Assembly (NCBI GenBank): GCA_051546255.1
Contig: CP128815.1
Location: forward strand, 1,426,001-1,490,000
Length of the DNA: 64,000 nt
Direction: 5' to 3'
Origin: Meyerozyma guilliermondii
Taxonomy: Eukaryota
The translations under genes were made by a program, and so were the position numbers. Positions 1 through 64,000 of this stretch are shown here, piece by piece (within the stretch, counting starts at the first letter, position 1; each line of letters begins with the position of its first letter). The notes beneath the pieces were generated by a model, which had not been told where the DNA came from, did no database searches, and worked only from the letters and a program-made list of their open reading frames with translations.

Positions 1-37
1 AGTAGTCTATAAATTTGAGAGTCTCTGAATTTCTTAG

Positions 38-1126
38 TTATTCCACCGCTACGGTTTTCGCTTTTTTTGGTGGAACCGAAAGCTCTTCGAGTGTGTGTTT
101 GCGTGGAGGTTCAATTGGGTCCATTTCTGTCAATACATCTTTTTGAAGGTATTTTGTCAAAATCTTATTTCCTGCGTCTCCAATCGATTCTGCGACCGAA
201 AGCAAATCTTGATTATTTTTCATTTGGCAAAATTTTTGGTAAAATGGAGACTTTCCCGGCACTTGGTTCAACAAAACATACTTGGTATTACTAGGATGAT
301 TGTCAAAATCGGTTGCAATTTGAATAAATTCGTTCACAACCAGACCCCATGGTTTTGGAGACATCAGAAATACCGTTGGATTTGCCTCGGCACTTTCTGC
401 TATCATGGCCCCAATCTGTTTCCCGTACCGGGCTTGAAGCTCGTAAAACTCCTGGCGATTCCGAATGGCTCCATTTAGAATAAAACTGACATTATTGGAA
501 TGCACGGTCTCGATGATCTGAGGTAAAAAAGTCCGAATTGGCGGCTGCCGGTTTCTCATAGGCTTTGTCCGACAATGCAAAGTTAGGTTAGCAACTCCGG
601 TCTTGCATATGCGGTCGATAAGTTTTATGCTGGGCTCCGGATCGGTAGCATCCAAAAGTCTAATTTTGACACTTATTGGTATGCGATAAACATTTCCAAT
701 TTTTTCTACGAGATTCTTCAAAATCAGCACCAAGACATCTGGATTCGTCAAAAGCTCGGCTCCCATTCCTGAATGGGTCGAGAAGTTTTTCGGACATCCG
801 CAATTGAGATCTATGCCATCCACATCTCGAGCAACTACTTTGGCGGCTTCTACCGCGAGCTCGGGGTTGGCCGAGCCGATCTGAAAAATGAGTCTTCCTC
901 GCTCACTAGCTGGATGAGTTCTAAATACAACTTTATTGTTCGAATCGATAAAATCTGTGGTTGCTAATTTGACATTTTCCACTCGCTTACATTGAATAAT
1001 TTTTTTATCGACAATTTCCGGACTCCACACCAAATCCGCGCCGTATCTGAGAGCCATCAACCTCGTAGGAAGCTCTCCACTGCGCACCATCGGTGCCAAA
1101 ACGAGCTTGCCCGCATACGTCACCAT
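38..1126 (-). CDS. DUS2: tRNA-dihydrouridine synthase (Dus2/Smm1)
   Basis: LAPMVR N-terminus, FQIG, IDLNCGCPK catalytic motif, SVKIR, LTLHCRT. Confidence 0.9.
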   Translation of the reverse strand: MVTYAGKLVLAPMVRSGELPTRLMALRYGADLVWSPEIVDKKIIQCKRVENVKLATTDFIDSNNKVVFRTHPASERGRLIFQIGSANPELAVEAAKVVARDVDGIDLNCGCPKNFSTHSGMGAELLTNPDVLVLILKNLVEKIGNVYRIPISVKIRLLDATDPEPSIKLIDRICKTGVANLTLHCRTKPMRNRQPPIRTFLPQIIETVHSNNVSFILNGAIRNRQEFYELQARYGKQIGAMIAESAEANPTVFLMSPKPWGLVVNEFIQIATDFDNHPSNTKYVLLNQVPGKSPFYQKFCQMKNNQDLLSVAESIGDAGNKILTKYLQKDVLTEMDPIEPPRKHTLEELSVPPKKAKTVAVE

Positions 1127-2327
1127 GGAAAATGTGTCAAGATCGTTTAATGGCTTCTATTGCATTGCATGCATGCAAGCAAAAAACCGTCCGCACGGGT
1201 GACGCGCGTCACGTGCCGCCTTATGCATGTTCACACGACCTGTCAAATTTGCATGACACCGAACTGGTGTCACAGGCAGCCGCAATTGAGCGGATTTCAA
1301 ACAGCACACAAAACTATCGCCTTCGGACCACCGGCAGCAACTATACACACAATTATTTTCACGGCAATCAAGAAAAAGTGGAGAAACATCCAGCCACCAT
1401 TTCTGCAGTTCCAAGATTGCGCACGGTGACGCGTAAATTTCATCATTCATGACTGGTACCCATTTGTAACAATAAATGTGCAATTACTAGCCGCATTTGA
1501 CATCTTGTAATACCAATTGCTTATCGTAGGCTACTGGAGAATCCAATTTTGTCCCGCAAAACGCTTTTTGCCTTTTCAATTACCTTCCTTATCCGGCATT
1601 TATCTGTTTCCGGAACCCCAGCTCGATTATCAAGGCTGATAGGCCTGTATACAGGACTTGCATATGTTCTATAGCCCGCCTATGCGATGAGGTGGTGGAG
1701 ATAAACCCGATTGAATTAATTTGAAAAGCTGAAAATCCGGCAGGGAAATGCAAGGCTGCAATTGGCAACTTTGACAAAATTTGGGGTTAAATTTGACCGG
1801 TTAACACCGGCTTTGATGACCTTCGGCCTATACGATGAGGTCCTGTATAAAAAGAAATAAAACTTTTGCAACCGTACAAAAAAAAAAGAAATTGCAGTCA
1901 TCTAAAATTGCAGAATATTTACATTACTTCTAGATTTAAAACTTTACTAATCCTACATTTTAAGCATTTTATTATTTTCCACTTGCAATCAACTACCAGA
2001 TTCATTCCATTACTATTGCCAATTGTTTCATTTGATTAGTGGACCTTACAAACTTTGCTTATCAATTGTTATCTTTGCGATTTCTTTGTTTTGTTTCTTT
2101 ATCAATTAACAAAACTTTTAAGGACTAGCAAACTTTCCAGCAAAACTACCTGTGATTAACAACAAAATCACTAACCAGCAAACTCAATTGACCTTTTTTG
2201 ACTACCAAACCCTTGAAATTTTCTCATTGTCTGCTTACAGCCATTCAGCGTGTGAGCATTAGTCATATCATCAACTACAATAGCAACGTCTAAAATTCAA
2301 GAATTAAGTGGTAGACCAAAGAGTAAC

Positions 2328-3338
2328 ATGAGTACTCTTTTCCATCCAATGTCACGTACCTTGAATCTGAGAGGAGTTTCAGGTTGTCTCACGCCTCATC
2401 AGGCTGAGCTCAATCAAAACTTCAACAGAAAATCGGAAAACTTGTCTTCATCTTCAGATTCAAATCTGACCACCACCACAACTATTTTATCGCCGCCATT
2501 ATCACCATACCAACGCTCCAATGATACCACTGATGACCATGACGAATTATTAAATGAAGAACTGACAAAGAAGTCTTATGTTCCATCCACCCAACCATTC
2601 AAGGTGGAGAACTACAAGGAATACAAGATGGTTGTAAATCCATGGTCCAACCTAGACCGCCACTACAAGAGTCGTCATCTTGACTTTTTAGAGCAGTACT
2701 CAACGATGTCTGCGCGCGAGGTTCTCCTGTCTTCTTCACGCCTTGTTGAAGCGAGAAGAAGAAGACGTGCACCTCTTGCGTTCGGTGGATCTGACAGCGA
2801 CTCAGAGTCCGGTTTAGATCGGGTCAGAACTCGTAGGGTCGCAAAGGAGTCGTCTGTAAATTCTTCGGATAAGGATGATTTGGCTTCGTTCCCACCTTCT
2901 ACTCCAAGGCGCAAGAAGCCAAGAAAGGAAGCCAGTTACGCTGGGTCCCCATTGGCTTTGCAGCAAGCTGCGTTGATCGACGAGAACATTCCTGATTACT
3001 CCCCCAGTATAGAGACGTTATCCAAGGCCAACAATAGAAGCTTAAAAGTTGAATGGAAGGGCCAGCCAATGGATTTAAGAGGAGACCCCAACGTGGACAA
3101 GTTACATCCAGCTGAAGTGGTACTTGCGTCCACATTGAGGTTACCTTGTAATGTCTATTTGGACTCCAAAAGAAGACTCTTCTACGAAAAAGTGCTGAGA
3201 ATGAGAGGAGGAATGCAATTTAGAAGAACCGACGCCCAAAAGGCTTGCCGCATCGACGTCAACAAGGCCAGTAGACTATTTGCGGCGTTCGAAAAGGTGG
3301 GTTGGTTAGACGACAGCTTGTTTGTGAAGTACCTTTAG
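2328..3338 (+). CDS. SWIRM-domain protein (Fun19/Yor338w family)
   Basis: C-terminal SWIRM domain: WKGQPMDL, LHPAEVVLASTLRL, FRRTDAQKACRIDVNKASRLFAAFEKVGW. Confidence 0.85.
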   Translation: MSTLFHPMSRTLNLRGVSGCLTPHQAELNQNFNRKSENLSSSSDSNLTTTTTILSPPLSPYQRSNDTTDDHDELLNEELTKKSYVPSTQPFKVENYKEYKMVVNPWSNLDRHYKSRHLDFLEQYSTMSAREVLLSSSRLVEARRRRRAPLAFGGSDSDSESGLDRVRTRRVAKESSVNSSDKDDLASFPPSTPRRKKPRKEASYAGSPLALQQAALIDENIPDYSPSIETLSKANNRSLKVEWKGQPMDLRGDPNVDKLHPAEVVLASTLRLPCNVYLDSKRRLFYEKVLRMRGGMQFRRTDAQKACRIDVNKASRLFAAFEKVGWLDDSLFVKYL

Positions 3339-4175
3339 AACTTTACGACGGCTACGAATTACTGGTTTTTTGGGCACAATATTTATGGGTACTAAACGGA
3401 TGGGCGTTTGATTCTTTCGGCTCACATCTTGGCATAGATGTGTATTATGTTTTATAAGGTTTAATTTACGTTGGGTTTATGAAGTGTAGAGCTACAATGT
3501 AACACTGTGTGCCGAGCCGGAGTAACCACGTGAGACTAGGGGAAATGCCGCTCATCCTGCAGACAGTCTGCAAGTGTTGGACTACAATAATTGTTGTTTG
3601 AACAAACCGTATGGACCACAGACTCAGCAAAAACTCTAAACCAATCGATACAATAATCCCCGGCTCTCCCTGTTCATTTAAGTGCCAAACTTTTCTCTTT
3701 AACCAGCCATTGATCCAAGGCTGGTATGGCTTGTGTGCAGTACATCCAGCAACCAAAGCGGAGAAGTAACCAGGGCTAAAATTATCATTAGTAGAGCACA
3801 TTCGTTAATCAGATAGAGAAGCTTCCAACACATTTCTTGAAATTAAAGAAGCGAGAGAGCACGGAAGACGAAGCTTGTCACCTCAGTACAAAAAAAGAAC
3901 CAGAAAGTCAGCTCATTAAAGAGGATTAGTTGAGTACCATTTTGCCCACGAGGAGGCAGACAATTTCTTACAATAATCCGAGCTATTTTTTTCGTTTTAA
4001 AGACACAGAGTACAAGACAGAAGATAGAAGGAGTCGGACTCGTCAACAGACCTGTTTTTCCTTGGCTCCAAATACACCTTTTTGAAAGTATATTGAACTC
4101 TGAAAACTTCACTTTTGGTACCTAACCAGCTACATTCGCTACATTTGATACCCCGTGTCTCGCCTTGCATTTCTG

Positions 4176-5489
4176 ATGAACCAGGACACTTTCGTTCAAA
4201 AAACCTACACAGCAGGTACGATTCCGCCGCAACGGCATGCGGTGGCATACCAAGCATACCCAACTCCTAGTGGGACTTCTCATTATCCAGCGTCGATAGA
4301 GCAGCCTATCATGGTTAGTAATCCAGTGATGAAGTCGCCAGATGGATTTTTAGCATCGCAAATGAATGGGTTTCATCTCCAGTCGCCAGCAACTGACAAC
4401 AATCCGATGTTTCCTTCATTTACATATAACCCAAATCCCCCTATGGCCTCGTTCCAGCGGCCTGTCAAGGTACCTGTCAGTCCAACATCCAATACAGTGC
4501 CCAAAAACCTTGCTCAACATCCACCTTTTTATACACCTCCGTCTATGAATTCAACTGTTTTCAACGCTAATGTGTTGCCTCAGACACCAGCACCTTCGAT
4601 GATTCCGGCAGCTGCGGGCCAGCTTGGACATGTGCTCTCGTCTCCTAATGAACCTCCACATGTTTCATCGCAAATTCCGGGCTACTATTCTACATCTTCA
4701 GAAAAGGCTTCCAGCCATAATGGAACTATTTCCCAAGAAAGCGTCAAGACCGAAACTTCTCCCAGTATGTTGAACCAAATCAGCCCGGAAGATATATTTG
4801 CAACGCTGACAGAGCCCGAAGAAGGAGATTTTCCGGACACAACCAACGTGACCATCGATGATATTTTGAAGGAAGACCCATTTGTCGACCTCAAACCCGA
4901 GACCACCGACAACGAAGCGAGCTTCATGTCGTGCTTTTTGGACTTGGACGAGCTTTCGGGCGACGATATACCAGTCAAGGCGGAGGAGCTCAGTGGGCTC
5001 GGCATTTATAGCATTGGCAAGGACCATGGCGATGATGGAGTTAAATCTGGTAAAAGAACCGGGGACATTCTCGCGGCAGAAACTATTAAAACCACCTCCC
5101 ACGCCGCCAGGTCGGAAAAAGCGTCAAAGGAGAGGACGTTGAAAAAGTCCAAGTCGTTTAGCGGCAACGCAACCATGGTTACAAAAGTGAATTCTGGATT
5201 AGGAACTCCCCACACTCCATCCACGAAACAGCGTCCGAAATTTTCGTTTAGTGAATGCTCGGGAGAATTCGCAGTACAAAGTCTGTACTCGTTTGTTTTG
5301 GAAAATCTGGCCATGGCAGGCAACAAGCCTTCAACATCGAGAAGACCCGAGAGACCGATAATGAAGCGTGCGGTTACTTATGCTCTCGACACTTCTCCCA
5401 CAAAAACCAGCGACGTACCACCACCTCTACTCAAAAGCATGGAATCGGGGTGTCTACAGTTCCAGGTTGACTTGGGCAAGAACATGTAA
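4176..5489 (+). CDS. Unknown Ser/Pro-rich, probably disordered protein
   Basis: Long ORF with first ATG at 4176 (the track starts at GTG 4155); no recognisable domain; many S/T-P sites and an acidic middle region. Confidence 0.7.
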   Translation: MNQDTFVQKTYTAGTIPPQRHAVAYQAYPTPSGTSHYPASIEQPIMVSNPVMKSPDGFLASQMNGFHLQSPATDNNPMFPSFTYNPNPPMASFQRPVKVPVSPTSNTVPKNLAQHPPFYTPPSMNSTVFNANVLPQTPAPSMIPAAAGQLGHVLSSPNEPPHVSSQIPGYYSTSSEKASSHNGTISQESVKTETSPSMLNQISPEDIFATLTEPEEGDFPDTTNVTIDDILKEDPFVDLKPETTDNEASFMSCFLDLDELSGDDIPVKAEELSGLGIYSIGKDHGDDGVKSGKRTGDILAAETIKTTSHAARSEKASKERTLKKSKSFSGNATMVTKVNSGLGTPHTPSTKQRPKFSFSECSGEFAVQSLYSFVLENLAMAGNKPSTSRRPERPIMKRAVTYALDTSPTKTSDVPPPLLKSMESGCLQFQVDLGKNM

Positions 5490-5589
5490 TATATCTTAAT
5501 CTGTATTGAATATCATGCCTCACTTAAGACGAAGCACTAAAGTATTTTAACTCTAATGTACCTAAATTACACCAAACTCTCAAAGCACA

Positions 5590-5835
5590 TTACAAGTCCT
5601 TGGCTCTGGGAACATACTCCTCTCCACTCAAAACTGGTGCCTTTCTAAACTGTCTGGTCCAAGGCATTTGTCCTTCTTTCTCGTAAGCAAAGTATACTAA
5701 AGCCGCGGGAACAACACCCATAGAGACAAAACTGAACAATGCCGAACGAGGCTTGAAACGGAAATGATGACCAAGAAGCTCCTTGGCGGTGTTAAAACGC
5801 TGGAACTGTGGATCTGGTCTGAGGGTGCCTGCCAT
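5590..5835 (-). CDS. Complex I accessory subunit (NDUFB4/NB5M-like)
   Basis: MAGTLRPDPQFQRF...HHFRFKPRSA followed by one TM helix; ATG at 5835 preferred. Confidence 0.7.
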   Translation of the reverse strand: MAGTLRPDPQFQRFNTAKELLGHHFRFKPRSALFSFVSMGVVPAALVYFAYEKEGQMPWTRQFRKAPVLSGEEYVPRAKDL

Positions 5836-6029
5836 AGTTAAAGACAAAACGCTAGTTCGCGAAAACGAGTTCCTCATTGGCGGACTGTGTACAGGAACAG
5901 AGGAACCAAGAGGCCAGAGGTTGAACGTCTGTAGTATACACTATCTAAATTACACAGCGCCAATTGGCTTACTCGGTAGTTTGCTTGTCATTGAGCTCGC
6001 CACTTTGCCTTTTGGTTGGTTTTTGTTTC

Positions 6030-6878
6030 TCATTTTTCTATGCTTTCTCGTATCGCATTCACGATGTCCAAGTCGGTGCTGGAAATTGCATTGTCAATTT
6101 TGGCTCGGGCGGTGTCGCCAGGTGAGCTCGGGAGCCCCACGCGCTCCAAGAGCTTGGACGACTTCATCTGAATATATCGATCTCGAGACGAGAGCGGGAA
6201 TTCTGTCAGCTGAATGTCTCCGGAGAACAAATCGTGGAGGTGGTGAGCTTGTCGAATCAAGTCATCCACCTGAGTTATTAGAAAGTGAAACGTCTGGTCA
6301 ACCGGAGATATGGATTTGAGGGCGGTTTTGGCCTCAGGCGACAAGAGGTCGTTGTTGGGTCCTGCTTCTAGGGCCAGTATACATGCTTGAAACTTGCGAA
6401 GTAGAGCTATTATTTTCTTAGCCTTGACCACTTGCACGCGAATGATCTTGCGCACAGTTAGTTCCTGGTTGATCTTTTTGATGAGGTTTTGGATCCGTTC
6501 GTCTGCAGCTGCTGCCTCTGAGTCATCAGACACCACGGCGACATCACTATGATGTTTGAGTCTGACGTATCCCTGTTCCACAAGGGTCTGAGGTATAGTG
6601 AATATATTTCTTAGAGCATAGAGCTCGAATTTGTCGAAGTTTTTGTCGACATTGCTTTCCAACAACGTTTCCAATTTTGCAGTTCCAATTTGAATTTCTT
6701 CAGAGATGATTTTTTTGTCGCCAGCACCAAACTTATCTGTTCTTTCCAGAAGAAATGTATCCATGGCTGCTACACACTTGTACATGATTTCATTGACAGC
6801 ATTTATCACATCGTCTATCACCACCGTAGCCGGGAACCCAAGGTGCTCTGTGACGAGGGCATTGACCCGGTAATCCAT
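6030..6878 (-). CDS. MTW1: Kinetochore Mis12/Mtw1
   Basis: LVTEHLGFP..IDDVINAVN and LETLLESNVDKNFDKFELYALRNIF Mis12 motifs. Confidence 0.92.
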   Translation of the reverse strand: MDYRVNALVTEHLGFPATVVIDDVINAVNEIMYKCVAAMDTFLLERTDKFGAGDKKIISEEIQIGTAKLETLLESNVDKNFDKFELYALRNIFTIPQTLVEQGYVRLKHHSDVAVVSDDSEAAAADERIQNLIKKINQELTVRKIIRVQVVKAKKIIALLRKFQACILALEAGPNNDLLSPEAKTALKSISPVDQTFHFLITQVDDLIRQAHHLHDLFSGDIQLTEFPLSSRDRYIQMKSSKLLERVGLPSSPGDTARAKIDNAISSTDLDIVNAIRESIEK

Positions 6879-7449
6879 GGCGAGAGAAAATGAGCAAAAA
6901 TGGCACTTTTAGGCTTGAAAAGAAGGGAGGATGGGCCTGTGGTATAGGAGAGCCAATCTGTGTGTTTGTACGTGTTCAGGTGAGCTATGTCTTGTGGGGT
7001 GGTTAGTTGCAATAAAATCAACACACAAACATGAAGCGATAAAACAAAAGTTCGCGCGGCTTGAAAAGAAGAGGGAGCTGTGGTAGAGGCAAGGAAAGAA
7101 GTAAGGAAAGAATTGAGCAAAATGCGAGCACAGAGCGAGGTAATTGGCTCAATTGTTCACCTTCTGTATCGTGGAACCAACATGAACTCAGTATACTGTT
7201 GATTTTCCCATTTTCACCGTAATTTCCATTTATTACCCCCTTAACTCCACTTTTAATCAAATCCAAGCTAATAGTCTTCATCTCCGGCATCACTTTCCTC
7301 ATCAAAGTTATCCCAGTTCCCCCCACACTCTATCTCTCGTCCCCCTCTTCCTCCCCTCTGCTTCATCGTCTCTTGAGATCTCTGACATTTTCGCGACCGC
7401 CTCGCATTTCGTTGCGTTCTTCTCCACCAACGCGCTAAATTCTTCTGGG

Positions 7450-9750
7450 ATGGCCCAACCGCAGCCACCTACAGCGGTGACTCCTCAGGAAACATACACG
7501 TTCACCAGCTTGGATGCCAAAATAGCCCAGTACAAATATGCCATTTACAAGACAAAACTGTTGATTACACGGATAACCGCCCTTCAAGACAACCCAGATT
7601 TATTGCTTCTACACTATATAATACCACTCTGCGGTTCATTATTCGCCATAAGTGACCAATTGTTTGTCTCAAGACTTCAGAAATTAGCAAATTACCAACC
7701 CTTCAAACCTGGTCCATTCAGCTTGTCTTCATCCGTGACCCATATTCCATACGATAGCCATGACCAAACGCCAGAATCACTCCACGAAGTTCCAAATGTT
7801 GCCGAGGCTCAGAGATGCTTGAAGACATTCAGCGTGTTGTGCCACAGTGCTTTACAGGGATACCAGAAGCGATTGCAGCAGGCTTTGTTGGATCCTAGTG
7901 GACAGGAATCTGCCGGCTATTGTGACAAGGCAGTTGCCAAAGTTTTAAGTGCTGTTGACGATCTCGATCTATCGTTGCCACAAGAGTTGGTGGTGTACTC
8001 CCAGTCCGCTATGTCCGATGATTCCGAAGCTACATTGATGGACATCGATATTCGGACCTTGCTCGAGTCCACCAAACTAGTCAAGGAAAACTTGATTAGA
8101 ATCAAACCAGACGTTCTCAAACTAAAGGGAATAGCAGCCGTCAACCAGCAGTTGCGCGAGAGGACATTGAGATCGTTTCAAGACTGGCAGTGTAGTTTAC
8201 ATGTTCTCATGGTTCTCGCAACGAGGCTAAACGAATTGTACTCCATGTTACGCAGAATCGGAAGACAAGCATACCTCACGAACTATCAGCATTTGTATGA
8301 CCAAAGGTTGTCGTTTCAGTCGAGAAATCCCGGATACTTTCGACATCATGTTCTCAAGGATATTGATTTGCATCTCAATTCTCCAAAGAAAAACGGTTCC
8401 CTAATAGCAACTTTGACCAGACTACTCCGCCAGAGCTCTTTGCACCCGGTAGATGCCAAGACGGTGGCCGACTTTGCGGGCTACATAAACCAGGGTTTCA
8501 TGATTGTGGAGAAGCTTTGCAATGCCATCGAAGACTTCTCCTTGCACTGGATTGCAGCCGAATTGAGATTCAGAAAGGTACACAACTTACCCGTGAAGGC
8601 ATTGCTTGACATCTACAATACTTATAAGAGTGCACCAGAGCCGATCTCCAATTCAACAACGACACAACCAACGAAACCAGCACCCAAACAACCAGATTCC
8701 AAGTTAAACGACTCGCTTGCCTCGTTGAATATTGGTAGTGAACCAAAAACTCGTTCTTCCAGGTCGTCCTCCGTATCGAGTACGTCCAGTATCACCAGCA
8801 ACACCACTCGAAATGTCCCTGGAAACCGTGCCTCGATGGTGCTGCCTTTGAAGGCGACTCCTCCAAAACCAAGACCATCATCCGCCATTTTCATGAACTC
8901 CAACTTGTCCATCCCCACCATCTCTACATCCAAACCTGAAGCCGAAGCTAAGACAACGACACCCACTGGCCGGCGCCGGTCGAATTCTCAGCCAATTCGA
9001 AGTCCCGTTTCCGAAGAACGTAAGGGTCTGCCAACAGTCAAGTCCCCATCAGGGTCCATCCAGTCTCCCGTTGGATCACTCAGGAGGACGCTGTCACTTA
9101 CCAAGCGCAGTCCCAAGCCCCAAACCGACCCGTTCGTGACAGCTCCAATTGCTGAAGAACCTGAACCTCAACTCACTGCTACGCAAAGACTCCAGGCACA
9201 TTTGCGACTGGCTGCGAAAACCGGGGCTTTGATGACCCAAGAGAAAGAGATCTTGAGCTCGGTTGTATTTGACCCGAACGATCCTTCTAGCGTGAATCTT
9301 GGTCGGAAATCAGTTAATAAAGAGGCTAATCTTTCTGCCTCAGCAGCCAGTGCCGCTTCCAAATTGCACACTGCACCGTCACCGTCCACTCCTCCCACTT
9401 TATCCAAGAGAGACCAAGTCACGAGGCAGAATACAAGGAAAAACAGCGTCAAGACCCTGCACGTCTTCAGCGATACCGCTTCGTCGGTGGAAATCGAAAC
9501 CAGAACCACCTCATCGGAATCATCAGTTCTGTCATCAGGAAATTCCAGTGTGGTAAAAAAAGTGCGTTTTACAGGCGTGCCAGAATACTCAGAGGCAGAA
9601 GATGCGCCAACAAAGTACCTGAACCGTTTATTGAAGAACTTTGCTGTGTTCAAGACCCCATCACCCACATTGGCATCTTTTCGCAAACGAGACCAATTGC
9701 TACGAGAAGAGAGCCAATCGTTCAAAACTCATGTTAAACGACCTGATTGA
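7450..9750 (+). CDS. GIP4: Glc7/PP1-interacting protein Gip4-like
   Basis: Helical N-terminal domain, long Ser-rich tail, RVxF-type motif KKVRFTGVP near the C-terminus. Confidence 0.7.
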   Translation: MAQPQPPTAVTPQETYTFTSLDAKIAQYKYAIYKTKLLITRITALQDNPDLLLLHYIIPLCGSLFAISDQLFVSRLQKLANYQPFKPGPFSLSSSVTHIPYDSHDQTPESLHEVPNVAEAQRCLKTFSVLCHSALQGYQKRLQQALLDPSGQESAGYCDKAVAKVLSAVDDLDLSLPQELVVYSQSAMSDDSEATLMDIDIRTLLESTKLVKENLIRIKPDVLKLKGIAAVNQQLRERTLRSFQDWQCSLHVLMVLATRLNELYSMLRRIGRQAYLTNYQHLYDQRLSFQSRNPGYFRHHVLKDIDLHLNSPKKNGSLIATLTRLLRQSSLHPVDAKTVADFAGYINQGFMIVEKLCNAIEDFSLHWIAAELRFRKVHNLPVKALLDIYNTYKSAPEPISNSTTTQPTKPAPKQPDSKLNDSLASLNIGSEPKTRSSRSSSVSSTSSITSNTTRNVPGNRASMVLPLKATPPKPRPSSAIFMNSNLSIPTISTSKPEAEAKTTTPTGRRRSNSQPIRSPVSEERKGLPTVKSPSGSIQSPVGSLRRTLSLTKRSPKPQTDPFVTAPIAEEPEPQLTATQRLQAHLRLAAKTGALMTQEKEILSSVVFDPNDPSSVNLGRKSVNKEANLSASAASAASKLHTAPSPSTPPTLSKRDQVTRQNTRKNSVKTLHVFSDTASSVEIETRTTSSESSVLSSGNSSVVKKVRFTGVPEYSEAEDAPTKYLNRLLKNFAVFKTPSPTLASFRKRDQLLREESQSFKTHVKRPD

Positions 9751-9790
9751 GCGGCATACGTACTAATACTCCATCTAGACAATTGCATGC

Positions 9791-9877
9791 GCTCATCGTA
9801 GTAGAAACCCGTAGCCATTAATTGCAGCTCCACTATGGTGGTTTTGTGTAACGATCAACCTCATCTCAAAATTTTTT
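9791..9877 (+). promoter_or_regulatory. PAC (GCTCATC) and RRPE-like (AAAATTTT) ribosome-biogenesis elements upstream of RPA43
   Basis: GCTCATC at 9791-9797; CTCATCTCAAAATTTTTT at about 9860-9877. Confidence 0.55.
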
Positions 9878-9897
9878 GAGACGAGCGATAACGAAAT

Positions 9898-10815
9898 ATG
9901 CCTGTGGAAACAAAAAAACGGGCTTCTCAGGATCACAATATACCGGCCAAGAAGGCCAAGACGGGCAACCCCGTCAACAAAGATGGTGTTTCAGAGTGTT
10001 TCAAGAAATTTACGACGGAATTGTACGTTTCTTTAGCACCATGTTTTATTAACGATCCCATCAACGGAATCAAAGCTCAGCATTTAGATCCATTGGTGAT
10101 GACATATTTCCCCAAAGCCAAGGGTGTAGTGATAGCTTACTCCAACCTCAAGCTTTCGCCCGAGAACAAGACCACAGACACAGACGACAACCCCATATAT
10201 GTTTCCACCGTTTCCAACTCTTCACCATTTACATATTTATGGGTCACCGTTGACCTTCTTATATGGCAACCCAATGCTGGAGACATAATAGAGGGCTATA
10301 GTTACATGCAGACAGCATCTCACATTGGTTTGCTTGTTCATGATACGTTCAATGCTACAATCAAGAAGCTCAACATTCCTGCTGAATGGCGGTTTGTACC
10401 CAGTCAAGTAGACGAGTACGCCGAGAGCGAGCAAGATACTGGAAAATTTAAGTCTTTTGGCTACTGGGTTGATGAAAATGACGTAAAAATCGAAGGAAAG
10501 ATCAAATTCACCGTCAAATCTGTCCATGCTTCTGGCCGAGTAGTTTCCTTGGCAGGAACCTTGATAAAACCTGGCTCAGAGAAAGATGCTCAGCCTGTAA
10601 TTAGAGAGCGTCGCTCTTCGAACAGTGGAGTCAATGCGAGCTCTGGAAAACACAAAAAATTCGACGAAGAAGACGTCCCCACAGTAACAGAAATCCCAGA
10701 ACCCGAATCGGAGTCTATTGAATCTGCCATTCCGACATACATTAACTCGGAAGAGGAAGCTGAAGATGGAGCCATTGTAAATAATTCTGACTCCGAGGAG
10801 TCTGAGTCAGACTAG
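9898..10815 (+). CDS. RPA43: RNA polymerase I subunit A43
   Basis: LYVSLAP, QHLDPL, WQPNAGDIIEG, SHIGLLVHDTFNATIK, acidic tail. Confidence 0.92.
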   Translation: MPVETKKRASQDHNIPAKKAKTGNPVNKDGVSECFKKFTTELYVSLAPCFINDPINGIKAQHLDPLVMTYFPKAKGVVIAYSNLKLSPENKTTDTDDNPIYVSTVSNSSPFTYLWVTVDLLIWQPNAGDIIEGYSYMQTASHIGLLVHDTFNATIKKLNIPAEWRFVPSQVDEYAESEQDTGKFKSFGYWVDENDVKIEGKIKFTVKSVHASGRVVSLAGTLIKPGSEKDAQPVIRERRSSNSGVNASSGKHKKFDEEDVPTVTEIPEPESESIESAIPTYINSEEEAEDGAIVNNSDSEESESD

Positions 10816-10921
10816 TCTATCAAATGTCACCTTTCTTAATGCATCATGGTCTTTTTCATAAAAGATATGACCAAGGTACTACTATATACAAGTGATCTTG
10901 GGTCTATGATATTATATATGA

Positions 10922-12250
10922 TCATTTTAGAGGTTTATCGTCATTAATCATCCGCCACAACACATCTTTCTCCAGAGAAGTAGGTCTATCATATTTTGTT
11001 CTTCTCTTCGCTCTCCACCAATGAGGCCAATTATACTTGCGAACAGCTTGCTGCTTGTTGCCCTTTTTTCCCATCATTGCCAATTTTTGCACGCCTCTAA
11101 GCTTCCTGAAGTTGATAGCCGTGATAATTACACCCTGGAGTATGGAAAAAACCACTACGGCTGCAAATCCAAGATTCGAGTCTTCGATGTAGTTTTTCAA
11201 GTTCATACCGTAGAAAGCAGGAAGTAATGTAGCCACGGTGAAACCCAAGGTGTAGATAGACACTTTCAACTCGAACAACATGAGCGAGTTTCTGTTGGCA
11301 TCAAGAATGATATTGACGATTTCTTCTGTGACTTTAATATCGTTTAAAAGTGATCCAGCCTGCTGGACAAGCTCATCGCAATGGTTGTAATAGGCTTCAA
11401 GTAACATTTCGAGGTCAGAATAGTCCGTGGGGTTATCTATGGTTGGGTCGTATCGTTTGGGGTGGGTCAAGTACATCGCAGCCAAATCTTCGTCGTTATC
11501 AAGAAGATCGTCCAAGACGTCTCGGATTAAAAGAGTCCGCTGGTGGAAGCTCGATAACCTCTTCAGTCGAATTAAGAGCTCCTGTAACTTCGTTCTGTCA
11601 ACATCTTCTTCCAACTCAGCTAGAATTCTATTACAGATGGAAGCATGGCTCTTCATCTCTGTCTCCAAATACGTAGTAGTGCTGATGAGTATTCCTTCTA
11701 AAACCCTGAACTCAAAAGGGGTGTTTCCCAGCGGCAACCTCAATACCATTTCTAAATCGTACATGAAAAGCCCTAGTTTTTTGGCAATTTCTGGCGTTGA
11801 AGTATCAAAGATCATCACTTGATCCTTCTTGATAAGGGCTTTTATGTGAAGCAAGTTGACAATAATGGACGCCGGCGACCGGATGATGAACAGGGGAATG
11901 ATATCCAACGATGTTGTTTCGATATTTCTCAAATCTCGTGGAAATAAATCGTTTTCCTTGAGAAATTGCATTTTGGGGTAGTTCTTAGAAACCTCTACGA
12001 TATTACCCTTACGGTCAAACTTGGTGCAAGATACGAATAAGTCATTGGGAGTCACTGGCTTGAGTTTCCTCGTAATATCAGCTTTATCAGAGCCCTGAGG
12101 TGGCTTTTTGTTTTCAAATATTTCTTCTAGGCGATGATTTCGGGTTTTTGTCGATGATAATCGAACCGCACGGTGACCACCAGGTACCAAATACTTGAAG
12201 AGTGGCTTGCATGACAGTCGGAGCAGCTGCTGGAGGCACGTACGATACAT
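10922..12250 (-). CDS. MRS2: Mitochondrial CorA-family Mg2+ channel (Mrs2/Lpe10)
   Basis: PRDLR, PFEFRVLE, ELEMLLEAY-like segment, LDANRNSLM, YGMNL signature; ATG at 12250; adjacent to VMA4 as in S. cerevisiae. Confidence 0.8.
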   Translation of the reverse strand: MYRTCLQQLLRLSCKPLFKYLVPGGHRAVRLSSTKTRNHRLEEIFENKKPPQGSDKADITRKLKPVTPNDLFVSCTKFDRKGNIVEVSKNYPKMQFLKENDLFPRDLRNIETTSLDIIPLFIIRSPASIIVNLLHIKALIKKDQVMIFDTSTPEIAKKLGLFMYDLEMVLRLPLGNTPFEFRVLEGILISTTTYLETEMKSHASICNRILAELEEDVDRTKLQELLIRLKRLSSFHQRTLLIRDVLDDLLDNDEDLAAMYLTHPKRYDPTIDNPTDYSDLEMLLEAYYNHCDELVQQAGSLLNDIKVTEEIVNIILDANRNSLMLFELKVSIYTLGFTVATLLPAFYGMNLKNYIEDSNLGFAAVVVFSILQGVIITAINFRKLRGVQKLAMMGKKGNKQQAVRKYNWPHWWRAKRRTKYDRPTSLEKDVLWRMINDDKPLK

Positions 12251-12508
12251 GCGGCCTATATCAGCTATTTTTTCAGGCGAAGGTAGTTGGCGATGTGAGA
12301 AATTTATCGCGAATCGAAGAAGCAAGCTGATGAAGCAATAATATAGAAACGAAAGAAAATGTGTGGAAAGGGTATTGAATGAAAACAGTAGTCTGAGCTG
12401 AGCAAATAGAGGTAATGAGAGCTCATAAGAGATAACGAGAGCCAGTAGTACTCAATTGACAGATGCATCGGTTCATTGCTCTACGACCTTAACGTATATG
12501 TATTATTT

Positions 12509-13241
12509 CTAGTTGAAAAACTTTCTTGTTTTGGAAGGACCAAACAATTCCAATCTGATTCCAGGCAATGCCTCTTCCGACAACAACTTTAATCTCTCTT
12601 CCAACGTATTGTCCACCTCAATTTTACCGGAAACATTGGTGACAACAACACCACCAGCAATGTCCTTACTCAAGAAATCAGTTTCGCTGACCTCAATATC
12701 GACATTTTCAAACTTGGCCTTCTCCTTAAACCCCTTGGCAGCATCTTCAGCTGCCTCCTTGGCCAACTTGACATCAGCCTCTCTAACCTTGACTATGACC
12801 TTTTCCTCTAACAATGCCAACAACCCTTCCTCGATCAATTTGGCCAAAATGGGCTTGTACTCGCTCTTCTTGGCCGAGATAGCCTTCAATTTCTCCTTGG
12901 CAGCATCGAATATATCGTTCAATACTTCCTCTTTGGTGGCCAAAGCCCGCAACCGAGTCTTGTTGCCAATGGTGGACTTGGTGATTTGCTGAGCCAATGA
13001 TGCTTTCTTGACCTTCTGCTCGTAGTTACTATCGATGGCAGCGGTTTCTGACCTCACAATGGATGCTTTTTCAATTTCGTACTCCTCGTCGGCTTTCAAT
13101 TTTATCTCTTTGGCTTTCTCTTGGGCCTCCTTTTCAATGAACGCCTTCATCTTGCGGAGCTCCGCATTTACCTACAGTTAGTTACAGATCCCAAATACGC
13201 AAATCCATCTTAGAACTTACCTGATCGTCCGTTAATGACAT
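12509..13241 (-). CDS. VMA4: V-ATPase subunit E, 2 exons (13241-13221, 13171-12509)
   Basis: Exon 1 encodes MSLTDDQ; 49-nt intron 13220-13172 (GTAAGT...AACTAACTGTAG); continues [23 protein letters not shown]. Confidence 0.93.
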
Positions 13242-13374
13242 GGCTGGTGGTGATGGTGGGTGAGGACTCCTTATCGTCGACTCGCGGCCACGACTGACGA
13301 ACGGGTGCACTGGATGGACTCTACGAGATACTATTCTACAATGTACAAAGCATGAACTTTTGAATAAATAAATA

Positions 13375-14279
13375 CTATACCATCTTGTCAAGGAAGGTTC
13401 TGGCCAACTCAACTCCTAAAAAGGTGGCAGCGTTTGCTGGGAAAGACCTGGCCAAAGCAGGACCCACACCAGGGAAGAATGCCTTGACCCCTCCACGCTT
13501 GTAGATGTTCTTTGTGGTTTGAACAATGGAAACACTGGTGTTCGAAGATTGCTGAGTCGACTTGATGGTGTCAATTGGGAACACCCCGAGCCACATGGAC
13601 ACACCGGCGCATCCACCAGCCATGGTGATGGCGAAAATGGACATATCTTCGCCTGGAGTCGACAATCTTTCCTTCAAGTATTCGTAGGTTGCAAAGTATA
13701 GAGCCGATCCTGGTCCGTCTCTTGCCAATGTTGCGGCTGAGCCTTTGAAAATAGATCTAATACCTCCGGTCTTGTACATTTCGGCAATCACTGAACCCAT
13801 CGACGACTTTTTGGCACTATCTTGAATCTGCATCATCACCTTGACTCTTTCAAACGGAGCAGCAACCAAAGTTGTAGGAATTGCCGAGATGAAACCAGCG
13901 GTACTTATGTCTTTGATAGTGAATTCTGCCGCAGTTTTACCAGTGGCAGATCCGACAATTCGTTTACCGACATCGTAACCCCAGAATGAAACAGCAAACA
14001 TGGGAGTCACTCCTAATAATGGGGGTAAGACTCCTCTGTAGAATCCAGTGGGTCCATCTTTGACCAATGTCTGCTTGATGCATTGTATGGAAGAATCGTA
14101 TAATCCGGTTTGAAGACGGACTTTTACCAAATCAAACGGGTGTCCAGTCAAAACGGCACTGTTGTTAGTTGATGAAAAAAACATTGATAGTGTATGAGCT
14201 CCACTTACCATATACCACCGAATCCACCAGCAGCAAACGATTTCACATTGTCCACCAAAGCACTGTCAACTTCTTCCAT
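13375..14279 (-). CDS. CRC1: Mitochondrial carnitine/acylcarnitine carrier, 2 exons (14279-14209, 14158-13375)
   Basis: Spliced N-terminus [40 protein letters not shown]; 50-nt intron GTAAGT...AACTAACAACAG; ARDGPGS and RSFPANAATF motifs. Confidence 0.92.
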
Positions 14280-14691
14280 AATGTAATTTTTCACAGGTTG
14301 TTGTCGTAAGGAGAATTTACCCGTACTTTATATTTTCGCGGACCTCGGACTAAAAGCCGTTGGCCTGTGCGCTCATGCACAATCAATAATATGCGGTTAC
14401 GGGGAGACATTGATGGTCAATTGGCGATCATCTGCTTACAAGGAGATTCCGTGGATACTTGGAATCCACTTTCACTCGAGTTTTTTGTATTAGGGTGGTC
14501 GTGGGTATTCTGGGGTAGTGTGGGGTCGTCGGTATGGTTGACGGTGCGCGTGCCGAGGAAGTACGCTATACAGCAACGTTCGAAATACGAGTATCTAAAG
14601 CTCCCAAATTCAGGTCAGATTACCTGTTATGCAGTGCATTTGCGTTCTTGTGCATTAACCGGTCCGTCGGTGCGTGAGGCGGTGGTCCGAG

Positions 14692-17205
14692 TTATAAACT
14701 CCGGCCCAATGTCCGTAGCTCATTATCGCTTTTCAAATCTCGGACAAACGCATCTCTTTGCGGCTTGAATTGTCCAAGGTACAACTCGGTATATATCTTG
14801 TGAGTGAGGATTTGCAATGATTCTTCGTTGCGTTCCAAGTCATCATCAAGCTCCATAATATCCTCTGATCCGGGCGCTTCTTGAGTAAGCCCTTTTTCAA
14901 GGCTCACGATTCCAACATAATTAACCAAAAGAACCGCATATTGGTCCCAGCTGTTAGCATATTGGAACATCATCTCCAAAAACAGATATATCTGGGCAAC
15001 GAAACTTCGGCCCGATAGTTTGCCAATTACATCACCATCCAACAATCTCGACCTGACAATGCTCAGTAAGTATGACGTATGGATATCGACTAGCTCGTCC
15101 AAATTGTATTCATGCACGTCGAGCTCGGTATGTACCCCGGATCTCTCGCCCGCGTCAACCTGCTGCTTTTGGAACTCCGAGATATGGTTGCGAAATTTGG
15201 TGCTTAACACCGGCATTCCGGACTCCCATCCGGATCCCTTCCGTGATTTGAAAAACTTTTGTAGCAATTGTCGCTGAAAACTGTCCTCGATGACATCATA
15301 AGATAGATAGTACGTTATCGCTTCCAAAAGCCCTAGCATTTCGTGGCGCACAACATTAACAATGTTGAACGTCTTGATGATCCAATAGGTTCGCCGGTCC
15401 CTCAGGTTCATCAGAAACTCAGCTCTCTTCATTTGCTGCTTGATCTGGGAAAATCTGCGGTTGACCAACTTCAAATCATTACGCCGTAAGTTACAACTCT
15501 CGATGAATCCAGCATTGAGAATTGACGTGAAATGCCGAACCTTCCAAAGAAAATTAAACGCCTTTAGGTAATTTGTAATGCCACCATTGGAACTTAAAAT
15601 GCTATTGATGGGTAAGTCAATTACTTTGTACTCCAAGGTGAAAACTTCCCATCCAATTGTGCCGTGACTCAACTCGAGGATTCTAGCGTCTAAGCGGGAC
15701 TGGTATCGGAAGTCGAGATTTTTGACAGATGAAGACTTGATAGAATCAACTAGTAGCCGCGCTAATTGCCCCGAAGTTAGTGATATTGATGGCTCATCGA
15801 ATATATCACTGCCATTGGTAATGATTTTCTCTATGAAATCGCTGGCCTCCATCAACATAAATCTCTTGCAATTAAGTAGATGGACAAACAACTCAAACTT
15901 GTAGAATACGACGTATGTCATGTAATTCAAAAGCTCCAGGTTCATTTGATTGACCAATTGCGACAATTGGTGAGCAGTCATGGATGCGAGACCTTTGTAT
16001 GAATGTATGGTGCCGGTGTGATGGCCAGTAAACGAGCTCAACCATTCGAGTTCCTTACAGTATTTTGATAAGAATATGATCATCTTGCCAATTTGAAATA
16101 TTCGATACCCAATGTTCTTATTTATGGCGGTAAGAAACACGGGTATTCTTGAGGTTGAAAACTGGATGATTTCATTGATATTTTCAGCCTGGGGATCAAA
16201 TGATATAAAGAATTCATTCAGATTGTCAACGAGCAGACCCTTGAGGAGCCAATGCTCTACCATTTCGTAGTATGGTACAGACATCATTGAGAAGAGCCGA
16301 TTAGAAGTTTTTTGGACTTCAACATCGCCAAGCTTTGTAAGATTATACACTATGGTGAGTAATTCGTCTCCTTGTATGTCCAATTTATCAGACAAGTGGA
16401 ATAGCACTCTTAAGGTGATCACTTTTGGATGAATTTCTTTGAGTACACCTATTATTGACGAAGGGTTATTTTGGAATATGGCGTTAACGGCTCCAGAGTA
16501 CGAGTTCAATTCTGAGTTTAAGAAGCTGAGGAACAGCCTTTTTATAAGAGACAGGTCCATGGATCGAGATTCGGTTCTTTTCTTCAACTCACGGAACAAG
16601 AGAGCCAGCTCTAGAACCTGGTTGAGTAATGATGCATAGCTGTTATTGAGCTTGGAGGGCAACAGCACGGAGTTATCTTTGAACACAAACAATTTGGAAT
16701 CAAGGCCAAGTAGTGTGTATGGAAGGTATTGAAGAATTGTCTCGTCAGAAAGTGTCTTGTAGTAAGGCTGTATTACTTCGCCCAAAGTGCCACTCGGGGC
16801 ATTTGAATGCAATGGAGATGACCGGAGGTTCGAGATCCCAGTTCCTATATTGAATGGCAGTGGAGGAGGCGCCATTTGTTGACGAGATTTTGGTAATGGG
16901 CTCATCTCGTGTCGCAGATTGTTGATGACACTCTTCAAATAATCCACGATACTATCCACGGAAGTCATGCGATCTATATCATGTAGCAATGAATCGAATT
17001 TGCTGCTTTCCCAGCCTTTTTGAGCGAAAAGACTTCGTATTTGTGATGAAACTTCCAACTCCAAGTCTCTTCTTCGCGATAATGAAGCATCTACAAATGC
17101 TGAAAAAAACTCACTCAAAGTCCGTATGAAGTCTAGACCTGCCTCCGGTGGAAGGAGGATATGTAGCACCCGACTGATGTAAATCAGTAGCAAGTCTGAG
17201 GACAT
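14692..17205 (-). CDS. SPC98: Gamma-tubulin complex component GCP3
   Basis: GRIP-type motifs YTLLGLDS, RLDARILELSHGTIGWEVFTLEYKV, YLKAFNFLW; ATG at 17205. Confidence 0.85.
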   Translation of the reverse strand: MSSDLLLIYISRVLHILLPPEAGLDFIRTLSEFFSAFVDASLSRRRDLELEVSSQIRSLFAQKGWESSKFDSLLHDIDRMTSVDSIVDYLKSVINNLRHEMSPLPKSRQQMAPPPLPFNIGTGISNLRSSPLHSNAPSGTLGEVIQPYYKTLSDETILQYLPYTLLGLDSKLFVFKDNSVLLPSKLNNSYASLLNQVLELALLFRELKKRTESRSMDLSLIKRLFLSFLNSELNSYSGAVNAIFQNNPSSIIGVLKEIHPKVITLRVLFHLSDKLDIQGDELLTIVYNLTKLGDVEVQKTSNRLFSMMSVPYYEMVEHWLLKGLLVDNLNEFFISFDPQAENINEIIQFSTSRIPVFLTAINKNIGYRIFQIGKMIIFLSKYCKELEWLSSFTGHHTGTIHSYKGLASMTAHQLSQLVNQMNLELLNYMTYVVFYKFELFVHLLNCKRFMLMEASDFIEKIITNGSDIFDEPSISLTSGQLARLLVDSIKSSSVKNLDFRYQSRLDARILELSHGTIGWEVFTLEYKVIDLPINSILSSNGGITNYLKAFNFLWKVRHFTSILNAGFIESCNLRRNDLKLVNRRFSQIKQQMKRAEFLMNLRDRRTYWIIKTFNIVNVVRHEMLGLLEAITYYLSYDVIEDSFQRQLLQKFFKSRKGSGWESGMPVLSTKFRNHISEFQKQQVDAGERSGVHTELDVHEYNLDELVDIHTSYLLSIVRSRLLDGDVIGKLSGRSFVAQIYLFLEMMFQYANSWDQYAVLLVNYVGIVSLEKGLTQEAPGSEDIMELDDDLERNEESLQILTHKIYTELYLGQFKPQRDAFVRDLKSDNELRTLGRSL

Positions 17206-17549
17206 TGGGTGTTTGGTGAGGTTGTTTGTTGTTAGTCCGCGACGCGATGATTCGCACCTGCGAGCGTACAGGAGCGAAAGTTGCAAAGTTAAGAGAGTCA
17301 AGGTTAGGCAGAAAAAGGTATTAAAATTATAGATAGGGAGGTATGAAAGTTATTCTTAGCGTTGAGATTGTGTAGAAAATTGTTGATGGAGTAATTTTTC
17401 AAAAGGCTAGAGATGATTTGAAAGAGGTTGCGAAGGGTTATAGTGGCATATATTTGGAAAAGCTACGCTAATCTAAAAGATTGAGCACGAACAAAAGAAA
17501 GACAAGAAAAAGTAAATCCAATTTTAGGTGTTATGGAGAATCATAGTGA

Positions 17550-19271
17550 CTATACCATGATACCAGAGCTGACACCAATAGGGCTGATCACAGGCTCAAA
17601 CACATTTGGGTTCAAGTCCTTGTCGGTCAAGTTCAATTGTTCGTCTGTCCAAATATGGCTGCTTGCACTAGCATCCTTTTCACCAACTCCACACAAGCCA
17701 CCTTGAGCTTCCCAATCACCAATACGAGACAATTGCAACTCAGAGAAAACTGAGTCAAGTGCACCAATCAAGTCATTGGAGATCTCAGGACCGTGGCCAG
17801 GCGTAGGGGTGATTCTCAACCGTTCCTGGCCAATTGGGACAGTGGGGAAGTTGATGGCTTGAACGTAAATGTTATGCTTGTCCAATAATAAGTCAGATGC
17901 TTTCTTGGCATCAGCAGCATTACCAACTAACACCGGCACGATGTGCGAAGGGTTTGGAATCACAGGGACTCCGAGAGAGTTCAAGTTGTCTTTGACGTAT
18001 CTAGTGTTCTTTTGTTGAGCAATACGGTCCATCAAGGTGGATCTTTGGTACCGAATAGCTTCACTAGATCCCGCCATAATGGCAGGAGGTAAACTGGTGG
18101 TGAAAATAAACCCTGGAGCATAAGATCTGAACCAGTCAATCATGTTTGCCTTACCGGTAACATAACCTCCTACAGTTCCGTAAGCCTTACCCAAAGTACC
18201 AGTTACCATGTCGATTCTGTTCATGACAGTGGAAGTGGCTGGTTGTTCAATTCCAGCTTTCAAGTGGGCTTCAAAGTTCAAGTGCTCGGCAACACCAGCA
18301 CCATGAGGACCGTACATACCCACGGCATGAACTTCGTCCAAAAAGGTCAACGCACCATACTTGTCAGCCAAGTCGCAAATGGCTTCGATAGGCGCAATAG
18401 AACCACACATCGAGTACACCGATTCAAACGCAATCAACTTGGGGGTGGATTTAGGGTACATAGCCAACTTTTCCTCCAAGTCTTGCAAGTTGTTATGCTT
18501 GAAAACATGTTTTTTGGCTCTGGAATTTCTGATACCTTGGATCATGGAAGCATGATTCAACTCGTCGGAAAAGATCACCAAGTCCTTCATTTTTTGGCCC
18601 AACAACGACAAGACGGCATCATTGGCAACAAAGCAAGACGAGAACACCAACGCAGCTTCATGCTTGTGCAAAGCCGCAAGTTCAGATTCCAATTTGATGG
18701 CATGTCGGTTATGACCGGCGATGTTTCGGGTTCCACCAGCACCAGTACCGTACTTTTCCAATACCCGCTTCATCTCGGTCAAAGTTTTTTCGTTCTTGCC
18801 CATTCCAAGGTAATCATTGGAGCACCAAACCATCACCTTGTCTTCCTCAGCGGTACGATGAGCCCGAGGAAATTCATGGGCTAACCGATTGATGTTGTTG
18901 AAGTAACGATACAGCTTGTCGGACCGTTTCTTGTCCAACTCACTGCCCAAGAACCCATCATAGTCAAACGCCTCCTCTTTGGAGCCAAGGTTGACTTGAT
19001 GACCGGCAAGCTGGTCCTGCTTGTAGACGTAAGGAGTCGAGATTTTTTGGCCACCAGAAGCCGCCGATGCCGCAGTGGCACTGACAGGCTTGGAGGCAGT
19101 GGTGTACGATCTTGTCGATCCTTCACAAGTTTTTAAAGCGGCATTCATGAATGGGCATTGACGAGCCTGATTGGCCAAACCCGACTTCTGACTCATCTGA
19201 CGAAGAGATTGGGCCGAGGCCGACTTCACGAACGGACATACCTTCAACGAGGCACGGGTGACAACTTCCAT
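17550..19271 (-). CDS. HEM1: 5-aminolevulinate synthase
   Basis: CPF heme-regulatory motifs, [40 protein letters not shown] at 19271. Confidence 0.97.
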
Positions 19272-20214
19272 GATCAAAATTAGAACAAAAGTTGAAAATA
19301 AGAAAGTACGTTTGTCTTGTGCTTATGGTGACCTAACAAATTTTCACGCTCGCGGCCGGATCCCAATGCGGAAATGGAATCCGCGGGGTTTCAATCGGAT
19401 AATAATACATTGACGGAAATAGACAAAGGGACGCTGCAACTTGGCCATACACATCCCAGATACATGCAGATGATAATCGTGGCTGTTTCTGATACATACG
19501 GATCAAAAATGGTAGAGTTGAGTCCTGCCACTTTCTAACAAATCATAGCGCTGGTTATTTATCTTACCTAAAAATGCTCGCGCGCTTACCAAATACTCCC
19601 CGCGCCATGTGATCCTCAATGCCTACGGTTAATGTCAAGTAAAGCGTGGTTGGAAACCCCAACCCCAACACAGACTGAAGGAAACTGCTGTCGCTCTTTC
19701 ACTCAAATCATCAAATGGCATTCACTTAAATCTCTTTTGGTCCTGCATATAATCCAAGCAATTTGCAGCCATTACCCACCAGAACACTTCACTGTTTTCA
19801 TTAGTTTTATTTCGTGGCGTTCTCACTTACCACTCTTTGCTGAGTCCGACATGACTGTTCATGAAAATCATGTATACCAGAGCGCCAAATTCTTTGAATG
19901 AGGGCGCAGTTATTGGCGCCAAGACCTGCCAAGCATACCCCAGTCTGATTTCTGTCAAGGAAAAAGGCTTTTAGGAGATCTAAAATCTTGTACGAAAGCC
20001 CCTTTTTCGGTAAGAGGTTGATCAAAAGAGTACCAGTAACATAATTTGGCGCCAATACCTCACCACCAATGCCGAAATAATTATAAAGTTTTTCATGATC
20101 AAGAAATACTTGCATGAAGAATAAGCATTAACTGAATTTCCAAGACTCTGCAAAGGTGCAATGATGTAGCTCTTATGCTTTAAAGTGACGGGCTTATCCA
20201 TTTCTTCTACAACA

Positions 20215-21753
20215 ATGACGAACGAGGAAAAACCCGAACCAGAGGTCGCAGAAGTGTCAAGTGTATCAGATGTCAGTTCCATAGACATGAAAGGTCTCGA
20301 TGCTGGTGACAGTATTCTACACCAAAAGATAAAGCTTATAAATGATGCCATAGACGAGATTGGATTCACGCCGTACCATCTCAAGATTTTTTGTCTTAGT
20401 GGTATGGGCTACGCTACAGATTCGCAACTAATGTATGTTGAAAGCAGTGTTCGAACTTTCGTCAATTATCAGTTTGGATACACCTACCCTGTCAGCAACC
20501 AGTGTCTCTACTTGGGTATGATTTTGGGTGCGTTTTTTTGGGGGTTTGGAGCAGATTTAATTGGAAGAAAGTTGGCTTTCAATTTATCTCTTTTGCTTTC
20601 TGCTGTACTTACAATCCTTGCCGGGGCCATGGGTTCTTTTGCAACCTACAACCTCTTTGTGCTTCTTTCATGTTTTGCAGCAGGAGGAAACTTGGTCTTG
20701 GATGCTTGTGTGTTTTTGGAATTTCTTCCCAAGAAGAACCAATGGCTTTTAACTTTCTACGCCTTTTTTTGGGGAATTGGTCAAACTTTGGCAGTTCTTT
20801 TCGCTTGGGCTTTCCTTCCAAAGTACTCGTGTGAGTCAGCTGATTACTGTCCTTCTCACATCAATAAAGGCTGGAGATACACTTATTACGTTAATGGAGC
20901 GTTTGTGCTCGTGATGGCCCTTCTTCGTATTTTTGTTGTCAGATTGAAAGAGACACCAAAGTTTTCAGTTTCTAACAATCGTGATGCAGAAGCAATTGAT
21001 GTCCTTCAATACATTGCAAAAAAATACAACAGATCGTGCTCTTTGACTTTAGAGGAACTTCAGAGCTGTGGAGAAGTAACTGCAAATCAAGACTTTCGAA
21101 GCAAGGCCGATTTGCTCAATACCTTCAAGTATTCATGGAAACATATCAAGATTTTGTTCAACAACAAAACTACAACAAAATCTACCATTCTTTTAATGAT
21201 TTCATGGGCCCTTTTGGGTATAGCATACCCTCTTTATTCGGCCTTTTTACCTCAGTATCTTGCTTCCAGAGGTGACAATATAAGTGCTCCAGACACTTAT
21301 GGCGTCTATAGGGACAACGTTATAAGTAATCTTTGCAGTTGCTTTGGACCTATGATAGCTGGACTAATGCTCTACTATATGCCTTGGATTGGTAGAAAAG
21401 GTGTAATGGTATTTGGAGGATTATCAACTATGGCTCTATTATTCGGCTACACTCAAGTCACCAATAGAGCTGGAAATGTGGGTTTGAGTTCTGCCGTTTA
21501 CATTACCCTTTACATCTACTACGGATGCATATATGCTTATACTCCGGAGGTGATGCCGTCAGCGGCTCGAGCGACTGGAAATGCAATTTGCATAGGTTTA
21601 ACCAGAATCAGCGGAGTGATCGTACCAACCATTGCTTATTTTGCGGGAGTTACTACTGCTATTCCCATTTGGATATGCGGAGCCGTAGTGGGGATTATTG
21701 GTTGCATCGCATTGCTCTTTCCTTATGAACCCAGCAAAATGAGAGTTGTCTAA
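20215..21753 (+). CDS. MFS transporter, substrate unknown
   Basis: About 12 TM segments, ADLIGRK motif A, ETPKF, YAYTPEV; ATG at 20215. Confidence 0.85.
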   Translation: MTNEEKPEPEVAEVSSVSDVSSIDMKGLDAGDSILHQKIKLINDAIDEIGFTPYHLKIFCLSGMGYATDSQLMYVESSVRTFVNYQFGYTYPVSNQCLYLGMILGAFFWGFGADLIGRKLAFNLSLLLSAVLTILAGAMGSFATYNLFVLLSCFAAGGNLVLDACVFLEFLPKKNQWLLTFYAFFWGIGQTLAVLFAWAFLPKYSCESADYCPSHINKGWRYTYYVNGAFVLVMALLRIFVVRLKETPKFSVSNNRDAEAIDVLQYIAKKYNRSCSLTLEELQSCGEVTANQDFRSKADLLNTFKYSWKHIKILFNNKTTTKSTILLMISWALLGIAYPLYSAFLPQYLASRGDNISAPDTYGVYRDNVISNLCSCFGPMIAGLMLYYMPWIGRKGVMVFGGLSTMALLFGYTQVTNRAGNVGLSSAVYITLYIYYGCIYAYTPEVMPSAARATGNAICIGLTRISGVIVPTIAYFAGVTTAIPIWICGAVVGIIGCIALLFPYEPSKMRVV

Positions 21754-21833
21754 GACGAGAGTTGTCTATTTATTACAAATTTCTACTTTATTTTCTCTAC
21801 GTCATATCTCGTCAACACCCTGTATTATATTAT

Positions 21834-22483
21834 TTACTCGTCATCTTCCTCTTCTTCGTCAGCGACGGAGTAGAATTGCAATTGGTATTGGTTCTGCTTT
21901 ACAGAAACAAATCTGATCCAATCTCTGATTTGGTTCTTCTTCAAGTATCTCTTGGTCAAGTATTTCAAGTACTTACCGGAAAACTTGGTGTTGGAAACAA
22001 CAACAACCTTGTTACCTTCTTCGGTAACAGAGATGTCATCACCCAAGTTACCGACAATGTTGTCGACCTTGATGTGCTCAACCAAGTACTTGACGTAACC
22101 TTCTTGGTCGAAAACACCGTTCTCAACTGGAGCGCTGGTGTCAACGACGAATTTCTTAGCAGCCTTAGCCTTCTTGTTGGTCTGTCCTGTTAGCCTACCG
22201 CACTATTATCAAATGATAAAGACAGCATAGCCCAGGAACGGGGTGTTGAACTGGAGCAAAAAAAAGCCACTTAACAAGGTTAAGTCACCTGTAGAAAGAA
22301 AAAAAAGCTCATGGTGGTAAAAACAATGCACATTGGCATGAATGCTTGGGTGAAAAATTTATGAAAAGGCATCAAAAAAAACCCAAATATTCTGTCTTTA
22401 AACCGTTAAGGTATTGTCCTCTCAAACACACCCGTAATAGGGATACTGATCTTCTAAACGCTAATACTTACAATTGGAGCCAT
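21834..22483 (-). CDS. RPL22: 60S ribosomal protein eL22, 2 exons (22483-22472, 22181-21834)
   Basis: MAPI, then a 290-nt intron (GTAAGT...GGCTAACAGGACAG), then [14 protein letters not shown]...[27 protein letters not shown]. Confidence 0.95.
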
Positions 22484-22559
22484 TATTATAGAAGTAGTGA
22501 TACTATTGAATTTACCTGCGACTGAAAAAAATTACCGAGCGAAACCGCGATGAATGTTG

Positions 22560-22596
22560 CACGTGCGTCTGTCACGTGCGTTAGGGCATTCAGCCC
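22560..22596. promoter_or_regulatory. Cbf1 (CACGTG x2) plus Tbf1 (TTAGGGC) module upstream of RPL22
   Basis: CACGTG at 22560-22565, TCACGTG at 22572-22578, TTAGGGC at 22581-22587; Tbf1/Cbf1 is the known ribosomal-protein gene regulator pair in C. albicans. Confidence 0.65.
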
Positions 22597-22703
22597 GGTG
22601 CTCATGAGTCGCGACTACTCAACTGCTTGGCGACTATCGAGTTATCTTGAGTCATGACTCACGAGATTTATGTTGGGAACCCCGCAACATTATTCGAACG
22701 ATA

Positions 22704-23918
22704 ATGATTCGCTGTAAAAGAGGGTTCAAGATTCTGCACTTTTTACGCAAGCCTTTCGCTCAAGAAGCTGCTGGTGCCTCGGCAACTTTTAAACCACTCA
22801 ATGGTCCAAATTTGGGTGCAAAAATTCCACTTGATTCTACAAAAGATTCTCTTCAATCTGAAAAAAATTCCAATGAGTCCACTCAATCTGCAATGGAGCG
22901 TGCAAAGTCCGCCACGACTCCGATTAAGAATTGGACTCGGCAACAAATCAAAGAAATCTATGATACACCACTCATGGAATTAGTCTTTCAAGCTCAAATG
23001 CAACACCGTAAATTTCATGATCCTAGTGAGGTTCAATTGTGTACACTTTTATCCATCAAAACTGGAGGATGTAGTGAAGATTGCAAATATTGTGCCCAGT
23101 CATCACGTTACGATACTGGGACAAAAGCGGAAAAGTTACTCACCATTGATGAAGTGATGAAAGCTGCCACTATTGCCAAGCAAAATGGTTCCACTCGATT
23201 TTGTATGGGTGCTGCTTGGAGAGATATGAAAGGAAGAAAGTCGGGTATGCGAAAGATCTCGGAGATGGTGTCGAGAATCAACGATGAACTTGGTATGGAA
23301 ACTTGTGTGACATTAGGAATGCTTGATGCTCAGCAAGCCAAGGATTTGGCAGCGTCTGGTTTAACGGCTTACAATCACAATATTGATACTTCTCGAGAAC
23401 ATTACCCCAATGTTATCTCCACTAGATCGTTCGACGATAGGTTAGAAACCATCAAGAATGTCCAGAAAGCAGGTATTCTGGCGTGCACAGGAGGCATTCT
23501 TGGCTTAGGCGAAACCCCCGACGACCATGTTGGGTTTCTCCATACACTTGCAAATATGGACCCTCATCCTGAATCACTCCCAATTAATAGATTGGTTCCT
23601 ATTGCTGGAACTCCCATGAAGGCAGAAATCGATGCTTTGCCCAAAGACTCGAATAGAAGACTAAAATTGGATCAGGTAGTCAAGACCATTGCTACGGCTA
23701 GAATGATCATGCCCCAGGCAATTATTCGATTGGCAGCTGGAAGATACACCATGAAGGAACACGAGCAGTTTATATGCTTTATGGCGGGCTGTAATGCTAT
23801 CTTTACTGGTGAAAAGATGCTAACCACCATGTGCAATGGCTGGGATGAAGATATCATAATGCTTGAAACCTGGGGATTAAAACCCATGAAAAGTTTCCGC
23901 AAGCACACTGTGGTCTAG
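22704..23918 (+). CDS. BIO2: Biotin synthase (radical SAM)
   Basis: CSEDCKYC, RFCMGAAWR, YNHNIDTS, PESLPIN, RLAAGR; ATG at 22704. Confidence 0.96.
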   Translation: MIRCKRGFKILHFLRKPFAQEAAGASATFKPLNGPNLGAKIPLDSTKDSLQSEKNSNESTQSAMERAKSATTPIKNWTRQQIKEIYDTPLMELVFQAQMQHRKFHDPSEVQLCTLLSIKTGGCSEDCKYCAQSSRYDTGTKAEKLLTIDEVMKAATIAKQNGSTRFCMGAAWRDMKGRKSGMRKISEMVSRINDELGMETCVTLGMLDAQQAKDLAASGLTAYNHNIDTSREHYPNVISTRSFDDRLETIKNVQKAGILACTGGILGLGETPDDHVGFLHTLANMDPHPESLPINRLVPIAGTPMKAEIDALPKDSNRRLKLDQVVKTIATARMIMPQAIIRLAAGRYTMKEHEQFICFMAGCNAIFTGEKMLTTMCNGWDEDIIMLETWGLKPMKSFRKHTVV

Positions 23919-25129
23919 TGGTCTTCAACAGGCAGTCTCGAGTTCCGATATAGGACCAGATCAGAGTTTCCAATTTTTGGTAGCTCAAAAGAAGTATCCA
24001 CGGGAGACGAACAGCTTTCTTGTTCAGAATGAACAGGAGTTGAACGTTCTATGACCGAGGTTGGCGATGCAATGGGTGGTCCTCCTTGATTTATAGCGTC
24101 TATAGTATCGTCATTGTCGGAATGTATGCTCTCATTGGCTGCTAGTACATCATCTGTGTCCACTTGATGCTCAGGTTCAACCGCAGAACCAAAGAGATCG
24201 GGAGCAATTGACAAAAGCTCATCGAGTCCTCCACCAGACCAGCCTTTCCTTGCTATACCTTCGTAGATTTCTAGCTGCGCCCGCACGAAAGAGCCGGTTT
24301 TCAAAACTAGTTGATCTCCACTAAAATGCTCCAATATTGCATTCACTTCATGGTAGTAGTCATGCTTAAGTCGATCAATTTCGTCAACCTGGTTCGTAAG
24401 CTGGACTAGGTTCGACTTGTAAGCATTGAGGTTTCTCGTTCTCAGTTTGGATAGCTTAATATTCTCGAGTTCTTTTTGACGAAGCCTCTTGGTTTTCTCT
24501 CGAACCTCTTGCTGGTAATACTCGTGATTTGACTTGTAATCCAGCTTGACTTTAGCCAATGCTTCCGCAAGAGGGACCTGAAACGACTCTTTAAGTGTGC
24601 GTGCTAGTATCAGCTCGTTGGTGCCTATTATATATTGCAAACCAGCTGCATTTACAAGCCCTTCACTGACCTCTTTACGGTAGTTAATTTTTGGGCTTTT
24701 CACGGACTCCTCCAACGCCTGACCAAAATCACTAGCTGCCTCGGCTACAGCGTGGAGCGCCCGGCTATATTTGTCGGCTTTAGTTAACAATTCTTCATAA
24801 CACTCGACAGTCGACTGGAAGTCTCTCGGTCCCAAGATGTACGGAAGATCCATAACCGACGGCGTAAACGAGGTGAAAGTGTTTAGGGATAGCTGACGAG
24901 TCACTTGCCTTCCGCGTACGGACTCTGGAAGTGCCAGCAGTCGGGAACTAGTTGGAAAAGACGAATTTATGTTGGCTGAAGCATTGGATCTATTCTTGAT
25001 TTGAGCATATAAATCATCCGAATGTGATGCCGAAGGTCCTGGTGGTCCGAGAGACGCGGGCGTGATCAGGGAGTAGTTATTTGGCAGCTGGAACGAGGAA
25101 TCCAGCTCCTTCAGTGTTGGGTCTGACAT
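23915..25129 (-). CDS. IVY1: I-BAR phospholipid-binding protein Ivy1-like
   Basis: Helical I-BAR region, RNLNAYK, VRAQLEIYEGIARKGWSGGGLDELL. Confidence 0.75.
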   Translation of the reverse strand: MSDPTLKELDSSFQLPNNYSLITPASLGPPGPSASHSDDLYAQIKNRSNASANINSSFPTSSRLLALPESVRGRQVTRQLSLNTFTSFTPSVMDLPYILGPRDFQSTVECYEELLTKADKYSRALHAVAEAASDFGQALEESVKSPKINYRKEVSEGLVNAAGLQYIIGTNELILARTLKESFQVPLAEALAKVKLDYKSNHEYYQQEVREKTKRLRQKELENIKLSKLRTRNLNAYKSNLVQLTNQVDEIDRLKHDYYHEVNAILEHFSGDQLVLKTGSFVRAQLEIYEGIARKGWSGGGLDELLSIAPDLFGSAVEPEHQVDTDDVLAANESIHSDNDDTIDAINQGGPPIASPTSVIERSTPVHSEQESCSSPVDTSFELPKIGNSDLVLYRNSRLPVEDH

Positions 25130-25175
25130 ATGTATGTGAGATCTACGAGACGTGAGATATAAAAATAAAAAAGAA

Positions 25176-25248
25176 TGGACGAGTCCGGAGTCGAACCGGA
25201 GACCTTTCGCATGCTAAGCGAACGCGCTACCAACTACGCCACACGCCC
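25176..25248 (-). tRNA. tRNA-Ala(AGC)
   Basis: GGGCGTGTGGCGTAGTTGGTAGCGCGTTCGCTTAGCATGCGAAAGGTCTCCGGTTCGACTCCGGACTCGTCCA; cloverleaf folds, T-run terminator follows. Confidence 0.96.
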
Positions 25249-25434
25249 TGTTATTGATAACGGAAATGGTGCGAAAAAATAAGAGAAAAGAATGAGAAGG
25301 AATGCTGCAAAAAGAATGCTGCGAAAAACATAAAAGAGTTGTGGCAAATAAACCGTGTCATGTATTCATGTACATTTGTTAATTATAGATCTTCATATAT
25401 TTGACTGCATGCGATATATGAACGGCTATGAATT

Positions 25435-27096
25435 CTACTTCTTGTTGGTTGCATAGTCAACTACTACTGCTGCTGCGAGTATTTTCTCGTCTTCAAACTT
25501 CTTACCAACAACTTGAACACACACAGGCATTCCATCAAATAATTCAGGTTTATAGGTCTTGTAGACCTTTTCATCGCTGTCATTCAAAGGTACGTAGTTT
25601 GGATCAATGGGGTCGAGTGTTTTGTCCACTTTGTTCACAGGTACAACAACGCTAGCACTGTCAAGAAGGTTAAATGGACAAGAGTAGTTGAGTGAATCAT
25701 GGTAGCCTGGCAAGAAAGCAGTAAATGGCCAAACAGGGCAAATTATAGCATCAATCGGCTTTCCAGATCCAGTAATACTTGCGGTTTGTTCCCAGAATTT
25801 ATAGAATTCTTGTTGACAATCGTATTGCTGGTTGCACAAATTCCACCATTCATTCACATCAATTGGGCTTTCTCCTGGTTTGGAACAAACAAATCCTTTA
25901 ACAGCTGGAACCACAGGCTCGCCTGACTCTTTACACATTTCCTGAACTTCAAGGCCCTTATCAGCCGTGAAAATATTCATCGCTGTTTCATAGATTTTGT
26001 CCATGTTTGGTAACTGGATTTCGACAATTTCATGTCCCTCAGCTTTCAAGGATTTGGCTGTTTCCTCCAAAGCACGCTGAATAGGAGGGTGTGGTCGGAC
26101 CACTCCGTCGAATTTCCATAATCCGTATGTCAATTTCTCTTGCTTAACGCTGGAATTATCAGAGAAAGGAACGGGCGCAACTTTTGGGTCTGATTTCCAA
26201 AGTTTTCCATTGAAGATGAGTTTGGTGATATACTCGATATCAGCTAGAGACCGGGCCATTGGTCCAATGACAGAAGGCATGGTTGTTTGTCCACTATACG
26301 AGTTTGATACTCTTAAATATGAGATTCTATTGCTCGTTGGCCGCAATCCATAAAGTCCCTGGAATGCGCTAGGAATACGAATGCTTCCGCCAATATCTGT
26401 TCCAAAACCCAAGGGCGAGGCTCCGGCTCCAATTAAGGCTCCTTCACCTCCTGAAGATCCACCAGTACTCAATTGCAAATTTAAAGCATTATAGGTGTAA
26501 CCAAAAATGTTGGAGTCAGTTTGTGGGGCCAACATTGCCATAGGAACGGTTGTCTTTACGTAAAATACGGCTCCTTCCTTCTGCAAATACTCAGCCAACA
26601 AACTCATTTCTGTCTTGGGTTTATTGAGCAAGGCCACATACCCAATGGACGAATCGAGCCCGGGAAGGTCAACTTGGTCTTTGAGAGAGATGGGGATTCC
26701 ATGTAATTTTCCAACCACAGTCCCGTTTTTCGCAAAGTACTCATCTAGTTTCTTTGCCGTTTCCAATGCTTTGTCAAAAAAGATCTCGCTACAGCAGTTC
26801 AAGATCTGGTGTGCCAATGCTGCTCGATGACAGTAGGCATTTGCAACACTTGCAGCCGTCAAGTCACCACTTGCAATCTTAACTTGAAGTTCAAGCACGG
26901 TCAATTCGGTGATGGCAACTTCTTCCTCGGGAAGAATTGAGTCCAAATAAGCCTTGGTATTGGAAAACCCTGCTTTGATCATATCATCTTTGATTGTCTC
27001 ATTGACCCATTTTGAGGGTATGGAATTATTCACTGAAATTCTTTTGAGCTGCGCTGCATCTTCCCAGTTCTTAGTCATGGTGTTGTCGTAACGCAT
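25435..27096 (-). CDS. Amidase-signature family enzyme (acetamidase/Amd2-like)
   Basis: LHGIPISLKD (Lys), GGSSGGEG and GTDIGGSIRIP; Ser-cisSer-Lys triad intact. Confidence 0.92.
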   Translation of the reverse strand: MRYDNTMTKNWEDAAQLKRISVNNSIPSKWVNETIKDDMIKAGFSNTKAYLDSILPEEEVAITELTVLELQVKIASGDLTAASVANAYCHRAALAHQILNCCSEIFFDKALETAKKLDEYFAKNGTVVGKLHGIPISLKDQVDLPGLDSSIGYVALLNKPKTEMSLLAEYLQKEGAVFYVKTTVPMAMLAPQTDSNIFGYTYNALNLQLSTGGSSGGEGALIGAGASPLGFGTDIGGSIRIPSAFQGLYGLRPTSNRISYLRVSNSYSGQTTMPSVIGPMARSLADIEYITKLIFNGKLWKSDPKVAPVPFSDNSSVKQEKLTYGLWKFDGVVRPHPPIQRALEETAKSLKAEGHEIVEIQLPNMDKIYETAMNIFTADKGLEVQEMCKESGEPVVPAVKGFVCSKPGESPIDVNEWWNLCNQQYDCQQEFYKFWEQTASITGSGKPIDAIICPVWPFTAFLPGYHDSLNYSCPFNLLDSASVVVPVNKVDKTLDPIDPNYVPLNDSDEKVYKTYKPELFDGMPVCVQVVGKKFEDEKILAAAVVVDYATNKK

Positions 27097-27123
27097 AGAG
27101 ATATCGCCCGTATTTAACTGGAA

Positions 27124-27319
27124 GATAAGGAAGAAAGATTACAGAGCGCATTACTAGCAAGCACTTATTCTGGTAGCGGCATTCGGAATGCGGAATTCGG
27201 AAACGCGGCGCTCTCGCCTGCTATCGTGGGGAATTCGGAATTCGGATCTCGCCTGCTACTGTGGGGAATTCGGATCTCGGATCTCGGATCTCGCATCTCA
27301 AAAAGTGCGATAAGATAAG
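27124..27319 (+). promoter_or_regulatory. GATAAG nitrogen-catabolite (Gln3/Gat1-type) elements
   Basis: GATAAG at 27124-27129 and overlapping GATAAGATAAG at 27309-27319. Confidence 0.6.
27177..27297 (+). repeat. 7-bp periodic CGG array containing a 28-bp direct repeat, in a divergent promoter
   Basis: CGG at 27177, 27184, 27191, 27198, 27206, 27236, 27243, 27271, 27278, 27285; TCTCGCCTGCTA(TC/CT)GTGGGGAATTCGGA at 27212-27239 and 27247-27274. Confidence 0.85.
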
Positions 27320-27392
27320 GTTTCTTGAGTCAAGTCCATTATGCTAGCGGCGACTATATAGTCTCTGAACGGTTTCCCGTTCAACTCTAACA

Positions 27393-29405
27393 ATGGAGCC
27401 AATTCTCAGTCAAGCTTATGGATATGGATTTGCAGTTGGTTTGGGCGCAGCTTTTGCACTTTTGATGGTGGTTATCACTCGGGTACTTGCAAGTTATTTG
27501 GGCCAGGTGCAAAATTCCGAACGTTTTTCGACAGCTTCGAGAAGCGTCAAATCAGGATTGATTGCCTCGAGCACTGTTTCAGCGTGGACTTGGCCAGCTA
27601 CACTTCTTTCTTCGGGATCGTGGAGTTACTCTCATGGTATCAGTGGAGGCTTTTTGTATGGAGTTGGAGGAACTCTTCAAATTACTTTGTTCTTATTTTT
27701 GGCTATACAGATCAAGAGAAGTGCCCCTTCCGCCCATACGGTTTCTGAATGTTTCTATATCAGATTTGGCAAAGCTGGACACTGGGTTTTCTTGGTCTAC
27801 TGTATGGCGACGAATGTCTTGATTTCGGCTCTTTTACTCTTGGGAGGTTCCCAAGGATTTGCTGCTACCACTGGAATGCATGTCGTTGCTGCTAGTTTCT
27901 TGTTGCCTCTCAACGTGGTTGTATATACTGCTTTGGGTGGTTTGAAAGCGACATTTGTCTCAGACTGGATCCATACGGTGATCATTTATGGAGTTTTGCT
28001 CGCTACTGCTTTCACCGTTTATTGTTCTTCGTCTCTCATTGGGTCCCCGGGAAAGATGTACGACCTTTTAGTGCTGGCACAAGAGGCTTTCCCTTCCGAA
28101 ACAGGCCAAAGTTACCTTTCTTTCAATGACAAGTCGATGTTCTTTCTTACCTGGTCTGTGGCTGTTGGTGGGTTAAGTTCGGTTTTTGGCGATCCAGGAT
28201 ACTCCCAAAGAGCAATTGCTTCTGATGCTTCGAGCGTGTTTACTGGTTACTTGATGGGAAGTCTCTGCTGGTGGATTATTCCGTTCTCTCTTGGACTGTC
28301 AGCGGGCTTGGCATGCAGAGCATTATTGACCAACACTGCCTCGGTCACATTCCCCAATGCTTTGTCGTCGTATGAGGTTGATGCGGGATTGCCAGTGATT
28401 TATGGAATGGCTGCAGTCTTTGGCAAAAGTGGTGCTGCTGCTGGTTTGGTAACATTGTTCATGTCTGTGACGTCTGCCACTTCTGCCGAGTTGATTGCGT
28501 TTTCTTCGGTCACTACGTACGACGTTTACCGAACTTACGTCAACCCCGGTGCTTCTGGAAAGCAATTGGTCAATGCAGCTCATATATCTGTGGTTGGATT
28601 TGGTATTTTCATGGCTGCATTGGCAACTGCACTCAATTATATTGGAGTCACCGTTGGCTGGCTTCTTAGTTTCTTGGGAATCTTGTTGACTCCAGAAGTC
28701 AGTGCCGTAACCTACACGTTATTCTGGCCCAAAATGACCAAATTGTCCTTGATAATTGGATGTCCTCTCGCTACCGCAACTGGTATTGCAAGTTGGATTG
28801 GTGCTACCTACCATTATGCGGACGGAGTACTCAGTAAAGATACTTTGATGACCACAGAGGCTACTTTCATCGGAAATTTTGTCTCGTTAGCGAGTGGTGC
28901 CATTTATATTGCTGTATTTTCGTTGTTGAAACCCGATAAGGATGCGTTCGATTTGCGTAATTTGAATGGAGAACTCACTTTGGCAGACGATGTTGATAAA
29001 GAAGAGAAAGAAGCAGTGCTTGTATCCAAAGATGTGCAAAAATTACTTAAGAGACATTCATGGCTTAGTTTGCTGGTGAATCTTTTCGTGGTTCTTGGAG
29101 TGTACATTATAATTTGTGTTGCATTATATGGAACCAAGAGAGATTTGTCAAAGAGCTCTTTCACTGGTCTTATCATTGTTATGTTGATCTGGCTCGTTGT
29201 TGCGTCTGCGTATATCATTCTCTTTCCATTATGGCAAGGAAGACAATCCATGGCCCGCATTGCGAAACACTTCATCCTGCGAGGAAAATCTGAAGAACTT
29301 ACGAAAACAGAACAAAGCTCTGACCAGGCAACGCTCGACTCCGAGTCCAATGTTTCTATCATTGAGGAACATCATACTAGCAAGGTGGCTAATGTGGTAG
29401 CGTGA
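27393..29405 (+). CDS. Sodium:solute symporter, Dur3 (urea/polyamine/amide transporter) family
   Basis: ILSQAYGYG, SAWTWPATLL, YTALGGLKATFVSDWIHT, FMSVTSATSAELIAFSS, TYDVYRTY. Confidence 0.9.
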   Translation: MEPILSQAYGYGFAVGLGAAFALLMVVITRVLASYLGQVQNSERFSTASRSVKSGLIASSTVSAWTWPATLLSSGSWSYSHGISGGFLYGVGGTLQITLFLFLAIQIKRSAPSAHTVSECFYIRFGKAGHWVFLVYCMATNVLISALLLLGGSQGFAATTGMHVVAASFLLPLNVVVYTALGGLKATFVSDWIHTVIIYGVLLATAFTVYCSSSLIGSPGKMYDLLVLAQEAFPSETGQSYLSFNDKSMFFLTWSVAVGGLSSVFGDPGYSQRAIASDASSVFTGYLMGSLCWWIIPFSLGLSAGLACRALLTNTASVTFPNALSSYEVDAGLPVIYGMAAVFGKSGAAAGLVTLFMSVTSATSAELIAFSSVTTYDVYRTYVNPGASGKQLVNAAHISVVGFGIFMAALATALNYIGVTVGWLLSFLGILLTPEVSAVTYTLFWPKMTKLSLIIGCPLATATGIASWIGATYHYADGVLSKDTLMTTEATFIGNFVSLASGAIYIAVFSLLKPDKDAFDLRNLNGELTLADDVDKEEKEAVLVSKDVQKLLKRHSWLSLLVNLFVVLGVYIIICVALYGTKRDLSKSSFTGLIIVMLIWLVVASAYIILFPLWQGRQSMARIAKHFILRGKSEELTKTEQSSDQATLDSESNVSIIEEHHTSKVANVVA

Positions 29406-29589
29406 GAACGATCAACTGATAGAATGGAATATAACCAGGTGGTAGACACTATTGGACAATAAGGATAGAACTAATAGAACGATATAGAATGATATGAACT
29501 GTATTGCGGATACATTTTTTTTTGCAATCTCTATGTTATGAGCCTTGGCCCCTGGAACACTTATATTTCTTATCGCGCGCACTTTCTGT

Positions 29590-31499
29590 ATGCAACCGAT
29601 AAAAAAGAGGAGAGCACCTAGGACTTCCCGGGCCTGTCAAAACTGTAGAAAACGCAAGATTAAATGCAAGGGCGAGCCTGTGTGCCAAGAGTGTGCTAAG
29701 TATGGCGAAGTTTGTATCTTTAGAGCAAAATATAGAGAATCTTCAAAGCCTAATGAACTCAACAAAAGTAATATAGGAGAGTAAGTAAACACAAATGAGC
29801 CCAAAAATAAGCATTTACTAACAAATCCAGCAACAATATCCTCAGCAAAGGCCCGCTAGAAATTCCTGACTACTTATCGGGCCAAAACGACACTACAGAA
29901 GCAGAATATTTTGGCTCGGCGAGTAACTTTTCATTCGTCAACCAATTGAATCATTTTCTACGACAGCTCGATGGGTCAAACTCCAACAATGATAAAGGGC
30001 TTGAGAGGTTTGGAGCCAAGCCCACGGTATTGGCAGATTCCTGGTCAAACGACGATTTCTCCTTGGATTCTATCAGCAACGAAACCATGAATGAACTCTT
30101 AGTTGCGTTTCTTGAAACCTGGACAATTCCCTGTCCTTTATTTGATGCCGACCAAGTGTTCACGTTGGCTTTTGACACTTGGAAAAATCCGTATAGCAAT
30201 GCCAACGACCAGGCGCTTCTCTACTTGATATTATCTCTTGGAGCAGCGACTTCCTACTTTGATATGGACGAAAGTAGTCCTAATGCCTTTCCTGTTGCCA
30301 GGGGCTTTTTCAGCTTGGCTCGCAATACCGTACCAACTATATGTTCCCAAGTGTCTTTTGAAGCCGTTAGAGTGGTGTTTTTCATGAGTTTGTGTGCTTG
30401 TTCTTTGGGTGACACTGCCCTTTCTTACCTCTATGGTGGTATTGCGGTGAGAATCCTGGTGGCTATTGGACTCCATAAAAATAGCATAGTGAAGAAAATG
30501 CCCCATTCTTTCGATTCAAGGCACCACAGAAGAGTATGGGTGTGTGTTTGGCAATTTGAGAAATACTGGAGCTTTTGTGTGGGTCGACCCAGCGGCTTAA
30601 GTGAGTATGTTGCAACTCCTCAGGTGAAGGAAGAAGACTTCGAGTACGCAGGATATGGAGAATCCAAATCGTTCAGAAAGACTTCTGAACATATGAAACT
30701 CCGGGTGAGTTTTGCGTCTTCGCTATCAAAAATTCATGCCGAATTGTACAACTCGAAGAACGAACTTTTGGCTATTTTGAGCAAGGTGGAGCGTTTTTCA
30801 ATTGAGATCGACCAAGCATATTTTAACAGCCGAGACAGACAATTGGTCCAAGCTAACGTCGATGATAGTGTGGACCAACTTGAAAGGTCAACGGTTATCG
30901 AATGGTTCTGGATCAGAATCTACTACCTTTATTTGAAACTCATTATCTTTCGTCCATTCTTGATCTTCAGTGCTTATCTTGGAAACGCCGCTACTAATGT
31001 TCCAGACTCAATCAAGAACAAAATCAAATCGGGATCCGATACCTGCGTTGATGTTGCAATTGAATTATCCAACTTTATAATTGAGTTGAACAGTAAGGTG
31101 CGTATGGCGCAACCTATAATCTTTATCAGCACTTATCTTGAAAGTGCTTCGACTGTTCTCCTATTCTATATTGTCAGCAACATCACTGATATCTCCGATG
31201 CATTGGCGAGAAAAATTTGGAATGTTTTGCATGCTACTCGAAACTTTCTTAATGGTTCATATGGAAGCTACCTCGATACCACGAAAATTTTGGCTCGAGA
31301 TGGTTTGGAGTCATTGCACAATTTACTAAAAAAGAGAAAGAACGATAAAAACACCACATTTCTTGACAAGATCATGAAGCCAGTCGTGATAGGCTCTCCA
31401 ATGACTCAAATCAATTCAATAGACTTACAAGACGACGCTGGTTTAGAAGCGGTGTGGGCGCAAACTTTGAACTGGATTAGTTATGCACCGCAAATGTGA
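29590..31499 (+). CDS. Zn(II)2Cys6 transcription factor with fungal TF middle domain, 2 exons (29590-29780, 29831-31499)
   Basis: ACQNCRKRKIKC..C..C......C in exon 1; 50-nt intron GTAAGT...TACTAACAAATCCAG joins in frame to EYFGSASNFSF...IGLH...RRVWVC...GRP. Confidence 0.9.
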
Positions 31500-31605
31500 T
31501 ATAAGAACATTCCATGCTCTATTGAAGGTTAAGATTACCTTCACTCCAATATTTCGGCTCAAAAAGAGAAATGGTAAGATTTGAGTTGCAAAAAAGAACG
31601 AATAA

Positions 31606-31679
31606 TGGTCCCTGGCGGGATCGAACCGCCGATCTTGGCGTTATTAGCACCACGCCTTAACCAACTGGGCCAAGGGACC
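31606..31679 (-). tRNA. tRNA-Ile(AAT)
   Basis: GGTCCCTTGGCCCAGTTGGTTAAGGCGTGGTGCTAATAACGCCAAGATCGGCGGTTCGATCCCGCCAGGGACCA. Confidence 0.96.
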
Positions 31680-31901
31680 ATTTTCTGATTTGTTCATTAA
31701 GTTCGCCAGTCAAGACGTAGCTCACATTACATTGTAGAGATTATCAATTTAATCGTATTTTACTTTGCCACCAACGGACAAGTGATAGTAGTGAGCGAGA
31801 AGCCTGCATTTGCAATTTCGCGGCTTTTTGATAAAACCGCATAATCACCAGTTTTTTGCCTCGAGTATAAATATCTCGTAGATTCGCATTTATGAGAATA
31901 A

Positions 31902-32162
31902 ATGCATATTAAGAGATTGGTTTTAGGTTTAGCAAATGCGTTAGCGATTGTATGTCTGGACACCCCAGAAGGTGAAGGTTTACCATCTGGTTCAATACCT
32001 AGACGTCTAGATGGCTCAACATGGATACCTTCTGACCATGGAACCTGGGGTAATAATCTCGACTTGAGTCAAATGGAAAGATTGAATCCTTCAGCATATC
32101 TGAGAATTATAGCGAGGTCTTCTGCAGAAGAGCCGGGAAGTCGAGCAACGGATACAAATTGA
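31902..32162 (+). other. Short ORF with a signal-peptide-like N-terminus (possible small gene or remnant)
   Basis: MHIKRLVLGLANALAIVC...; TATAAA about 35 nt upstream; no homology recognised. Confidence 0.3.
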
Positions 32163-32501
32163 CCCGTAAACTCGCATTTTTTTTGGAAGTCTATTAATAG
32201 CTCAGAGAAGTCAATTTAAGATTTGAAACTCAAAAAGTTGTATTCCTCGAGGATCTTGTTTCCGCTAGACTCATATTGAGACCCATTAACTCAGTGAAGT
32301 TTCTTTCGTGTATCGTACGCACCTTTAGTCTTTCTGAAAAATGTGACGCTCATTAGGCTTTAACAACTTCTTGAATGAGCTCGTTGAAAACTTGCGTGAA
32401 ACAGTTGCCACCCTCGAAATCATCACCATGATGTCCAGTCATGCGCTTTGAGTAGCCAGAAATGTTCGTTCATCATTTTCTTCATAAGTCTTTTGATCAG
32501 G

Positions 32502-32804
32502 TCAAAAATGCAAAAGATCCTTGAAAAAACTTTCAGTTATATTGTATAAGTCGAGATAATCAAATACCTCCTTGGAAACAACATTAGAATACAATTTTCT
32601 CTTATCCGTCGTATAGTTTGAAAAATTGCACGTACTTAACAATTCTATCATACATGATTTATATGTGGGAAACATTATTCCATCTCCATTCCATATTACT
32701 GGACCACAATACGGATCAGAAACATGAACATCTTCGGGGGTGAACAATCCATCATCGAGACATTTAGCTAGTGGAAGAAGTAAAGCAAGTTGGAACAATA
32801 GCAT
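32502..32804 (-). CDS. Putative small secreted orphan protein (100 aa)
   Basis: ATG at 32804 gives MLLFQLALLLPLAKC (signal-like), with Cys residues and N-glycosylation sequons NFS, NYT, NIT. Confidence 0.45.
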   Translation of the reverse strand: MLLFQLALLLPLAKCLDDGLFTPEDVHVSDPYCGPVIWNGDGIMFPTYKSCMIELLSTCNFSNYTTDKRKLYSNVVSKEVFDYLDLYNITESFFKDLLHF

Positions 32805-32987
32805 GGCACTTCTCGGTTTGAATTCTGTGCGAAATTGAACCTTCAGTAATCTACCCCACAAATTTAAGAGTTGTCAATATGCACTTTATAGGACATAAAT
32901 AGTTTGGTACTGTCATTCGTTCTTTGCTAAAATGAATTGTTGTTTTCACTTTGGCGAAAAATCGCAAGTGAAAAGCTCCGTATGCAA

Positions 32988-34565
32988 CTATTTAAATGCA
33001 GCTATAGCTCGTTCCAAAGCGGCTCTGTTCCGAAGTAATAAGGTAGCACAACGATTCAGAGCCTTCTTCTTTGAGACGTCAACGGCAGTGCTAAGCGTTC
33101 GGCCTCGAATTGAGAGCCTTGCCTTAAAACTGCCATCTATTTCTTCAACTTGATATTGTGGAATTTCATCAGGACCCAAGTTTTTGGTGACAATGGCATA
33201 TAGCTGGTTTCTAGCATCAGCGTCAACCACCTCACTTCCATCAGAAACCAACGGAAACTGGCGATCGACTATATCAAGTTTGTTAAATCTTGCCTCCACT
33301 TTTGGAGATTCCAGTCTTCTTGTGGAGCTGATCACCGACACAGAACGATCAGTATTGGAGCGTAAACGGCCATATTTTGTCAATACTGGTTTATTGGTGA
33401 GAGCGTGCATCGCAGCCCGCAATCCTGCTTCCTTGTGACTTGGCGCTCGTCCAACACCCAATATTTCACCGTTCATGGTACAAGCTATTTCGAACTGCTT
33501 TTCGCTTCCGTCTCCTTCAACAATCACTTCGTACTGCGGATGTAATGCTGCGGTGCCAATGAGTGAGTATAATTCAGCTTTTGCGTCTTTATTGACTTCC
33601 TTGATGCCTTTCATGTCTCTCGCAATGGAACCTAATTTGTCTTTCATGAGCTTCTTGAGCCACGCTTTGATCTCGGTAATATCGTACTTGCGATCAATAA
33701 TAAGGGCACCTATGTATGCTTCAAACAAGTCTGCATAGATCTTTTGTTTGCCATTGCGTAAATCTTCCTCGTTAATATTACTTTTCAACTTTTTATCAAA
33801 GCCGTACGCCAATGAGAATTCCGTCAAGAAAGCATTGTTGATGAGCAGCGCACGGATTCTAGAGAGCTCACCTTCTGAGGCTGTGGGAAATTGTTCAAAA
33901 ATGATCAAAGTGACCACATTATTCAAAATAGAATCACCTAAAAATTCAAGTCTTTCGTTATGAGAGTTGATGAGCTCAGACATGGCCAAGTACGATTTGC
34001 TATTAGTAGTGGATTTGTGTACGAAAACCCGCGCAGCTAGCTCTGGATCTTTGATGGTAGGAAGTGGAGGAATGCCTTCAACTTGGTTGTTTTCGTCGTC
34101 AGTGGGTACCGCAATTCTCTTTGTCCCATTTGGAGCTTTTGTTTCACCTGCCAGTTTAGGACTGTAGCTAAGTCCATCTGCAAGTATCGAATCCACAACA
34201 GGTATCTCACCGTCCAAATACATGGATTTTAACGATGAAGCCAGCCAAACTGACTTGTTCAATAACATGGCCTGTTTCGTTTCATCATCGATTGCATCAG
34301 AAACGACTATTTTGTTTAATTGGCGTTGATCAGGACATTCATCTAGCAAGGTTCGTAAGTTCTTCTTTATTATCTGGTACGAGTGTTCGATCCGCTGGAC
34401 ATCAGTAATTCCCAACTCGACGGTTTTATCCACAGATTGCTTTTTGGTCTTTTGTGTCGAGATAGATTCAGAAATTCTTTTGGTGGAAGGAGCAACCGAG
34501 TACTCTGACGCACTGGCCCCTCGGTTTAAAGACTCAATAAAGTCATCGTAAGAGGAATCTGGCAT
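32988..34565 (-). CDS. RNase III with two dsRBDs (Rnt1 / budding-yeast Dcr1 type)
   Basis: HNERLEFLGDS and YADLFEAYIGAL catalytic motifs; dsRBD1 DAKAELY...GRAPSHKEAGLRAA; dsRBD2 DARNQLY...SKKKALNRCA. Confidence 0.9.
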   Translation of the reverse strand: MPDSSYDDFIESLNRGASASEYSVAPSTKRISESISTQKTKKQSVDKTVELGITDVQRIEHSYQIIKKNLRTLLDECPDQRQLNKIVVSDAIDDETKQAMLLNKSVWLASSLKSMYLDGEIPVVDSILADGLSYSPKLAGETKAPNGTKRIAVPTDDENNQVEGIPPLPTIKDPELAARVFVHKSTTNSKSYLAMSELINSHNERLEFLGDSILNNVVTLIIFEQFPTASEGELSRIRALLINNAFLTEFSLAYGFDKKLKSNINEEDLRNGKQKIYADLFEAYIGALIIDRKYDITEIKAWLKKLMKDKLGSIARDMKGIKEVNKDAKAELYSLIGTAALHPQYEVIVEGDGSEKQFEIACTMNGEILGVGRAPSHKEAGLRAAMHALTNKPVLTKYGRLRSNTDRSVSVISSTRRLESPKVEARFNKLDIVDRQFPLVSDGSEVVDADARNQLYAIVTKNLGPDEIPQYQVEEIDGSFKARLSIRGRTLSTAVDVSKKKALNRCATLLLRNRAALERAIAAFK

Positions 34566-35049
34566 GACACATTGGATTAGATGGGATGTTGAGAGGATGT
34601 TGAAGGGGATGAGTTGCTAGAGATTTGGTAATTTTTTGAACGGCAGATCACGTGAGTAAGTTAGAGGTGGAGAAGAAGCGGATGGTGGAGATGTTAGGCA
34701 ATTTAGCATCAACGGAGCGAAGTGGGGTTGTAAAGTGGGAGTTAGAGGTGAAATACCAAGGTAAGACAGGTAAAAGTACAGAACGAAAATTCGAATTTTT
34801 TTTGCAATTTTGCAATCTTCTTAATTTTTTCAGTTGTCAAAATAAGTGAAAATACAAAATCGAAAGAAAAGTTGAAACTTCTAGTTCAAACAGAGAGTGT
34901 TCTCTCTTCTTGTTCTGAATCTCTACCTGTTTCTTATGCTCCCATTTAACCTATTCGTCTTTTCCACTTCCCGTACTTTCTCACCAGCGTGCGCACACCA
35001 ACTGAAAATTTCCAGATTTCATCCATTTACGCTGCCTACTGTTCACGCC

Positions 35050-35811
35050 ATGTTCGCCTTGCGAAGCTTGAATCGCTTTTCCGGAGCCATAAGGAGCAGT
35101 CTGGTGCTTCTACATGCCGCCAAATCCATAAGTAGTGGGTCCAGCCTACAAAACCTCAGGTTTAATACCACATCCACAAACTCCCCAGTGTTCTCCGTCG
35201 AGAATCGAGACACTGGAAAGCATATTTGGGCCCGGAAAACCTTCTTGGTCGACTATTACAAGTACTTGAACGACAACAATGAAATTGTGTTATACGTGCA
35301 TCATAATAACTTGGTTAGAGCCGACAACAAGCGGTTTCGATCCGAATTGAAGAAGGCTGGTGCCCAACTCACCATCATCCGTAACAGTATCTACAGTGTA
35401 TATTTGAGATCAGAGCATGAAGAAGACCCAGCAGACAGGGAGACTTCCAAGAAAAACAAGGACGTGGTGCACCCGTTGACGCCGTTGCTCAATGGTCCTA
35501 CTGGTATTATAACCATTTCGCAATGTGATCCGCTGGTGGTGTCGCAGACACTCAAGATTCTCAAGTCTGCTCAAGAAAAACTCATTTTGATAGGAGCAAA
35601 GATCGAAAGTAAGGTGTTTGATATCGACCAAGTCAACCAATTCAAGGATTTGCCCAATAAAGACCAATTACAGGGCCAGCTTGCTGGTTTATTGACCATC
35701 CTTGGAGGTGCTGGTTTGGTAAGAACTTTGGAGTCTCCGGGTACTGCCCTCTACTTGACATTGGATCAACGTAAACAGGATATGGATCCAGAGTCGAATG
35801 ATAGCTTGTAA
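35050..35811 (+). CDS. MRPL11: Mitochondrial ribosomal protein uL10m
   Basis: Presequence from ATG 35050; RKTFLVDYYK, VHHNNL, YLRSEHEEDPA, QLAGLLTILGGAGLVRTLE. Confidence 0.88.
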   Translation: MFALRSLNRFSGAIRSSLVLLHAAKSISSGSSLQNLRFNTTSTNSPVFSVENRDTGKHIWARKTFLVDYYKYLNDNNEIVLYVHHNNLVRADNKRFRSELKKAGAQLTIIRNSIYSVYLRSEHEEDPADRETSKKNKDVVHPLTPLLNGPTGIITISQCDPLVVSQTLKILKSAQEKLILIGAKIESKVFDIDQVNQFKDLPNKDQLQGQLAGLLTILGGAGLVRTLESPGTALYLTLDQRKQDMDPESNDSL

Positions 35812-35913
35812 ATAATATAAATCATAGTGTAAACTTATTGTACCAAATGCCTACCTGACACCAGTAGGCGTATGTGCGATGCTCTTCGCATCGCGAAAAA
35901 CCAACTCCATTAA

Positions 35914-36735
<822 letters not shown>

Positions 36736-36846
36736 GTAATATTGAATACGAACATCGGGGCCACATTGGCATATATAAATACTCTCAAGCTGGGTTATAG
36801 CAAGATAACTACTTAATAAAAAAAATAATAAAAGAACACCACGAGT

Positions 36847-37822
36847 TTACAATCTCACTGGTACCTCAACCTTGGAGGTATCAGCAGCATCGTCAAACTC
36901 ATCCAAGATCGAGTCGTCGGCCGATGATGGGACTTCAGGGAACTTGGAGGCACCGGTGGTGTGGGCAGAAGTAGGTTCTTTGTAGCCATTAGTTTCAGTT
37001 CCAACAGTGGAACCGGCGGTTCTCACGGGAATCTTACTATTGATGAACGATCCAAGAGGTCCAGTTTTCTTCACCAAAGTGTCAAAGTGTGGACCAGCTT
37101 TCTTGTGGGCAGCGGCGCTCAACTCCGAGGCCTTGTCCTTGGCAAGCTTAGTGTATTGGGTGACAGCAGCATCGATCTCCTTCTTGTTGTGAACGTAAAC
37201 CGCTGGGAGGGTAAACGTCAAAACGACACCAGCAAACACCAAAGTATAGAGAGAGAACCATGAGGTGATCTTGTAGAGAACATATGAAAGACCAGCAGCC
37301 TTCAATGTGACTTCAATGTCGTGTGCGTAGATCACCTTTTGGATCTGCTCCTCGAATTTCTCAGAGCATCTGGCCACTTGTGGCAACACTTCACTGTTAA
37401 ATTGCTTAGCGTATGACTTGGCAGCAGGCTTGTACTTGGTAACAAAACCTTGACCAGTCACGAGCTTTCCAGCGTATTCGGCAGCGGCAGCAACTGTAGT
37501 TAGTAAAGGGTTCAGGAGAGTGTCAATCATCTCGATCGAGATCAACGAATCAGAAAAGCATCCGAGTTGTCAATCAAAGAGCTGTCAATGGCTTGTAATT
37601 GACAGATCTTTGGTCCGCTTCGTTATCGGAAAAAAAGTTAAACTTACCTGTCAATCCCAAATAGGCGACGTGGAAGAAAACGTTGAATAAATTAACGGTT
37701 TTAAAAACGATCAAAGTCGCCACAATTCCACCAAAAACCTTACCGGTTCTGGCTGGGTCTTGCCAGGTCAACAAGGCTTTGTTGGGGGTAGTTACGGGGG
37801 TAGTTACAGGGGCGGTAGACAT
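36847..37822 (-). CDS. RTN1: Reticulon, 2 exons (37822-37648, 37493-36847)
   Basis: LLTWQDPARTGKVFG in exon 1; 154-nt intron GTAAGT...TACTAACTACAG; AAEYAGKLVTGQG, FTLPAVY..NKKEID. Confidence 0.9.
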
Positions 37823-38189
37823 TTGTGATAAATCGTCAAAAAGTAAATTGGTGAAATTCTCCTTGAAAATTTCTGTCACGAGACCACATGCCGAGTTGCG
37901 GTAGCAGCAACAATTGCTACGCCCGAGCATCGCGATTCAGGTTCGGGGCTATAGACTACATGTAGAGACTGCCTGTATGCTATTGGATTGGTTTGAACAC
38001 CTACAGCTACATAATGGTTGCAATTGACCTACATGGTTGTGGCACCACTCAGTTCATTGTGCAGGCTGCCGGCCGCTGATAACAGCAATTGGGTGCAAAG
38101 ATGCGCATGAGATAATGTGGCATCGGGTTGCAAATAACCACAAGAATCACCAATCATTCAGTTAGTCTCCTGCGAAAGGTGCGCTCCTT

Positions 38190-41102
38190 TTAATCCTCGA
38201 CGATAGGAACGTATTCTTCCTCCATGACTCCTCGACCCAAGTAATCCGTAATCAATCTGAACCGATCTGTGGTTTCTTCCAAGAGTTGCTGGAACTCTTG
38301 TTCTTGATCCTTGGCTTGTAGTTGTTCCTCGCGGAGTGCTGAAACCTGATCAAAGTCTTTAAAGCAAAGAGGACAGCGCTGAGTTGAATCATTAGCCAGT
38401 TTGGATACTGCCATAAACGTATTTTCATTCAAACACCGCTGGTGATAAGAGTGTTTGCATTTGAAATGGACCATTGGAAAGTCAAGTTTCAAGTGGCACA
38501 TAGAGCACTTGTTGTTCTGAAGCAAAAATGGTTGTGATTTCAACTCGTTTAGTTTGAGAGTATTTTTGGTGGATTCGCTCTCATACGACTGGATAAGTTT
38601 TTCGTTATTGGATATCTCCTGTGACTGCTCGTCAAGGTATTCGATGAGATAATCCTTCACTAGTCCTAAAGTGGTGAAATCCTTGCTGCTTAGTATGCGT
38701 ACCACTTCTATTGGCGTTGCCAAACGATGCGTTTGAATATTCCGAAGGACATACGACATGTCCTTTTGTGTAGTTTTGTTGAATACTGTCTTCAGCGAAA
38801 CCATGTACCGCAACAACATCATGAATAGCGCTGGTTTCGCATCTCCGTACGTCTTCACAATATTGAAACACTCATTAATATCACCAACGATTTGAGCGCT
38901 TTGAAATAAACTTTCCTCGAATCCACTTTGCTGCTGAGAAAACTTCTCGCCCTCTTGAAACCCATTAATATGTGAAAGTAACAACACAGACAGCCTGTCC
39001 AAAAGTTTTGGATATTGAGCAATTAAAGCATTAGCCTTTTTCAGCCACTCAGTGGCATTCTCTGGGTCCGATTTTGCCAATGAAAGATATCTTTCAAACA
39101 ATGTTATCAATAAGTCTTTCTTGTCGTTGGAATTTCCTTGGTACTTGTCAAAAGTATGTATGCATGCCTCCAAAAAGATAACGAATTCGTATGGATTATT
39201 GATAAAGCTTGAAAATATCAAACTTGCCCTTGGAGGCATATAAGTAGGTTCGCTGGGTTCAGGAAGCTTTTCAACCTTCAGGTCTCCACCTATATAGTTG
39301 AGAAACGCCATATAACTGCTGAGGGTGCCTGTAGTCTCGGCCTCGTTCGCTTTCCCATTTTCTGTGTCGACGGTAGGCTCAATCTTGATTGGTTTGTAGC
39401 TTCCAGTGAACACATTGATAAGAAGTTCGGTGGTTTCAAGTGGTAATTGTTCTAGTAACTGTTTCGAATGCTCAATCAAAATCAACAACAAGTCGTCTAC
39501 TGGAAGTCCCTTCACGAATTTGAGACACTGGTTGGGCTGTTTCAAGTCGTTGAGCTGTATAGCCACAATCAAATTGGGCTGGTCTAGCTTATTTAGCAAT
39601 TTGATCACCTGAGGATAAAACTGACACTCCTTAAAAAGATTTATGATCAACTGGAAATTTAAGTTGTGAAGACTAGAACTCTTAGACAAGTCCAAATTTT
39701 CAATAAATTTATCGAGCTCATCAACCATCTGAAGCTTGCAATAGCAACAGAGGAGAAGAGTAATGTGATCGTTATCAGCAAACCCGATTTCAGATAAGCT
39801 GGTCAAGAACTGCGTGAGATTTTTCGTATTGGAAACGTCTTTGAATTTGATAATGATGCTCATAATGAATTCCTGAACCGTTTCATCAGAGGTATCGTTC
39901 CAGTCAAAAAAGTTGAGGCAGCGAGCATAGCATTGGATTGATTCCTCAAAGCTTCCAGATTCGTAGAGATGGTCTCCATGCTGTCTTTCAATCTTTAAAA
40001 GCATTTTTTTGGGAAGATTCCATTGCACGGCAAGTTTATGAGCTATGGAAAACAATTGTCGCTGGAGAATGATTTCGATCTGCTGGTTAATAGGTTTTTC
40101 ATGGAGTTGATAGAGGAGGCCGTTGGAATCAAGGAGGTAAATGTCGTCCCACATTGTGAATACGTGAGTGATCGATGCATTTGGGATGGTGAGACTGAAG
40201 GAAATATGTTTGTTGACCAAGTCGATTATCACCACTCTAGTCAGTTGCAAGTCTTCGCCTGAAAGCGACACTATTAGCAAGTAATTCTTGTGGTACTTGT
40301 GGATGGTCCTTTTCGGCATATCTAACAAGATAGTTTCTAGCTTTCGAAGGTGCGAATAATAGCGAATGGATTCTGGAGTAGCCACAATCATATTTTGAGT
40401 TTCGTCATCAATGGTACTGCAGAGCAAGTCCACGCCTGTTTTCTTGGACAAGATCCGACTTGGCTGGCCATAGTTTCTGCCGGTGGTCTGTACGGTGATT
40501 ATTCTCGAGGTGGTGGTCACATAAATAAGATCGTATGCCTTATTGAAATGAACTCCTGTGATTGAGTCGTGGGAATCGTACACTATTCGCTGCTTAGATC
40601 CTCGGTCTCGAATAAGATCTCCACGAACAAGAACTACTTTTCCATTCGTGTATCCTATGGCCAAACATGTGAGGCTGTGATTGAACAGAAAGCAGCTTAT
40701 AGGGTATGAATTGTCGCCATTGTGGATTGTTACCATAGTATGGTACTTGAAATGAGTTTCTACTACTCCTGACTGTACTGCGTCCAAAACTTTGTGCAAA
40801 TCCCATAACTTAATGATGGGTGGAGATCCTAGTTTCTCCGCTATAGTCAATACCAAATCTGAATTCGGCACAGATTTGACAAAAGTGATCCTATAATCCC
40901 AGTCATACGCCTGGAACTCTCCCACGGCCTCCATCTGCTTGTTTATGACCTTTAAAGACGCCAGCTTTACAGCTATCACGAGATAGTTGGAAGAGCCGCC
41001 GATTGCCGATAACGACAGATCCGAGTAAAGTTGATCATTCGACCTGTAATTGGGATCTCGTATAGGGATGGTGTCGAAGAGCTGGAATTGACGCCACGCC
41101 AT
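38190..41102 (-). CDS. PEP5: HOPS/CORVET subunit Vps11
   Basis: MAWRQFQLFD, RGDLIRDRGSKQR, C-terminal RING (CSMC..HFKCKHSYHQRC..CPLC). Confidence 0.94.
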   Translation of the reverse strand: MAWRQFQLFDTIPIRDPNYRSNDQLYSDLSLSAIGGSSNYLVIAVKLASLKVINKQMEAVGEFQAYDWDYRITFVKSVPNSDLVLTIAEKLGSPPIIKLWDLHKVLDAVQSGVVETHFKYHTMVTIHNGDNSYPISCFLFNHSLTCLAIGYTNGKVVLVRGDLIRDRGSKQRIVYDSHDSITGVHFNKAYDLIYVTTTSRIITVQTTGRNYGQPSRILSKKTGVDLLCSTIDDETQNMIVATPESIRYYSHLRKLETILLDMPKRTIHKYHKNYLLIVSLSGEDLQLTRVVIIDLVNKHISFSLTIPNASITHVFTMWDDIYLLDSNGLLYQLHEKPINQQIEIILQRQLFSIAHKLAVQWNLPKKMLLKIERQHGDHLYESGSFEESIQCYARCLNFFDWNDTSDETVQEFIMSIIIKFKDVSNTKNLTQFLTSLSEIGFADNDHITLLLCCYCKLQMVDELDKFIENLDLSKSSSLHNLNFQLIINLFKECQFYPQVIKLLNKLDQPNLIVAIQLNDLKQPNQCLKFVKGLPVDDLLLILIEHSKQLLEQLPLETTELLINVFTGSYKPIKIEPTVDTENGKANEAETTGTLSSYMAFLNYIGGDLKVEKLPEPSEPTYMPPRASLIFSSFINNPYEFVIFLEACIHTFDKYQGNSNDKKDLLITLFERYLSLAKSDPENATEWLKKANALIAQYPKLLDRLSVLLLSHINGFQEGEKFSQQQSGFEESLFQSAQIVGDINECFNIVKTYGDAKPALFMMLLRYMVSLKTVFNKTTQKDMSYVLRNIQTHRLATPIEVVRILSSKDFTTLGLVKDYLIEYLDEQSQEISNNEKLIQSYESESTKNTLKLNELKSQPFLLQNNKCSMCHLKLDFPMVHFKCKHSYHQRCLNENTFMAVSKLANDSTQRCPLCFKDFDQVSALREEQLQAKDQEQEFQQLLEETTDRFRLITDYLGRGVMEEEYVPIVED

Positions 41103-41258
41103 GGCTCAAACCTTTATATAAGTAGTGGTTATTGGGAGAGGTGACTATTGGGTGGGTTGAGTTTGTCGCGAACTACCAACTACTTCGCGCGCAGGTTCTG
41201 CACCAGTCGTGGACGAACGTGGGATTCCGAACAACAAAAAGAACGCTATTTTTCAGCC

Positions 41259-43499
41259 ATGTCACAGTACGACCCTGTTCTGGACACATACAAGGAGGCG
41301 AGCAAACCTGGTACAGACGTAGAACAGCCTAAAATAGTGCACAATGAAAATTCAACACTACTCAACGGCCAATCATTTCCCCTAAACCGGGCCCAATTAC
41401 CGTCGAATTTGCCCAGCTTCTCAGAACAACGTCCCACCGCGTATGCTCCTCCGTTGATACCTCCAATCCAGCCACGGGAACCTTCTGAACAGCCAAATAC
41501 CTTCACCCCAACCACGGAAATGGTGATCGAAATGGCCAAAAATAGAGAGCAATTTGTTGCTGGAAAGGACCACCAAGCTGGTGTTGGAGCAACCGATCAT
41601 GTTATTGCCGGTGAGAGCGCTGGTCTGCTTCCATCACCACTTTCGACACAACGAGAGATTTCTGAACTGGTTACTTCAGTTCCTTCATCCGCTGGTATGC
41701 GAACCAGTCGAGTCGTCTATAACGTTCCACCCAAAACAGAACCTGAACCGCCTCGCAAAAAGGCAAAGAAAAAGCCCACAAACCAAGTTGCAACCTCCAA
41801 AAGTGCCCGGCATTTGAAAAAGGCCGATGGGGAACCCTTTTGGAGAAAAGACATTCAGTACGATTTCTTGCAAGCAGTTTTCGATGACCAGACGAAGGCA
41901 TTCACAAACTCGTTTCCACACTGCGAAATCTTGGCATCGTGTAATGAACCCAAACTCACGTTTTGTGATCTCTATATTCGTACGATTGCCGAGCTGGGTA
42001 AATGCTCCAAGATCTTGCGTGAGAGATTGCTTCGTAACCGAGAAATGGGCAAATCTGTGGCCAAGGTATGTCTTTTGGTAAACTCAGGAAGACTCAACAC
42101 CACCATAAATTTTGTTCCGGATATGCGCTCGCTTATGAGAACCTATCATTCGATTCCATCACTTCAGGCCGATCCTATATACGGAGGTTCCAAACCGTTG
42201 CAAGATACACCTCGTATCAAATCGATTTTGAAGGCGGTGACGGAAGTTGACCCTCCTTTGCGTTCATTGGATCATGTACTTCAATATCCACCAGCAAAGA
42301 AACCCAATGTGACTCCTACACAATTAATATTTTTCATGAGCAACACGTTTAAACCAATAAGGTTTCAACATGACCCTTCAGATCCCGCCGTAGAGCATCC
42401 AGCTGTCACCGCCTTTTTAGGTGAAGGAAACCGTTTCATGGAGTTTTTCATGAATTCAAAGATACATCCTGCCAATAGAGCAAAGCGGTTCTTATGGCTC
42501 ATGTATACATATATTGAGACAAGCTTCACGGAGGAAGAGTTGAAGCTTAATCCCTTCCATTCAAGCATAATTAATCCTATTGAGTTATTGGAGGATGGAC
42601 AAGTGGATGACTTTGACAAAGACACCGACTATGAGATCCAGTATTCTGAAAAAATGTACAGCACAAGACTCAAGTGCATTGCAGAAGAAGAGCACAATAC
42701 ACTACCCAAGAGAGGCAATAAGGCCAAAAAGTCTAATGTGGATGATTATGACGAATCCTTTGACGTCCATAGTCCAGACCCTCATGGGGACGATTTCGAA
42801 TATCATCATCCAGCCAAGAAACAAAAAGTTGCAGACCCTACTCCTGTTTCTACTCATGATCTCTTGAGCGATGATATTGACTACTCACAGTACACTCTTG
42901 GAGATGATTTGGTAGACGGCTTTGAAGGACCGGTTCCCGCACATTTACCCCAGATTCCAATCAAAGACTTGTGTGATATATACATGGCATACACAGACAG
43001 TTACCCCCGAGTTCCTCGAAGTTACACCTCGGCAGCTTCACAGCAGAATATAGCTGCCAAGTCAGCACCATACATACATCAAGCCAGTGAAGATTACAAG
43101 CTGACGAAAACCAGCTTTGAGGCGAGAAAAGCAGCTTTGAAAGAATGGATGAGAAAATATTTTGAGGCTAGAAAAGATAGTGGAAACCGTTTGGTCGGTA
43201 TAGAATGGGAACGTTTGCGGTACGATGTATTAAGTGGTGTTGAAGGTTTTATGTACCGTCACACGGCAAAGGTCTTGGAAGCACTTCAAAAGAGTGTTAA
43301 TAATTCCAATGAAGAAATCAAGATTCCCGAAATGGAATTTCTTCCAGTGTACGAGTTTGACAAGATTGGACAACAAGCAGATTATTTGTGCAAGGTGCTG
43401 TCGTTCTGTGAGGAGTTATACCCCAAAGTTGTTCCCGCACATGCCACAACCACTAAAATGACGTTTGATTTGGAAAATGAGGTATTGAAGTTAGAGTAG
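41259..43499 (+). CDS. IES1: INO80 complex subunit Ies1
   Basis: RHLKKADGEPFWRKDIQYDFL, RTYHSIPSLQ, LQDTPRIKSILK, RAKRFLWLMYTYIE; ATG at 41259. Confidence 0.85.
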   Translation: MSQYDPVLDTYKEASKPGTDVEQPKIVHNENSTLLNGQSFPLNRAQLPSNLPSFSEQRPTAYAPPLIPPIQPREPSEQPNTFTPTTEMVIEMAKNREQFVAGKDHQAGVGATDHVIAGESAGLLPSPLSTQREISELVTSVPSSAGMRTSRVVYNVPPKTEPEPPRKKAKKKPTNQVATSKSARHLKKADGEPFWRKDIQYDFLQAVFDDQTKAFTNSFPHCEILASCNEPKLTFCDLYIRTIAELGKCSKILRERLLRNREMGKSVAKVCLLVNSGRLNTTINFVPDMRSLMRTYHSIPSLQADPIYGGSKPLQDTPRIKSILKAVTEVDPPLRSLDHVLQYPPAKKPNVTPTQLIFFMSNTFKPIRFQHDPSDPAVEHPAVTAFLGEGNRFMEFFMNSKIHPANRAKRFLWLMYTYIETSFTEEELKLNPFHSSIINPIELLEDGQVDDFDKDTDYEIQYSEKMYSTRLKCIAEEEHNTLPKRGNKAKKSNVDDYDESFDVHSPDPHGDDFEYHHPAKKQKVADPTPVSTHDLLSDDIDYSQYTLGDDLVDGFEGPVPAHLPQIPIKDLCDIYMAYTDSYPRVPRSYTSAASQQNIAAKSAPYIHQASEDYKLTKTSFEARKAALKEWMRKYFEARKDSGNRLVGIEWERLRYDVLSGVEGFMYRHTAKVLEALQKSVNNSNEEIKIPEMEFLPVYEFDKIGQQADYLCKVLSFCEELYPKVVPAHATTTKMTFDLENEVLKLE

Positions 43500-43515
43500 A
43501 TGTCCTTTCTTAGGT

Positions 43516-44670
43516 TCATATCATGACATGAAACGACGTTTTAATTATAGTTTCGAGCGCAGCTACTACGCCGTGCTCTTCTGCTAGAGCGGAAAACAAC
43601 GACGATAAATCCATGGCCGTAGAATTGTTTGTAGCGATAAGCTTGAGGTCCGAGCCACAGGCACCAGTCGTATAGTCACTTAGTATGATATTCCAAACAA
43701 GTCTGATGGTATAGATGGAATTTTCAACTGGCACATTCAACTCGACGCTTTCAACGGTCCGAACTATGGCGTAAAGTCGAACATCGTTATCGATCTCGTG
43801 TGAATCCATAAGTGGTTTAAAGCGAGAGTGGGCGATAAACTTGGAGAACTTGCGTATTATCTCGTAGATTGTCTGAACTCTTTTTTGGAGGATACCGGAC
43901 AAAGACGCTAGACAGTGCATTAATATGTTGAGCTTGCATAGCACAAGGAAGTCGTGTTCTATCTTTTGGTGTATCGTGGGTGACAAGAGAGATAAGGTAA
44001 TTAGTGCAGATTTGCTGGTGATCTGTATGCTTGAAACAGAATTCAGAGACGTGAGATTTATCTTGAAAGGAACTTTGAACAAATTGGGCGATATTAAAGT
44101 GAAGATCAACGTCCTGGTGCCGTCATCGTTTGTAAGTGATTGTTGTTGGCGAACATCCAAGAACGGAGCAAAGTGACGCACCATCTTCAAGCGGTCTTTC
44201 CAGTCATCTGAGGGTAGAAAGCTGAAATTGGAAGATGGAATCATGGAAAGTTGGGCTTGTGACGTTGCTGGAGAGGCGTCCAGGGTCCGTTTACGAATCG
44301 TCTTTTTCACTTTTTTCTTAGCAGGTGGCTGTTTTTTTGAGCGCAAATAGTTCACTCTAATGTTGATTTCCTCCACATCCGACTTCAATTCAGAGCGCTT
44401 GATCAACAAAGAGTCGCGTAGCTTCTTGAGACGTAGTCGTTCTTGGTTCTCTTCTAAAAGGGCATTTAACAGTGCCTCAGGGTCGTCTGGATGCAGCTGA
44501 TCAGGACCAGATTCTGAGTCGTTAGATGCATTATGAAGTGTTATAGTTTTGCTTGGTGACTCCCTTTGCTCTGAATTGGTGGTATTTGGAAGGTTTATAT
44601 CCTCAAATGCGTTTTTTTTCGGCGAACCACCTAAAATATCATCTAGTGATAACAGTGGAAGTCTGCTCAT
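43516..44670 (-). CDS. Probable kinetochore CENP-P/Ctf19-like protein
   Basis: N-terminal coiled coil followed by an RWD-like region; C-terminus LVWNI...LFSALAEEHGVVAALETIIK resembles the CENP-P C-terminus; ATG at 44670. Confidence 0.5.
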   Translation of the reverse strand: MSRLPLLSLDDILGGSPKKNAFEDINLPNTTNSEQRESPSKTITLHNASNDSESGPDQLHPDDPEALLNALLEENQERLRLKKLRDSLLIKRSELKSDVEEINIRVNYLRSKKQPPAKKKVKKTIRKRTLDASPATSQAQLSMIPSSNFSFLPSDDWKDRLKMVRHFAPFLDVRQQQSLTNDDGTRTLIFTLISPNLFKVPFKINLTSLNSVSSIQITSKSALITLSLLSPTIHQKIEHDFLVLCKLNILMHCLASLSGILQKRVQTIYEIIRKFSKFIAHSRFKPLMDSHEIDNDVRLYAIVRTVESVELNVPVENSIYTIRLVWNIILSDYTTGACGSDLKLIATNNSTAMDLSSLFSALAEEHGVVAALETIIKTSFHVMI

Positions 44671-44861
44671 TTTGGCTTTTATGAATTGCAAAGAGCTTAA
44701 AGAACGTTTGACGGCATTTAAGTACTCCTATAGTCAATAAGGAAAATATAATCGTTCTTGTCTGGTTAAATAAATAAACTGAATGAATGAATGTGTGTTG
44801 TTTGTTGATTGATTCGCGTTATCGCACGAATTTCAATATCGATGAGCATAAATACTACAAG

Positions 44862-45254
44862 ATGGTTTCAGCGCCTGAACTAAAAAAAGTAAGTACGAAC
44901 GCTGGCGGATCGAAATTTATACTAACGACAGTACTTGGATCGAAAAATATCGGTGCATTTGAACGGATCTCGAAACGTAGTGGGAACTTTACGAGGATAT
45001 GATGTAAGTAACCAGATTGCAATCACTATAAAAACGTACTAACTTTAGGTTTTTTTGAACATTACGCTAGCAGACGCATTGGACGGTGAAACAGAGATAG
45101 GGACAGTGGTAAGTATCTTCTCAAAGGGCTTTTTGTATCGTGATACTAACGACAGGTTATACGAGGCAATTCGATCGTTTCTTTGGAGGTAAGTATTTTA
45201 TTCAGAGGTTTTTACGCACAAGAGCAACTAACACAGGCATTAGAACGAATTTAG
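44862..45254 (+). CDS. SMX2: Sm core protein G, 5 exons (44862-44888, 44932-45003, 45049-45108, 45156-45188, 45237-45254)
   Basis: Spliced product MVSAPELKKYLDRKISVHLNGSRNVVGTLRGYDVFLNITLADALDGETEIGTVVIRGNSIVSLEALERI; four GTAAGT...CTAAC..YAG introns; adjacent to GNA1 as in S. cerevisiae. Confidence 0.95.
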
Positions 45255-45306
45255 TAAGGAGGTAATCTATCATTTGAGTTTTGGCGCTTGTAGAATTTAC
45301 GTTTAT

Positions 45307-45783
45307 CTATTGCTTAAATCTTGTGCACATTTCCAGTCCAGCCTTGGAATAACCACATTTTTCATAGAACCCAACATTATGAGGTGAACAGTCCAAGATC
45401 ACCTTGTAGCATCCAATTGTCTTGGCTATATCGGTGAGCCTGGTAATCATGGCTCTGCCCAAGTTTTTCCCTTGTTCGGTGTTGGCAACTGCGATGTCTT
45501 CAATATGGCCCACTTTTCCACACAGATGGATGACTTTTTTCTCCACGAGAAGCATTCCCGTGGCCACCACCACTCCCTCAGCATTTGTGATGACGTGGGG
45601 TTTATAAATGTCAGGCAAACTCAGCCAATGGTTGTATACTTCGTCGAAGTTTTCAGCACTGATGTCCCCCACAGTGGTCAACACTTTGAGTGTCTCTATG
45701 TACAGATTTGAATAATCAGACTTCTCTACTGGACGGAAGTTGTATCCGTGAGGAAGCTCGGGAAGTTCGGAGGACTCTGTCAT
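45307..45783 (-). CDS. GNA1: Glucosamine-6-phosphate N-acetyltransferase
   Basis: LKVLTTVG, GHIEDIAV, QGKNLG, CYKVILDC, FYEKCG. Confidence 0.95.
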   Translation of the reverse strand: MTESSELPELPHGYNFRPVEKSDYSNLYIETLKVLTTVGDISAENFDEVYNHWLSLPDIYKPHVITNAEGVVVATGMLLVEKKVIHLCGKVGHIEDIAVANTEQGKNLGRAMITRLTDIAKTIGCYKVILDCSPHNVGFYEKCGYSKAGLEMCTRFKQ

Positions 45784-45902
45784 GGTTGATCACAATGTTC
45801 TTGTAGTTTCACTTCTATCTCCTGGCCCTCACGTGCGAATGTCGAAGTGAGAGAAGCCATTCTGCAGTAGCAGTAACCAATTGCTACCACCAACTTTTCA
45901 CT

Positions 45903-48506
45903 ATGAAACCATGGTCGTTTTTCTTGTGGTACTTGTGCAGTGTGGTGAGTGCCACCTTCATGGAGGACGCATTTGTGCGAGACTGGCTTAAACCACTCGT
46001 TGGATCGGTTGAAAAATTCGACATTTTATCGCCGCTGTCCATCGTCGCCTGGACAGATTTGTCCCAGTTGGTGAAACTAAACGTGGAGGAAAACAATACC
46101 CATGTTGACTGGCGTGTCGACTTGTCGCAGAAACCAATTGTCGACTATAAACTCTCACCTAACAACCAGTTTTTGGTGTCGTATGACTCCAATGGCGATG
46201 TTGATCTTTGGGAGACATCAACTGGCTCCCTTATCCAGCACCACAAGAACGCTGGTCTGGTCGAGAAGAACCCTGGCTTCTTATATGAAACTGGTATTAT
46301 TACGTTGAGCGGTGGAGATTTGGTCCTTCTTCTTAATAATGGAGATCGTAAATTGATCGCACCAGGCGTCAAAGACTTTCGGTTTTGCCAACAAACAGAT
46401 TTGGCTTACATTGTCACAAACCACGGCGATGTATTCACGGTATCTGCCGATGGGTCAACCATATCACCTTCGACTGTTGGGGGCCATGATATCAAGTATC
46501 TGGAAATTATCGATATGAAAGACGGTGTGATAGCTACCACCAGCGAGTTCATCAAATTAGAATCAGAGACTACCATTGCACACTCATTCCATGAAAAAGT
46601 TGGTTTGTTGTCCAACGGCTATTTCTACACCGCTATAGGTTCTAAGCTTGAGATCGTGAAAATTGGCAGTGATGTACCAGTATTCACTCACTCATTTGAG
46701 GAAGATATTAAAAATGTCGAGACCAAGGATTCAGTTGCTGCTTTTGTTGCAGTGTACACAGCTACTGATGTCCATATTGTTGTGCTCAATGACTTGCTAA
46801 TTACTGGCGTTTCTGATGCCGTCAACATCCAGACTCACTCATTGAATAAGGCGGTGAAATCTACAATTTCATGCAACGACCACATCTGGTTTGTTGAGGC
46901 TCACACCACTTCACCTACTGCCATTCGGTTGGCATCCTCATCTCAAGATTATACTGACGACAAAACTATAATACTTGACCATTATTCAGGAAGAAGCTTT
47001 CTTCTCGTTGACAAACCACAGAGCGAGGGCTCTAAGATCTTGTTTCATTCTGTTCTTAATGCCGGAGACCAATTTGTCTTGACCAGTTGGTTACTCAGAA
47101 TCAAGAGACACTTGTCTGAGTTGGGCGCTTACTTGTCGTCTTTTGCTACTCACTCTGTATCGCCAGCTACCTCTGAGACGTTTTCCAGAGAGAGCCAATT
47201 TGGATTGGGAAAACTCTTGGCTTTTTACGATACTCAAATAAACTCGGTGATTGCGTTGGAATCAGAATCTGGGAAAGTTTCATGGACTACAAGCCTTCAA
47301 CGAGGATTTGGCGACTTGATCACCGCAATTGATAGTAATGATGTGCTTTATTTTGTGTTTGAGAGCGGTGTGGTCAAATTTGATCTCAATGGTAAAATAT
47401 TGAAAGAAGAAACCTTGCCACTAGTTAGATCTGCCTTCAAAGTCAACGGGAACGTCTTTGTAAGGTTTGCCAATTCGAAGAATGTGAAAGTTTTGGAGCT
47501 GTCAAAGTACTCTTCTCAACCAATTAACTATCTTGTTGAGGCCGGTAAGCAGTCCATTACCGGCTTTGAGGTCAAGGATGAGCATTTGATGCAAACTTGG
47601 TCGCACATACCCAAGGGTCGCATAATTACCTCATTGTCAATGCCTTCGTACCATCAATCTGCTTCGGCTGGAATTGCAAGATCTGACAAGACAATCCTTT
47701 ACAAGTACTTGAACCGAAATCTTGTGGCCGTTTTGACGGAAGTAAAGAATCAGCTTGTTCTTGAGTTGCTTGACGGCATCACCGGCAGCCAAGTCTTTAT
47801 CCAAAAGCACGATGTAGCCAACATCGATTACACCACTATAAGTCTCACTATGGCTGACAACTGGATTGTTTACAGCTATTATGTTTCAGAGCCTTATTGG
47901 GAACAAAGAATCACCGTTGTGGATTTGTTCGATGAAAACCATTCTGCTGTTGCACAATCGGCTTTCAATTCCACTTCAGCTATACAAGCTTCCAGCAAGA
48001 CCTTTATCTACAGTGAAAGAATCGTCTCGCTAACTTCAACATACTCAAAGCATGGCATAACGTTGAAGTCGATAATTGCTCTCACTGCGAATGGAAGAGC
48101 TGTCGAATTACCCAAATTCATCTTGAACAGTAGACGGATAGATGACCGTGAAATAAAGCAAAATGATCTTTTAGACGATTTCAGAATGCTGGCATACGAC
48201 CCAGTCATTCCAAAAGTTGGCGCTCAAGTGCTCAATCATGTGGACAAGATTTTGGTCACCAGGGACACTAAGGTTCTTGTCAAAGACACAGAACTTGAGT
48301 CTACATCAGTGGTATGTGTTGCCAACGATTTCAACATATTTTGCAGCACCATACAGCCGTCTTTGTCCTACGACGTGTTGAGCTCCAAATTTGACAAATT
48401 CAAGTTGTTGGTAACCATGGCTATCTTACTAGTTGCGTACTTGATCACAAAGCCATTTGTCGCTTCCAAAAAGTTGAATTCGCAGTGGATCGAAGATGAT
48501 ATCTAA
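45903..48506 (+). CDS. EMC1: ER membrane complex subunit 1
   Basis: Signal peptide, beta-propeller, FGLGKL, LYKYLNRN, TELEST, PSLSYDVLS, C-terminal TM then KKLNSQW. Confidence 0.88.
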   Translation: MKPWSFFLWYLCSVVSATFMEDAFVRDWLKPLVGSVEKFDILSPLSIVAWTDLSQLVKLNVEENNTHVDWRVDLSQKPIVDYKLSPNNQFLVSYDSNGDVDLWETSTGSLIQHHKNAGLVEKNPGFLYETGIITLSGGDLVLLLNNGDRKLIAPGVKDFRFCQQTDLAYIVTNHGDVFTVSADGSTISPSTVGGHDIKYLEIIDMKDGVIATTSEFIKLESETTIAHSFHEKVGLLSNGYFYTAIGSKLEIVKIGSDVPVFTHSFEEDIKNVETKDSVAAFVAVYTATDVHIVVLNDLLITGVSDAVNIQTHSLNKAVKSTISCNDHIWFVEAHTTSPTAIRLASSSQDYTDDKTIILDHYSGRSFLLVDKPQSEGSKILFHSVLNAGDQFVLTSWLLRIKRHLSELGAYLSSFATHSVSPATSETFSRESQFGLGKLLAFYDTQINSVIALESESGKVSWTTSLQRGFGDLITAIDSNDVLYFVFESGVVKFDLNGKILKEETLPLVRSAFKVNGNVFVRFANSKNVKVLELSKYSSQPINYLVEAGKQSITGFEVKDEHLMQTWSHIPKGRIITSLSMPSYHQSASAGIARSDKTILYKYLNRNLVAVLTEVKNQLVLELLDGITGSQVFIQKHDVANIDYTTISLTMADNWIVYSYYVSEPYWEQRITVVDLFDENHSAVAQSAFNSTSAIQASSKTFIYSERIVSLTSTYSKHGITLKSIIALTANGRAVELPKFILNSRRIDDREIKQNDLLDDFRMLAYDPVIPKVGAQVLNHVDKILVTRDTKVLVKDTELESTSVVCVANDFNIFCSTIQPSLSYDVLSSKFDKFKLLVTMAILLVAYLITKPFVASKKLNSQWIEDDI

Positions 48507-48547
48507 ACGAACAAATATATGTAAATTAGGTATTTTGCATGCTTGTA

Positions 48548-50413
48548 TTAATGATTTACTTGAAAAATGGAACACGCGGTAAGCAAGTAATCCATCACCA
48601 GCTTATCCTTCTCGTTGTTCGCATCTTTGCCGTATTGGGACCAATTGATGCTATGTGGTTGATCATTGTGCTTGTAGTCGTAGATCGACCTTATCATCTC
48701 GTATCTCAACGATGCCACCATATAGTTGCTCATCTTGTCGATTATGAAAACTGACTTTCCACCGAGGGAAATACTGTTTTTGGTATTGAGAGCAGCTTCA
48801 TCATACATCTTGAGTATCCTCAAATGCTTGGCATTGAATGTGCCCCAGTCTGCATCGGTGAATTTAGACAAAAAGTCGAAGGAACGCATAAAGTTTTCTC
48901 TGACGAGACTATACTCGTTGATGCTGTCCAAATATGGAGAGTGGAAAATTCTCATCAAGATCAACGATACTAATTCAAGAACGAAATTATAGTGAATTGG
49001 TATCTGTGCAAAGTTTTCGACATCACCAAACGCAGTTTCATACAAGTCAAGTGATTTCTTGCAAGAGATCAAGGCCCGCTTGATAAATGACTTGTAGTTT
49101 CTGAGAGTCACATTTTTTGTGGAGAATGCGTAAACGTAAAGCTGTAAGCGCAGGTATTCAACGCTTAGGCGAGTCAAAGTATCACCTGCCAAGTCTGAAT
49201 GCTGGGTGAGTCGGTTCAAAATAACATCAAACATGTGAATGTTCTGGAGTTTAGTAGCATCGACTTGACCACCTTTGGCTTTACCGTGCATTGTTTCGTT
49301 CAATTTCAGTTGTATCAAAGAGAGACGAAGAAGCCAGTTGGTATACTTATCTTCAGGAAAGTTTCCCTCGAACAGACAATTAGCCTTGTTTATGACGTAG
49401 TCTGTTTCCGTTCCATTATAGTTAGAATTGGAGATTCCCAAACTGATTAACCAGTAGTTTGAGTTGATCGCAACGAATTTGTATATCCGTTCTCGAATTA
49501 GGTTGTTGAGGTGAGACTCTTCAGAAACGTTGACTTCGGTTTTGTGGCTGAACTCACTAATGAATTCCACCTTGTGAAGGCCGAGTTGCAAGGCTATCCG
49601 TTTCATTAAAGCGATAAATTTGACGGCGATATCGTCTTCGATTTTTTCAAAATCAGAAGAGGGTAAGGGCCAAGTTGTAAGAATGAGCAATGATGCAAGG
49701 GTATAGACATGACGTGGGGTATTATACCAGCACATTTCGACCACTCGGGCCTTGACGTGCTGGCTTAGGTGGTAGAAATTGCTGTATCTTGAAGAATGAC
49801 GGAATGAGGTGAGTAGAATACACCAGAACAAAAGGTCGTTTTCGTTGTACACAGTCATGATATCCTTCTTGAAAAATGATGCTGGAAATATGGGAAGAAA
49901 TTGAAGGAAGTTGTTCTCAAAGTCTGTGAAATGAAATTGAGCTTCGGTGAGGCTGATGCTAAATGGTTCACGAGAAGAGTCAGAAGACAATATGAAGTCA
50001 GAATCAGCAGAGAGTCCGCCAGCGGACAATATCGGACGACTGGAGGTTTCAGGGACGAGAACCTGTTGCATAGCCGCTACTGAGGGACCGTCGTTTTTGC
50101 GCTGAGATAAGGCTTGGATCAACTTTTGTTTGCGGTCAGTCATAGCACTCAAAGACTTCTTTATTTCGTTTACTTCCTCGCTGAGGCTCTCTACCATGTC
50201 ATTGCCGCGATCGGGCTTCTTGGTGATCACTTCAAGGGTGCAAAAAGCGTTCTTTTTGGCGCAATGGGAACAGGGTCCTGGATGGGTTAAAATGGCATCG
50301 CAACGAGTTTTATGTTGTCTGCATCGAGAGCAGGTCTTGAGGACTCGTCCTTGCGAATTATGGGACAAAGGCATGAGCCTAAGCTTTTTTCTGGGTGCTA
50401 GCATGATGGCCAT
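48548..50413 (-). CDS. Zn(II)2Cys6 transcription factor, Sef1/Sef2/Leu3-like
   Basis: CSRCRQHKTRC...PCSHC..C; LLFWCILLT, LLILTTWPLP, LQLGLH...EFSH. Confidence 0.82.
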   Translation of the reverse strand: MAIMLAPRKKLRLMPLSHNSQGRVLKTCSRCRQHKTRCDAILTHPGPCSHCAKKNAFCTLEVITKKPDRGNDMVESLSEEVNEIKKSLSAMTDRKQKLIQALSQRKNDGPSVAAMQQVLVPETSSRPILSAGGLSADSDFILSSDSSREPFSISLTEAQFHFTDFENNFLQFLPIFPASFFKKDIMTVYNENDLLFWCILLTSFRHSSRYSNFYHLSQHVKARVVEMCWYNTPRHVYTLASLLILTTWPLPSSDFEKIEDDIAVKFIALMKRIALQLGLHKVEFISEFSHKTEVNVSEESHLNNLIRERIYKFVAINSNYWLISLGISNSNYNGTETDYVINKANCLFEGNFPEDKYTNWLLRLSLIQLKLNETMHGKAKGGQVDATKLQNIHMFDVILNRLTQHSDLAGDTLTRLSVEYLRLQLYVYAFSTKNVTLRNYKSFIKRALISCKKSLDLYETAFGDVENFAQIPIHYNFVLELVSLILMRIFHSPYLDSINEYSLVRENFMRSFDFLSKFTDADWGTFNAKHLRILKMYDEAALNTKNSISLGGKSVFIIDKMSNYMVASLRYEMIRSIYDYKHNDQPHSINWSQYGKDANNEKDKLVMDYLLTACSIFQVNH

Positions 50414-50806
50414 GATTAAGATTTAGCAGATTTTCAAAGTAGGTTCTTGAAGGATTTAGAGGTTGTTAGGAGGCTCCGAATTGATTTTGTTGGTGTTTGG
50501 TCACGCTGCACACAGTCACACACGTAAAATCAACAAGTTTCAAAAATGGTGGTTCAACCTTAAAACACCTCCCCACTCTTATCGGACCCGATTGTAGTAA
50601 GCTTAATAATTTTCGCGCGCTTATTGGCCACACACAAGCCGACCATCGGACCACGCTACGGAGTGCGGGCGCGAATGGTGCGCGGACGATAGGTCAAGCG
50701 AAGTGTCGGTGCGAACCACGTTGTGCACAGGATCCGCAAATTGAAGTGAATCAAATCATCGCGAGCGATTATACATGCATTTATTGGCTGCAAAATAACT
50801 TTGACG

Positions 50807-51265
50807 ATGAGCGGAAATCAAACCGTAAGCACCTCTGCTCTACACTTTCTCAATCTATCGCATGCTACAGCCTCATCTCCTTTGAACCGACGATACACCT
50901 ATCTTTTTCTGAACCATGTTGCAGACCATGAGATTGTGCTTCCCAATGAATTCGAAAGCCAGCGCTTTTGCTTGAAATGTGGTCTTAAATACATCCCTGG
51001 AGTCAATGTCAAGATACGAGTAGATTACAAGCGAAAAGACGGAGTATCTGCGAACAAACTAGTGTATACCTGTTCAGGCTGTAATCTGAGACATCGCTTT
51101 GATTTGGAAGTGCCCACCAAGGTGACTAAAGAACCAGCGGAACCAGTCAAATCCAAGTCTCGACAGCGGGCAAAGAAAAGAAAGACAACTTTGTCGACTA
51201 TGTTGGCCCAAAAGAAACTGGAGACAAATAAACCATCGCTCGATTTAATGAAGTTTATGAAGTAA
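50807..51265 (+). CDS. SNM1: Rpr2/Snm1-family RNase MRP/P subunit
   Basis: CxxC..IPGVN and CxxC zinc pairs, Lys-rich tail ending LDLMKFMK; near PEX29 and SNF1 as in S. cerevisiae. Confidence 0.7.
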   Translation: MSGNQTVSTSALHFLNLSHATASSPLNRRYTYLFLNHVADHEIVLPNEFESQRFCLKCGLKYIPGVNVKIRVDYKRKDGVSANKLVYTCSGCNLRHRFDLEVPTKVTKEPAEPVKSKSRQRAKKRKTTLSTMLAQKKLETNKPSLDLMKFMK

Positions 51266-51351
51266 GGAGGACGAAAGACAAACTATCAAGGTGACAAAAA
51301 TTCACCAGACTGAGGCCCATAGCCATAATAATGCATTCGTATCTCATATAC

Positions 51352-52914
51352 TTATCTCCTTGTCTCCCGTCTACACATTCTCACCCACCGCCGTCTTCGA
51401 TACATACTGTTCAGGTCTATGGGTGCATCATAAACCCATTTTTCGTCAGTATCGACGCTAACAACATCGTCAATCATACGATTGCTTACCCACTCCGTGG
51501 GATGCAAATCGACCACCCATTTCGAGTCGAATTTCCAGCCAAGTGGGGGGTCGATTTCATCGAGATTGGAGCAATTGTTAATGTGGGACATTACCGCTAC
51601 CTCGCCATCACTATCGCTGTCCAAATCTTCGTTTTCGCTTTCGTCGTCGTCGTTATTTTTATCTTCGAATTCATTAAAACCTTCCACCAATGTGCTCAAC
51701 AAGTGACTAGTAGTTCTACGAGTCGGATTGTTGATGGTAAATACCTCGTTCGTAAACCCCACGGGTTCCCATATACTGGTTTTGGCCAGTAATTTTTGCA
51801 ATTCAAAAATCTCTGCCTCTTTCGTTTCTTGTGTGGGAGTTTCCTTGTGGAAAAGCACTCGAATCAAATAGGTCTCTATTCGATTGTTGTTGCTCACCAC
51901 TGCTATTCTGGTTCGCTCGTCAAATATGAGATTTAAAAGATAATTCTTCACCACCGGGTGAAATGCCAAGGTTGAGAGCCAGACAAAGACGATCAAAAAG
52001 AACTTTATTGGAAGGTATTTCCACACAAGACATATCACTTTGGGCAAAACAACCGCATTGTAAAAAGAAAAACTCAACAAAAGAATGAATACTAGACTGC
52101 TGACAGCTTCATCCTTGAAGTAAAGGTAGTCTTTTGTGAGCCATACGATGAAATCGTATACAGCAACAAAATCAAGTTGATGGTTTTGTAAGTCTGTCAA
52201 GTTGAGTAAGAATTCTTGAGAAAATTGCGGCACCGGTTTGGGTATGGAATACGAGCGCAATGGCTCCCCATCAGCAGGAATGGGGCTCCTTCCGAGAAGC
52301 TCCTTGAGTGAGTTATCTGGCGGATGACGAATCAAGTAGTGAGGTATAAGCACATTCGTGATTAAATACAAGCATGGGAATGCCAAAAGTAGTTCTGGCC
52401 TAAGCACAGCGTGAGTGATGACAAGTAAGATTGCTAATGTGTAGCTTGGTTCTCTCCAGCTGAAGTAGATGGTGATAGCATCGATGCATTGAAATGTGTA
52501 GGAAAGACGCAGCGCCAAGAGGGTGGAATTAGTTGACATTGAATTGATGGAGAGCGATGGTCGAGTACTTTGAACTGCTAATCGTTGCGATATTATTTCC
52601 GATGATTCAACATTCATGGGTATCATCATTTGGATGACCTTCTCCATCAATTTGTCAGATAAAAGAGAATTGTTGGCAGCACTCGTTCCAGCCGACTTCA
52701 GCGTCTCTGTACCTTCGTGGGAGCCCTCGACTTCATCTGAATGGTGAGATTCGGGTTCGCTCTTGGCATAATAGTAGTTCCAGAACGACTGGAAATCCGT
52801 ATTGGGTTTCTTTTGCGAGCCATCAGGTTCATTTTCTGTCTTTTCCATACTCTTGGATTGCGGGTGAGTGTCGCCAGAAAACACAGACTCACATAAGTGA
52901 GCAACCAGATCCAT
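51352..52914 (-). CDS. PEX29: Pex24/28/29-family peroxin
   Basis: EFLLNLTDLQN, EAEIFELQ, DysF-like PPLGWKF..W.VDL and RRRRWVRMCRRE; ATG at 52914. Confidence 0.72.
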   Translation of the reverse strand: MDLVAHLCESVFSGDTHPQSKSMEKTENEPDGSQKKPNTDFQSFWNYYYAKSEPESHHSDEVEGSHEGTETLKSAGTSAANNSLLSDKLMEKVIQMMIPMNVESSEIISQRLAVQSTRPSLSINSMSTNSTLLALRLSYTFQCIDAITIYFSWREPSYTLAILLVITHAVLRPELLLAFPCLYLITNVLIPHYLIRHPPDNSLKELLGRSPIPADGEPLRSYSIPKPVPQFSQEFLLNLTDLQNHQLDFVAVYDFIVWLTKDYLYFKDEAVSSLVFILLLSFSFYNAVVLPKVICLVWKYLPIKFFLIVFVWLSTLAFHPVVKNYLLNLIFDERTRIAVVSNNNRIETYLIRVLFHKETPTQETKEAEIFELQKLLAKTSIWEPVGFTNEVFTINNPTRRTTSHLLSTLVEGFNEFEDKNNDDDESENEDLDSDSDGEVAVMSHINNCSNLDEIDPPLGWKFDSKWVVDLHPTEWVSNRMIDDVVSVDTDEKWVYDAPIDLNSMYRRRRWVRMCRRETRR

Positions 52915-53021
52915 TTGCAATGACAAGAGTTGCTGCTGTAAACGTGAGACACAATTTTGACCTGCACATGGGTTATCTCCTGCATACGGCGCGGCCTACA
53001 AGTGATGGTGGGTCGATTCGA

Positions 53022-54407
53022 TTAGTACATATCTACCTCCTGGAACAGTCGCTTCGAGTTCCTTTCTATGTTGATACACACCAGCAGAAGCGGCTCGCAG
53101 TCGCGTTCTTCTTTTTTAATTTTGAGCGCATTGAAGTTTTCAGCGTCGGCTTCTGAAAAACTCGAAAGTGGTGTAGGCAACTCAAAGTTGAGTTTGGGTT
53201 TGCTGGATACTAGCTTCTCAGACAGACTCTTGCGCTTCAAAGCTGGTCCCTTTTTGTGGGGAGTCGTAGGTGGTGTCAAACCGACCAGCAAGGAACCGAC
53301 GAATTCCTTTGGTAAGTTCTCGTTGTTGATCTCTTTCTTTACTTCTTTTGAAGCTTCTTTTTCCTCACTGTCAGATTCCTTCTTCACTCTCTTAACCCTC
53401 TTGTTTTTGAGTCTCTTGGAGTCTAGCTGTTCTTGAGTGAGGAACAAATCAGGAATCTCATACTTCAATTGCGCAACAAAATCATCACAGTCGCAAAGAA
53501 CTTCATAGTCTATAATGTTCTCCCATGTAGTTTTTGCTAGCGGTGTTTTGTTCACAAACACCACCTTTCCTCCTTTATCATGGACAGCGCTAGCCAATGT
53601 TTTGACGAGCTTTTTGACACCATCGACTCGCAATGATGTACCCATGATTATAAGCATATCTGGCTTCGCTCTGACATCACAATTAAGTCCCTGTGCTAGT
53701 ATTTCCGCCTGCGGATGGTTCTCACCGTAAAGCACAATCGCTGGACGGAGAAGGCCGATATTTCCCGTCAATCTTTTGCCCAGATAAAGTCGCTCTTGAT
53801 ACTTCATGAAACAATTTTGGCACTCAGGATTTTCGCCCTGGGAAAGCTGGAGTTTGTGCTTCGGCGTCCACTGGGTAGTATGGAAGCAGTGGGTGCAAGA
53901 AAGGTGGTGTAGATCGCCATGAAGCTGGACCACATCGAGCGATTTCCATGATTGAAGAAACGTTTTTCCCGACTCAAATTGGTCGGAACGGACTCCTGTT
54001 TTGAGCTCGATATTTCTTTCCAATCCGTCAATGTTCTGAGTGTAACAACGCAACAATTTCTTTTTCTCTTTAAGAATTTTGATGAATTTATGTGTCTCGG
54101 TGGGAGTAGCCCTAAGTGTAGACAGGTATAACGATTCCATAAATGTACAGAAAACCGCCAAGGAAATCTTACTTCGAAACAAAGAGATGTCGAATAGATC
54201 CTGACCCTTAACTACCGCCGTGGGGTGTTTTTCTTTGACTAAATTGTACAATCCTTCTGAAGAACGAAAATCGGGAATCCCCGCATTGCATGAAATACCG
54301 GCTCCAGTGATCACGGCTGATTTGCGGGCCTTAAATATGATCTTGGCTAGCTCAGCGAACTTGATATGGGTCAGCGGATCGTTCTCCGCTAGATCTATGG
54401 TCTTCAT
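53022..54407 (-). CDS. HST3: Sirtuin H3K56 deacetylase
   Basis: TGAGISCNAGIPDFRS, KGQDLFD, CYTQNIDGLE, VVQLHG, IVLYGENHP, GTSLRVDGVKKLVK; ATG at 54407. Confidence 0.9.
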   Translation of the reverse strand: MKTIDLAENDPLTHIKFAELAKIIFKARKSAVITGAGISCNAGIPDFRSSEGLYNLVKEKHPTAVVKGQDLFDISLFRSKISLAVFCTFMESLYLSTLRATPTETHKFIKILKEKKKLLRCYTQNIDGLERNIELKTGVRSDQFESGKTFLQSWKSLDVVQLHGDLHHLSCTHCFHTTQWTPKHKLQLSQGENPECQNCFMKYQERLYLGKRLTGNIGLLRPAIVLYGENHPQAEILAQGLNCDVRAKPDMLIIMGTSLRVDGVKKLVKTLASAVHDKGGKVVFVNKTPLAKTTWENIIDYEVLCDCDDFVAQLKYEIPDLFLTQEQLDSKRLKNKRVKRVKKESDSEEKEASKEVKKEINNENLPKEFVGSLLVGLTPPTTPHKKGPALKRKSLSEKLVSSKPKLNFELPTPLSSFSEADAENFNALKIKKEERDCEPLLLVCINIERNSKRLFQEVDMY

Positions 54408-54655
54408 GGTATATGGAACCAACGATGAAGTTCGCAAAGATTGAGACTATTATATGCCTGCTTTTGGCTATTATGGGTGCAAGGATATCGCAAGTAGGGT
54501 GCGTGACTCTGAGATCTCACCAGTAAAGTTTCTGGTATGCTTTAATTGTGAATCTTCGAAACGTCGTCCGTATATAGAAGGAATCGCTGCCAAAAAAAAA
54601 AACTGTTTGCGAAAGGGCGCCAATCTGAAGACACGATTTCTATGTAGCTAGGGCC

Positions 54656-54681
54656 TGTTTACACATGCCTCAAATAGGAAA
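54656..54681 (-). promoter_or_regulatory. Mcm1-Fkh2 composite element upstream of HST3
   Basis: Minus strand TTTCCTATTTGAGGCATGTGTAAACA. Confidence 0.55.
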
Positions 54682-54830
54682 AATGATTTTTTTTGTCAAA
54701 GGTGACGTAATCGAAAAGGGCTTTAAACATGGGCAGGATACTGCGCAAGCTGGTGTCAGGTTGTTATTATCCTCTAATGTTGTGGCCTGTCAGAATCGTA
54801 TTCGCTCCGCGTCTCAAATTCACAGTTAAT

Positions 54831-54920
54831 GGGCGTGTGGTCTAGTGGTATGATTCTCGCTTTGGGTATTTCTACGAAAGAACTTGTGAGAGGCCCTGGG
54901 TTCAATTCCCAGCTCGCCCC
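54831..54920 (+). tRNA. tRNA-Pro(TGG) with an 18-nt intron (54867-54884)
   Basis: GGGCGTGTGGTCTAGTGGTATGATTCTCGCTTTGGG|intron|TGTGAGAGGCCCTGGGTTCAATTCCCAGCTCGCCCC, followed by a T7 terminator. Confidence 0.94.
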
Positions 54921-55033
54921 ATTTTTTTGCACCTTTTCTCTGCTGCTTGGATCTTTACTTCATCTTTGCTTCTCGGGTTCTATGCCTATTTGCTACTAGC
55001 AATTACTACTACCGATAGTCTAGTCTCGTCTTA

Positions 55034-56788
55034 TTATGCACTTTGACTATTAACGGCTAATTCCATAATCAACCTGGTCGCAAGGTGCAAGAACGGATAT
55101 GCTGAAAAAGAGCACATCTCATCCACATCTTGCCGAGAAAGTCCATCATCTCCACTATCCTGTAGTCCACTCTCCCATCCGTCGAAACGAAAGTCAACTA
55201 GATAATTGTTTGGTTCCAACTGGAACAATTGAATTTGCATCTTCATCATATCTGGGATGACACTCGATGCTCCCTCAGATGGTGGGTACTTCCAGCGCAC
55301 TCGTATCGTCCATAATTCTTCTTCTGTAGGTTTCGCCCACTCGGCACCCAAATTCTTTAAAGCCCTATAAATCTCCCCCATAACGTCAAGGGGATATGAA
55401 CGAGACCGAATTCCAAAATGCCATCTAGTTTTCAGTTTCTTATTCGAGACGGGAGCTATTTTTGCATCGGGATTAGTCTTGTCCATCATGAAAGCACGAT
55501 GCATGGATGGAAGCGACGAGGGTAGAATTGCGATCGTCGAGTTGGGAAGCGTTGAAAGATCTGGAACAGTTGCAAGCGTCTGGTAAGTGAGCGACAGTTG
55601 TACTCCCGGAGCACGGTGCGTGGCCGAGTTCAACATAGCCTTAGGTGGACTCAGAGACAAAAAGTTGTCCATTTGATCACCCTTTGTTTTCTTAATATCT
55701 TTTACCAATGAGTGATTTTCCTTCATCAAAAGATAGGCATCAAGAATCTCTGAGCTAGGTTGTGTACCAGACTCGTTTGCTCTTTGAATTACTGATAATA
55801 TTTCATCGCGATCGTAACCCATGGTTGCAGATAACGCTGCTACAACGTCATCATTAACATCAATCTTAGCGTGCAGAACATCTGGTGGTAAAATGTAAGC
55901 CTCCACATCGTGACGGAACCAAGGGTCCTCCATTATCTGATGGATTGTAATACGATTTAATGGATTGACAACAAGCATTCTTGTCAACAAGTGTTTTGCT
56001 CCAGGGGAGAGGTAATTAGGAAGGGTGTAAACACCGTTGGAAATTTTTTTGAAAAGCGCCGGGATAAACTCGTCATCGAATGGGAGTCTACCACATAACA
56101 TCACGTACAATATGACTCCAGACGACCAGACATCGACTTCTGGACCAGCGTATAATTTACCGGAAATAACCTCAGGTGCCGCATAGTTGGGAGAACCGCA
56201 CGAAGTTTTTAAGAAATTTCCGTCAGTCATGATGTTTGACAAGCCAAAGTCGGCAATCTTGACATTGAGTTGGTCATCTAACAAAAGATTTTCTGGCTTT
56301 AAATCACGATGAACAATCTTGTGTCTATGACAGTATTCCACTGCGGCGATAATCTGCTGGAAGAATCTCCTGGCTTCATTTTCAGGCATCTTTCCTCTCT
56401 GCACAATGTAGTCGAAAAGCTCTTTACCAGCATATTCTATAACCATGATAATTTCATCCTTCAGTTTGATCACGTCATATAATTTGATAATATGGGGGTG
56501 CCGTAACAAGCGCAAGTACAGAATTTCTCTTTCGATACGCCCCTGCATGTCTGATTTGGCTAAAGTTTTACGGTTTATGATCTTAAGTGCCACTTTTTGG
56601 CCGGTTCCCGAATGTTGCGCCAACTTGACTTTACCGAATGATCCTTCTCCGAGGGTCTTGAGTACTTCATATCTACCAATACGATTGACGCCTTCTTTGG
56701 GTTTACTTTCGTGTTTGTGATGATGCAGGTGGTGGTGATGTTGATGGTGGTGGCCCTCAGGCTGGCTAGCTGAGTCAACCTCCGACAT
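55034..56788 (-). CDS. SNF1: AMPK catalytic subunit Snf1
   Basis: His-rich N-terminus, kinase domain DGNFLKTSCGSPNYAAPE, RWHFGIRSRS, FLHLATRLIMELA. Confidence 0.98.
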   Translation of the reverse strand: MSEVDSASQPEGHHHQHHHHLHHHKHESKPKEGVNRIGRYEVLKTLGEGSFGKVKLAQHSGTGQKVALKIINRKTLAKSDMQGRIEREILYLRLLRHPHIIKLYDVIKLKDEIIMVIEYAGKELFDYIVQRGKMPENEARRFFQQIIAAVEYCHRHKIVHRDLKPENLLLDDQLNVKIADFGLSNIMTDGNFLKTSCGSPNYAAPEVISGKLYAGPEVDVWSSGVILYVMLCGRLPFDDEFIPALFKKISNGVYTLPNYLSPGAKHLLTRMLVVNPLNRITIHQIMEDPWFRHDVEAYILPPDVLHAKIDVNDDVVAALSATMGYDRDEILSVIQRANESGTQPSSEILDAYLLMKENHSLVKDIKKTKGDQMDNFLSLSPPKAMLNSATHRAPGVQLSLTYQTLATVPDLSTLPNSTIAILPSSLPSMHRAFMMDKTNPDAKIAPVSNKKLKTRWHFGIRSRSYPLDVMGEIYRALKNLGAEWAKPTEEELWTIRVRWKYPPSEGASSVIPDMMKMQIQLFQLEPNNYLVDFRFDGWESGLQDSGDDGLSRQDVDEMCSFSAYPFLHLATRLIMELAVNSQSA

Positions 56789-56888
56789 TATGCTGTTCTT
56801 TTAGGCGAGGTACTGAACAACTCGGGGTGAGAGGGCGACCACGGTGGGGACACGCCATGCCGCATCCATACACCCAATGATTCTTGAT

Positions 56889-57455
56889 CTACCAATGGTT
56901 CTGTCGCCGAAAATCCTTAAGCTCCAGACTAGTTCTATAGTGATTCTTCCGGGAACTGCCCAGATGTCTGTGGCTTCGGAAACTTTGTCTTGAACGTGTA
57001 GGACTTTTTTCGCGATTTCTTTCTCGGCTTTCCTGATTTCCCAGTTTTCTTTCCCGATTTCTATGTTTGTTATCTTCCTTGTTTTCTTGGTTTCCTTCCT
57101 GGCTTCCTTCCCTCTCTATGCTTCTATTGTAGTTGGTCTTCTTTTCATCATTAGGGTTTGTCGCCGATTTTGTGTCACTTTCAAAGACATCCTTCTCCTT
57201 GTCCAATCCGGTCATTCTTTCCCAGAGCTGTTTGCAAAACTTACGGCCCTCCTTCGCTCCCAAAAATTCTGTCATTTGGCTATCAATATAGTCGATATCG
57301 GGAGAATCATCCTCGATTAGCTCAATTAAATAGTCGATGACAATGTCGTCATCTGGCAAAAGTCGCTGAAGTTCATTATTGATCCACTTCTTGACTGCCC
57401 GGAGATCAGTGCGATGAGGATCAGCCTTTTTGCTGTATATTTCCGGTCTCGCCAT
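56889..57455 (-). CDS. PWI-domain protein (SRm160/SRRM1-like) with a short R/S/E-rich tail
   Basis: KKWINNELQRLLPDDDIVIDY...MTEFLG...FCKQLW. Confidence 0.7.
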   Translation of the reverse strand: MARPEIYSKKADPHRTDLRAVKKWINNELQRLLPDDDIVIDYLIELIEDDSPDIDYIDSQMTEFLGAKEGRKFCKQLWERMTGLDKEKDVFESDTKSATNPNDEKKTNYNRSIEREGSQEGNQENKEDNKHRNRERKLGNQESRERNREKSPTRSRQSFRSHRHLGSSRKNHYRTSLELKDFRRQNHW

Positions 57456-57604
57456 AGAAATGCTTTGCCTCTAAGTAGTTTCGAAATCTGGTTGCATTCG
57501 CAGAATGTGCGGCTTCTTATAGTGCGCTCGTCTTTGCGGGTGTTAGGGCGGGGTCACTAGTCAGGTTTTGCAACCACTTTTGAATTACAAAAGGAGGGTT
57601 CAAC

Positions 57605-58291
57605 ATGTTTTCAATTGACTCGCTTTTGTTACTGAAACTAGGTCCTTTTCCGGATATGGCTCATTCCATGTATGAAACCAAGAGAAATATCTGGTCATGT
57701 CATTTTCGAAGCGAATACCCGTCACAAAGATTGACAGAGAACCTGTCACAAATTTCACAAAAAACACCAAAATTGCCAAAGTCACAAAAGCATGAAAAAG
57801 TCGAACCGAAAAGTGTTTCTGGTTTGAGTTTAGACAGAATCCCTCCAAATTCTCGATTTTTCATCATCAAGTCGTTTACCGAAAAAGACGTTGCCTCGTC
57901 GGTAGAACATGGAGTTTGGACATCCACGGATTTGGGTAACAAACGGCTTGATAAAGCGTACAAGACAACCTCCGAAGACGGTGGGAAAGTCTATTTGTTT
58001 TTTCTGGTCAATGGTTCTGGAAGATTTTGTGGAATTGCCGAAATGACAGCTGCTGTAAACTTCAAATCCAAATTAAATATTTGGAATGAAACTTCGAGGT
58101 GGAGCGGAGTCTTTCCTATTACATGGGTGTCTACAGACTCTTTGCCTAACAGACACTTTGTGCAGCTAAGGAATCCTTTAAACGAGAATAAACCGATAAC
58201 TTATTCGAGAGACACCCAAGAAGTGCCATTCAATATTGCGTTCAAGTTTATTGCGATTTACGCAAAGTGTGACATTTACAAACGGAAGTAG
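57605..58291 (+). CDS. YTH-domain m6A reader (Pho92/Mrb1-like)
   Basis: RFFIIKS, GVWTST..GNKRLDKAY, FFSVNGSGRFCGIAEM (CTG read as Ser), NENKPITYSRDTQEV. Confidence 0.85.
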   Translation: MFSIDSLLLLKLGPFPDMAHSMYETKRNIWSCHFRSEYPSQRLTENLSQISQKTPKLPKSQKHEKVEPKSVSGLSLDRIPPNSRFFIIKSFTEKDVASSVEHGVWTSTDLGNKRLDKAYKTTSEDGGKVYLFFLVNGSGRFCGIAEMTAAVNFKSKLNIWNETSRWSGVFPITWVSTDSLPNRHFVQLRNPLNENKPITYSRDTQEVPFNIAFKFIAIYAKCDIYKRK

Positions 58292-58417
58292 TAGTCCCTT
58301 CTTTGACTTGAAACTGGTCACTACAGTGTCCGTTGCCCGCTTAACGTACCACGCTCCTGCATGGCACCCGCATGGCACCTGATGATTTATCATGAGATTC
58401 TCATCCATTCACAGGCA

Positions 58418-59152
58418 ATGGATAAGTTGCTCCTTCGGCGTGGCTTTGCCTCGTCTTCTCGTTCACTTCATAAAACCGTAGACAAGAAAGCTGCCGCTGC
58501 TAAAAAGTATCATGGCGATAACGTCAAATATGGCTCTCTTTCTAGAGCCCAGAGAGCATTCCTCGACCGAGTGGTACGAGTCGATCAGGCTGGCGAGCTT
58601 GGAGCAGATTACATCTACTTTGGCCAGTACACCGTGCTAGCAAGCAAGTATCCACACTTGAAGCCGGTCCTACAACATATGTGGGATCAGGAAATCCACC
58701 ACCATAACACATTCAACAAGTTGCAAACCGAACGCCGAGTGCGCCCCTCATTACTTACTCCACTCTGGAAAGCCGGAGCTTTTGGCATAGGTGTATCTAC
58801 CGCACTCATAGGTAAAGAAGCTGCAATGGCGTGCACTGTGGCTGTTGAAACGGTAATTGGAGGACATTACAACCAACAATTACGAGTTTTGATGAACCAG
58901 TTTAATGATGTACCCGTCTATGACAAGGAAACGGGAGAAAAGCTTAAGGAGGCAGACTTGCCGCGAGATGTAGCGACTTCGTCTGAATTAAGAGAACTTA
59001 AAAGCTTGATTAGCCAGTTTAGAGACGACGAACTTGAGCATTTGGACACGGCCATTGAACATGATGCCGAAAAGGCTGTTCCGTACCTTTTGTTGACCGA
59101 GGTGATCAAATTGGTTTGCAGAGGAGCCATCTGGACCGCCGAAAGGGTATAA
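58418..59152 (+). CDS. CAT5: Demethoxyubiquinone hydroxylase Coq7
   Basis: RVDQAGELGA, HMWDQEIHH, AMACTVAVETVIGGHYN, FRDDELEHLD; ATG at 58418. Confidence 0.95.
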   Translation: MDKLLLRRGFASSSRSLHKTVDKKAAAAKKYHGDNVKYGSLSRAQRAFLDRVVRVDQAGELGADYIYFGQYTVLASKYPHLKPVLQHMWDQEIHHHNTFNKLQTERRVRPSLLTPLWKAGAFGIGVSTALIGKEAAMACTVAVETVIGGHYNQQLRVLMNQFNDVPVYDKETGEKLKEADLPRDVATSSELRELKSLISQFRDDELEHLDTAIEHDAEKAVPYLLLTEVIKLVCRGAIWTAERV

Positions 59153-59437
59153 ATCTGCCATGGTCGTGGAGGGTTTACATCCGCACTGTTCCAAATGTAT
59201 AAAAAGTAAGGAATGGTTACTTAAGTTGCTGGACCTAAGTGCGAGACCAAAGTGCTAGACCAAGGTTGCTACATGTAAGCGCTAGACTCGATCTCAGTTG
59301 CCTGGTGTCCTCAAACACACATCTGCTCATCTTACTATCTCTATCACGTCCTACATAATTGCAGCCGCGGGTTCGATTCGCGCACAAAATAAACAAAGTA
59401 TCACCTCGCATAATACCCACGTCCCAATCTCACATCA

Positions 59438-60895
59438 ATGTCACGACCAAGCTCCATATATAGGGGAGGGACGTTCCAGGCCAGACGTAGCCTTTACCTA
59501 GCACCGCATGATCCCTTCAACTTGCTTGATTTTCGTGAAATATCCATTTGCTTGCAGAGTTGTGATTTCACTGCGAGTGAGGAATTGGTTTCTCGGCCCA
59601 CAAGCCAATATATAAGGACACTTCTCGAGCAGATATTGGATACTTTCATGTGTATCTCGTCGGAAAATATCCAGAAAGGAGTCAAAAATGTAATAAGAGA
59701 AGATAGAGCTGCAAATAAGTCTCCAGCGAATGGTTCCACTCAAGAAGAAGATGACGAAAACAACGATCCCGATGACGCTGCCAGTACTTTGGCACTAATA
59801 CTGCTTCACAGAGGAGCCACGGAGTTTCTCCATACTTGTGGGATCAATGACTTTACTTTGATGGACATAATGAGACCTGAGCCTCAACGAATTCGACGGA
59901 TTCTAAGTGCCATAGTCAACTATGCTCGATTTCGGGAAGAAAACTCGGTGGAGTGTGAGAAATTGGTGAGCCTTAGTGAGCTGAATCTTGAAAAAATACG
60001 GGCGGCGAAGGCTGAGAATAATAGACTTCAAAACGAGATATCTACAGTGGAGCAAAAACTCGCTCTGGGCGCCGAAACTCAGGCCAAGAAGGCGAGCTTA
60101 AAACAGATCAATGCGTATAATTCCAAGTTGGAGGAGGAGTTGAAAAAACTCAAAAGATTGCAAGAGGAACTCACTCTAAGCTATAATCAATACCGCGATG
60201 AGAAGGGACGATTAATCGAGAAACTTGAAGATCAACATTATCTCATATTGGAAGCCAAAAAGGATATCGACAAGCTCAAATCTTACATGCACACAGACTT
60301 TGATATTCTCAACAAAGTCATTGAAGATCTCCGCTCAAACCTTAATGAATACCAGCAAGCCGCCTCCAGCCAAGAACAACGAAACCGCAACATTAATATC
60401 AGCATTGAAGCGTTCCAGATAATCGAACAAAACATTAAGAATCTTTTTAAAATACTTGAAGAGGTGAGCAATGATCTTGCTCGTCAAAACAGAATTGCAG
60501 AAGAACTAAACAAACATCAAGATATGCTTGAAGAGAAGAAACAAGAGTCTCACGAGTATGGCAGGCAGATTCTGGCCTTACAGCGAAAAATTAACGTTAA
60601 CGAGGAAAAGACCCAAAAATTGCGGGAGGGATTCAACCGAGAAACCGAACGCCAACAACAAGAAACGGCTACGCTTCGCCAAGAATATGAAAAACTCTCG
60701 CAAGATCGAGCTACAAAAGAAGAAGAATTGGAACGTACGCGCAAGGAAATCAATCGGTATGAACACATGATCAACTCTGAGAAGAACGAGTTCAACATTG
60801 AGTATAAAAATGCAGAGGCGGCTGTGAGTCGATTGAATGCCCATGTCAATCTCTACATCTCAGAAATGTCTAAGAAACTCGAACCAAAAAGTTAG
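59438..60895 (+). CDS. NUF2: Ndc80 complex subunit Nuf2
   Basis: CH domain CGINDFTLMDIMRPEPQRIRRILSAIVNYARFREE, followed by a long coiled coil. Confidence 0.92.
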   Translation: MSRPSSIYRGGTFQARRSLYLAPHDPFNLLDFREISICLQSCDFTASEELVSRPTSQYIRTLLEQILDTFMCISSENIQKGVKNVIREDRAANKSPANGSTQEEDDENNDPDDAASTLALILLHRGATEFLHTCGINDFTLMDIMRPEPQRIRRILSAIVNYARFREENSVECEKLVSLSELNLEKIRAAKAENNRLQNEISTVEQKLALGAETQAKKASLKQINAYNSKLEEELKKLKRLQEELTLSYNQYRDEKGRLIEKLEDQHYLILEAKKDIDKLKSYMHTDFDILNKVIEDLRSNLNEYQQAASSQEQRNRNINISIEAFQIIEQNIKNLFKILEEVSNDLARQNRIAEELNKHQDMLEEKKQESHEYGRQILALQRKINVNEEKTQKLREGFNRETERQQQETATLRQEYEKLSQDRATKEEELERTRKEINRYEHMINSEKNEFNIEYKNAEAAVSRLNAHVNLYISEMSKKLEPKS

Positions 60896-61140
60896 TTAAA
60901 TGGGCTATTCGCAACAAGATGAGATTTAATTCTTTCTTTTGAAGGCTACTAAGACTCGTTCGAGGCGCTGCATAGAAAGGTCTTGAAGGCTTGATAAACT
61001 ATGGAAAAATGTTGATGAATGGACCTCTAAGTGCAATAAGCATCTTTGGTTGATACGTAATATGTTAATTATTTTAGTTTGATGCATTATAGTATAGTTT
61101 CATAATCATATCATTTTCGGCAGCATGAACTTCAATGTGG

Positions 61141-62898
61141 TCAAGCCTCAACATCCTTTTTTTTGGCTTCCTTTGTAGCTACCTCATCATCTTTTGGAAT
61201 GGTCTTATTAGTCGTAAATATTGCAGCGAGAAAACCAGCAAGGGCCATAGCCAAAGAAAAGTAAAATACATTTTTCAAGGCTTTCATGAACTGCTCGATT
61301 ACGAGGGACCGTGCAGCTGGTGATAATTTCTTGATAATTTCTGGAGTTGAAATTATTGCTCTGGATGGGATGTTCCGAATGGAGTCATATTGTGGATCGT
61401 TGGGCAATCTGTTTCTTAATTTTTCAATATAAGCACTTCCGGTCGTCTGAAAAATAAGTTGTGCTATGCTGATACCAAGAACTCCACCAGTGGACTTTAC
61501 AAAGTTCTGCAAAACGGTGACGGCGATCAAAGATCCCACGACCGTATTTGGTGCTTCCACCTGGCAAGCTAGCATAGTGGACTGGAACATAAATCCGATA
61601 GAAACACCAACGGGTATGAGAAGTCCAATTCTATTTGCAACCGAAGAGTTTTTGTCCAATACCAAGAGTAGACCACAACCTATAGGGCCCAACACTGCTG
61701 ATACCATCATGGTGACTTTGATGTAGTGCGTAAATCTCATAAACATACCATTAAAAACTGACGAGAGTGCCACTGATATGACCAATGGAAGAAGATCGAT
61801 ACCAGACTTCCAAGCAGAAGCCCCAAAAACCACCTGAAAGTAGACTGCTAGGTAGGTGATAATTGCCATGAAGAAACCAAAGTTGAATCCAGCCATGAGA
61901 ACCGCAGCGTCTATCTGAGGAATCACCACAAGCTCTCTGAGAATTATGGGATTTTTAGAAAACCAGAAATTCCAGTAGATGAATGCAAAAGTCAAGAGTC
62001 CACCCAATATAAAGCAGGAGATCACCGCTCCTGATTTCCAGGGAAACTCAATGCCCCCAAAGGTGATGGCCAAGAGAATTAACACCAATCCGCTGCAAAG
62101 AAGAAAGGTTCCAACGTAGTCTATAAGAGCCAACTTGGCTTTGAAATTTGACAGTGGTCTTGGGGGATGGAATCCAAGCATAAGCATCACTGCCGCAGCA
62201 CCACCAATGGGAAGATTCACATAGAAGCACCATCTCCAAGAAACATGGGTTGCAAATGCTCCTCCGACAAATGGACCCACTACGCTTGCGACTGAGAAGG
62301 TGACACCAATAAGTGCAAAAACCATGGAACGTTTGGAAATGGGAATGACTTCTGTCATTATCACCACAACCATGGCCTGAATTGCACCTCCTCCAATTCC
62401 CTGGATGACTCGTCCACCTATTAACATGTTCATATTTTGTGCAAGTGCAGAGATCAACGATCCAATTTCAAACACCAAGATTCCCGCCATCATAGTTTGT
62501 TTTCTTCCGAATGCAACAGATATCTTCCCGTAGGATGCAGCTAGACATGATGTGGGTAACAAGTACCCTGAGGTTAACCAACCAATTTTTTCGAAGGCTC
62601 CAAATTTGTCACCAACTTGAGTGAGGATGGTAGTAATAATCGTCTGGTCCAATGCAACAATAAACAAAGTTATGACACAACTGAGAAGCGTCAAGAGAAG
62701 TTTTATACCCGTCAAATGGTGTTCTACCGCCTGGGTTCCATCTCCCGCATTACTTTCGTAGTATTTTTGGCGTTCTGGTTCGGAAAGATTTTTGAGATGA
62801 TCCGGATTTGATCCGTCTGAATTTCGGTCGTTCATTTTTTGTTCATCTGTGCCCATCAGCAGTCCCTCAGAGAGAAATTTTTCCTTCGGCGACTCCAT
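61141..62898 (-). CDS. 14-TM DHA2 MFS drug:H+ antiporter (Sge1/Azr1/Vba-like)
   Basis: ALDQTI, GWLTSGYLL, YGKIS..FGRK, GRVIQGIGGG, SWRWCFYVNLPIGG; likely ATG at 62898. Confidence 0.88.
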   Translation of the reverse strand: MESPKEKFLSEGLLMGTDEQKMNDRNSDGSNPDHLKNLSEPERQKYYESNAGDGTQAVEHHLTGIKLLLTLLSCVITLFIVALDQTIITTILTQVGDKFGAFEKIGWLTSGYLLPTSCLAASYGKISVAFGRKQTMMAGILVFEIGSLISALAQNMNMLIGGRVIQGIGGGAIQAMVVVIMTEVIPISKRSMVFALIGVTFSVASVVGPFVGGAFATHVSWRWCFYVNLPIGGAAAVMLMLGFHPPRPLSNFKAKLALIDYVGTFLLCSGLVLILLAITFGGIEFPWKSGAVISCFILGGLLTFAFIYWNFWFSKNPIILRELVVIPQIDAAVLMAGFNFGFFMAIITYLAVYFQVVFGASAWKSGIDLLPLVISVALSSVFNGMFMRFTHYIKVTMMVSAVLGPIGCGLLLVLDKNSSVANRIGLLIPVGVSIGFMFQSTMLACQVEAPNTVVGSLIAVTVLQNFVKSTGGVLGISIAQLIFQTTGSAYIEKLRNRLPNDPQYDSIRNIPSRAIISTPEIIKKLSPAARSLVIEQFMKALKNVFYFSLAMALAGFLAAIFTTNKTIPKDDEVATKEAKKKDVEA

Positions 62899-63117
62899 CT
62901 TGCTCCAATTTGAAAAAAAAGAACTGAAACAAATGAGGCAAAAGAAGTAGCGCAAGTCATCAAAGCCGTATTCGGATGCGGCTGAAACCGTATGCACGTT
63001 TGACGTAAGCTGGGGTAAAAGCCAAGAACCGAAAAATGGGCCAATTTAGGGTGATTGCAAATTTAAAAAGTGTTGTTTTTATATATGTTACATGAGCTAG
63101 TAGGAATTGAAAATGCA

Positions 63118-64000
63118 CTAGTGACTCAAAAATTCCATAAAGTCCATTTCTTTTTCTTCTTTGGTTGCAGAAGATGTGCTTGTCCTTAAGGGTCTGCCGT
63201 ACTTGTAATTGGGCTTGAGTCCTGAATTATCTTGGCTTCCTAGTTCTTGATTCTCGTCAATTATGGGCTCGTTGGGGTCGACGGTACTCATTTGACGCGA
63301 TCGGTGTGACCTGTCAGAAGATATCAAGCTTCCCCGTCGATGATATCCATTGTAACTGGCAGGTATACCAACAGAATTTGACCCTTGGGAGTTTCTCCTA
63401 TTAAAATCAAGAGTGAATTTCTCGAGGCTGGCGGTGTAGGGCAGAATTGTATTTTCGCCCGATTCGTCAAGTAAAATATTGGAGAAATCATGACCGTCCA
63501 ATGGAGCTATTGGAGCGGACGATTTGACTATTTGCGCTGAACGCAGGTTATGTATGGAAGGACGCCGGAACCGGGCGTGAAGATAATGTTCCTGGAGTTT
63601 GGACATGTTTTCTGGCGTTGGTAATGTGAAAAATGGAAGGTGGAGCCGGGCCAAAATTCTGCGCCAACGAGGGTATGTGCTGTAATCGATCATACCGGCG
63701 CAGAGTGATTGTGATGTGAGCTTTGCACTGGTAGCCATTGAGCTCGAACTGTGGGTCAGGAAGACAGTTTGGTTCATATTCTGAACATACTCTTTTTCAA
63801 AGTTTCTCAAAATGGTATATTTCCATGGCTGCTCTCGATAGAAGAAAACCAAAGTATCCACAAACCCGTTGAGTGGTTGGAAGAATGCTCCCATACAATT
63901 GAGCCAGTAGATGGGGTGGTGGTGGAATTCATAGTTGACTTGGGTGGTTTGGAGAATGAATGGAAAAAGCCAAAGAGCCAAGTATGCAAAAGGGTATATG
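63118..64000 (-). CDS. GPR1: Glucose-sensing GPCR Gpr1/Git3, 3' part only (gene runs off the window)
   Basis: YPFAYLALWLFP (TM6), FFQPLNGFVDTLVFFYREQPW (TM7), terminal MDFMEFL. Confidence 0.85.
   Translation of the reverse strand, partial: IYPFAYLALWLFPFILQTTQVNYEFHHHPIYWLNCMGAFFQPLNGFVDTLVFFYREQPWKYTILRNFEKEYVQNMNQTVFLTHSSSSMATSAKLTSQSLCAGMIDYSTYPRWRRILARLHLPFFTLPTPENMSKLQEHYLHARFRRPSIHNLRSAQIVKSSAPIAPLDGHDFSNILLDESGENTILPYTASLEKFTLDFNRRNSQGSNSVGIPASYNGYHRRGSLISSDRSHRSRQMSTVDPNEPIIDENQELGSQDNSGLKPNYKYGRPLRTSTSSATKEEKEMDFMEFLSH

What the first reader, a model, noticed from the sequence alone, without database searches (positions are those of the whole stretch)
25176..31679. tRNA-bounded amidase / Dur3-type transporter / Zn2Cys6 regulator cluster: candidate undescribed nitrogen-scavenging module
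Seen: an intact amidase and a Dur3-family symporter are transcribed divergently from a 296-bp intergenic region, with a Zn-cluster TF directly downstream. tRNA-Ala and tRNA-Ile bracket the trio. Established: enzyme + transporter + Zn-cluster regulator is the typical layout of fungal catabolic clusters. Inference: the module imports and hydrolyses a specific amide or urea-like nitrogen source under both inducer control and nitrogen catabolite repression. It lies between housekeeping genes (IVY1/HEM1 on one side, RTN1/TRM8/MRPL11 on the other) whose S. cerevisiae homologues are neighbours, so it may be a lineage-specific insertion. The substrate cannot be read from the sequence.
Basis: partly seen in the sequence, partly recalled or inferred. 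Interest (0 to 1): 0.75.

Follow-up and report, generated by a model that had tools for sequence, protein, structure and literature searches.

The report
Conserved yeast amidase–transporter–regulator gene cluster
This is a real three-gene nitrogen-scavenging unit (an amide-splitting enzyme, a urea-transporter-like importer and their probable switch) that turns out to be old and widespread in yeasts rather than a local insertion, and whose food molecule is still unknown.

Summary
An amidase (25435-27096, -) and a DUR3-family symporter (27393-29405, +) diverge from a 296-bp spacer. A Zn2Cys6 regulator follows, and I found a 50-nt intron in it. tRNA-Ala and tRNA-Ile bracket the trio.

It is not lineage-specific. 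Homologues of amidase and transporter share a contig in 31 cases, against about 0.2 expected. They are adjacent by locus tag or accession in six named species, including S. pombe. Pairing follows the paralogue clades (25/25 and 9/9). The regulator is co-located in CTG-clade and Pichiaceae yeasts.

The amidase keeps its Lys-Ser-Ser catalytic residues. The transporter keeps the proton-coupling residues of plant DUR3 and 7 of 9 urea-pocket residues. It replaces two urea hydrogen-bond donors (N305 to Gly, Y461 to Leu), and all 121 subfamily members lack the Tyr.

The shared promoter has three GATAAG sites and a unique array of CGG-N4-CGG repeats.

Best reading: an inducible, nitrogen-repressed module that imports and hydrolyses a small urea-like amide. 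The substrate is unproven. The layout resembles the MAL loci. Ten literature searches found no description of the cluster. Moderate interest.

The parts
25176..25248 (-). tRNA-Ala (anticodon AGC), left boundary
   Evidence: ARAGORN; Rfam RF00005 60.4 bits
25435..27096 (-). Amidase-signature enzyme, 553 aa (AmdS/Fah1 type). Catalytic K139, S214/S215 (GGSSGG) and S238 (GGSIR). No membrane anchor.
   Evidence: PF01425, E 5.6e-103; catalytic residues conserved in 119-120 of 120 aligned rows; maximum 19-residue hydropathy 1.05; best solved relative 6kvr_A, E 9.2e-96.
27097..27392 (.). 296-bp divergent promoter shared by amidase and transporter
27124..27129 (+). GATAAG site (candidate GATA-factor / nitrogen catabolite repression element)
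27176..27299 (+). Array of direct CGG repeats at 7-bp period (GCGGAAT / TCGGAAT / TCGGATC units). It includes a 35-bp tandem duplication at 27212-27286. Candidate binding array for the adjacent Zn2Cys6 factor.
   Evidence: 6 of the window's 18 CGG-N4-CGG and all 4 TCGGAWNNCGGA lie here, all on one strand.
27309..27319 (+). Two overlapping GATAAG sites (GATAAGATAAG)
27393..29405 (+). DUR3-family proton symporter, 670 aa, of a subfamily with an altered urea pocket (G260 and L425 in place of AtDUR3 N305 and Y461; TM6 motif GDPGYS)
29590..29780 (+). Zn2Cys6 regulator, exon 1 (Zn cluster CX2CX6CX5CX2CX6C). A GATAAG site on the minus strand lies at 29569-29574, just upstream.
   Evidence: (PF00172, E 6.4e-9)
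29781..29830 (+). 50-nt intron of the regulator gene (GTAAGT, TACTAAC at 29816-29822, CAG)
   Evidence: sequence; spliced model in frame, collinear with homologues
29831..31499 (+). Zn2Cys6 regulator, exon 2 (fungal-specific transcription factor domain)
   Evidence: PF04082, E 3.3e-20
31605..31680 (-). tRNA-Ile (anticodon AAT), right boundary
   Evidence: ARAGORN; Rfam

Best explanation
The locus is one copy of an old, widely conserved yeast catabolic cluster. A DUR3-family proton symporter imports a small urea-like amide. This could be a short aliphatic amide such as acetamide, formamide or propionamide, or a carbamate, rather than urea itself. A soluble Ser-cisSer-Lys amidase hydrolyses the amide in the cytosol and releases ammonium for assimilation. 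Both genes are read outward from one 296-bp promoter. Nitrogen catabolite repression would act through its GATAAG sites. The neighbouring Zn2Cys6 factor would induce the pair by binding the array of direct CGG repeats. The architecture is that of the S. cerevisiae MAL loci: permease and hydrolase divergent, activator alongside.

Shown here: the gene identities, intact catalytic and proton-coupling residues, the altered transporter pocket, the promoter motifs, and conserved clade-matched linkage.

Inferred: the substrate class, the regulator-promoter link and the nitrogen control.
For: Linkage:
- Among the best 120 amidase and best 120 transporter homologues, 31 contig lengths coincide. The control gives 0.196 per offset. 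Of these, 22 are contigs of 4.8-80 kb.
- Locus tags or accessions are adjacent in D. fabryi, C. pseudohaemuli, L. mirantina, C. arabinofermentans, K. capsulata and S. pombe.
- Co-located pairs follow the paralogue clades: A1 with T1 in 25 of 25, A2 with T2 or T3 in 9 of 9.

Regulator:
- 11 of 30 homologues share a contig with an amidase or transporter hit, against 0.06 expected.
- Four short contigs of 6.3-34 kb hold all three genes.
- C. arabinofermentans has consecutive accessions ODV86004-86006.

Enzyme:
- K139, S215 and S238 are conserved in 119-120 of 120 rows.
- There is no hydrophobic anchor.

Transporter:
- It matches AtDUR3 at E 1.3e-108.
- W93, W95, T98, Y117, Q124, Y315, W338 and the proton residues D312, E402, H222 are conserved.
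- N305 becomes Gly and Y461 becomes Leu.
- Passages of PMC11840088 report that Y461A almost abolishes urea uptake by ScDUR3, and that N305 and Y461 hydrogen-bond urea.
- None of 121 subfamily members has Tyr at that position.
- 52 of the best 150 family representatives have the canonical N/Y pair.

Promoter:
- It has 3 GATAAG sites and a unique CGG-N4-CGG array.
Against: - There are no expression, growth or transport data for any member. Everything functional is inference.
- The closest solved amidase (6kvr) and the S. pombe orthologue (Fah1) are named fatty acid amide hydrolases. That would point to lipid amides, not imported small amides. I saw no assay behind either name.
- The pocket argument rests on two positions, mapped through a sequence alignment to a plant protein.
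- By recall, ScDur3 also carries polyamines, so the subfamily might carry something unrelated to amides.
- Several other non-canonical DUR3 subfamilies exist.
- The CGG array is partly a recent 35-bp tandem duplication plus 7-bp repeats. It could be neutral repeat expansion.
- Orthologous promoters could not be read, because no fungal DNA collection was available.
- In K. capsulata the closest regulator homologue is unlinked.
- Homology of S. pombe Grt1 to this regulator was not tested.
- 86 of the 120 listed amidase homologues and 89 of the 120 listed transporter homologues showed no shared contig. For most of these, linkage is simply undeterminable.
Confidence: 0.55

Rival explanations
1. 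The transporter is an ordinary urea or polyamine importer like Dur3, and the amidase has an unrelated substrate. They sit together only because both are nitrogen-regulated genes sharing GATA elements.
For: The transporter matches DUR3 strongly and keeps 7 of 9 pocket residues and all three proton-coupling residues. Databases name its orthologues 'urea active transporter'. GATAAG sites lie in the shared promoter.
Against: Linkage persists across deep paralogue splits and is clade-matched, 34 of 34 pairs. That is hard to explain without a functional tie. The Tyr whose loss almost abolishes urea uptake in ScDUR3 is absent from all 121 subfamily members. By recall, yeasts use urea amidolyase or urease for urea, not an AmdS-type amidase.
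Confidence: 0.2
2. The enzyme is a true fatty acid amide hydrolase acting on endogenous or environmental lipid amides. The transporter handles a product or a related small amine.
For: The best solved relative, 6kvr_A, is named 'Fatty acid amide hydrolase' (E 9.2e-96). Mammalian FAAH chains follow at about E 1e-53. NCBI names the S. pombe orthologue Fah1.
Against: The protein has no membrane anchor. Other sources name orthologues 'acetamidase'. A lipid amide would not need a DUR3-type importer. I found no assay data behind the FAAH names; the C. albicans structure paper could not be read.
Confidence: 0.1
3. One reading: the trio is a lineage-specific insertion, possibly horizontally acquired and flagged by the flanking tRNA genes.
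For: tRNA genes bracket the trio. The flanking gene order differs from S. cerevisiae (recalled). A relative's contig of 6258 bp and the 6409-bp contig carrying the identical amidase end close to the trio, as if repeats flank it there too.
Against: The closest named relatives of all three proteins are CTG-clade yeasts: Debaryomyces, Yamadazyma, Sungouiella, Scheffersomyces. The cluster is present across CTG clade, Pichiaceae, Saccharomycetaceae and S. pombe. In both trees the window groups with its closest relatives. Two tRNAs flanking one block among about 40 intergenic regions is only weakly unusual and was noticed post hoc.
Confidence: 0.1

Closest known systems
S. cerevisiae MAL loci (MALx1 permease, MALx2 maltase, MALx3 Zn2Cys6 activator); recalled knowledge
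   Same: The three-gene logic is the same. A proton symporter and a hydrolase are read divergently from one short promoter, with a Zn2Cys6 activator gene next door. Repeated binding sites for the activator lie in the shared promoter.
   Different: This is a nitrogen-source module, not a sugar module. It uses amidase and DUR3 families instead of glycosidase and MFS families. It has GATA sites in place of glucose-repression elements. The regulator-promoter link is not shown here.
Aspergillus nidulans amdS acetamidase system (AmdS with AmdR, FacB and AreA control); recalled knowledge
   Same: It has the same enzyme family, an amidase-signature enzyme of about 550 aa. Orthologues of the window enzyme are annotated 'acetamidase'. 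Control combines GATA-factor nitrogen repression with Zn2Cys6 induction.
   Different: By recall, amdS is not clustered with a transporter or its regulators, and no dedicated amide permease is known there. Orthology of the window enzyme to AmdS itself was not tested, because no AmdS sequence was in hand.
DUR3 urea/proton symporters (AtDUR3 structure 9j7c; ScDur3)
   Same: The fold family and length are the same. The match is E 1.3e-108. The tryptophan pair, Y117, Q124 and Y315, and the proton-coupling residues D312, E402 and H222, are conserved.
   Different: N305 becomes Gly and Y461 becomes Leu. The TM6 motif is D-P-G-Y-S instead of D-(Q/N)-x-Y-W. These changes are fixed across the 121-member subfamily. 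The gene partner is an AmdS-type amidase rather than urea amidolyase.
S. pombe SPBPB8B6.02c / SPBPB8B6.03 (fah1) / SPBPB8B6.04c (grt1)
   Same: The transporter (67% identical) and amidase (57%) are orthologues with consecutive accessions. The next systematic name, grt1, is a DNA-binding transcription factor (PMC9938405 passage). All three were up in an mst1 mutant (PMC2823694 tables).
   Different: The order appears to be transporter-amidase-factor rather than amidase-transporter-factor. Grt1's homology to the window regulator was not tested. The S. pombe pair nests among budding-yeast sequences.

Membership tests
Amidase signature (AS) family, PF01425 | Profile match over the whole domain | tested here: met
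   E 5.6e-103, profile positions 3-445 of 445
Amidase signature (AS) family, PF01425 | Ser-cisSer-Lys catalytic triad and GGSS(G) motif | tested here: met
   K139, S214/S215 and S238 are present and conserved in 119-120 of 120 aligned rows. The assignment of these motifs to the triad is recalled knowledge of the family.
AmdS-type acetamidase | Hydrolysis of acetamide supporting growth on it | not testable with these tools
   Only homology-based names are available: 'Acetamidase' in S. stipitis, 'putative acetamidase' in S. pombe.
Fatty acid amide hydrolase (FAAH) | Membrane association through an N-terminal transmembrane helix (mammalian FAAH-1, recalled) | tested here: not met
   maximum 19-residue hydropathy is 1.05 overall and 0.85 in the first 60 residues.
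Fatty acid amide hydrolase (FAAH) | Activity on long-chain acyl amides | not testable with these tools
   The best solved relative, 6kvr_A, carries the name. No assay was seen.
DUR3 subfamily of sodium:solute symporters | Full-length similarity to solved DUR3 | tested here: met
   9j7c_A at E 1.3e-108, residues 4-620 against 32-652. PF00474.
DUR3 subfamily of sodium:solute symporters | Proton-coupling residues D312, E402, H222 (AtDUR3 numbering) | tested here: met
   D267, E366 and H194, invariant in 121 of 121 subfamily rows.
Canonical urea-specific DUR3 | Complete urea pocket W93, W95, T98, Y117, Q124, N305, Y315, W338, Y461 | tested here: not met
   7 of 9 are kept. N305 becomes G260 and Y461 becomes L425. 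Tyr is never found at that column in 121 subfamily rows.
Fungal Zn2Cys6 transcription factors | Six-cysteine Zn cluster plus fungal-specific transcription factor domain | tested here: met
   PF00172 at E 6.4e-9 in exon 1 and PF04082 at E 3.3e-20 in exon 2; the spliced model is collinear with homologues.
Fungal catabolic gene cluster | Linkage of the genes conserved across species | tested here: met
   Linkage was inferred from shared contigs, locus tags and accessions, not from DNA.
Fungal catabolic gene cluster | Co-regulation by the clustered factor and by the substrate | not testable with these tools
   Only promoter motifs are available, plus S. pombe array tables where the three genes rise together among many others.

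The most novel reading that the evidence does not exclude
The DUR3-like subfamily defined here (Gly and Leu in place of N305 and Y461, TM6 motif D-P-G-Y-S) is a dedicated permease for amides other than urea. That would make it the missing eukaryotic acetamide or short-amide transporter. It has travelled with an AmdS-type amidase as a two-gene unit since before the paralogue clades split. It also moved as a unit, perhaps with its regulator, between budding yeasts and the S. pombe lineage.
Probability: 0.25. Interest if true: 0.6.

Novelty: new member of a known kind. Interest (0 to 1): 0.4.

Why it matters
If the reading is right, this widespread and functionally untested yeast gene pair names a candidate transporter for small amides. 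By my recollection no dedicated fungal transporter for them is known, even though amdS and acetamide are in everyday use as a selection system. It would also show how two residue changes could retune the DUR3 urea pocket. The cluster would add a nitrogen-source example with the same layout as the MAL loci. It offers a compact test case for why permease-hydrolase pairs stay linked through duplication and possible horizontal transfer. For this window taken alone, the result is mostly an annotation: a conserved cluster, not a lineage-specific novelty.

Tried and rejected
- **Lineage-specific insertion or HGT into this lineage.** Rejected on distribution and trees.
- **HGT of the pair into S. pombe.** It nests among budding-yeast sequences in both trees. 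The AU test rejects budding-yeast monophyly for the amidase (p 0.0186) but not for the transporter (p 0.114). The group was named after seeing a first tree, so this stays only suggestive.
- **Homology of S. pombe Grt1 to the window regulator.** Could not be tested. The regulator search returned 30 hits, none from S. pombe.
- **The 1.3-kb gap at 31700-32988.** Four ORF fragments gave 0 Pfam families at E up to 1. Rfam found nothing beyond the tRNAs.
- **The C. albicans FAAH structure paper.** Not held.
- **Literature.** Ten full-text searches found no description of the cluster. Subscription journals and unsearched PMC articles remain unchecked.
- **Synteny in relatives, orthologous promoters and tRNA flanks elsewhere.** Not checkable.
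- **Complex prediction and structure prediction.** Not used. No binding claim is made, and a solved DUR3 gave the residue map directly.


Full report
**Observation**

- ARAGORN finds only two tRNA genes in the 64-kb window: tRNA-Ala(AGC) at 25176-25248 and tRNA-Ile(AAT) at 31605-31680, both on the minus strand. Rfam confirms both.
- Between them lie three genes:
  - a 553-aa amidase ORF at 25435-27096 (-);
  - a 670-aa symporter ORF at 27393-29405 (+);
  - a Zn2Cys6 factor gene.
- The amidase and symporter are separated by exactly 296 bp and read outward.
  - Its zinc cluster is on a separate exon (29590-29780).
  - A 50-nt intron follows, with GTAAGT, TACTAAC and CAG signals (29781-29830).
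  - The spliced 619-aa model is in frame. It aligns as a single segment, about residues 4-616, to 9 of 9 full-length homologues carrying both domains.
- I read the DNA with the CTG=Ser code. One of the transporter's four CTG codons falls in a conserved column where 29 of 30 named non-CTG-clade homologues have Ser or Thr. The other three fall in variable columns, one of them mostly hydrophobic. The code does not affect any conclusion.

**Surroundings (Pfam)**

- Left of the trio, in order, are:
  - a gamma-tubulin complex protein;
  - HEM1;
  - an MFS transporter (20215-21753);
  - BIO2 (22704-23918);
  - an IVY1-like IMD-domain protein (23915-25129).
- Right of tRNA-Ile is a 1.3-kb stretch without a recognisable gene, followed by:
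  - RNT1 (32988-34565);
  - an L10-type mitochondrial ribosomal protein;
  - TRM8;
  - RTN1;
  - PEP5/VPS11.
- So the trio is not simply dropped between two genes that are neighbours in S. cerevisiae. Several other genes also separate HEM1 from RTN1 here. The S. cerevisiae positions are recalled, not tested.

**Is the grouping conserved?**

No fungal DNA collection was open, so I inferred linkage from the protein searches.
- The amidase search listed the best 120 of 5073 hits. The transporter search listed the best 120 of 166. The regulator search returned 30.
- Each hit comes with the length of the longest contig that carries it.
- Thirty-one contig lengths are shared between the amidase and transporter lists. 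As a control I shifted one list by 1 to 500 bases either way, which gives 0.196 coincidences per offset.
- Twenty-two of the 31 are contigs of 4.8 to 80 kb, so the two genes must lie close together there.
- Of the nine named assemblies among the 31, six also show adjacency by tag or accession:

| Species | Adjacent tags or accessions |
|---|---|
| Debaryomyces fabryi | AC631_03816 / AC631_03817 |
| Candidozyma pseudohaemuli | C7M61_003642 / C7M61_003643 |
| Lachancea mirantina | LAMI_0C00298g / LAMI_0C00320g |
| Candida arabinofermentans | ODV86005 / ODV86006 |
| Kuraishia capsulata | KUCA_T00005416001 / KUCA_T00005417001 |
| Schizosaccharomyces pombe | CAD27908 / CAD27909 |

- In Yamadazyma tenuis, Candida anglica and Pachysolen the two genes share only a large scaffold.
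- For the regulator:
  - 11 of 30 homologues share a contig length with an amidase or transporter hit (0.06 expected).
  - Six lengths carry all three genes, among them contigs of 6258, 12823, 23010 and 33827 bp.
  - In C. arabinofermentans the factor, amidase and transporter have consecutive accessions. In K. capsulata the nearest factor homologue (39% identity) is far away on the same scaffold.
  - In a Scheffersomyces-like relative all three proteins sit on one 24,216-bp contig.
- The remaining 86 of the 120 listed amidase hits and 89 of the 120 listed transporter hits showed no shared contig. For most of them that is uninformative, because the contigs are short or the partner fell outside the lists.

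**Trees**

- FastTree trees of all listed homologues have the same shape.
- The amidases split into clade A1 and clade A2:
  - A1 has 76 rows: the window, S. pombe Fah1, Lachancea and Zygosaccharomyces, Kuraishia, CTG-clade and Pichiaceae yeasts.
  - A2 has 44 rows.
- The transporters split into T1 (82 rows, same membership pattern as A1), T2 (10), a pair of two rows, and T3 (27).
- Every co-located pair is clade-matched: A1 with T1 in 25 of 25, A2 with T2 in 7 and with T3 in 2.
- The association therefore predates these duplications, or the pair duplicated as a unit.
- In both trees the window proteins group with their closest relatives. The nearest named ones are CTG-clade yeasts (Debaryomyces, Yamadazyma). 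Nothing suggests recent foreign origin in this lineage.

**S. pombe**

- Its pair, SPBPB8B6.02c and SPBPB8B6.03, is 67% and 57% identical to the window proteins.
- It nests among budding-yeast sequences, next to the Candida boidinii and Pichia group for the transporter (SH-aLRT 96).
- Holding budding-yeast sequences together is rejected for the amidase (log-likelihood difference 40.1, AU p 0.0186). It is not rejected for the transporter (difference 19.3, p 0.114).
- The group was defined after I had seen a tree. Transfer of the pair is therefore suggestive only.
- The next systematic gene, SPBPB8B6.04c, is grt1, listed as a DNA-binding transcription factor (passage of PMC9938405).
- In array tables of PMC2823694 the three genes all rise in an mst1 mutant, along with many other genes.
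- Whether Grt1 is homologous to the window regulator stayed untested.

**The enzyme**

- The Pfam Amidase match is end to end.
- The motif residues K139, S214/S215 (GGSSGG) and S238 (GGSIR) are present and conserved in 119-120 of 120 aligned rows.
- There is no hydrophobic segment that could anchor it in a membrane.
- The nearest solved structures are 6kvr_A 'Fatty acid amide hydrolase' (E 9.2e-96) and 8wv2_A 'Amidase family protein' (E 1.1e-74). Mammalian FAAH and metagenomic urethanases follow.
- By recall 6kvr is the Candida albicans enzyme of Min et al. 2019. I saw that paper only in two reference lists and could not read it.
- Database names for orthologues disagree ('acetamidase', 'Fah1', 'Amd2p'). 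All appear to rest on homology.

**The transporter**

- It is a genuine DUR3-family member.
- I mapped the residues reported for Arabidopsis DUR3 (passages of PMC11840088) through the gap-free parts of the alignment:

| AtDUR3 residue | Role reported in PMC11840088 | Window residue | Kept? |
|---|---|---|---|
| W93 | urea pocket | W65 | yes |
| W95 | urea pocket | W67 | yes |
| T98 | urea pocket | T70 | yes |
| Y117 | urea pocket | Y89 | yes |
| Q124 | urea pocket | Q96 | yes |
| Y315 | urea pocket | Y270 | yes |
| W338 | urea pocket | W293 | yes |
| D312 | proton coupling | D267 | yes |
| E402 | proton coupling | E366 | yes |
| H222 | proton coupling | H194 | yes |
| N305 | hydrogen-bonds urea | G260 | no |
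| Y461 | hydrogen-bonds urea | L425 | no |

- That paper reports that Y461A almost abolishes urea uptake in ScDUR3.
- Across the 121 subfamily rows the Y461 column is Leu, Ile, Met or Phe and never Tyr. The N305 column is Gly in 110 rows. The seven with Asn are the Candidozyma group.
- All 121 carry D-P-(G/S)-Y-(S/G/A) where canonical proteins have D-(Q/N)-x-Y-W.
- A search of 1.84 billion representatives found 2827 relatives. Among the best 150, 52 have the canonical Asn/Tyr pair.
- Losing two polar contacts to one end of urea, while keeping the rest of the pocket and the proton machinery, fits a urea analogue in which one amino group is replaced by a non-polar group. This is an inference, not a measurement.

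**The promoter**

- The 296-bp spacer has three GATAAG sites at 27124, 27309 and 27314. The window holds 35 in 64 kb, giving 0.16 expected here and Poisson P about 6e-4 before correction for about 40 intergenic regions.
- A further GATAAG lies just upstream of the regulator's ATG (29569-29574, minus strand).
- The centre of the spacer (27176-27299) is an array of CGG triplets at 7-bp period, with GCGGAAT, TCGGAAT and TCGGATC units. It includes a 35-bp tandem duplication.
- It holds 6 of the window's 18 CGG-N4-CGG matches and all 4 TCGGAWNNCGGA matches, all on one strand.
- By established knowledge, Zn2Cys6 factors bind paired CGG triplets. The neighbouring factor is the obvious candidate, but nothing here shows binding, and the array could be neutral repeat growth.

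**Comparison and novelty**

- The architecture is that of the S. cerevisiae MAL loci. The enzyme and the control logic recall the A. nidulans amdS system. Both comparisons are recalled.
- What differs is the pairing of an AmdS-type amidase with a DUR3-type importer of altered pocket, conserved through deep duplications.
- Ten full-text searches found no paper describing the cluster or a substrate. Subscription journals were not searchable.
- I file it as a new member of a known kind: a real, conserved and functionally untested catabolic cluster, not a lineage-specific novelty of this genome.

Noticed in passing
window 31700-32988: A 1.3-kb stretch between tRNA-Ile and RNT1 has no intact gene. 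It holds only broken minus-strand ORF fragments (for example 32502-32873 and 31760-32068). These gave no Pfam match at E up to 1 and no Rfam match. It could be a decayed gene or a transposon remnant next to the tRNA.
   Followed up: partly
window 20215-23918: An MFS transporter gene (20215-21753, +) lies directly upstream of biotin synthase BIO2 (22704-23918, +). This may be a second transporter-enzyme pairing, such as a vitamin or precursor permease.
   Followed up: no
proteins P0031 and P0165 (S. pombe chromosome II); trees: The S. pombe amidase-transporter pair nests among budding-yeast sequences. The AU test rejects budding-yeast monophyly for the amidase (p 0.0186) but not for the transporter (p 0.114). 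This hints at transfer of the pair between subphyla.
   Followed up: partly
proteins P0230 (S. pombe chromosome I) and P0228 (Pachysolen): A second S. pombe DUR3-like transporter groups tightly with a Pachysolen T3-clade protein (SH-aLRT 100). The Pachysolen protein shares a scaffold with an A2-clade amidase. So the paralogous pair type may also span both subphyla.
   Followed up: no
window 23915-23918: The BIO2 ORF (+, ends 23918) and the IVY1-like ORF (-, ends 23915) overlap by 4 bp at their stop codons. This is an unusually tight convergent junction.
   Followed up: no
hits P0004 (6409-bp contig) and P0008/P0126/P0245 (6258-bp contig): Assembly contigs carrying the trio in this organism and in a 71-79% identical relative are about as long as the tRNA-to-tRNA interval (6505 bp). 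It looks as if assemblies break at repeated sequence on both sides. That would mean the tRNA or repeat flanks are shared with the relative.
   Followed up: no

What the first reader, a model, noticed from the sequence alone, without database searches (positions are those of the whole stretch)
44862..45254. Hidden SmG gene split by four tiny phase-0 introns
Seen: a 69-codon SmG ORF, absent from the ORF track, is interrupted by introns of 43, 45, 47 and 48 nt. All begin GTAAGT and all fall between codons; coding exons are 27, 72, 60, 33 and 18 nt. Four introns in one small gene is exceptional for intron-poor budding yeasts, and S. cerevisiae SMX2 has none. Inference: a core spliceosome subunit whose own output depends strongly on splicing capacity could act as a feedback sensor, and any internal exon can be skipped without a frameshift.
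Basis: partly seen in the sequence, partly recalled or inferred. Interest (0 to 1): 0.7.

Follow-up and report, generated by a model that had tools for sequence, protein, structure and literature searches.

The report
Yeast SmG gene keeping ancestral introns
An ordinary gene for a core splicing protein that still carries four very old introns, most of which its yeast relatives have lost; it is real and tidy, but neither hidden nor clearly a regulatory sensor.

Summary
The gene model is right: five exons, four phase-0 introns (43, 45, 47, 48 nt), a 69-residue SmG. An NCBI Meyerozyma guilliermondii annotation already holds the identical protein. The surprises dissolve on comparison. Intron size (median 46 nt) and the GTAAGT donor (92 of 151 motifs) are this genome's norm. 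A five-intron and another four-intron gene occur in the same genome. Candida albicans SMX2 is in print with three introns, at sites 1, 3 and 4 here. Site 2 leaves read-through footprints in Suhomyces tanzawaensis and many filamentous ascomycetes. So all four positions and their phase are inherited; this yeast has kept the full set. Skipping any internal exon stays in frame but removes strands and RNA or ring contacts. The orthologous C. albicans introns are 94-100% spliced. What remains of interest is family-level: 8 of 16 Sm/Lsm genes keep introns, and in a C. albicans splicing mutant the intron-bearing Sm mRNAs rise most (post hoc; not so for Lsm genes). No RNA reads of this genome were available.

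The parts
44862..44888 (+). Exon 1 coding part (aa 1-9, N-terminal helix)
44889..44931 (+). Intron 1, 43 nt, phase 0; site shared with ascomycetes and basidiomycetes; retention gives a frameshift and a stop after 46 codons
44932..45003 (+). Exon 2 (aa 10-33, two strands, Arg23)
45004..45048 (+). Intron 2, 45 nt, phase 0, in-frame stops; site shared with Suhomyces tanzawaensis and filamentous ascomycetes, absent from C. albicans
45049..45108 (+). Exon 3 (aa 34-53, Phe35 and Asn37; loop five residues shorter than in related yeasts)
45109..45155 (+). Intron 3, 47 nt, phase 0; site shared with C. albicans, filamentous ascomycetes and basidiomycetes
45156..45188 (+). Exon 4 (aa 54-64, Arg56 of the Sm2 motif, last strand)
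45189..45236 (+). Intron 4, 48 nt, phase 0, no in-frame stop (retention would give an 85-aa in-frame product); site shared with other yeasts and filamentous ascomycetes
45237..45254 (+). Exon 5 coding part (aa 65-69 and stop)

Best explanation
This is the single SMX2/SmG gene of a CTG-clade yeast, most likely Meyerozyma guilliermondii or a very close relative. Its four introns are constitutive, near-consensus, short introns that are removed to give one mRNA and one 69-aa Sm ring subunit. All four sit at positions that were already present, in phase 0, in the ancestor of budding yeasts and filamentous ascomycetes (sites 1 and 3 also in basidiomycetes). Lineages have lost different subsets (Saccharomyces all; C. 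albicans site 2; Metschnikowia- and Sungouiella-like loci sites 2 and 3); this one has lost none. Shown: gene structure, identity, shared positions, genome background. Inferred: efficient splicing here (from the C. albicans orthologue), polarity as loss rather than gain, and the cause of retention, most likely slow loss in a small gene of short exons within a family that keeps introns unusually well.
For: Identical annotated protein; best PDB hits all SmG, E 2e-21, Lsm7 only 3e-7; only one SmG-like locus among 16 LSM matches in G000. In 80 metagenome SmG loci: phase-0 intron at site 1 in 57, site 3 in 30, site 4 in 10 (33, 18, 7 of 53 distinct proteins). L066 and L068 are 453 bp with 72, 84, 72-nt introns at sites 1, 3, 4, matching C. 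albicans SMX2 (453 bp, three introns, PMC7426172; lengths 72, 84, 72 in PMC11323467 supplement). Site 2: of 149 profile hits with the motif, 122 break right after RGYD, 114 of them into V-R/S/C/G as a GT donor would read, and 12 resume in frame; one is Suhomyces tanzawaensis (P0191), others are Fusarium, Candelina, Gyalolechia records. Genome background: 151 strict short-intron motifs, median 46 nt, 114 of 151 at 40-50 nt, 92 of 151 GTAAGT. C. albicans wild type at 30 C: mean retention 0.4% (site 1) and 1.2% (site 3) on 137-420 junction reads per replicate.
Against: No RNA reads of this genome, so splicing efficiency is borrowed from C. albicans. Site 2 was seen in 0 of 80 DNA loci, but that scan's seed peptide spans site 2 and cannot find genes split there; site-2 evidence therefore rests on protein read-through footprints, not on DNA, and on a hit list enriched for such fragments (best 150 of 902). 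No species tree was built, so parallel gain at a G|GT proto-splice site is not formally excluded. Family-level retention (8 of 16 Sm/Lsm genes; P about 1e-6 to 5e-4 for backgrounds of 6-13.5%) suggests that something beyond drift keeps these introns.
Confidence: 0.82

Rival explanations
1. The introns are kept by selection as part of a splicing-coupled feedback on Sm ring supply: the cell senses spliceosome load on Sm pre-mRNAs and raises or trims Sm output, SmG with four introns being the most sensitive.
For: 8 of 16 Sm/Lsm genes here hold 12 introns, 11 of them among the 151 strict motifs; C. albicans keeps introns in six of the same paralogues (SmF, SmD2, Lsm2, Lsm4, Lsm7, Lsm8). In the C. 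albicans prp19 mutant at 30 C, log2 changes are SMX2 1.32, SMD2 1.20, SMX3 1.05, SMB1 0.97 (with intron rows) against SME1 0.79, SMD3 0.57, SMD1 0.13 (none); exact p 0.029, post hoc. The authors note upregulated splicing genes as 'some degree of feedback'. Menadione leaves only unspliced SMX2 by RT-PCR.
Against: Held-out genes mostly failed: intron-bearing LSM2 0.39, LSM4 0.27, LSM7 -0.04, LSM8 -0.30 against intronless LSM3 0.27, LSM5 0.05 (p 0.6; all 13 genes p 0.22). Intronless SME1 and SMD3 rise too. Half of all genes change in that mutant. SMX2 retention reaches only about 2%, 11% and 19% in the mutant. Splice signals here are consensus, not weak. By plain logic, constitutive introns in a spliceosome gene give positive, not homeostatic, feedback (inference). 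Menadione also blocked other genes' splicing.
Confidence: 0.12
2. Phase-0 symmetry is kept so that exons can be skipped to make alternative SmG isoforms.
For: Skipping exon 2, 3 or 4 is in frame (45, 49, 58 aa). One Fusarium model (P0092) joins the exon-2 end to the exon-4 start, though it also carries an odd insertion and looks like a prediction error.
Against: Each internal exon carries one or more strands (model mean pLDDT 71) and a conserved contact: Arg23, Phe35/Asn37, Arg56, equivalent to the residues described in PMC4986888. Phase 0 is the state of these sites in all fungi examined, including genes with one intron where skipping is impossible. Four phase-0 introns have prior probability 0.03-0.06 at 40-50% phase 0 (40.2% in Yarrowia). 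Exon skipping was found in 4 of 88 alternatively spliced Yarrowia genes.
Confidence: 0.03
3. One or more introns, most plausibly intron 2, were gained recently in this lineage, for instance by reverse splicing into a spliceosome-associated transcript.
For: Site 2 absent from 80 of 80 DNA loci and from C. albicans; introns 1 and 3 end in the same 12 nt.
Against: The DNA scan is blind to site 2; footprints at exactly site 2 occur in another CTG-clade yeast and in over 100 filamentous-fungal ORFs. The shared ends are branch-point and acceptor consensus.
Confidence: 0.03

Closest known systems
Candida albicans SMX2 (C2_03880C_A), PMC7426172 and PMC11323467
   Same: Orthologous SmG gene of a CTG-clade yeast with phase-0 introns at sites 1, 3 and 4; spliced junctions supported by RNA-seq; essential-type Sm ring role.
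   Different: Three introns of 72-84 nt with GTATGT donors; lacks site 2; protein 74 aa against 69 here.
SmG genes of filamentous ascomycetes and basidiomycetes (L017-L096, P0076-P0224)
   Same: Same four positions and phase; single ORFs show sites 1+2+3 (P0155, P0166, P0205) or 1+2+4 (P0218) together.
   Different: No locus examined showed all four at once, but neither search could have shown it; introns are longer and donors more varied.
Conserved introns of the Sm/Lsm family (Veretnik et al. 2009, PMC2650416)
   Same: Describes unusually conserved intron positions in Sm/Lsm genes across eukaryotes, including SmG.
   Different: Positions are given in figures that are not held, so I could not check these four sites against it; CTG-clade yeasts are not discussed in the parts read.
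Splicing autoregulation of SmB/SNRPB by a poison exon (recalled, no call) and of Rpl22 in S. cerevisiae (PMC4838235, search listing only)
   Same: A gene whose own splicing sets its level.
   Different: Those need a weak or alternative element that the product controls; no such element was found here.

Membership tests
SmG (snRNP core protein G) | LSM domain above Pfam cut-off | tested here: met
   PF01423 58.5 bits against cut-off 23.4
SmG (snRNP core protein G) | Closest to SmG rather than Lsm7 or other paralogues | tested here: met
   Top ten PDB hits are SmG, E 2e-21 to 2e-7; Lsm7 3e-7; a separate Lsm7 gene exists (L009)
SmG (snRNP core protein G) | [quoted passage not shown] | tested here: met
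   F35, N37, R56, R23
SmG (snRNP core protein G) | Helix plus five-strand Sm fold | tested here: met
   Model H5-10 and five strands, mean pLDDT 71, pTM 0.53; moderate confidence
SmG (snRNP core protein G) | Assembles in the Sm ring on U1, U2, U4, U5 | not testable with these tools
   Follows from orthology only
U2-type yeast spliceosomal introns | GT donor, ACTAAC branch point, YAG acceptor close to the branch | tested here: met
   4 of 4
U2-type yeast spliceosomal introns | Removed from the mRNA | not testable with these tools
   No RNA reads of this genome; identical annotated protein and C. albicans junctions at three sites are indirect
Splicing-factor autoregulatory intron or poison exon | Weak or alternative splice element giving an unproductive isoform | tested here: not met
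   All four donors and branch points are consensus; orthologous retention 0-6% in wild type at the two well-covered sites
Splicing-factor autoregulatory intron or poison exon | mRNA level responds to spliceosome state in an intron-dependent way | tested here: inconclusive
   C. albicans prp19 data: holds among 7 Sm genes (p 0.029, post hoc), not among 6 Lsm genes
Splicing-factor autoregulatory intron or poison exon | Response lost in an intronless allele | not testable with these tools
   Needs a strain

The most novel reading that the evidence does not exclude
CTG-clade yeasts keep introns in Sm ring genes because these introns couple Sm mRNA supply to spliceosome state; SmG, with the whole ancestral set of four, is the most sensitive node, and its stop-free last intron lets a partly spliced message escape decay.
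Probability: 0.12. Interest if true: 0.55.

Novelty: new member of a known kind. Interest (0 to 1): 0.18.

Why it matters
As it stands, a small point of intron history: an intron-poor yeast keeps all four ancestral ascomycete SmG introns, and ORF-based annotation will miss the gene. It is also a compact test object: a 393-nt gene with four 43-48 nt introns in a tractable yeast allows each intron to be removed singly to ask why Sm/Lsm genes keep introns when most genes have lost them. If the feedback reading were true it would give a reason for that retention.

Tried and rejected
RNA reads of this genome were not available, so junctions rest on indirect evidence. A search for short (30-36 aa) SmG fragments found nothing. 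The metagenome scan could not test site 2. The reversed-pattern controls of the genome pattern searches (57 against 50; 97 against 165; 28 against 93; 33 against 61) are not composition-matched; I relied on the 40-50 nt length peak and a simulated null instead, and some of the 151 motifs will be chance while longer or non-consensus introns are missed. The idea that intron presence predicts the rise in the prp19 mutant passed for the one held-out Sm gene and failed for five held-out Lsm genes; LSM1 and LSM6 were not looked up. A stop-free 3n last intron in 3 of 8 distinct loci is not beyond chance (p 0.06-0.11 on my rough prior). PMC8476143 and PMC4202332 do not mention SMX2 in the main text; PMC5880011 uses 'SM' for spliceosomal machinery and was not useful. 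Figures and supplements of PMC2650416 could not be seen and may already show these positions. Three look-ups of earlier scan findings returned nothing.

Full report
Observation. The + strand from 44862 to 45254 holds five coding exons of 27, 72, 60, 33 and 18 nt separated by introns of 43, 45, 47 and 48 nt. Each intron begins GTAAGT, has an ACTAAC branch point and ends in CAG or TAG; all lie between codons; the joined frame is 69 codons and a stop. A spliced aligner that I wrote, free in phase and length, recovered the same four introns. The window has 7 strict intron motifs against 0.06 on average in 100 simulated windows.

Identity. Exon 2 alone hits SmG chains first. A protein search returned an NCBI Meyerozyma guilliermondii protein, XXZ98329.1, whose 69 residues equal the joined frame; the exact sequence is held once in that collection. 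The genome (10.66 Mb, 8 contigs) is therefore most likely that species or a very close relative, and the gene is already annotated in at least one assembly, as a hypothetical protein. It scores 58.5 bits on Pfam LSM, its ten best PDB hits are SmG, and it keeps Arg23, Phe35, Asn37 and Arg56, the contacts described for yeast SmG (PMC4986888, passages). It is five residues shorter than related yeast SmG in a loop inside exon 3, away from any intron. It is the only SmG-like locus of 16 LSM matches in the genome.

Is the intron style unusual here? No. Two tight patterns gave 154 matches, 151 after removing three overlapping duplicates; median length 46 nt, 114 of 151 between 40 and 50 nt, 92 of 151 with GTAAGT, so four of four GTAAGT has probability 0.14. 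These lists omit long and non-consensus introns and include some chance matches. SmG is the only cluster of four in the strict list (128 singles, 8 pairs, one triple). I fetched 9 multi-motif regions: one gives a 485-aa glucanosyltransferase with four introns (phases 0, 0, 0, 2) and another a 136-aa COPI-associated protein with five introns including a 7-nt exon; both are my predicted models. Kuraishia capsulata has 2 four-intron genes among 812 intron-bearing ones (PMC3879985, passages). Four introns is thus rare but not unique.

Where do the introns come from? A metagenome scan returned 80 SmG loci (best 80 of 104 confirmed). Spliced alignment placed a phase-0 intron at site 1 in 57 of 80 (two more one codon-part away), at site 3 in 30, at site 4 in 10; 21 had none, several being transcripts or Saccharomyces-type genes; no other positions appeared. 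L066 and L068 have sites 1, 3 and 4 with lengths 72, 84, 72 and span 453 bp. C. albicans SMX2 is described as 453 bp with three introns (PMC7426172, passage), and its introns are 72, 84 and 72 nt (PMC11323467, supplement rows). Read-through footprints in annotated proteins agree: site 1 in Candidozyma models, site 3 in Spathaspora, site 4 in Clavispora, Sungouiella, Wilcoxina and Geopyxis. Site 2 was in 0 of 80 loci, but one seed peptide spans site 2 and the other spans site 1, so a gene with both cannot be found. I therefore searched with a profile of exon 2 only. Of the best 150 of 902 hits, 149 have the motif; 27 run on normally, 122 break right after it, 114 of these into the residues that a phase-0 GT donor spells, and 12 resume in frame. 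The list is enriched for such fragments by clustering, so the ratio is not a frequency. One hit is the Suhomyces tanzawaensis SmG model with a 35-residue insert at site 2. Single ORFs show sites 1, 2 and 3 together, or 1, 2 and 4. All four sites are therefore shared between budding yeasts and filamentous ascomycetes. Inheritance with patchy loss is the simplest reading (inference; no tree built), in keeping with loss outnumbering gain by two orders of magnitude in Saccharomycetaceae (PMC4202332, passages) and with the unusual conservation of Sm/Lsm introns (PMC2650416, parts 1-4 of 7 read; figures and supplements not seen).

Skipping and retention. Skipping exon 2, 3 or 4 gives 45, 49 or 58 residues in frame, but each exon carries at least one strand and a conserved contact, so the products should not fold or join the ring (inference). 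Retaining intron 1 or 2 gives early stops, intron 3 a frameshift that loses the Sm2 motif, intron 4 an in-frame 85-residue product. In C. albicans wild type at 30 C, mean retention is 0.4% at site 1 and 1.2% at site 3 in the deeper batch (4.9% at site 3 in the second batch); site 4 has too few reads (3-12); in the prp19 mutant at 30 C the values are about 2%, 11% and 19% (25 of 30 rows seen).

Feedback. Seven of the other 15 Sm/Lsm genes carry eight introns: SmF, SmD2, Lsm2, Lsm4, Lsm6, Lsm8 one each, Lsm7 two, three of the eight in phase 0 (names; names of the intronless paralogues are recalled). Eight of 16 is far above a 6% background (C. albicans figure), and C. albicans keeps introns in six of the same paralogues. 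In the prp19 mutant SMX2 mRNA is up 2.5-fold. Among seven Sm genes the four with intron rows rise more than the three without (p 0.029, noticed after looking); among six Lsm genes there is no such order (p 0.6), and over all 13 p is 0.22. Intronless SME1 and SMD3 rise as well, and half of all genes change in this mutant at 39 C (section 10). Menadione blocks SMX2 splicing but also that of other genes. This leaves a weak, testable hint of Sm-specific feedback, with the sign opposite to the simple 'less splicing, less SmG' model.

Literature. Eight searches found the three-intron C. albicans gene but no description of a four-intron yeast SmG or of Sm-intron feedback in yeasts; the library lacks most subscription papers.

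Verdict. Real, correctly described, ordinary in mechanism: a new member of a known kind. Interest 0.18.

Noticed in passing
L099:690-1324 (G000:C4, about 718,190-718,820, +): Predicted 136-aa COPI-associated (TVP15-like, name recalled) gene with five introns of 43-49 nt and exons as short as 7 and 35 nt; more intron-dense than SmG.
   Followed up: partly
L097 (G000:C2:364800-367500, -): Predicted 485-aa Glyco_hydro_72 glucanosyltransferase gene with four introns of 41-47 nt, phases 0, 0, 0, 2.
   Followed up: partly
L001, L002, L004, L008, L009, L010, L014: SmF, Lsm2, Lsm6, SmD2, Lsm7, Lsm4 and Lsm8 genes carry introns; with SmG the family holds 11 of the 151 strict intron motifs of the genome.
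   Followed up: yes
window 45049-45108: SmG loop in exon 3 is five residues shorter than in related yeasts (69 against 74 aa).
   Followed up: no
window 45237-45243: A second possible acceptor (TAG) lies 7 nt downstream of the intron 4 acceptor; its use would shift the frame of the last five codons.
   Followed up: no
window 45254-45307: SmG ends 52 nt from the stop of a convergent GNAT acetyltransferase gene (45307-45783, -), so the 3' ends of the two transcripts probably overlap.
   Followed up: no
window 13172-13220 (-), 14159-14208 (-), 29781-29830 (+): Three further consensus introns of 49-50 nt; the first two extend ORFs 12509-13150 and 13375-14211 upstream, the third lies where no ORF of 100 aa is listed.
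   Followed up: no
P0009, P0014, P0003, P0191, P0064: Several public yeast SmG models are wrong in the same way, reading through one of these introns.
   Followed up: partly
window 41259-43499 (+) and 43516-44670 (-): Neighbouring ORFs of 746 and 384 aa have no Pfam match at E 0.1.
   Followed up: no
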